Source: Bacteroidales bacterium (GTDB taxonomy: Bacteria; Bacteroidota; Bacteroidia; Bacteroidales; UBA4181). Taken from it: a stretch of 29,941 nt of DNA. The notes below the pieces were generated by a model. It did not search any database and was not told the origin of the DNA. It saw nothing but the letters and a program-made list of their open reading frames with translations. Location: contig JAVBRP010000220.1 in assembly GCA_031547815.1 (NCBI GenBank), forward strand, positions 1 to 29,941, given 5' to 3'. Positions 1-29,941 of this stretch are shown piece by piece. Numbering within the stretch: the stretch's first letter is position 1; every line of letters begins with the position of its first letter. The translations under genes were made by a program, and so were the position numbers.

Positions 1-345
1 ACCGTTTTCATTACAACTCCCGTTTTGTCTGACGCCCAGACGAAGGAAGCGGTTCAAAAATTCAAAGGCCTTATCGAGGGCGAAGGAGGCAGCATCGTGT
101 ACGAAGAGGATTGGGGCTTGCGCAAGTTGGCTTATCCCATCCAAAAGAAAAGTACAGGCTTTTATTATCTCATTGAATTTAAGTCGGAAGGGACTTTCAT
201 TCAGAAATTGGAAACCGAATTTCGTCGTGACGAGCGCGTGATTCGCTTTTTGACTTTTGCCATGGATAAACACGCCATCGCATACAGCGAAAAAAGAAGA
301 AAAAAGAAACAAGAACAATCGACCGAAAAAACAAAGGAGGAATAG
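1..345 (+). CDS. rpsF: 30S ribosomal protein S6 (5' end truncated by window edge)
   Basis: Frame is open from base 1 ([13 protein letters not shown]...); contains [16 protein letters not shown] and RRDERVIRF, typical of S6; first gene of the rpsF-rpsR-rplI cluster. Confidence 0.97.
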
Positions 346-348
346 ATC

Positions 349-621
349 ATGGCACAACAAAATCCGTCTGAAATAAGATATTTAACCCCGGTAACGGTTG
401 ACGTACAACGCAAGAAGTACTGTCGTTTCAAAAGAATGGGAATCAAATATATCGATTATAAAGATCCCGAATTTTTGAAAAAATTCCTGAACGAGCAAGG
501 TAAAATTTTCCCGCGCCGGCTTACCGGCACTTCTTTGAAATACCAAAGAAAAGTGGCTACGGCCATCAAACGCGCACGGCACTTGGCATTGCTTCCGTAT
601 GTTACCGATTTGATGAAATAA
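349..621 (+). CDS. rpsR: 30S ribosomal protein S18
   Basis: [45 protein letters not shown] are S18 motifs; syntenic with rpsF and rplI. Confidence 0.98.
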
Positions 622-637
622 AAAGGAGATCGAAGAA

Positions 638-1084
638 ATGGAAATTATATTAAAACAGGATGTAAATAACTTGGGGTCGAAAGACGACGTGGTTACCGTG
701 AAAGACGGTTATGCGCGTAATTTCCTTATTCCTCAAGGCTTAGCGATGATGGCTACCGTGTCGGCAAAAAAAATGTTGGCCGAAAATACCAAGCAACGCG
801 CTCATAAAGAAGCCAAAATAAAAGCAGAAGCCGAAAAAACAGCTTCGAAAATGAACGGTTTGCGGCTTTCCATCGGTGCCAAAACGAGTACCACCGGCAA
901 GATTTTCGGTTCGGTGAATACCATACAAATAGCCGAAGCGTTGCAGGAAAAAGGATTCGAAATCGATCGCAAGAATATCAAGTTGCAGGAAGATCAAATC
1001 AAAGAAGTGGGCGCTTACAAAGCAAAAGTAAAACTTCATAGAGAAGTGTCCGTGGAGATTGAATTTGATGTTATTTCCGAGTAA
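638..1084 (+). CDS. rplI: 50S ribosomal protein L9
   Basis: MEIILKQDVNNLG, VKDGYARNFLIPQG, GKIFGSVN are L9 motifs. Confidence 0.98.
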   Translation: MEIILKQDVNNLGSKDDVVTVKDGYARNFLIPQGLAMMATVSAKKMLAENTKQRAHKEAKIKAEAEKTASKMNGLRLSIGAKTSTTGKIFGSVNTIQIAEALQEKGFEIDRKNIKLQEDQIKEVGAYKAKVKLHREVSVEIEFDVISE

Positions 1085-1101
1085 ATAAAAATATCGTTGT
1101 G

Positions 1102-1134
1102 AAGGCATCAAAAACATTTTTGATGCCTTTTTTT
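1102..1134 (+). terminator. Intrinsic terminator after rplI
   Basis: AAGGCATCAAAAA (1102-1114) / TTTTTGATGCCTT (1117-1129) inverted repeat followed by a T run to 1134. Confidence 0.85.
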
Positions 1135-1155
1135 ACACCGTATAATCAAGAAAAC

Positions 1156-2565
1156 ATGTTAACTGTCGAAAAAATAGGTGGCACCTCCATGTCGAAATTT
1201 CATGATGTGTTGCACAATATCGTGTTGGGAGACAGAACTCCGGATCAACTGTACAACCGTATTTTTGTGGTGTCGGCATACAACAACGTGACCAATTGGT
1301 TGTTGGAACACAAAAAATCGGGTCAGCCCGGTATCTACACCATTTTTTATAATAACGAGGATTACGAAACGGCATTGGACGAGCTTTCGGGCAAGTTGAT
1401 CGAAATCAATCGCCAATTCGAGGACATCAAGCTGTCGCAAGCCGAAGCCGATCTGTTTATCAAGAAACGGATCGCCCAGGCGCGGAACTACCTCAACAGC
1501 ATGGCCAAAGTGGTGGCTTCGGGGTATGTCAATAAAAAAGACATTTATTTGGCGGCGCGCGAAATATTGGCCTCTATCGGCGAAGCGCATTCGGCGTTCA
1601 ACTCGGTGAATATACTGAACAACAACGGCATCAAGGCAACGTTTGTCGATCTTTGCGGATTCTACGATTCGGAGCCGCTTACCATCGACGAGCGTATCAA
1701 GAAGGCATTTCAAAATATCGATTTCTCGAAAACGCTTTGTGTGGCTACCGGCTACACCAAAGGAACGGAAGGCATTATGCGGGCTTTCGACAGGGGGTAT
1801 TCGGAAGTTACGTTCAGCAAGGTAGCCGTAGAAGTGAAAGCCGACGAAGCCATTATCCACAAGGAATATCATCTTTCGAGCGCCGATCCCAAAATCGTGG
1901 GCGAAGACAAATGCGTTCCCGTGGGGCACACGAGTTTCATCATTGCCGATCAGTTGGCGGACATCGGCATGGAAGCCATCCATCCGAAAGCCGCGAAACC
2001 GTTAGAAATGAACGGGATCAATATTCGCATCAAGAATACTTTCGAGCCGAAGCATGAAGGGACGTTGATTTCCCGGAATTATATCAGCCCGGTATCCAAA
2101 GTCGAGATTGTTTCGGGAACCGACAAGGTGTCGGCCATCGAAATTTACGATCCTTTGATGGTGGGCGAAGTAGGTTTCGACATGCGGATCATGGAAATAT
2201 TCAGCAATCACGGCGTCAGCTATATTCTGAAAACAACCAATGCCAACTGTATCACGATGGTGGTGTGGGATTCGCCTGACTTGGAGGCTTTGGTGGAAGA
2301 GTTGAACAGTCGTTACGAAGAAGTGGTCACCAAACCGGTGGCGATGGTTTGCTGCATGGGAACGAATATCGCCATTCCGGGCATGTTGGGACGCGCCGCC
2401 AACGCATTGCACGAGTGTTGCATCAATATCGAAGCATTCAGCCAGTCGTTGCGGCAGGTAAACATGCAGTTCGTCATCAACCGCGGGCAATACAAAGAAG
2501 CGATTGTTGCGCTGAACGAAGCGCTGTGCCTCGGCCCCGAACTCGGAACGTGCAAAGTGAAATAA
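1156..2565 (+). CDS. ask: Aspartate kinase, ectoine-associated (Ask_Ect-like) type
   Basis: Starts MLTVEKIGGTSMS; contains YNRIFVVSAY, LLEHKKSGQPG, DRGYSE, HLSSADP and two C-terminal ACT-like regions (SQSLRQVNMQFV). ATG at 1156 is preferred over 1099, which would run through the rplI terminator. Confidence 0.9.
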   Translation: MLTVEKIGGTSMSKFHDVLHNIVLGDRTPDQLYNRIFVVSAYNNVTNWLLEHKKSGQPGIYTIFYNNEDYETALDELSGKLIEINRQFEDIKLSQAEADLFIKKRIAQARNYLNSMAKVVASGYVNKKDIYLAAREILASIGEAHSAFNSVNILNNNGIKATFVDLCGFYDSEPLTIDERIKKAFQNIDFSKTLCVATGYTKGTEGIMRAFDRGYSEVTFSKVAVEVKADEAIIHKEYHLSSADPKIVGEDKCVPVGHTSFIIADQLADIGMEAIHPKAAKPLEMNGINIRIKNTFEPKHEGTLISRNYISPVSKVEIVSGTDKVSAIEIYDPLMVGEVGFDMRIMEIFSNHGVSYILKTTNANCITMVVWDSPDLEALVEELNSRYEEVVTKPVAMVCCMGTNIAIPGMLGRAANALHECCINIEAFSQSLRQVNMQFVINRGQYKEAIVALNEALCLGPELGTCKVK

Positions 2566-2629
2566 GACGTGTAAGACCATGGGATTGGGAAAATGTGAAT
2601 AGCCTTATCGATTGGGCAAATAGCTTTTA

Positions 2630-3607
2630 TTATCCTTTGAAAATGCTTATTCGATGATAGTCAAGATAAGACTCTCTTCCTTCAACAGGCAACATTGGAT
2701 AGTGTTTATTGGGGGCAATATTTAGTCTTGAACAAGTCATTTTCGATAGCCATGGGGATATTTTAATTTTCTTGTCATTTGTGAATGTAATAAATCCTCT
2801 ATCAAATAGGAAATCGTATGTTGGGGTAAACATGAATCCATTCTTGGGGTCGATTTTTTCTTTTTCATCTGATTTCACCCATGGTTTTATATGACTTGCT
2901 ATTAACAAACGGTCGTCTGAAACCAATGTTATTGGACAAATGGGGCATTCTTCTAAAAGTGCATGTCTGTATTTACCTTGTCCTTGACGTGCTTTTATTA
3001 TTTTTGCTTTTTCCTCATCGCTGATTTGTTGTTCTTCTATCTTTTCAATTTCTTGTTCGACTACAAATGGGTGTTGCACTTCACCAAAATAATCAACAAA
3101 TAAGCGATAATAATATACAATACCATCGTTGGGGTCTTTGAGCTTAATTGCCGATAAATAGGTAATATTGGGTAATGACAATTCTCTTATTAGATTATAT
3201 CCGCCATCTTTTGAATTGACATACAACCTTGGACCTGCTATTTGAGTTTGTTCAGAAACAGTAAACCAAATAACATCAGGTAAATTGGATATTAATACAA
3301 GGCGTTCTTCATAAAGTTCAGGCATTGCATTTCTGTCTCTATAAAGTTGTTCGGGTTGTTTATACTCTGTTTCACAATCATGTAAATATTGTAATAAATC
3401 TTTTTTGAGTAAAAAACACCGATTTGCAAATCCATGTTGTCCAAAAAAATCTCGATTTTCTTCATTGTCGTTCCCAATATAAAATTTGGCTTCGCCATTA
3501 CCTGAGCCAATTTTATTACTTCTGACAACAAATGAGTCGGCAATTGTAATTTTTTCCTTAGTATCAAGAATTGTGTAATTTACACTTTCAACTTTGATTT
3601 TTCCCAT
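2630..3607 (-). CDS. HNH endonuclease, putative restriction enzyme
   Basis: C-terminal RQGQGKYR...CPICPIT...LLIASHIKPW...NGFMFTPTYDFLFDRGFITF (HNH_2-like); about 180-aa N-terminal domain I cannot assign; starts 2 nt after the MTase stop; AT-rich. Confidence 0.85.
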   Translation of the reverse strand: MGKIKVESVNYTILDTKEKITIADSFVVRSNKIGSGNGEAKFYIGNDNEENRDFFGQHGFANRCFLLKKDLLQYLHDCETEYKQPEQLYRDRNAMPELYEERLVLISNLPDVIWFTVSEQTQIAGPRLYVNSKDGGYNLIRELSLPNITYLSAIKLKDPNDGIVYYYRLFVDYFGEVQHPFVVEQEIEKIEEQQISDEEKAKIIKARQGQGKYRHALLEECPICPITLVSDDRLLIASHIKPWVKSDEKEKIDPKNGFMFTPTYDFLFDRGFITFTNDKKIKISPWLSKMTCSRLNIAPNKHYPMLPVEGRESYLDYHRISIFKG

Positions 3608-3609
3608 AA

Positions 3610-5121
3610 TTATCTGCCAAATTTTGTTATGTCTATTTGTTTTAATATAGCAATCAGGACATCAACAACAATACTGTTGCCTGCTTGCCGATACATTTGC
3701 GTGTCGCTGACTACTTGTCTAAAGTTGTCTCTAAAGCCCATTAAGCGTAAACATTCTTTTGGGGTCAGTTTTCGAATTCTACCCTTGTTATGAGTTACAT
3801 AATTATCTATACCTGCACGATGCATTTTGTGCATAGTTTGCAAAAGTGGGCGAGCAATTTTTAAATCAGTTTTTGTACTTGTTTTAAAGTTCTTTGTTCC
3901 ACCTGCTAATACATAATCGCGGATATTATCCGATAAATAATATTTTTCTTCTACTGTATTTACATCAAAAATAAATTCATCGAATTCGCTGTCGTTTACA
4001 ATTTCAAAAACAAAATCGCCATGCCAATTGAATTGTTGATTTGCTTTTTGGCATAGCGCAACATCTCCGTTTATTTGAGTATATCTCTTATTTTTATTCT
4101 TTGAGCTGGTAACGAATTTTATACCTTTTTCTTTGAGGTAATACTTTGAATCAGTATAATCTTCAAGAAAATCTTGCATAGTAGACTCTAATTTGATTTT
4201 ACAAGGAAAGTTATATCGAATATTATGGTCTTTAAATCCAATGACAATTATTCGTTCTCTGTTTTGCGGAATTCCATAATCCTTACTATTTAAGACTTGA
4301 TGATACGTTTTATAACCTAATTCATCAAATACATCTTTTACCACTTGCCAAGTTTTTCCATTGTCATGGTTTATTAACCCTTTTACATTTTCGTATATAA
4401 AAACTTGGGGCTGTGTTTCATTAACAACTCTTGCAAAATCATAAAACAGAGTGCCTCTAATATCTTCTAATCCCTTTCTTTTTCCAACCATTGAAAATGC
4501 TTGGCAAGGACTTCCTCCTACTAATAAGTCTATCTCTCCTTTATATTTTTTTGCTGAAAATTTAGTAACATCATTATGCCAATCTTTTGGGTTGATATTG
4601 TAATTTGCAAAATAACTTTGCTTTACATGAGGGTCTATATCTCCTGCGAAAACAATAGGGTGATTAAGTTTTAATCGTTGAAAAGCATGTTCTATGGCTC
4701 CAATACCACTAAACAATGTGCCAATTTTGATTTCGGCGTTCGGATTTGAGAATATTTTTGTTCGCCAATCGTCAATAGGAAATAAATCTAAAATGGGGTA
4801 CTCTATAGTATCCTCTTTCCCTTGACTTTTTGTAAAGTATTCTACTTTTTGTTCAGCCAATTTTAGGACTGAAGTGTCATAGTTATTTTCGCAGAGTTGT
4901 TTTGCAATTTTTTCACTGAGTAATTCTTTTTGCATTACGCTATAATTCAATTGGAAAATATCGCAAACCTTTGAAAGCCTTTTATTGTCTAATTCCCGTT
5001 TCCCACTTTCAATTTTACTTAGATTAGCAGTATCTATATCAAGAGAATTTGCTAATTGCGACAGGGAAAAGCCTCTATTTATCCGCAAACTTTTCAGGTA
5101 TTGTCCGAATGTAAAGTCCAT
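3610..5121 (-). CDS. XRE-HTH-fused DNA (cytosine-5)-methyltransferase
   Basis: C5-MTase motifs I (LFSGIGA), IV (GGSPCQAFS), VI (YENVKG), VIII (QNRER), IX (RKLTPKECLRLMGF) and X (YRQAGNSI). N-terminal FGQYLKSLR...SQLANSLDIDTANLSKIESGKR is an XRE-type HTH. Start placed at 5121 because a TAnnTTTG promoter element lies inside the longer 5181 ORF. Confidence 0.93.
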   Translation of the reverse strand: MDFTFGQYLKSLRINRGFSLSQLANSLDIDTANLSKIESGKRELDNKRLSKVCDIFQLNYSVMQKELLSEKIAKQLCENNYDTSVLKLAEQKVEYFTKSQGKEDTIEYPILDLFPIDDWRTKIFSNPNAEIKIGTLFSGIGAIEHAFQRLKLNHPIVFAGDIDPHVKQSYFANYNINPKDWHNDVTKFSAKKYKGEIDLLVGGSPCQAFSMVGKRKGLEDIRGTLFYDFARVVNETQPQVFIYENVKGLINHDNGKTWQVVKDVFDELGYKTYHQVLNSKDYGIPQNRERIIVIGFKDHNIRYNFPCKIKLESTMQDFLEDYTDSKYYLKEKGIKFVTSSKNKNKRYTQINGDVALCQKANQQFNWHGDFVFEIVNDSEFDEFIFDVNTVEEKYYLSDNIRDYVLAGGTKNFKTSTKTDLKIARPLLQTMHKMHRAGIDNYVTHNKGRIRKLTPKECLRLMGFRDNFRQVVSDTQMYRQAGNSIVVDVLIAILKQIDITKFGR

Positions 5122-5152
5122 ATCTTTGTCATTTATTCGACAAAGATATGGA
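5117..5152 (-). promoter_or_regulatory. Bacteroidota sigma-A -7 element embedded in a 14-bp perfect inverted repeat (candidate operator) overlapping the MTase ATG
   Basis: TCCATATCTTTGTC (5117-5130), 8-nt spacer, GACAAAGATATGGA (5139-5152). Minus-strand TATCTTTG at 5148-5141 matches TAnnTTTG; ATG at 5121-5119. Confidence 0.7.
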
Positions 5153-5224
5153 ATATTTTTAAACTCAGTCGTATTTTTCATAGGACTTATTCCTAAATTA
5201 CACTGTTCCTGCTCGCTGCCTCAT

Positions 5225-5306
5225 GTCCAACGTGTTTGCCGCTGCTTTTGAGGTGGGTTGCGAGACACACTGTTGTCTGCCAAAACGGACGGTAGGTGAT
5301 GTGGGT
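5225..5306 (-). other. Possible degenerate attC-like cassette recombination site
   Basis: Minus strand reads ...ACCCACATCACCTACC...GCAGACAAC-agtgtgtctcgc...gcggcaaacac-GTTGGAC: an imperfect hairpin closed by AAC/GTT, GC-richer than the flanks, just upstream of the R-M genes. Confidence 0.3.
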
Positions 5307-5373
5307 ATAAATCGATTTCAACTCGCCTAATAAAGACAGGCGTTATTGGATCGGGGGAACTTCGGATCAAGTG

Positions 5374-5381
5374 CAAAAGTA
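5374..5381 (-). promoter_or_regulatory. Candidate sigma-A -7 element pointing toward the R-M genes
   Basis: Minus strand TACTTTTG(CAC) matches TAnnTTTG; no clear -33 element seen. Confidence 0.4.
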
Positions 5382-5463
5382 TATTGTGATATGAAATTTT
5401 ATATCTGTTTATGCACTGACGAGCAATTTAATTCTTCTTGCATGCCCAATTTTACTGACGTTT

Positions 5464-5510
5464 TTCCCCTAACGGGGAATTTTAGTCGCCGAAATTATCC
5501 GTTAGGATAA
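5464..5510. repeat. Pair of inverted REP-like mini-hairpins downstream of gmk
   Basis: TTCCCC-TAAC-GGGGAA (5464-5479) and TTATCC-GTTA-GGATAA (5495-5510). The second is the reverse complement of the first with compensatory stem changes. Confidence 0.55.
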
Positions 5511-5576
5511 CCTCATCAATAGATAGAAATCGCCTCAAACCAATGATTGCCCGTAGGGCATCAACTCTTGAAAAAA

Positions 5577-6194
5577 TTAGAGAAATTTTTTACCAACATA
5601 TTTTTTGTCTTGATCCAAAACTTCCCTTTGTCTTCTTATGAATTCCTCGATGGCTTCGATTGCTTCTTTTTGAGCGTTCTCCAAACGGTCGTTGATGATG
5701 ATGCGGTCGAATTCGGGAGCGAATGTCAGTTCGTATTCCGCTTTGGCGATCCGTTGGCGGATTTTTTCTTCGCTGTCGGTGGAACGGGCTATCAATCGGC
5801 GTTCCAACTCTTCTACCGACGGCGGCTCCACAAAGACGGCCAATGCTCGATCGCCGAATCGTTTTTTCAAGGCAATGCCGCCTTTCACGTCCACGTCGAA
5901 CAGCACGTGCTTGCCTTCGGCCCAAATGCGATCGACTTCGCTGCGCAACGTTCCGTAATAACTGCCTTCGTACACTTCTTCCCATTCCACGAAGTCGCCC
6001 TTGTCGATATGTTCGCGAAATTCGGGAACCGTCAAGAAATAATAGTCGCGGCCGTTTGTTTCGCCTTGCCGCATCGGCCGCGTACAGGCCGATACGGAAA
6101 AAGCCAGCGGCAAGTCGCTTTGCAGAACGTGTTTTACCAAAGTCGTTTTACCCGCGCCCGACGGAGCGGAAAAAATAATCAGTTTCCCGGACAT
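5577..6194 (-). CDS. gmk: Guanylate kinase
   Basis: SAPSGAGKTT P-loop, SACTRPMRQGE-NGRDYYF, YYGT, FDVDVKG, FVEPPS. Confidence 0.97.
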   Translation of the reverse strand: MSGKLIIFSAPSGAGKTTLVKHVLQSDLPLAFSVSACTRPMRQGETNGRDYYFLTVPEFREHIDKGDFVEWEEVYEGSYYGTLRSEVDRIWAEGKHVLFDVDVKGGIALKKRFGDRALAVFVEPPSVEELERRLIARSTDSEEKIRQRIAKAEYELTFAPEFDRIIINDRLENAQKEAIEAIEEFIRRQREVLDQDKKYVGKKFL

Positions 6195-6195
6195 C

Positions 6196-7071
6196 TTACA
6201 ACACGTTCAATATTTGTTCTTTCACCTTTTCCAGTTCGTCTTTCATTTGAATGACAACCTGTTGCATTTCGGCATTGTTGGCTTTGGAACCGATGGTGTT
6301 GATTTCGCGTCCCATTTCCTGAGCGATGAATCCGAGTTTTTTGCCCACGCCGCCGTTTTCCTTCATCGTCGATACGAAATAAGTGCAATGGTTGCGCAAA
6401 CGAACTTTTTCCTCGTTGATGTCGATTTTTTCGAGATAATAAATCAATTCCTGCTCGAAACGGTTTTGGTCGATGGTGTTTTCGCCGACGTATTCGATCA
6501 GATTCTGGCGCAAGCGGGTTTTGATAATTTCCATGCGTTGCCCTTCAAATTTCTCGATTTCGGTGATGCTCGATTCGATGAGCTTGATCCGGCTCGAAAT
6601 GTCATCCGATAAGGCAATACCTTCCTGATTCCTGAATTTATTGACTTGCGCCAATGCTTGTTGTATCCCGTTGAGCAGCATCGACCATTCCTCTTCGTCG
6701 GGTTCCTGCCTGTCGGTTTTCAAAACGTCGGGCATGCGCACGATGGCGCTCAGAATATCGTCGGGAAACGGGATGTTGTTTTGCGCGGCGATGTTGACCA
6801 ATTGCGCGTAATAGTTTTTGATGGCCGTTTCGTTGAACTGCGTTGTCGTATCTTCCACCGTTTCTTCCACAGACACGTACAGTTCTATTTTTCCGCGTTG
6901 CAGGGCGGCGGCCAACTCGTTTCTTATCTCCAATTCCCGTTCCTTGTACACATTGGGAAGTTTAACGATAATGTCGGCCTGTTTGCTGTTGAGCGTTTTG
7001 ATCTCGACAATCACTTTTCTCTTGTTGTTCGTACATTCGGCCTTGCCGAATCCTGTCATTGATTTTATCAT
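6196..7071 (-). CDS. yicC: YicC/YloC family endoribonuclease
   Basis: MIKSMTGFG start, RGKIE, EEKVRLRNH, GKKLGFIAQEMGREINTIGSKA, EKVKEQILNVL; usual synteny with gmk. Start at 7071 rather than 7167. Confidence 0.95.
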   Translation of the reverse strand: MIKSMTGFGKAECTNNKRKVIVEIKTLNSKQADIIVKLPNVYKERELEIRNELAAALQRGKIELYVSVEETVEDTTTQFNETAIKNYYAQLVNIAAQNNIPFPDDILSAIVRMPDVLKTDRQEPDEEEWSMLLNGIQQALAQVNKFRNQEGIALSDDISSRIKLIESSITEIEKFEGQRMEIIKTRLRQNLIEYVGENTIDQNRFEQELIYYLEKIDINEEKVRLRNHCTYFVSTMKENGGVGKKLGFIAQEMGREINTIGSKANNAEMQQVVIQMKDELEKVKEQILNVL

Positions 7072-7150
7072 TGTCAATTTATTTAAGTCATTCACATGAT
7101 CGTTTCCGCAAGCAGTCTCGCGTGTACGATGGTATCTCAAAATTTGAGAC

Positions 7151-7267
7151 CGCTCCGAAAACACCAATTGCGCCGGTTCACCCCCGACCCCTAAAGAGCT
7201 ACGGTATACCGCGCTTTGCGAAAGTCCCCTTTAGGGAATTTAGGGGTAAAATCGAGTTTTCGGAGCG
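7151..7267. repeat. 117-bp REP/MITE-like element in the yicC leader
   Basis: 12-bp perfect terminal inverted repeat CGCTCCGAAAAC (7151-7162) / GTTTTCGGAGCG (7256-7267), enclosing ACCCCTAAA...AAGTCCCCTTTAGGGAATTTAGGGGT palindromic units. Confidence 0.6.
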
Positions 7268-7384
7268 AACACAATCATTACATTTCGATTGAGTAAAAAA
7301 TGTAAAAATATATAAAATATTCCGATAGTTGTTGCGGGTTAATATTTTTTATACCTTTACATCGTAACTTTATCATTCGGATTA

Positions 7385-8080
7385 TTGAAAAAGTACATTA
7401 TATATATCATCCTTGCTTTTGCAGGATTGCAATTGTCATCTGCGCAGGAAATACTGGTGCAGTGGACGGGGGTTGTGCGTAACGACCTGCTGGAGCCGAT
7501 TCCTTTTGCTCACATCATCGTGCAAAAGGATTTTCGCGGGACGGTGAGCGATCCGCAAGGGATGTTTACGATCATCACTTATCCGAGCGATACATTATAT
7601 GTATCGTGCGTCGGATACAAAGCGCGCAAGATTCCCGTTCCGAAGCTGACCGTCGACGATTCGAAGCACTACATCAAGGATATTGTTTTGGATCCCGATA
7701 CGATCATGCTCAGCGAGGTGGTGATATTTCCGTGGAAAACCTATAAGGAATTCAAGGATGCTTTTATGGCGCTCGATTTGCCCGAAGACGACATGCAGCG
7801 GGCTTATCGGAACATCGCCATTATTCAGGATCAGATTTACAATGCCATTGCGAATCGAACGGCAAGTCCCACCGCCAATTTCAGGGATGTCATGACAAGC
7901 CGCACCGACCGCATGATGACATACGGGCACATGTATCCGACCTATTCGATAACCAATCCGCTTGCTTGGGCAAAATTTTTCAGTGCGTTGCGAAACGGGG
8001 AGTTCAAGAAAAAAGAAAATACATCCGAAAAGAAGCAATCGATGGTTGATGAAATAAAGAAGGAGAATTCCGATCAATGA
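7385..8080 (+). CDS. Exported protein with carboxypeptidase-regulatory-like (CarbopepD_reg_2) domain
   Basis: TTG start, signal peptide MKKYIIYIILAFAGLQLSSAQ, then TGVV...EPIPFAHI...GTVSDPQGMF...DTLYVSCVGYK...LSEVVI. Confidence 0.8.
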   Translation: MKKYIIYIILAFAGLQLSSAQEILVQWTGVVRNDLLEPIPFAHIIVQKDFRGTVSDPQGMFTIITYPSDTLYVSCVGYKARKIPVPKLTVDDSKHYIKDIVLDPDTIMLSEVVIFPWKTYKEFKDAFMALDLPEDDMQRAYRNIAIIQDQIYNAIANRTASPTANFRDVMTSRTDRMMTYGHMYPTYSITNPLAWAKFFSALRNGEFKKKENTSEKKQSMVDEIKKENSDQ

Positions 8081-9363
8081 AAAAAATTGTGGTTTTTGGG
8101 CCCGGGCCGGGTTTTAAAGGCGGCATTGCCAATTTCAATATTTCTTTGGCAAAAGCGTTTGCCATGCAGAATGACACCGAAACGCATATCGTTTCGTGGA
8201 CGAACCAATATCCGTTTTTCATTCCGCGCGATTTCATTGATGACAAAAGTCGATCCGATTTACTCGAGAAAAGCGGCGTAACGGTGTATTACACCATGAA
8301 TTACAATCGTTTTCTTTCGTGGCAGAAAACCTGTAAAACCATTGTGGATTTGAATCCGGATTTTGTCGTTTTTCAATGGTCAAATCCCATACAGGCATTT
8401 CCCATAGGATATTTGATTCGCCAACTGAAAGCCGATACGAACATACGTGTAATCGCCGACCTGCATTTCGGCAACCGTAAGGAATATGCCAAAACGGTGA
8501 AACGGTTGACGAGTTTTGCCATCAAATATGCGGATGCCTACGTGGTGCATTCGTACAAAACGGCTTGCGAAGTGAAGGAGCTTTTTCCCGAAACCGTCTT
8601 CGACCTCATTGAAGGTTCCGACAGTCCGAGCGACAATTCCGACAAGCCGATTCTGAAATTGTATCATCCTATTTATGATATGTATACGCCCGATCCGAAT
8701 TTCGATGTCGCGGCGCAAAAAGAACGGCTGCATTTGCGTCGTTACGTATTTCTGTTTTTCGGATTTATCACCAAATATAAGGGCTTGCATAATGCTATTG
8801 CCGCTTTTGCCGAATTGGCGGCAGCTCGCGACGACGTGTCGCTGCTGATCGTGGGCGAATCGTCGTGGCAAGCGGAAAAACCGAGACGGCGCAATCGCCT
8901 CAAAAAGTTTTTCAGCCGGCATCTGCGGGCGCAATTTGTCAGCAAGCGTGAAGACGAGATTCATTATCATCCGTTGGACATGATCGATCAATTGGGAATT
9001 CGCGACAAAGTTACGGTAGTCAACGAGTTCGTTCCCAACGAAGACGTCCACAAATACTTTCAGGTGAGCGACGCGGGCGTTCTGTTCTATGAAACGGGCA
9101 CCGCATCGGGTGTCGAATCTATTGCATATAATTTTAAAATACCGATAGTGGCCACTCGTGTCGGGCATTTCCCCGAAACGGTGAAAGACGGCGTGACGGG
9201 CTACCTGGCCAATCTCGACGATATACCTTCGATGACGGAGGCTATGTTGAACATCATCGAGCAACCGATTTCTCCGGAGGATATCGAAACGGCTTCCAAA
9301 AGCATGAGTTGGGAAAACTACGCCAAGTACGTACGGAAGATGGCCGATTCTATCATGCAATGA
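8077..9363 (+). CDS. GT4-family (GT-B) glycosyltransferase
   Basis: VFLFFGFITKYKGL, YFQVSDAGVLFY, SGVESIAYNFKIPIVATRVGHFPETVKDGVTGYL; ATGA overlap with the upstream gene. Confidence 0.88.
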   Translation: MKKIVVFGPGPGFKGGIANFNISLAKAFAMQNDTETHIVSWTNQYPFFIPRDFIDDKSRSDLLEKSGVTVYYTMNYNRFLSWQKTCKTIVDLNPDFVVFQWSNPIQAFPIGYLIRQLKADTNIRVIADLHFGNRKEYAKTVKRLTSFAIKYADAYVVHSYKTACEVKELFPETVFDLIEGSDSPSDNSDKPILKLYHPIYDMYTPDPNFDVAAQKERLHLRRYVFLFFGFITKYKGLHNAIAAFAELAAARDDVSLLIVGESSWQAEKPRRRNRLKKFFSRHLRAQFVSKREDEIHYHPLDMIDQLGIRDKVTVVNEFVPNEDVHKYFQVSDAGVLFYETGTASGVESIAYNFKIPIVATRVGHFPETVKDGVTGYLANLDDIPSMTEAMLNIIEQPISPEDIETASKSMSWENYAKYVRKMADSIMQ

Positions 9364-9376
9364 ACCAAGATTTGAT

Positions 9377-9949
9377 ATGGCCGACCGATTCAAAATTCGG
9401 CACGAACAATTTTTCGAGCAACTTTACAAAAGCCGCTACCCCAAGTTAGCCGCTTACGCTTCGCTGTTCCTGAAAAGTGAAGAAGCGCACGATGCGGTGC
9501 AGGAGGTTTTTCTCGACCTGTTGGAAAAAAAGAAAATACGGTTGGATGCCTCCACGCAGGATGCATATCTGTATCGGGCGGTTCAGAATAAATGCGTGGA
9601 TATGATACGGCACCGAACCGTCAAAGATCAATATTCGTCGGCTGCGGGTCAGAAATTGCTGCAAACCGAATCGGAATATTTTTATGCTTCGCGCAACGAA
9701 ATTGAAGACGCATTATTGTCGAAAGAGCTTCGCGAACATATAGATGCCGCCGTCGAAATGCTTCCGCCGAAAGGCCGTGAGGTGTTCAAACTGTATTTCG
9801 AACACCAAAAATCGGCCAAAGAGATCGGCGCCATTCTGGAAATTTCGCGCAGCACGGTCGAAAATCATATTTACACCTGCGTGAAAGCATTGAGATTGAG
9901 GCTTGCCAAGTATCTTTTTATTGGTTGGATACTGTTGCATTGTATGTAA
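9377..9949 (+). CDS. ECF RNA polymerase sigma-70 factor (PUL-associated type)
   Basis: DAVQEVFLDL (region 2), AYLYRAVQNKC, LPPKGREVFKL...SAKEIGAILEISRSTVENHI (region 4); adjacent to FecR-SusC. Confidence 0.95.
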   Translation: MADRFKIRHEQFFEQLYKSRYPKLAAYASLFLKSEEAHDAVQEVFLDLLEKKKIRLDASTQDAYLYRAVQNKCVDMIRHRTVKDQYSSAAGQKLLQTESEYFYASRNEIEDALLSKELREHIDAAVEMLPPKGREVFKLYFEHQKSAKEIGAILEISRSTVENHIYTCVKALRLRLAKYLFIGWILLHCM

Positions 9950-9950
9950 A

Positions 9951-10060
9951 ACCTCTCTCCCCGGCCCTCTCTCCAAAAGAGAGAGGGAGGCGCACTTTCC
10001 GTCAGGCTTGTGTACTGCGCAAGGACTCCCTCTCCTTGTGGAGAGGGTGGGGGGAGAGGT
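9951..10060. repeat. REP-like CCCTCTCC/GGAGAGGG palindromic element
   Basis: Hairpins CCCTCTCTC-CAAAA-GAGAGAGGG (9965-9987) and CCCTCTCC-TTGT-GGAGAGGG (10028-10047), with outer arms ACCTCTC...(9951) and ...GAGAGGT (10060). Confidence 0.8.
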
Positions 10061-10144
10061 AACTCGCAAAAAAAGTAAAAAAAGTTGCCCGGCGACCGGG
10101 TATTTTTCTCTTTTCATCCGAATTAATATATAGAAAGCATTTTC

Positions 10145-11146
10145 ATGGACAATTTAGACGATAAATTAATCGGAAAATATTTTAGCGGCGCTTGCACCGA
10201 AGCGGAAACGGAGCAAATTCTCCGATTTCTGAATGCTTCGGAGGAAAACCGAAGAGAATGGCTGAAACTGCGCATGGTTTCGGCCGAAAGCAACTTTGCC
10301 CGCATTTCCGATCCGGAACACGTCGATCGATCGTACCGTGAACTGCGAAAAGAAAAGGCGACACGCGAAAGACTCGAAAAAGAAATCGTCCGAAAAATAA
10401 CATTACGAGTTGTACGATTTGCCGCAAGTATTTTGTTGTTGGTCGGCGTCTCGTATGCTTCCTATAAAGTCGTATCCGATCGGGTATATCCCGAAATGCT
10501 GACCGTGGCAACCGGAACAAACGAACCCGTGCGGGAAATATTGCTGGGCGACAGCACCCGCGTTTGGCTTTCGGCGGAAAGCAAAATTGAATACCCGAAA
10601 CGATTTTCGGAAAAGGACCGAAACGTTTCCGTTGAAGGGAAGCTCTATTTTGAAGTGGCCAAAGACAGCCGACGTCCGTTTTTTGTCAAAACAGCCGACT
10701 ACACGGTGAAAGTGTTGGGGACAGCCTTCGAGATCACTTCATTTAAAGACGCCCGGTTGTCGGATGTTATTTTGGCGGAAGGGTCGGTAGAAGTACTGAA
10801 AAACGATCTGTCGACGTTGTGCCTGTTGCAACCGGGGCAACAATTCGAACTGAACAGACAAACCGGACGATTCCGCCTGAACGAAGTAGATGCGGAAGTT
10901 TATACGGGATGGCGCGGCGGAAAACTTGAATTCGACGGAATGACCTTTGCCGAAATCGCCAAAGTGCTCGAACGACATTATAATGTTCGCATCGTGTTGG
11001 CCGACGGCATTGCTAAAGAGCAACGCTTGGTGGGGTCGTTGAGTTTCGAGAAGGATATACATGAAATGATGAAAACCATCGAACAGGTTGTTCCTATTAA
11101 ATATAATGTAGCAGTGGATACGGTTGTATTTATTCAATCGAAATAA
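10145..11146 (+). CDS. FecR-family anti-sigma factor
   Basis: N-terminal cytoplasmic helices, TM segment (FAASILLLVGVSYASY), LGDSTRVWLSAESKIEYP, VEGKLYFEVAKD, VLGTAF, LQPGQ. Confidence 0.95.
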   Translation: MDNLDDKLIGKYFSGACTEAETEQILRFLNASEENRREWLKLRMVSAESNFARISDPEHVDRSYRELRKEKATRERLEKEIVRKITLRVVRFAASILLLVGVSYASYKVVSDRVYPEMLTVATGTNEPVREILLGDSTRVWLSAESKIEYPKRFSEKDRNVSVEGKLYFEVAKDSRRPFFVKTADYTVKVLGTAFEITSFKDARLSDVILAEGSVEVLKNDLSTLCLLQPGQQFELNRQTGRFRLNEVDAEVYTGWRGGKLEFDGMTFAEIAKVLERHYNVRIVLADGIAKEQRLVGSLSFEKDIHEMMKTIEQVVPIKYNVAVDTVVFIQSK

Positions 11147-11183
11147 ACATATTCGGGTATTGAAATTCCGAAGAATTATCGAA

Positions 11184-11211
11184 AAAAATCAAAAATCAAA
11201 AATCAAAAATC
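11184..11211 (+). repeat. Heptamer tandem repeat (AAAAATC)x4
   Basis: Four exact copies at 11184, 11191, 11198 and 11205 in the fecR-susC spacer. Confidence 0.9.
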
Positions 11212-11249
11212 AAAAGCCTATGTAATAATCCGGTACCCCAAAATAAAAA

Positions 11250-11279
11250 AGCATGAGAAAGCGCCAACTTCCCCATGCT
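11250..11279 (+). promoter_or_regulatory. Hairpin in the fecR-susC leader
   Basis: AGCATGAGAAAG / CTTCCCCATGCT 12-bp stem with two A-C mismatches and a CGCCAA loop, preceded by an A run; about 50 nt before the susC start. Confidence 0.45.
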
Positions 11280-11330
11280 CGAAAGTGATTTATCCTTAAC
11301 GTCGAATTAAGAAATAAAACAAACAAATCT

Positions 11331-14300
11331 ATGAAAATTTTTAAAATCAATGCATTCATTGATCAAAATTTTATTGTGCAAATGACAAGAACAAGTTTTA
11401 TCTGCATGGTTCTCTTCATACTTGCATTCAACTGTCTCGCTGTGAATACTTACTCGCAAACAGCCCGGTTGAGTATGAATGTAAACAATCCGAATTTGAA
11501 AGATGCTATTGTGGAGATCAAAAAGCAAACCGAATTTGATTTCCTGTACAGCAAGGACATCGAACCGCTTTACCGCGAAAATGCGTCCATTACGGTAGAT
11601 AATGGTACGATTGAGGATGTTTTGAGCCAATTGTTCAAAAACAGCCGAATCGATTACCGGATCATCAACAAGACCATCGTGTTGGTGCCGGGAAGTTTGG
11701 AAAACAATGCCCTGCAAGGATTCACCATTACCGGTATCGTAACCGACTCCGAGGGCAATCCGCTGCCGGGAGCATCCGTGGTGATCAAAGATGCTGCGCG
11801 GGGAACCGTAACCGACCTCAACGGCGCTTATTCCTTGCAGGTGCCCGCCGGGAATACCGTTCTGGTATTTTCGTTTGTGGGGTATACGACGCAAGAATTT
11901 ATTGCGGGAGACCAACGCGTTATCAATGTTACGCTCAGCGAAGACGCGCGCGAGCTTGAAGAAGTGATCGTTATTGGTTACGGAACAGCCAAAAGGCAAG
12001 AATATACCGGCTCGGTCGGCTCCGTGAAAGTGGAAAACACATCCCTTGCGCTGATGCCCAATTTAAACGCTTTGGAATCGCTGAAAGGCACCGTTGCGGG
12101 TATGAATATCGGCGCGGTCAATTCGGCCGGCGGCGAGCCGAATATGTTGATCCGCGGTCAAAACTCCATAAACGGGGATAATAAACCGTTGATCTTATTG
12201 GACGGGGTGATTTTCATGGGCAGTTTAGCCGACATCAACCCAAATGACATTGCAAGTTATGATGTTTTGAAAGACGCCGTGTCATCTGCCGCTTATGGCT
12301 CAAGATCGGCCAACGGCGTCATTTCCATCACCACCAAAAAAGGACGATCGCCCAAACCCGTCATCACCCTGAACGCATCCGCCGGCGTGCAAACATGGCC
12401 CAATCGCCCGGAGGTACTGAAAGGTGAAGAATGGTTGGAAATTGTCAATCTGCGCAACGGCAATTCCGAAGGCACTACCTCGTGGTTGAGCGCCGGCGAG
12501 TTGGCCAACAGGGAGAATAATAAGGAAACGGTATGGTTAGACGAAGCAACCCGTGTCGGCACCATGCAGGACTATCAATTGTCGGTTTCCGGAGGAAGGG
12601 AAGGTATTAACTATTACCTGTCGACATCGTACAATAATAACCACGGCGTGGTGATCGGCGATGAGTTCGAGCGTATTTCCGTTTTCGGGAAAATAAATAC
12701 CGATATTACCGGCTGGCTGAATATCGGGGCAGATGCGAATTTTTCGCGCCTGAACTATCAAAACGTTCACGCAGCCATCAACGTCGCGCAATTGATGTCT
12801 CCTTATGGCGTTATGTACCGTGACGACAAGGGAAATCTCGAACGGTATCCGTACGGGCAGTCGCTTGCCAACCCGTTGTGGGGTGTGGAAGATAATACGC
12901 GCGACAGATTGGATATGCGAAATTCTTTCCGGCTGAACACGTATGCGGTAGTTCGTCTTCCGTGGGTAAAGGGATTGAGTTATCGTATTCACTTCCTGCC
13001 CAATCTCCGCCAAAGCAGAATCGGTAATTTTTTCCACGAAAATTATTATATCGGCGAAGGAGAGGGAATAGAACGTTATGCCCCTGCGGAAACACAAAAA
13101 CAATTGACAAACGCCAATGGCAACATGCTCCAAAACAGGACGTACAGTTATGTGTTCGACAACATTCTTACCTATAAAAATACATTCGGCAAGCACGGCG
13201 TAGAAGCTACTCTGGTGGCAACGCGCGACCGTACGGAATTTGACAGAACCTACATCACCGGGAAAGATTTTGTCGCTAACGGAAATACTTCGTTGGGCAT
13301 GTGGGCGCTTCATAAAGCCGGCGTCCAAACAATCACTCAGGGACCTGATTGGGAAAGAGCCAACATCGGTTATCTGGCGCGCGCCAATTATTCTTATGAA
13401 AGCAAATATTTTTTCACCGGATCGGTACGCAGGGACGGCGCCTCGGTGTTCGGAGAAAATCGCAAATGGGGAACATTCGCTGCCGCAGGTGTGGCGTGGC
13501 GGATTACGGAAGAAAATTTCATGAAACGAATAGACTTCCTGAACAACTTGAAATTGAAATTCGCATGGGGACAAAACGGTAACCAGGGAGTAGACCCCTA
13601 CACAACGCTGTCGAAAGTAGTGAACGGGGCAACCAGCGGTTTACCCTACGAATTTTCAAATACGGGATCGACCATTTATTACGGATTGAACCAAACCGAA
13701 ATGGGTAATGCCGATCTGGGATGGGAAAAAACCAATGCTTGGAATATCGGTTTTGAGTCGGCTTGGCTGAGGAACCGGCTGTTCGTCGATCTGGATATGT
13801 ATTATTCGCAAACCACCGACCAAATTTTTGAACGGAATATCCCGGTCATGACCGGTTTCAAAACGGTTTACTCATCCATGGGGCGAGTAGACAACAAGGG
13901 CGTGGAACTTAATATCCGCTCGGTGAATATCGAAGCCGGGGATTTGACATGGATGAGCAACCTCACCTTTTGGCTCAACCGGAATAAATTGGTGAAACTT
14001 TACGGGGAGTTGGATGCAAACGGCAAGGAAAAGGACGATATCGATAACTCATTGTTTATCGGCAAATCGTTAAGTGCGATATACGGATTCAGACAAATCG
14101 GAATCGTACAGGAAGACGATACGGAGTATATCGCACAAACGGGTATTCAACCCGGTATGCCCAAGTATGCCGATTTGGACGGTAAAGCCGGTATTTCGGC
14201 GGACGGGGATCGTGAGATATTGGGATACGGTAAGGAAAATTTCCGGCTGAATCTTGGCAATACGGTAAGTTATAAAGGTTTTGAACTCTATGTATTGGTT

Positions 14301-14708
14301 ACGGGTATTTTCGGCGGTAACAATTGGTATATGAAAGAAAATACGCGGGCTTATTTGATGGGTACCGGCGGAAGGTTCAACGAAAATACGGTAGCCAAGC
14401 CTTACTGGACGCCCGAGAACAAGAGTAACGAGTATCCGGCGTTAGGGTTCGTCGGCGACGGCGGCAAGTTCTTAGGACTTCAGTCGCACGGGTTTGTCAG
14501 GATACAGGATATTGCCTTTTCCTACACCTTCAATCAACCGTGGGTTAAAGCCGCAAAAATCAACGCGCTCAAAGTGTTCTTCACAGCCAAGAATGTAGCA
14601 TGGTTCACCAAATGGGACGGAGGCGATCCCGAAACCGCCGCGCGTTACTTTGACGATACCTTACCGGTGGTGGCAACCTATTCTTTGGGACTTAACGTTA
14701 GTTTCTAA
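11331..14708 (+). CDS. SusC-like TonB-dependent transporter with N-terminal signalling (STN) domain
   Basis: N-terminal extension (LKDAIVEIKKQTEFDFLY), CarbopepD_reg-like domain (PLPGASVVIK), LEEVIVIGYG, plug (VLKDAVSSAAYGSRSANGVI), C-terminal YSLGLNVSF. The true start may be a downstream Met. Confidence 0.96.
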   Translation: MKIFKINAFIDQNFIVQMTRTSFICMVLFILAFNCLAVNTYSQTARLSMNVNNPNLKDAIVEIKKQTEFDFLYSKDIEPLYRENASITVDNGTIEDVLSQLFKNSRIDYRIINKTIVLVPGSLENNALQGFTITGIVTDSEGNPLPGASVVIKDAARGTVTDLNGAYSLQVPAGNTVLVFSFVGYTTQEFIAGDQRVINVTLSEDARELEEVIVIGYGTAKRQEYTGSVGSVKVENTSLALMPNLNALESLKGTVAGMNIGAVNSAGGEPNMLIRGQNSINGDNKPLILLDGVIFMGSLADINPNDIASYDVLKDAVSSAAYGSRSANGVISITTKKGRSPKPVITLNASAGVQTWPNRPEVLKGEEWLEIVNLRNGNSEGTTSWLSAGELANRENNKETVWLDEATRVGTMQDYQLSVSGGREGINYYLSTSYNNNHGVVIGDEFERISVFGKINTDITGWLNIGADANFSRLNYQNVHAAINVAQLMSPYGVMYRDDKGNLERYPYGQSLANPLWGVEDNTRDRLDMRNSFRLNTYAVVRLPWVKGLSYRIHFLPNLRQSRIGNFFHENYYIGEGEGIERYAPAETQKQLTNANGNMLQNRTYSYVFDNILTYKNTFGKHGVEATLVATRDRTEFDRTYITGKDFVANGNTSLGMWALHKAGVQTITQGPDWERANIGYLARANYSYESKYFFTGSVRRDGASVFGENRKWGTFAAAGVAWRITEENFMKRIDFLNNLKLKFAWGQNGNQGVDPYTTLSKVVNGATSGLPYEFSNTGSTIYYGLNQTEMGNADLGWEKTNAWNIGFESAWLRNRLFVDLDMYYSQTTDQIFERNIPVMTGFKTVYSSMGRVDNKGVELNIRSVNIEAGDLTWMSNLTFWLNRNKLVKLYGELDANGKEKDDIDNSLFIGKSLSAIYGFRQIGIVQEDDTEYIAQTGIQPGMPKYADLDGKAGISADGDREILGYGKENFRLNLGNTVSYKGFELYVLVTGIFGGNNWYMKENTRAYLMGTGGRFNENTVAKPYWTPENKSNEYPALGFVGDGGKFLGLQSHGFVRIQDIAFSYTFNQPWVKAAKINALKVFFTAKNVAWFTKWDGGDPETAARYFDDTLPVVATYSLGLNVSF

Positions 14709-14728
14709 TCATATCTAAATATTGAAAA

Positions 14729-16537
14729 ATGAAAATGACAACATATTTTTGGAGATTGCTCCTTGCGGTGGTAATGTTCGCACAGGCAGGGTGTAATGAT
14801 AATGCTTTCCTTGAGGAAAAACCCACCACATTTTATACCATCGACAATGTTTTTTCCACATCCGAACAGGTAGATCAGGTGTTGATTGCGCTTTATACCC
14901 TCGCAAGAGATTTAAAGACCGGTGTCGGTAATGCTTGGGTTCACGACATGAAAATGAAAGGCACCGACATGTTCGACGTGTCGAGCATCAGATTGGCAGG
15001 AACTTTCAGCGATTACAGCATCGTCAATCCGCTTCACGATACGTTTTATAACGCATACAGCGCATGGTATTATATGGTTGCCCGCGCCAATTTGGCTTTA
15101 TATGCTATCGATTTACCTCAAATCACTTGGGCGTCGGACGACGATAAGGCTTATGCAGAGGCTCAAGCCCGTTTTTTCCGCGCTTATGCCTACAAAAATC
15201 TCGCGCAATTATTCGGCGGCGTAGCCCTTGTAAAAGAACTCCAAGAAGCGCCCCGGTTCGATTATGTACGCTCCTCGCGGGTAGAAACCTATCAATATGC
15301 CATTGATGAACTGTTGGCCGTCCTCGAAGATTTGCCGGAAACAACCGTTTCCGGAGGACGTATTGTACGGGGCGCCGCGCAGCACAACCTCGCGGAACTC
15401 TATCTGTCGATGGGCACGCAGTTGGCTGCCGACGGTAAAGCCGCCGAAGCACAAGCCGCTTTCGCTTCTTCCGTTAATTATGCCAACCTGTTGATTGACG
15501 GCGGAACATACAGATTGATCGGAAGTCGCTTCGGATCGCGAAAAGCCGAAAACAAATTCACGTTCAATGTTTACAGAAACGGTACAGCTTCCACACCCAC
15601 GAAAAACAATGTGGTAGACACCATTCAGGTCACCGCAAACTATTATTGGGACTTGTTTCAGGAAGGCAATATAAACTATCAGGACGGCAATACGGAATGC
15701 ATCTGGGCGGTTCAGGTCGATTTGGACGCTTATAAAACAGGAAAGAGTTCGGGATCGAGACTTGAGTATCCCCGCGTTTACGGGCCGGTAATGCGCGATG
15801 TACATTCCACGGTGATCCGCGGCACATTGGAAGATGTCGGCGGACGCGGAATCGGATCGATCATCCCTACCATGTACACGCGGGATGTGATATATGAAGG
15901 CAAATTTGCCAAGGATATGCGAAATTCCGAAGCGGTCTTCCGCAGACGATTCAAAGGGAATTATGATAATGCCGCTAATCTGTATTACCGTAAGGATATT
16001 CCGTGGGATTATTTGTACTACGGTAAGCCAAGCGCGAGCGACAATGACAATGCCCGCAGTTTGTGTTTCCCCCTTTCCTGTAAAATTTCTACCGATAAAT
16101 TTTCCGGTCTCGACAAAGGCGAAAACATGAGCCATCTGTTTCGCGACGAATACATCATCCGACTTTCGGAGACCGTCCTTGTGCGTGCCGAAGCCAAACA
16201 AAGGAGCGGCGACAAGACAGGTGCGGCGGCAGACATCAATATATTGCGCAAGCGTGCAAAATGCGACTACGAGGTTACGGCAGCCGATATGGATGACAAA
16301 TTCGATATGATCCTCGACGAACGCGCTCGCGAATTAGTGTACGAAGAATACCGCTGGCAGACCTTATTACGCATGGGCGGTACCATCGCCTCGGATCGTA
16401 TTCGCAAGTATGCGTATTGGCCGGCCACAGCAGCCACCCTTACCTTTAATTATAACCTGTGGCCCATACCGCAAACGGTTCTCGACTCCAATAAGGATTC
16501 GGAATGGAAGCAAAACCCGGGTTGGGAAAACAGGTAG
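14729..16537 (+). CDS. SusD/RagB family lipoprotein
   Basis: Lipoprotein signal ending AQAG-C; AEAQARFFRAYAY, IIRLSETVLVRAEA, INILRKRA, ILDERARELVYEEYRW, QNPGW. Confidence 0.95.
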   Translation: MKMTTYFWRLLLAVVMFAQAGCNDNAFLEEKPTTFYTIDNVFSTSEQVDQVLIALYTLARDLKTGVGNAWVHDMKMKGTDMFDVSSIRLAGTFSDYSIVNPLHDTFYNAYSAWYYMVARANLALYAIDLPQITWASDDDKAYAEAQARFFRAYAYKNLAQLFGGVALVKELQEAPRFDYVRSSRVETYQYAIDELLAVLEDLPETTVSGGRIVRGAAQHNLAELYLSMGTQLAADGKAAEAQAAFASSVNYANLLIDGGTYRLIGSRFGSRKAENKFTFNVYRNGTASTPTKNNVVDTIQVTANYYWDLFQEGNINYQDGNTECIWAVQVDLDAYKTGKSSGSRLEYPRVYGPVMRDVHSTVIRGTLEDVGGRGIGSIIPTMYTRDVIYEGKFAKDMRNSEAVFRRRFKGNYDNAANLYYRKDIPWDYLYYGKPSASDNDNARSLCFPLSCKISTDKFSGLDKGENMSHLFRDEYIIRLSETVLVRAEAKQRSGDKTGAAADINILRKRAKCDYEVTAADMDDKFDMILDERARELVYEEYRWQTLLRMGGTIASDRIRKYAYWPATAATLTFNYNLWPIPQTVLDSNKDSEWKQNPGWENR

Positions 16538-16891
16538 GAGAATTTGTGTACCCCGAAGAAAAGATTTTGCTTCCGCCAAGGGAAATTGCCTCAAAAACCG
16601 GCACCGGTTCCTCGTCGGGAGCAAATCGTTCCTCGAAAAAGGACAATCCTGCATACATTTTTGCGGAAGTTTCCACGAATAACTTCGTTATCGCCCGGAA
16701 ATCAACCGATGTTGCCTTAAATAATAGAATAGCAGCCGCAAAAGAAAACAAAAAAATGCCTCTCCGGAGGCAAATTGCCTCACCCGGAGGAATGTTGTCG
16801 GTTTTTGAGGCAATGTTGTCGGTTTTTATAGCAATTTCGGACGGAAAAATAAGGATGCCGGGATAATTCGGGAAGACATCGGGACAATTAA
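16538..16891. repeat. Degenerate 21-nt-period array in two head-to-head blocks
   Basis: N[G/T]C[C/A] recurs at exact 21-nt steps (16587, 16608, 16629, 16650, 16671, 16692, 16713, 16734, 16776). AT recurs at 16792, 16813, 16834, 16855. ATTGCCTCAAAAACCG (16585-16600) is perfectly inverted at 16799-16814. Confidence 0.75.
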
Positions 16892-17270
16892 TAATGCGAA
16901 TCAAGGGTTGGATTTGGGCTAAAGCCCTTGATTATTTGTGCATTCGTAATCCATTGGCTAAAGCCAACGGCAATAATTTGAGATAGTGTTGCTCATCGTT
17001 GCCGTCTGCTTTAGCTGACGGATAAATTTGAGTAGTGTCGTGTCAACAACAAAATGACGGTTTCGTCGGCGATAGAGTCACGTAGCGACGACATCTTTGT
17101 AGCCCCCCGGGATGATAATCCCGGGTATTGAATGCGCCAATCAAATCTTGAGCCGCGTAGCGGCGACACCTTATTGGCAATATCGTCATTTCGCTGTTGA
17201 CACGACAGTGGCCTATCTATGGGGCTTTAGCCAAAACAGTAAAGCATTTTTCAACCCTTGATTCGCATTA
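16892..17270. mobile_element. About 380-bp MITE-like element with 19-bp perfect terminal inverted repeats, carrying REP hairpins
   Basis: TAATGCGAATCAAGGGTTG (16892-16910) / CAACCCTTGATTCGCATTA (17252-17270); internal GGCTAAAGCC-family palindromes at 16913-16927, 16951-16973, 16999-17021 and 17221-17236; no transposase. Confidence 0.75.
17036..17207. mobile_element. Nested 172-bp MITE-like element
   Basis: 24-bp terminal inverted repeats with 2 mismatches (TGTCGTGTCAACAACAAAATGACG at 17036-17059; reverse complement at 17184-17207), enclosing two GAG(T/C)C(A/G)CGTAGCG(A/G)CGACA copies (17075, 17150) and a CCCGGG hairpin. Confidence 0.65.
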
Positions 17271-17310
17271 ATAACAAAAACCTCCGGAATTTTGGAAATT
17301 CCGGAGGTTT
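17270..17310 (-). terminator. Intrinsic terminator / REP-like hairpin after the 155-aa gene
   Basis: 15-bp perfect stem AAACCTCCGGAATTT (17278-17292) / AAATTCCGGAGGTTT (17296-17310), followed on the minus strand by TTGTTATT. Confidence 0.7.
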
Positions 17311-17376
17311 ATCGAAACCGGTTCTTAAAAATGGTAAATACTTTTCAAAGTTATGGGCCGGGGGTAGGTTTCCCCA

Positions 17377-17844
17377 TCAGCTCTTTGGTTTGCCGGCGCC
17401 CCTTCCGGGAAATCGCGGCGACAATTCCTGTACGGCCTCCCTTGCTCCGGGGATACTCCGATGCTGGCCATCCTTGGCGCCGTTGTATATGGAAAGACCG
17501 ACGACCAACGCTTCGTTGCCGCACAACTGAGCGGAATCCTTCAACTTACTCGTTACAGGATTCAGCGCCCGAAGAATGCGATTCAACGCCTTATAGGCTT
17601 CAAAATCCTTGCGGGCTTCGTCCAAATCGACGTACGAAGGCAAAAGTACCGGATTCTGCCCGGCAATGTCAATCGCCTTTTCAACAAAAGGGCTTGACTT
17701 GTCGCCCATCAGGGCCATACCTTTTCGTTCGTCTTCCGTAAGAACAATCAAGCCTTGAGGCAGAAGCGAGTTAAGTTCCGCAATTTTATTCAATATTTCC
17801 TGTTCGATTTGCGGATCAATAGTGATCGAAATTTTATTATTCAT
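17377..17844 (-). CDS. Conserved-looking hypothetical alpha-helical protein (155 aa)
   Basis: ATG with AT-rich upstream region and its own terminator; natural-looking amphipathic sequence (LTEDERKGMALMGDKSSPFVEKA...QNPVLLPSYVDL...LSPRFPGR). It resembles a widespread uncharacterised family as I recall it, but I cannot name a Pfam. Confidence 0.85.
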   Translation of the reverse strand: MNNKISITIDPQIEQEILNKIAELNSLLPQGLIVLTEDERKGMALMGDKSSPFVEKAIDIAGQNPVLLPSYVDLDEARKDFEAYKALNRILRALNPVTSKLKDSAQLCGNEALVVGLSIYNGAKDGQHRSIPGAREAVQELSPRFPGRGAGKPKS

Positions 17845-17981
17845 AAAGAAAACATTTTAAAGATTAAAAACAAGGTGTTATTCAAGAACCGGTTATAAGC
17901 CGTATTTCATGTTATACGTAAGCCTTTTGTTGATGTTTCAGTATTAAATTTATAATTTTAACATTTTTAGCCTTAAAAATA

Positions 17982-20900
17982 ATGAAAAATATTCTTTTCG
18001 GCCTCATCGTTCTCTTATTCTTATCGGGGTGCCGGTCCGGCAACAAAAAAAGCCCTGACGCCGGTTTTACCGTTCCCTTCACACCCTCAGGTAACCTCGA
18101 AGCCGAGTTCCAAAACCCGCCCGATTATGCTCGTACCCGTGCTTACTGGTGGTGGCTCGAAGGTTACATCAGCAAGCAAGGCATCACGGATGACCTCACG
18201 GCCATGAAAGAAGCCGGCATCATGGGAGCGATTGTTTTCGACGCGGGAGGTTCGACCTCCGGACGTAAAGCATCGGTTCGCACGCCCTTAGGCCCCGGTT
18301 TCGCAACACCCGAATGGCGCGACCTGTTCGTGTATGCTTGTCGGGTAGCCGACAGCCTCGGCATAGAGATCAGCATGAACATCACCAGCGGGTGGAACGA
18401 TGGCGGCCCGTGGGTAACGCCCGAATACGCTTCACAGAAATTGGTATGGAGTGAAACCTTTGTCGACGGCGGCAAAAAAATAGATATACAACTGCCGTTG
18501 CCCGAAAAATTACTTACTTACGAAGGTTCGGATCAGCCGTACTCTAAGCCGGTAGCGGTATTGGCCATGAAACTTACGGAAGATGCCGACTCGGTGAAGC
18601 CTTTACCGCATTTCGACATCAAGGCCGTCCACACCATACGTACCATCCCGCAAACGCCCGACGGTTTGGGTTACGATTGGGAAACTTTCGTCCGCCCGTT
18701 GCCCGACGATTTGAAAGGCTGCCATGCCCGTTCGGAAGACGTTACGGACATCAGCAAATATGCGGATGCCGAAGGCCGTATCCGATGGGATGCTCCCGAA
18801 GGGCGTTATGCCATTCTGCGTTTCGGACACACCGGAACGGGCGTGAAAGTGTCCACCCACAGCCCCGGCGCCGGAGGTTTGGCAATCGACTATATGAGCG
18901 TCGAAGCGATGGATTTACAGTTCAACAATGCGGTGATGCCGCTGCTCGAAGATTTGCAAAAGACGGGCGGCAAAAGTTTGCGCTATTTGCATGACGACAG
19001 TTGGGAATTAGGCGCCGCCAACTGGACGCCCCGGATGGAAAAGGCTTTCTCCGAAGCCAACGGTTACGACATCCGCAAGTACCTGCCCGTGATAGCCGGC
19101 AAGATTGTCGAAAACCACGACGTGAGCGAACGCTTCCTGTACGATTTTCGCCACACCATTGCCGAGCTGATCGAAAAAAATCATTACCAAAGGTTCAAGG
19201 AGTTGTCGCACAAATACGGCATCGGGATACATCCCGAATCGGGAGGGCCGCATCCGGCGCCGATTGACGCACTGAAAAACCTCGGCCAAAGCGATATTCC
19301 GATGGGCGAGTTTTGGGCAATCGCCAACACGCATCGCGTACTGCCGCAGCACCGCATATTCATCAAACAGGGAGCATCGGCGGCGCATATTTACGGTAAA
19401 CGCTTCATGCAGGCGGAAGGGCCTACCACCATCGGCCCGCATTGGGAGCGCGACCCTTGGATGCTGAAACCTACCATGGACAGGGTGTTTTGCGAAGGTC
19501 TCAATCGTTTTGTCATCCACACCTTTACCCATTCGCCGAGAGAAGCCGGCATTCCGGGGAACGAATATTTCGCGGGTACACATATCAACCCGAATACCAC
19601 TTGGTGGAACCAAGGAAAGGCTTTCTTGGAATGGTCGGCGCGTAACTCGTTCATGCTTTCGCAAGGATTTTTTGCAGCCGATGTCGCTTTTTATTACGGC
19701 GACAACGTTCCCAATCAGGTTCCGCTCAAGCATATTGACGCGCGCCTCGGCGAAGGTTATGATTACGACGTGGTTAATTCGGATGTGATCCTGAACCGGA
19801 TGACCGCTCGCGACGGAAAGATATTTCTGCCCGACGGTATGAATTATCGGGTATTGGTACTGCCCAACCGCAAAGCGATGAATATTGATGTGCTCGAAAA
19901 AATCGAACAATTGGTGAAAGCCGGCGCCACGATTATCGGCCCCAAGCCCGAAACAACCGTCGGGCTGCGCAATTCGGCCGGTACCGAAAAACGGTTGAAT
20001 AAAATCGCCGACGCTCTTTGGGGAAAAATCGACGGAACAACCGTCATGGAAAACATATCCGGCAAAGGCAAGGTCGTTTGGGGAAAAACGATACGCGAAA
20101 CGTTGGAAAATACGGGTATTGTCGCCGATTTTGCATATTCGGGCGCCGCCACCGATGCGCATATCGATTATATTCACCGCACTATTCACGGTATTGCCGG
20201 AAAAGACAACATTCAAATATATTATGTGGCCAACCGATTGGAACGCGCGGAATTTGTACGATGCGATTTCCGTGTCGCCGGATTGCAACCCGAAATATGG
20301 TATCCCGAAAACGGGAAAATCGTTCCCGCGAATGTATACATCCAAAAAGACGGGCGCACCGGCCTTCCGTTGCATCTTGACCCGTTCGGTTCCGTGTTTG
20401 TAGTGTTCCGCCGTGCAGCGCAACAAGAACCCGTCACGGCAATCGATCGGGACGGTACGGCAATTTTTCCTCCGGCGCAACTTGTCGACACCTCCGGGGA
20501 ACCCATGTTCGAATATCTGCCCGACGGCAAACTTGCTTTCTATCGTAACGGCACATACACGCTGACACAAGGCGGCAAAGAAACAAAACATGTCGTTCAA
20601 TGCCCTCCCGATCGGGAAATCAAAGGCGCGTGGCGCGTATCGTTCGACCCCGATTGGGGAGTTTCCGCCGACGTCGCGTTCCCCGAATTGATTTCATGGA
20701 CGCAACACGCGCATCCCGACATCAAATATTATTCGGGAACGGCCGTTTATCATAAAACGTTCGCATTAAACGAGGATGAACTCAAAGATTTCCGCGTCAG
20801 GCTCGACCTCGGCGAATTGCATCACCTTGCCGAAATTCGGATCAACGGGAAATCTGCCGGCGTATGGTGGAAAAAACCGTTTGCCGGAGATATTACCGAT

Positions 20901-21098
20901 CGGGTGCATGCCGGCGAAAACACGCTGGAAATAGCCATTGTCAACCTCTGGCCCAACCGCCTGATAGGCGATCAATTCCTGCCCGAAGACCAACGTCGCA
21001 CCAAAACCAATGTAGTAAAATTCACCAAAGACACCCCGTTGTTGCCTTCGGGATTGATAGGCCCCGTACGGCTGTCGTTCGGCGCAAAAACATTGTAA
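17982..21098 (+). CDS. GH106-type alpha-L-rhamnosidase, lipoprotein
   Basis: Lipoprotein signal LLFLSG-C; NPPDYARTRAYWWW, SGWNDGGPWVTPEYASQKLVW, HDDSWE, C-terminal GH2-like sugar-binding domain (LDLGEL, NTLEIAIVNLWPNRLIGD, LLPSGLIGPV). Confidence 0.85.
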   Translation: MKNILFGLIVLLFLSGCRSGNKKSPDAGFTVPFTPSGNLEAEFQNPPDYARTRAYWWWLEGYISKQGITDDLTAMKEAGIMGAIVFDAGGSTSGRKASVRTPLGPGFATPEWRDLFVYACRVADSLGIEISMNITSGWNDGGPWVTPEYASQKLVWSETFVDGGKKIDIQLPLPEKLLTYEGSDQPYSKPVAVLAMKLTEDADSVKPLPHFDIKAVHTIRTIPQTPDGLGYDWETFVRPLPDDLKGCHARSEDVTDISKYADAEGRIRWDAPEGRYAILRFGHTGTGVKVSTHSPGAGGLAIDYMSVEAMDLQFNNAVMPLLEDLQKTGGKSLRYLHDDSWELGAANWTPRMEKAFSEANGYDIRKYLPVIAGKIVENHDVSERFLYDFRHTIAELIEKNHYQRFKELSHKYGIGIHPESGGPHPAPIDALKNLGQSDIPMGEFWAIANTHRVLPQHRIFIKQGASAAHIYGKRFMQAEGPTTIGPHWERDPWMLKPTMDRVFCEGLNRFVIHTFTHSPREAGIPGNEYFAGTHINPNTTWWNQGKAFLEWSARNSFMLSQGFFAADVAFYYGDNVPNQVPLKHIDARLGEGYDYDVVNSDVILNRMTARDGKIFLPDGMNYRVLVLPNRKAMNIDVLEKIEQLVKAGATIIGPKPETTVGLRNSAGTEKRLNKIADALWGKIDGTTVMENISGKGKVVWGKTIRETLENTGIVADFAYSGAATDAHIDYIHRTIHGIAGKDNIQIYYVANRLERAEFVRCDFRVAGLQPEIWYPENGKIVPANVYIQKDGRTGLPLHLDPFGSVFVVFRRAAQQEPVTAIDRDGTAIFPPAQLVDTSGEPMFEYLPDGKLAFYRNGTYTLTQGGKETKHVVQCPPDREIKGAWRVSFDPDWGVSADVAFPELISWTQHAHPDIKYYSGTAVYHKTFALNEDELKDFRVRLDLGELHHLAEIRINGKSAGVWWKKPFAGDITDRVHAGENTLEIAIVNLWPNRLIGDQFLPEDQRRTKTNVVKFTKDTPLLPSGLIGPVRLSFGAKTL

Positions 21099-21115
21099 AC
21101 ATTATTTATCCAAAT

Positions 21116-23395
21116 ATGAAATCTCATTTCCTATTCTTCAACATTCTTTTTTGGAGTTGCATTTTCGTTGCCCGGTCGCAAACTCCGACAAGATTGCTCT
21201 GCAATCTTCTTTCGCGGCCCGAACAATCGGTGATTACCGACAACCGGTTGTCGTTCGGTTGGGAAGCGCCTTTCGGCAAGCAAACCGCATACCGCATATT
21301 AATTTCGTCCACGGCCGGAAAGGCCGCGCAACACGAGGGCGATGTGTGGGACAGCGGCGAAGTGAAATCGTCGCAATCCGTCAATGTGCCTTACAAAGGA
21401 CAATCCCTACAATCGGGGCGCAGTTACCTGTGGCAGGTGTCGGTGCGAGATGCGGCAGGCAACCGGTCGGATTGGAGTGCGGCGCAGCAGTTCAACATAG
21501 GCGAACCGTTCCGGCAGCGCTCGTGGCCGGGCGAAAGTCGCTGGGTAAAGATTCCGAGTTCCGGGTTTGGAGTTTCGGGTGGGGCAAAGCCGGTTAATTC
21601 GGAGCACGAAACCGATTCTATTTGGACATTCGAAAACCGCCATCCCATCAGCTACCATACGGTGACTCCCGTTAATTGGGCAAAGCGATTGAACGGCACT
21701 TTCTTTTACGATTTCGGTCGGGCGGCGTTCTCCAATGCCCGTTTCACCATCCGATCGCCCGTAAGCAATGATATTACCATCCGCATCGGCGAAAAAGCCG
21801 TGGGCGACAGTATCGACGGCAAGCCCGGCGGCGGAGTAATCTTTCAAGAATATCCGCTCGCTTTGAAACAGGGCGTTCACGATTACGAACTCGCCATTCC
21901 CCGTTTCGTGCCTCGTTATCCGCACAGCCAAGCCATGCCGGCGCACATGTCCGAAATCATCCCTTTTCGCTATCTTGAAATTGCGGCGGGCGATATATTC
22001 ATTACCGTTCATGATATGGAACAGCGGGCATTGTATTACCTGTTCGACGACAACGCCGCATCGTTTTCGTCATCCGACAACACGCTGAACGCCATCTATA
22101 ACCTGTGCAAATATTCCGTAAAGGCCAACACATTCAACGGCGACTATTCGGCAAGTCAGCGCGAACGCATGATGTACGAGGCCGATTGCTACATCCACCA
22201 GTTGGGAACCTACGCCATCGACCGCGAATACGCCATTGCCCGCTACAGCCTCGAAAACATGATTTACCACGCCACTTGGCCTACCGAGTGGATTTTGCAT
22301 ATTCCGCTGATGGCGTGGGCCGATTATCTGAACACGGGCGACATATCGCTCATTACGAAATATTATGACGATTTGAAGCCAAAAACATTGACGGCGTTGG
22401 CGGGCGATTCGACATTGATCAGTACCCGCACGGGTTTGCTCACGCAAGCGGTGTTCGACCAAATACATTTCGGTGGGAAAAAGATGCGCGACATTGTCGA
22501 CTGGCCGCAGGGAAGCATGTCTAAAGTCCGCAAGGGCGGCGAAACCGACGACTACGATTTCAGAACGTACAACACCGTGGTGAATGCGTTCCACTACCGG
22601 GCGCTGGTGCTGATGAGCAGAATGGCCGAAGCGTCGGGCAAAACAAACGACGCCAAATTCTACGGCCGAAGAGCGAAAGAGGTGGAAAAAGCCTTTAATA
22701 AATACTTTTTTGATGAAACGAGTGGAATTTACGTGGACGGGATCGGCAGTGCACATTCGTCGCTCCACGCCAACATGTTTGCGCTGGCATTCGGGCTTGT
22801 TCCCGATGCCCGTAAGGCGAAAGTAACGGATTTCATCAAGTCGAAAGGCATGGCTTGCGGCGTATACGGCGCCAACTACCTCCTCGAAGCTCTTTACGAC
22901 GCCGGAGAAGCCGATTACGCCTTGTCATTGCTCACGTCGGATAGCGATCGCAGTTGGGTGAACATGATTCGCGTGGGCGCCACCATGACCACCGAAGCAT
23001 GGGACACCAAGTATAAAAGCAACAACGGTTGGAGCCATGCATGGAGTTCGTCGCCGGTGCACATCATCCCCCGCAAGCTCATGGGTATTGAGCCGCTGGA
23101 ACCGGGGTTCGGGAAAATCCGCATCAAACCGCAACCGGCATCGCTAAAGCAGGCTTCGACAAAACTGCCGACGATACGCGGAACGGTGAATGTATCCTTC
23201 GAACAGGAGCCCGGCCGATTTTTCGAAATGGATGTGACCATTCCGGGCAATACGGTTGCCGAAATTTGGGTACCTTTACCGGCGGCCGAATACAAACTGA
23301 CGGTCGACGGAAAACCGGTAAAGGGAAAGGTCGACGGAAAGTTTGTGAAAGTGATGATGAATAAAAACCATGAACGAATAAGAATTGAACGATGA
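21116..23395 (+). CDS. GH78-type alpha-L-rhamnosidase
   Basis: Signal peptide from ATG 21116; Fn3-like N-terminus (QTAYRIL, VWDSG, YLWQVSVRD); (alpha/alpha)6 motifs (RERMMYEAD, WPTEW, GATMTTEAW, SHAWSSSP); C-terminal PTIRGTV. Confidence 0.85.
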   Translation: MKSHFLFFNILFWSCIFVARSQTPTRLLCNLLSRPEQSVITDNRLSFGWEAPFGKQTAYRILISSTAGKAAQHEGDVWDSGEVKSSQSVNVPYKGQSLQSGRSYLWQVSVRDAAGNRSDWSAAQQFNIGEPFRQRSWPGESRWVKIPSSGFGVSGGAKPVNSEHETDSIWTFENRHPISYHTVTPVNWAKRLNGTFFYDFGRAAFSNARFTIRSPVSNDITIRIGEKAVGDSIDGKPGGGVIFQEYPLALKQGVHDYELAIPRFVPRYPHSQAMPAHMSEIIPFRYLEIAAGDIFITVHDMEQRALYYLFDDNAASFSSSDNTLNAIYNLCKYSVKANTFNGDYSASQRERMMYEADCYIHQLGTYAIDREYAIARYSLENMIYHATWPTEWILHIPLMAWADYLNTGDISLITKYYDDLKPKTLTALAGDSTLISTRTGLLTQAVFDQIHFGGKKMRDIVDWPQGSMSKVRKGGETDDYDFRTYNTVVNAFHYRALVLMSRMAEASGKTNDAKFYGRRAKEVEKAFNKYFFDETSGIYVDGIGSAHSSLHANMFALAFGLVPDARKAKVTDFIKSKGMACGVYGANYLLEALYDAGEADYALSLLTSDSDRSWVNMIRVGATMTTEAWDTKYKSNNGWSHAWSSSPVHIIPRKLMGIEPLEPGFGKIRIKPQPASLKQASTKLPTIRGTVNVSFEQEPGRFFEMDVTIPGNTVAEIWVPLPAAEYKLTVDGKPVKGKVDGKFVKVMMNKNHERIRIER

Positions 23396-24444
23396 ATCCG
23401 AGAGAAAGAATCCTTGCCGCAGTGAACCGGCAACCTGTTGACCGCCCGCCGGTAGACCTTTGGTGCACTCCCGAAGTGCTCGAAACCCTCAAAGCGCATA
23501 CCGGCCTGAATGATGAATTGGCTGTGTACCACGCATTGGGGATCGACAAAATCGTATGGATATTCCCCGGCTACGGAGGCCGATACTTCGACCCCAACGA
23601 CAGCGGCGAAATCACCCTGTGGGGCGTTCCCACGCGGATGATGAAAGCCGGCTTGGCCACCTATCAGGAATATATCAACCCGCCGATTGCCGGATTGCAC
23701 GATCCGGCGCAACTGAACGACTATCCCTTATGGCCCGATCCCGACAATTTCGATTACGCGGGCGTCAAAATATTAGCCGACAAAGCCCGTTCGTATAACT
23801 TCGCTACCATTGGTCCGTGGATTTCGCATTTCGAGATTTATTGTCAGATGCGCGGACTCGAAAACGCCCTTATGGACACGTTGGCTAACCCGGAGTTTCT
23901 CGAAGCGGCCCTCGACCGTATCGATGCCATACAAACAGTGATGCTCGAACGGTTGCTCACTGAACTGGGCGATCGTATCGACATCATCTTCATCAGTGAC
24001 GATATGGGAATACAAGAAAGCCTGCTTGTGCCCGTCGAAGTTTGGGAAACGCACTTCAAACCGCGGTTGAAACGCTGGTGCGATCTCATCCACCGCTACG
24101 GGAAAAAAGTGCTGTTCCATACCGACGGAGCCGTATTGCCGCTCATACCCGGTTTGATCGAGTGCGGCATCGATATCCTGAATCCCATTCAGCACGTTTG
24201 TCCGGGTATGGATAGAGCCGTGTTGAAAGAACGTTACGGAAAAGACCTCATTTTCCACGGCGGCATCGAGAATCAGAAAATCCTGCCTTTCGGGACAACC
24301 CGAGATGTGATCGAAGAAACGCGCACCTGCCTCGAAACCCTCGGCCACGGAGGAGGATACATTTGCTGTTCATGTCATAATGTTCAAGCCGGAACACCCG
24401 TGGAAAATATACTTGCCATGATTGACACCGTGAAAAATCGGTAA
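23392..24444 (+). CDS. Uroporphyrinogen decarboxylase-like (URO-D/MtaA-CmuA superfamily) protein
   Basis: MNPRERILAA..RQPVDRPPV start, MRGLENALMD, SDDMG, LFHTDG, DILNPIQ, FHGGI, GGGYICCSCHNVQAGTPVEN; ATGA overlap with GH78. Confidence 0.9.
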   Translation: MNPRERILAAVNRQPVDRPPVDLWCTPEVLETLKAHTGLNDELAVYHALGIDKIVWIFPGYGGRYFDPNDSGEITLWGVPTRMMKAGLATYQEYINPPIAGLHDPAQLNDYPLWPDPDNFDYAGVKILADKARSYNFATIGPWISHFEIYCQMRGLENALMDTLANPEFLEAALDRIDAIQTVMLERLLTELGDRIDIIFISDDMGIQESLLVPVEVWETHFKPRLKRWCDLIHRYGKKVLFHTDGAVLPLIPGLIECGIDILNPIQHVCPGMDRAVLKERYGKDLIFHGGIENQKILPFGTTRDVIEETRTCLETLGHGGGYICCSCHNVQAGTPVENILAMIDTVKNR

Positions 24445-24684
24445 CGACGATGCGGATACTTCGCGCGATCAAGTTATGAGTTCTTCGGATGTTGTTTCCC
24501 ATGCTTTGCGGTAAAAAGAATGACTTTACGGAAGCGGCGCTGATCCCATGCATCACTCTGTTCGGTGAATGGGACCGTCGTCGCGACGGCAAAGAATATC
24601 AAGACATCCGTTCAAGAAGGTATACTTATGTTAAATCAAAAATTTTATCTATTTTTACCGCTTATGCTTCTCGCGGTATAATTT

Positions 24685-24750
24685 TGTGCTTTGCGCCTTG
24701 GCGTCTTGGCGAGAGAATAATCACGCCAAGATGCCGAGGCGCGAAGCATA
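24685..24750. repeat. REP-like long hairpin (CTTTGCGCCTTGGCGTCTTGGCG family)
   Basis: Arms 24685-24714 and 24721-24750 form about a 30-bp stem. Of five departures from Watson-Crick pairing, four are G-U wobbles and one is an A-A mismatch. Confidence 0.75.
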
Positions 24751-24846
24751 ACCGTGTTTGCCCGCCTGAATGACAAAGTCGGACAGGCGAGCTTGCCGAA
24801 GGTGAAATAACTCCGCGTGAAGCATGGTTGAACTTGAAATGAAAAA

Positions 24847-25938
24847 ATGAAACCGGTTATCATTTTCTTATCTGCATTCATATTAAACTGTTATGCTCTT
24901 TCGGCGAAAGAATCGAGCGACAAACCGACGCCGACAGTCAAAAACATTATTTTCATGATCGGCGACGGCATGGCCACCAATCAGATATATGCCGCGTTAA
25001 CCGCCAACAAAGGCAGCCTCAACATCGAACGTTGTCCATACGTCGGTTTTGCAAAGACCTACTCGGCAAACAATTACATCACCGATTCGGCTGCTGCCGG
25101 AACAGCCGTCGCTTGCGGCGAAAAAACCGAAAACGGGATGGTCGGCGTAAGCCCGGACGACAGACGATTAAAGTCGATGTTGGAATATGCCGCCGACAAG
25201 GGTTTGTCCACGGGCGTAGCAGTTACCTGCGAGTTGACACACGCCACTCCTGCGGCATTCATCGCTCATGTGCGCAATCGTTCGAGCATGGAAACTATTG
25301 CGGTCGATTACACCTTGTCCAAAGTGAACGTGTGCATCGGCGGCGGACGCAAATATTTCGAAAATCGCTCCGACGGCAAAAACCTCACCGACGTGATGAA
25401 ATCCAAGGGGTTTCAAGTAGCATACAACATGGACGAGGTAAAAGGCATTACGTCGGGTAATTTGTTGGCATTGTTGGCCGACGAAGCGCCGGAACCTTAC
25501 GTCATTCGCGGCGATATGCTGCCCGAAGCCGTGTCGTCGGCAATCCGGATTCTCAACAACAACGAGAAAGGATTTTTCCTGATGGTGGAAGGTTCGCAAA
25601 TCGATTGGGCTGCAAGCTCCAATAACCACGCGTATTTGCTCGACGAGATGATGGATTTTGACCGTACGGTAAAGGTTGCTTTAGATTTTGCCGAACAGGA
25701 CGGAAATACGCTGGTGGTTATCACCGGCGACCACGAAACGGGCGGCTTGTGTATCCTAAACGGCAGCATACAAACCGGCGACGTCAAGATGATTTTCGCA
25801 AGCAAAGGCCATACGGGCGTGCCGGTTCCGGTCTTTACTTACGGACCCGGTGCCGCTTCATTTTCGGGAATATACGAAAACACGATGTTTCTGCCCAAAG
25901 TGCTTGATTTGCTGGATATCGGGAAAGATCAACGCTGA
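24847..25938 (+). CDS. phoA: Alkaline phosphatase (PhoA family), exported
   Basis: Signal peptide; KNIIFMIGDGM, TDSAAAGTA (catalytic Ser), HATPAAF, FFLMVEGSQID, TGDHETGG, HTG. Confidence 0.92.
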   Translation: MKPVIIFLSAFILNCYALSAKESSDKPTPTVKNIIFMIGDGMATNQIYAALTANKGSLNIERCPYVGFAKTYSANNYITDSAAAGTAVACGEKTENGMVGVSPDDRRLKSMLEYAADKGLSTGVAVTCELTHATPAAFIAHVRNRSSMETIAVDYTLSKVNVCIGGGRKYFENRSDGKNLTDVMKSKGFQVAYNMDEVKGITSGNLLALLADEAPEPYVIRGDMLPEAVSSAIRILNNNEKGFFLMVEGSQIDWAASSNNHAYLLDEMMDFDRTVKVALDFAEQDGNTLVVITGDHETGGLCILNGSIQTGDVKMIFASKGHTGVPVPVFTYGPGAASFSGIYENTMFLPKVLDLLDIGKDQR

Positions 25939-25959
25939 CATTTCCGAAATTCGGCATCC

Positions 25960-26124
25960 TCACATCCCGCACAAAACCTTCATCACCGTTTCGCGGCGTT
26001 GGCGCGAGATGCCGACCGCAGCGTCGTTTTTCATGCGAATGTAGCCGCCGTCGCTTTTCACGAAACTTTTTATTTCCCGCAGGTTGATCAGGTGCGATTG
26101 ATGCACGCGAAGAAAACCGTAGGG
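25960..26124 (-). pseudogene. 3' remnant of a LytTR-domain regulator gene
   Basis: Hand translation of the minus strand: PYGFLRVHQSHLINLREIKSFVKSDGGYIRMKNDAAVGISRQRRETVMKVLCGM*. This is the LytTR signature (F.RVH.S.L.NL; SR.RR). Upstream is an AT-rich stretch with an in-frame stop and no start codon. Confidence 0.85.
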
Positions 26125-26186
26125 AGCGGGCTTATATGCTATATTTTTAATGTAATGCTTTAAAGCATTTTAAATCTATTTTGCTG

Positions 26187-26236
26187 TTATTTTTTTCAAA
26201 ACTCATTATTTTTTTTCAAAAAGAGTATTACATTTG
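26187..26236 (+). promoter_or_regulatory. Candidate sigma-A promoter of the second susC with upstream direct repeats
   Basis: TACATTTG at 26229-26236 matches TAnnTTTG; preceded by TTA(T7)CAAAA (26187-26201) and TTA(T8)CAAAA (26206-26221). Confidence 0.55.

Positions 26237-29941: not shown

What the first reader, a model, noticed from the sequence alone, without database searches (positions are those of the whole stretch)
16538..16891. Head-to-head array of degenerate 21-nt units between SusD and an orphan gene
Seen: written in 21-nt rows from 16538, a [G/T]C[C/A] column is in exact register at 16587, 16608, 16629, 16650, 16671, 16692, 16713, 16734 and 16776 (one miss at 16755). Row examples are GAAATTGCCTCA, ACCGGTTCCTCG, AATCGTTCCTCG, GAAGTTTCCACG, GATGTTGCCTTA, CAAATTGCCTCA. 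Most other columns vary freely. After about 16790 a second block of about 5 units is the same family inverted: ATTGCCTCAAAAACCG (16585-16600) is a perfect reverse complement of 16799-16814, so IASKT appears in ORFs on both strands. The blocks meet at a palindrome, GAGGCAA-A-TTGCCTC (16767-16781), and two adjacent units are near-identical (AATGTTGTCGGTTTTT at 16791 and 16812). Inference: this is not a CRISPR array (no long constant repeat), a simple VNTR (units too divergent) or a coiled coil (proline-rich heptads). 21 bp is two DNA helical turns, so options are a phased protein-binding lattice, a short-anchor/variable-spacer memory or guide array, or a fold-back RNA/ssDNA. Its position downstream of the convergent 155-aa orphan suggests a possible two-component system that I do not recognise as described.
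Basis: partly seen in the sequence, partly recalled or inferred. Interest (0 to 1): 0.72.

Follow-up and report, generated by a model that had tools for sequence, protein, structure and literature searches.

The report
Orphan protein with 21-bp repeat array
The odd 21-base periodic stretch is real, non-coding DNA and is the constant downstream companion of the neighbouring 155-residue orphan gene, a large uncharacterised protein family found in many bacterial phyla, so the two form a gene-plus-repeat-array module that I could not find described and whose function is unknown.

Summary
Lag-21 self-identity of 16538-16891 is z = 6 above shuffles, and the [G/T]C[C/A] column, the palindrome and the inverted 16-mers are all present (the column sits 1 nt right of the stated coordinates).

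The array is a conserved element. It aligns almost gap-free with two loci of a same-genus genome and with the array behind the orphan's closest homolog (68% aa). It shows no codon-phase signal.

Among 74 homolog loci from named genomes of many phyla, 40 have a strong 21/42/63-nt periodic array just downstream of the gene and 2 of 73 have one upstream.

The protein has no Pfam, NCBIfam, PHROG or PADLOC hit and no informative fold match. It is all-alpha with a basic tail, and a homodimer is predicted.

A MITE (16895-17274) has split the window's array from the gene's terminator.

Best reading (about 0.45): the units are phased sites, two helical turns apart, for the dimeric protein, much like centromere or iteron arrays. 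It is not a member of those systems, because there is no NTPase, no Rep and no plasmid. Rivals are an RNA partner, a generic minisatellite, or mobile-element ends.

The parts
16540..16894 (.). Distal and main part of the 21-bp phased array, about 16 degenerate units. The unit core is TT[G/C]CCTC / GAGG[G/C]AA half-sites around A5 or T5 tracts, arranged in two blocks of opposite orientation.
   Evidence: Periodicity was shown. The array aligns with one 1-nt indel over 336 nt to G002 loci L033:3916-4255 and L034:3811-4150. It is collinear, at about 69% nt identity, with the array behind the closest protein homolog (L085).
16585..16603 (.). Left arm of the long-range inverted repeat. The partner arm is 16796-16814.
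   Evidence: The arms are 19 nt long and 95% complementary, with 192 nt between them. The inverted arrangement is kept in the four homologous arrays.
16767..16781 (.). Palindrome GAGGCAA-A-TTGCCTC where the two blocks meet.
   Evidence: Seen. It is the only such dyad in the 3.03-Mb genome assembly.
16791..16832 (.). Two adjacent near-identical 21-nt units.
   Evidence: Family D2 and the TRF result.
16895..17274 (.). MITE-like insertion, not part of the module. It has 23-nt terminal inverted repeats and a duplicated TTAATAA, with a second repeat element nested inside.
   Evidence: Inverted repeats I2, I3 and I7. The core 17076-17185 has 16 further matches in the own genome, and the flanks have many matches in same-genus genomes. 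Removing it restores a gap-free alignment with both G002 arrays across the junction.
17275..17330 (-). Gene-proximal end of the element, including the terminator-like hairpin 17310-17278 followed by a T-run on the minus strand.
   Evidence: The hairpin has 15 pairs. The sequence is homologous to the G002 arrays beyond the MITE junction.
17377..17844 (-). Gene for the 155-aa orphan protein (P0003). It is all-alpha, predicted to form a homodimer, and has the basic C-terminal tail RFPGRGAGKPKS.
   Evidence: ORF. There are no hits in Pfam, NCBIfam, PADLOC or PHROGs. The family has 4315 50%-identity cluster representatives at E<=1e-3. AF2 mean pLDDT is 90.7. An RNA-library contig covers 17419-17751.

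Best explanation
SHOWN: the array and the minus-strand 155-aa gene are the two halves of one conserved module. The module consists of a single small gene, usually a terminator hairpin, then 4-17 contiguous non-coding units with an exact 21-bp period (often as 42- or 63-bp super-units). The unit sequence is specific to each locus and is inherited with the gene. In this window the array is an old, degenerate copy whose units are conserved one by one, and a MITE has been inserted between the terminator and the bulk of the array. INFERRED: the array is a phased lattice of DNA sites. Half-sites of alternating orientation lie about one helical turn apart, and full units lie two turns apart, so all sites face one side of the helix. 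The symmetric homodimer encoded next to the array would assemble cooperatively on this lattice into a higher-order nucleoprotein structure. The dimer body would read the locus-specific half-sites, and the basic C-terminal tail may contact the A/T tracts. What the complex does (landmark, insulator, silencer, or maintenance of the module itself) is not known.
For: (1) Gene-array linkage was found in three samples. Among same-genus and related genomes, 9 of 10 homolog loci have the top lag-21 window directly downstream of the stop codon. In a phylum sample of 26 loci, z21>5 was found downstream in 12 and z21 3-5 in a further 6, against z21>5 upstream in 1. In 80 loci from named genomes of many phyla, z21>5 was found downstream in 40 of 74 and z21>4 in 50 of 74, against 2 of 73 upstream at either threshold. 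The best lag among 8-69 was always 21, 42 or 63.
(2) The period is conserved while the unit sequence is not. Units range from AT-rich to GC-rich, for example the Azoarcus MAG L148. This points to a structural constraint tied to the protein rather than to sequence or lineage bias.
(3) Phase is under constraint. There is one 1-nt indel in 336 aligned nt among three copies that are 20-32% diverged.
(4) The array is non-coding (no Pfam hit for the spanning ORFs).
(5) Gene and array co-diverge. The 68%-identical homolog has a collinear array. The 51% paralog on C46 has units of the same TTCCYTC-A5-GAGGAA type. Protein identity against array 7-mer similarity gives Mantel r 0.31, p 0.0002.
(6) Units are dyad-symmetric and occur in both orientations. 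The protein is predicted to form an intertwined antiparallel homodimer. ipSAE was 0.82 against 0.00 for the best of 3 controls. That mark was reached by 20 of 30 proteins solved as pairs of one chain and by 1 of 23 solved as single chains. The runs agree in at least 93% of contacts, and partner pLDDT is at least 86.
(7) A terminator-like hairpin separates the gene from the array here and in L048, L051 and L085.
(8) The A-tract or T-tract has no fixed strand relative to the gene. This fits double-stranded DNA better than an RNA.
Against: No DNA binding has been shown or modelled. The protein has no recognisable DNA-binding fold. Foldseek against PDB found nothing with E<=0.001, and VIA-align gave only generic helical hairpins with Z at most 6.3. 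The family is mildly acidic (median pI 5.7, body net charge -4), with only a short basic tail. No unit-like operator lies upstream of the gene (1 of 22 loci above controls). About a third of homolog loci show no clear array. Solo arrays exist without an adjacent gene. G002 carries two close copies of this very array, yet its best family member is only 31% identical to P0003. The own genome has about 25 further 21-nt arrays with unrelated neighbours. A-tracts are not universal.
Confidence: 0.45

Rival explanations
1. RNA partner. The array is transcribed, either by read-through of the gene's terminator or from its own promoter. Its repeated units act as protein-binding RNA modules, as a type III toxin-antitoxin-like inhibitor, a sponge, or a scaffold for the neighbouring protein.
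For: Protein-plus-tandem-repeat modules of this logic exist (ToxIN-type systems; my own knowledge). Many units can form short hairpins. The window array folds somewhat better than shuffles on both strands (z -2.2 and -2.75). A 600-nt contig from an RNA library spans 16328-16927. A fixed unit length could equally reflect a fixed protein-RNA footprint.
Against: The array lies downstream of the gene and behind a terminator-like hairpin, not upstream as in type III systems. The A-rich or T-rich side of the units has no consistent strand relative to the gene. Arms of units within one array vary without keeping pairing (L048). RNAalifold on four homologs gives a covariation term of +1.62, which is no support. 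Rfam finds nothing above E 0.2. An exact 21 = 2 x 10.5 period in every lineage is more easily explained by B-DNA geometry.
Confidence: 0.2
2. Generic minisatellite. Arrays with 21-nt periods are a mutational or selfish by-product of lineages prone to repeats in multiples of 7 nt. They accumulate behind this gene for incidental reasons, and the protein does not act on them.
For: The tandem-repeat spectrum of the own genome is dominated by periods 7 (49 loci), 14 (14), 21 (24), 42 (8) and 63 (6). About 25 intergenic 21-nt arrays have unrelated neighbours. Copy number differs (about 10 versus about 17 units) behind an identical protein in two metagenome contigs. A comparable 23-nt minisatellite, BrickBuilt, exists in Porphyromonas gingivalis (PMC4596501).
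Against: The base rate cannot explain the linkage. In the own genome 0.23% of windows exceed z21 of 5, and upstream flanks show arrays in 2 of 73 loci against 40 of 74 downstream. The linkage holds in phyla as far apart as Spirochaetota, Verrucomicrobiota, Ignavibacteriota, Cyanobacteriota and Pseudomonadota-labelled MAGs. The window-type array is conserved unit by unit almost without indels at 20-32% divergence, which is not how neutral minisatellites behave.
Confidence: 0.15
3. Mobile-element end or recombination site. The gene plus array is a small mobile cassette, and the array serves as its recombination, transposition or packaging site, with multiple phased sites as in Tn7 or Mu ends. 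This would explain copies of the array at unrelated loci.
For: Copies 68-80% identical to this array lie at three unrelated loci in two genomes of one genus. The module splits a PUL between susD and GH106 in antisense orientation. Orthologous GH106 genes of relatives are not preceded by it. An earlier scan note placed the same kind of module on integron-like cassettes (e1-2102219, unchecked).
Against: No recombinase or transposase is linked to the module. No gene is conserved on either side in 39 loci. No terminal inverted repeats or target duplications were seen at the ends of the G002 copies. The family was not found on plasmids or phages with two queries. A 155-aa all-alpha protein matches no known transposase fold.
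Confidence: 0.1

Closest known systems
NTPase-less plasmid segregation: StbA with the stbS site of plasmid R388 (bioRxiv 10.1101/2022.04.29.490116; PMC3098194)
   Same: One small protein is paired with a nearby array of short repeats phased with the DNA helix. stbS has ten 9-bp repeats with 2-bp spacers, an 11-bp cycle, arranged in two sets. According to that paper, dimers are thought to bind one face of the DNA and build a higher-order complex. The two-block layout and helical phasing resemble the window's array.
   Different: StbA has a PadR-like HTH domain and its site lies in its own promoter, which it autoregulates. Here the protein has no recognisable DNA-binding fold. The array is downstream behind a terminator, and no unit-like operator lies upstream. 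The period is two turns rather than one. The modules are chromosomal, with up to 6 per genome, and were not found on plasmids.
Type Ib/II partition centromeres with small centromere-binding proteins (ParG-parH of TP228, PMC3130281; ParR-parC of pSK41/pB171 as cited)
   Same: These are arrays of degenerate short boxes separated by AT-rich spacers (parH abstract), or contiguous repeats bound cooperatively into a continuous structure. The repeats are degenerate yet phased, as here.
   Different: Those systems need an adjacent ParA or ParM NTPase and use ribbon-helix-helix proteins. No conserved neighbour gene exists here, and the predicted fold is all-helical.
Plasmid iterons with their Rep initiator (my own knowledge; also the comparison chosen in earlier scan note e1-2102219)
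   Same: Directly repeated sites of about 17-22 bp, spaced about two helical turns apart and lying next to the gene of the protein that binds them. The sequences are specific to each replicon.
   Different: There is no Rep-type winged-helix protein, no replicon context and no plasmid or phage hits. The arrays are longer, with up to 17 units, and contain units in both orientations.
Type III toxin-antitoxin systems (ToxIN, CptIN, TenpIN; my own knowledge)
   Same: A single protein of about 150-170 aa is encoded next to a tandem array of short non-coding repeats, with a terminator between the two.
   Different: In those systems the array is upstream, consists of 2-6 near-identical units of 34-45 nt and acts as RNA. 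Here it lies downstream, has 21-nt units that are often highly diverged, shows no strand consistency and has no covariation support. There is no hit to PADLOC defence models or Pfam toxin families.
BrickBuilt minisatellite-MITE of Porphyromonas gingivalis (PMC4596501)
   Same: An intergenic, spacer-less tandem array of a unit just over 20 nt in a member of the Bacteroidota. According to the abstract it carries promoter activity.
   Different: BrickBuilt has 23-nt units of one sequence family in 19 copies per genome, with leader and tail subunits and inverted-repeat ends. No partner gene is described. The arrays here have a 21-nt period, locus-specific units and a dedicated partner gene.

Membership tests
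Coding heptad-repeat protein (decayed or live) | Substitutions and unit-to-unit differences concentrated at one codon position | tested here: not met
   There are 50/55/48 variable sites per phase among three homologous arrays (p 0.63). Only 1 of 22 arrays shows phase bias at p<0.05. ORFs P0001 and P0002 have no Pfam hit.
CRISPR array | Constant repeats of 23 nt or more alternating with unique spacers of similar length | tested here: not met
   The units are contiguous 21-mers in which only a few positions are conserved, and there is no repeat/spacer alternation.
Type III toxin-antitoxin | Repeat array upstream of the toxin gene, on the same strand, separated from it by a terminator | tested here: not met
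   The array is downstream of the gene in 40 of 74 loci and upstream in 2 of 73.
Type III toxin-antitoxin | Toxin belongs to the ToxN/AbiQ, CptN or TenpN families | tested here: inconclusive
   There is no Pfam or PADLOC hit, and the fold searches list no such protein. Absence from those lists does not exclude a remote relationship.
Plasmid partition system (types I-III) | Adjacent ParA, ParM or TubZ NTPase gene | tested here: not met
   No gene is conserved on either side in 39 loci. The window neighbours are susD and GH106.
Plasmid partition system, or the NTPase-less StbA/Par type | Repeats phased with the DNA helical repeat | tested here: met
   The period is exactly 21, 42 or 63 bp in every strong array. 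Half-sites alternate about every 10-11 bp.
Plasmid partition system, or the NTPase-less StbA/Par type | Centromere-binding protein with a ribbon-helix-helix or helix-turn-helix fold that binds the repeats | tested here: inconclusive
   The model is all-alpha with a 55-residue helix, and there is no match to RHH or HTH proteins. Binding cannot be tested with these tools.
Plasmid partition system, or the NTPase-less StbA/Par type | Carried on a plasmid or other low-copy replicon, with the site in its own autoregulated promoter | tested here: not met
   tblastn against PLSDB found no hit with P0003 or P0009. The array is downstream of the gene, and no unit-like operator lies upstream.
Iteron-type replication origin | Rep initiator gene next to the repeats | tested here: not met
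   The partner is a 155-aa protein with no Rep-family hit in Pfam or NCBIfam.
BrickBuilt-like minisatellite MITE | One unit family in many copies per genome, bounded by a leader and tail with inverted-repeat ends | tested here: not met
   The window array is unique in its own genome. The other 21-nt arrays have unrelated units. No terminal repeats were seen at the ends of the G002 copies.
Known RNA family (Rfam 15) | Match at the family's gathering score | tested here: not met
   The best match is the DUF3577 RNA at 23.1 bits against a gathering score of 42.6, with E 0.21.

The most novel reading that the evidence does not exclude
The module may be a previously unrecognised class of chromosomal nucleoprotein system that is widespread across bacterial phyla. 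A small homodimeric protein with a new fold would polymerise on its own private 21-bp lattice encoded right behind its gene. Several orthogonal protein-lattice pairs would exist per genome, and solo lattices elsewhere would act as additional targets. This would amount to a sequence-addressable DNA landmark or insulator system, or a new kind of selfish gene-plus-site element, unrelated to partition, replication, CRISPR or toxin-antitoxin systems.
Probability: 0.3. Interest if true: 0.9.

Novelty: new variant of a known kind. Interest (0 to 1): 0.8.

Why it matters
The family is large, with 4315 representatives of 50%-identity clusters. It has no annotation in any library searched. It comes with a clear and easily scored DNA signature, an exact two-helical-turn period, that is conserved from Bacteroidota to spirochaete, verrucomicrobial, ignavibacterial and cyanobacterial genomes. 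If the protein binds its array, each module is a natural orthogonal protein/DNA-lattice pair, which would be of interest for chromosome biology and as parts for synthetic biology. If it does not bind, the strict linkage and exact period still need an explanation. The arrays also matter in practice. They break assemblies, since most carrier contigs are 1-5 kb, and they create spurious ORFs on both strands. Cultivable carriers exist, so the question can be tested directly. Examples are Draconibacterium aestuarii and D. sediminis, Solitalea agri, Breznakibacter xylanolyticus DSM 6779 and Carboxylicivirga marina.

Tried and rejected
- Rfam, searched at E<=1 over 16000-18200, gave only sub-threshold chance-level matches.
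- An empty-site comparison failed. Orthologs of the GH106 gene in four relatives (54-67% identity over the first ~80-90 residues that fall inside the fetched stretches; 71-80% over the whole protein) are not preceded by an orthologous susD or by the module, so synteny is too poor to define insertion boundaries.
- A search for a unit-like operator upstream of the gene found 1 of 22 loci above local controls, which is chance level.
- A search for single cognate palindromes elsewhere in the own genome found none outside the arrays.
- A search for a conserved partner gene found none.
- No gene remnants lie beside the two G002 solo arrays.
- Fold searches gave no informative match. Foldseek against PDB found nothing at E<=0.001. 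AFDB clusters and the ESM Atlas returned only uncharacterised relatives. VIA-align wide returned generic helical hairpins with Z at most 6.3. The protein-atlas feature search gave no usable hit.
- tblastn of P0003 and P0009 against plasmids, and of P0003 against phages, found no match.
- The search for related loci failed with alignment A3 (no conserved stretch) and with P0003 alone (no relatives), and worked only with the 4-sequence alignment A4.
- Sequencing runs gave limited information. Only Logan contigs were available, so depths cannot rank genes or strands. The figures returned (contig word depth about 160 over the gene, about 5 over the array, about 3 over susD) are therefore not used as evidence. 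The lack of RNA-library contigs over GH106 shows nothing.
- Literature searches for 21-bp repeat arrays in Bacteroidetes found no description of this module.
- A memory or guide array was considered and rejected, because units are inherited collinearly between homologs and show no polarised acquisition.
- A-tract curvature as the common denominator was also rejected, because GC-rich arrays without A-tracts keep the 21-bp period.

Full report
WHAT IS IN THE WINDOW. The window is contig C52 of a 3.03-Mb, 78%-complete metagenome-assembled genome. DNA and RNA libraries of an invertebrate-gut metagenome study hold it. The surroundings form a polysaccharide-utilisation locus. It comprises an ECF sigma factor (9377-9949), a FecR-like anti-sigma factor (10145-11146), a SusC-like receptor with an STN domain (11331-14708), SusD (14729-16537), then an 840-nt gap, a 155-aa gene on the minus strand (17377-17844), GH106 (17982-21098) and GH78.

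CHECK OF THE OBSERVATION. Lag-21 self-identity of 16538-16891 is 0.399 against 0.253 in dinucleotide shuffles (z 5.96). Lags 42 and 63 are also raised, and no shuffle reached that z at any lag. The signal survives removal of the near-identical tandem pair. The [G/T]C[C/A] column hits 9 of 10 rows at 16588+21k, one base right of the stated positions. Shuffles average 3.0 rows with a maximum of 7. The perfect 16-nt inverted match, the 15-nt palindrome at 16767-16781 and the duplicated unit at 16791/16812 are all present.

THE ARRAY IS A CONSERVED, NON-CODING ELEMENT. BLAST finds no second copy in the own genome. A same-genus genome (G002) holds two copies at unrelated loci, one between an FtsX permease and a BNR-repeat (sialidase-like) gene, the other between GH127 and a SusC gene. 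The three copies align over about 340 nt with a single 1-nt indel at 68-80% identity, unit by unit. Variable sites are spread evenly over the three codon phases (50/55/48, p 0.63). The two ORFs that span the array have no Pfam hit. The open frames on both strands therefore follow simply from a 21-nt unit that lacks stop codons.

The stated end of the feature is not its true end. A MITE-like element (16895-17274) interrupts it. This element has 23-nt terminal inverted repeats and a duplicated TTAATAA, and its inner core is repeated 16 more times in the genome. With the MITE removed, the window aligns without a gap across the junction to both G002 copies, and the element runs on into the terminator-like hairpin 17310-17278 of the minus-strand gene.

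Homologs of the 155-aa protein were collected in three ways.
- In same-genus and related genomes, 9 of 10 loci carry their strongest lag-21 window directly downstream of the gene. Units are as different as GGATGACGTTTGATCCTTTAA and AAAATACCCAAAAGGGTATTT. This set includes the paralog on contig C46 of the same genome, whose array a sequence model of the window array had already weakly detected.
- In an even sample of 301 genomes of the phylum, 25 carry the family, with up to 6 copies each. Of the 26 loci examined from them (25 fetched as best matches, plus L065 placed by its match coordinates), 12 have z21>5 downstream and 6 more have z21 between 3 and 5, against 1 locus upstream.
- Among 398 relatives in named genomes, 80 loci were fetched. 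z21>5 was found downstream in 40 of 74 and z21>4 in 50 of 74, against 2 of 73 upstream. In every strong case the best lag among 8-69 was 21, 42 or 63.

Carriers include many Bacteroidota orders. They also include MAGs labelled Treponema, Spirochaetia, Azoarcus, Verrucomicrobiota, Ignavibacteria, Melioribacteraceae, Calditrichaceae and Cyanobacteriota, and a Halioxenophilus isolate. Related genomes are not independent, so these counts are descriptive. Even so, the downstream/upstream contrast and the own-genome base rate (0.23% of windows above z 5) leave little room for chance.

The closest homolog (68% aa, metagenome contig L085) has a collinear, homologous array behind a terminator hairpin. 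Array 7-mer similarity rises with protein identity (Mantel r 0.31, p 0.0002). No other gene is conserved next to the module.

THE PROTEIN. It has no hit in Pfam, NCBIfam, PADLOC or PHROGs. All named cluster members are 'hypothetical protein'. A profile finds 4315 cluster representatives at E<=1e-3. The AF2 model (pLDDT 90.7) is all-helical with one 55-residue helix. Foldseek and VIA-align give no informative match, and the AFDB and Atlas relatives are all uncharacterised.

A homodimer is predicted with ipSAE 0.82 against 0.00 for the best of three controls. That mark was reached by 20 of 30 proteins solved as pairs of one chain and by 1 of 23 solved as single chains. The runs agree in at least 93% of contacts and pLDDT is at least 86. 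The long helices pack antiparallel. The family is mildly acidic (median pI 5.7) with a short basic tail, often RFPGR followed by lysines.

ANATOMY OF THE ARRAYS. The typical order is gene, often a terminator hairpin, then 4-17 contiguous units. Many units are dyads, with two 5-7-nt arms around an A- or T-tract. One example is TTCCCT-CAAAACA-AGGGAA in the C11 and C46 type. As a result, half-sites of alternating orientation recur about every 10-11 bp and the full pattern recurs every 21 bp. The window's array belongs to the TT[G/C]CCTC / GAGG[G/C]AA type and has two blocks in opposite orientation, an arrangement kept in all four homologs.

The A-rich side has no fixed strand relative to the gene, and GC-rich arrays without A-tracts keep the period. 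Unit-to-unit variation shows no codon phase. Copy number can change quickly. The identical protein P0006 is followed by about 10 units on one contig and about 17 on another. The window-type array, by contrast, is old and frozen.

HOW IT MOST LIKELY WORKS. The following points are shown: a conserved two-part module, non-coding units, an exact two-helical-turn period held against indels, locus-specific units that diverge with the gene, dyad symmetry, and a predicted symmetric dimer. From these I infer that the array is a phased DNA lattice on which the neighbouring dimer assembles cooperatively along one face of the helix. This would resemble the repeats of plasmid centromere-like sites. stbS of R388 has ten 9-bp repeats on an 11-bp cycle in two sets, and parH has degenerate boxes with AT-rich spacers.

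I put this reading at about 0.45, for several reasons.
- Binding is untested.
- The fold is not a known DNA-binding one.
- The protein body is acidic.
- No operator lies upstream of the gene.
- Some loci lack arrays.
- Solo arrays exist.

The rivals are an RNA partner (0.2), a generic minisatellite that hitch-hikes behind the gene (0.15), and mobile-element ends or recombination sites (0.1). Their evidence is listed in the Rival explanations section. RNAalifold on four homologs gives no covariation support, and folding z-scores are modest on both strands.

A COMPLICATION. The own genome is rich in repeats whose periods are multiples of 7 (7, 14, 21, 42, 63). It holds about 25 intergenic 21-nt arrays whose neighbours are unrelated to the family. 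One of them (C11, between an FKBP isomerase gene and a GHMP kinase gene) has the unit type of the C46 paralog's array. The two G002 solo arrays have the window's unit type. Solo arrays may therefore be extra targets, relics, or products of the same generating process. This remains open.

COMPARISON AND NOVELTY. The module works most like protein-plus-phased-repeat systems such as NTPase-less or classical partition sites and iterons. It fails their membership tests. It has no NTPase, no Rep and no plasmid context. The array is downstream rather than in the gene's promoter, and the fold is unrelated. It is not a type III toxin-antitoxin system (wrong order, wrong unit size, no toxin family), not a CRISPR array, and not BrickBuilt (PMC4596501).

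Full-text searches found no description of it. I could not verify that it concerns the same family, but the description matches, so the scan has probably seen this module before.

I rate it a new variant of a known kind (a protein with a cognate phased repeat array). There is a 0.3 chance that it is a categorically new nucleoprotein system. Interest is 0.8.

Noticed in passing
window 16888-17274: A nested MITE-like insertion. The outer element has 23-nt terminal inverted repeats and a duplicated TTAATAA. An inner element is bounded by the inverted repeat 17036-17059 / 17184-17207. The core 17076-17185 has 16 further matches in the own genome, and the flanks have many matches in five same-genus genomes.
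   Followed up: partly
own genome G000 (for example C51:554-1065, C19:148-771, C248:7162-7610, C322:3928-4418): The tandem-repeat spectrum is dominated by multiples of 7 nt, with periods 7 (49 loci), 14 (14), 21 (24), 42 (8) and 63 (6). About 25 intergenic 21-nt arrays have unrelated unit sequences and lie next to unrelated genes. Many sit at contig ends.
   Followed up: partly
G000 contig C11:2890-3090 (locus L086): A solo 21-nt array lies between divergent FKBP isomerase and GHMP kinase genes. Its units (TTCCYTC-A5-GAGGAA type) match those of the array behind the P0003 paralog on contig C46. It may be a trans target.
   Followed up: partly
L088:4480-4800 versus L090:1288-1750: The identical 159-aa family protein (P0006) is followed by about 10 units on one metagenome contig and about 17 units on another. 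This array therefore varies in copy number in steps of 21 nt.
   Followed up: partly
L047 (+330 to +390 after the gene), L051 (+295 to +335), L091 (+255 to +290): G-rich palindromes of the type GGGGGGATACTTCGGAAGTACCCCCC close the distal end of arrays in three distant genomes. They may be a second conserved feature of the module.
   Followed up: no
window 17316-17326 and 17884-17894: The palindromic core AACCGGTT occurs about 50 nt outside each end of the orphan gene, as another first-reader note (e1-5299169) also recorded. ACCGGTT also occurs inside the array at 16604-16610.
   Followed up: no
window 17419-17751 and 16328-16927: Contigs from a metatranscriptome library of the same study cover the orphan gene. 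A separate 600-nt contig bridges the susD 3' end, the whole array and the MITE edge. Neither strand nor expression level can be read from contigs.
   Followed up: partly
loci L110, L130, L135, L159 (Treponema MAGs) and L143, L148, L158 (Azoarcus-labelled MAGs): Family members with strong arrays occur in MAGs of other phyla whose isolate names follow the same naming pattern as several Bacteroidales MAGs in the list. This suggests either horizontal spread within one habitat or binning errors.
   Followed up: no
window 20864-21098: The GH106 ORF (17982-21098) and the GH78 ORF as listed (20864-23395) overlap by 235 nt. The GH78 start codon is probably further downstream.
   Followed up: no
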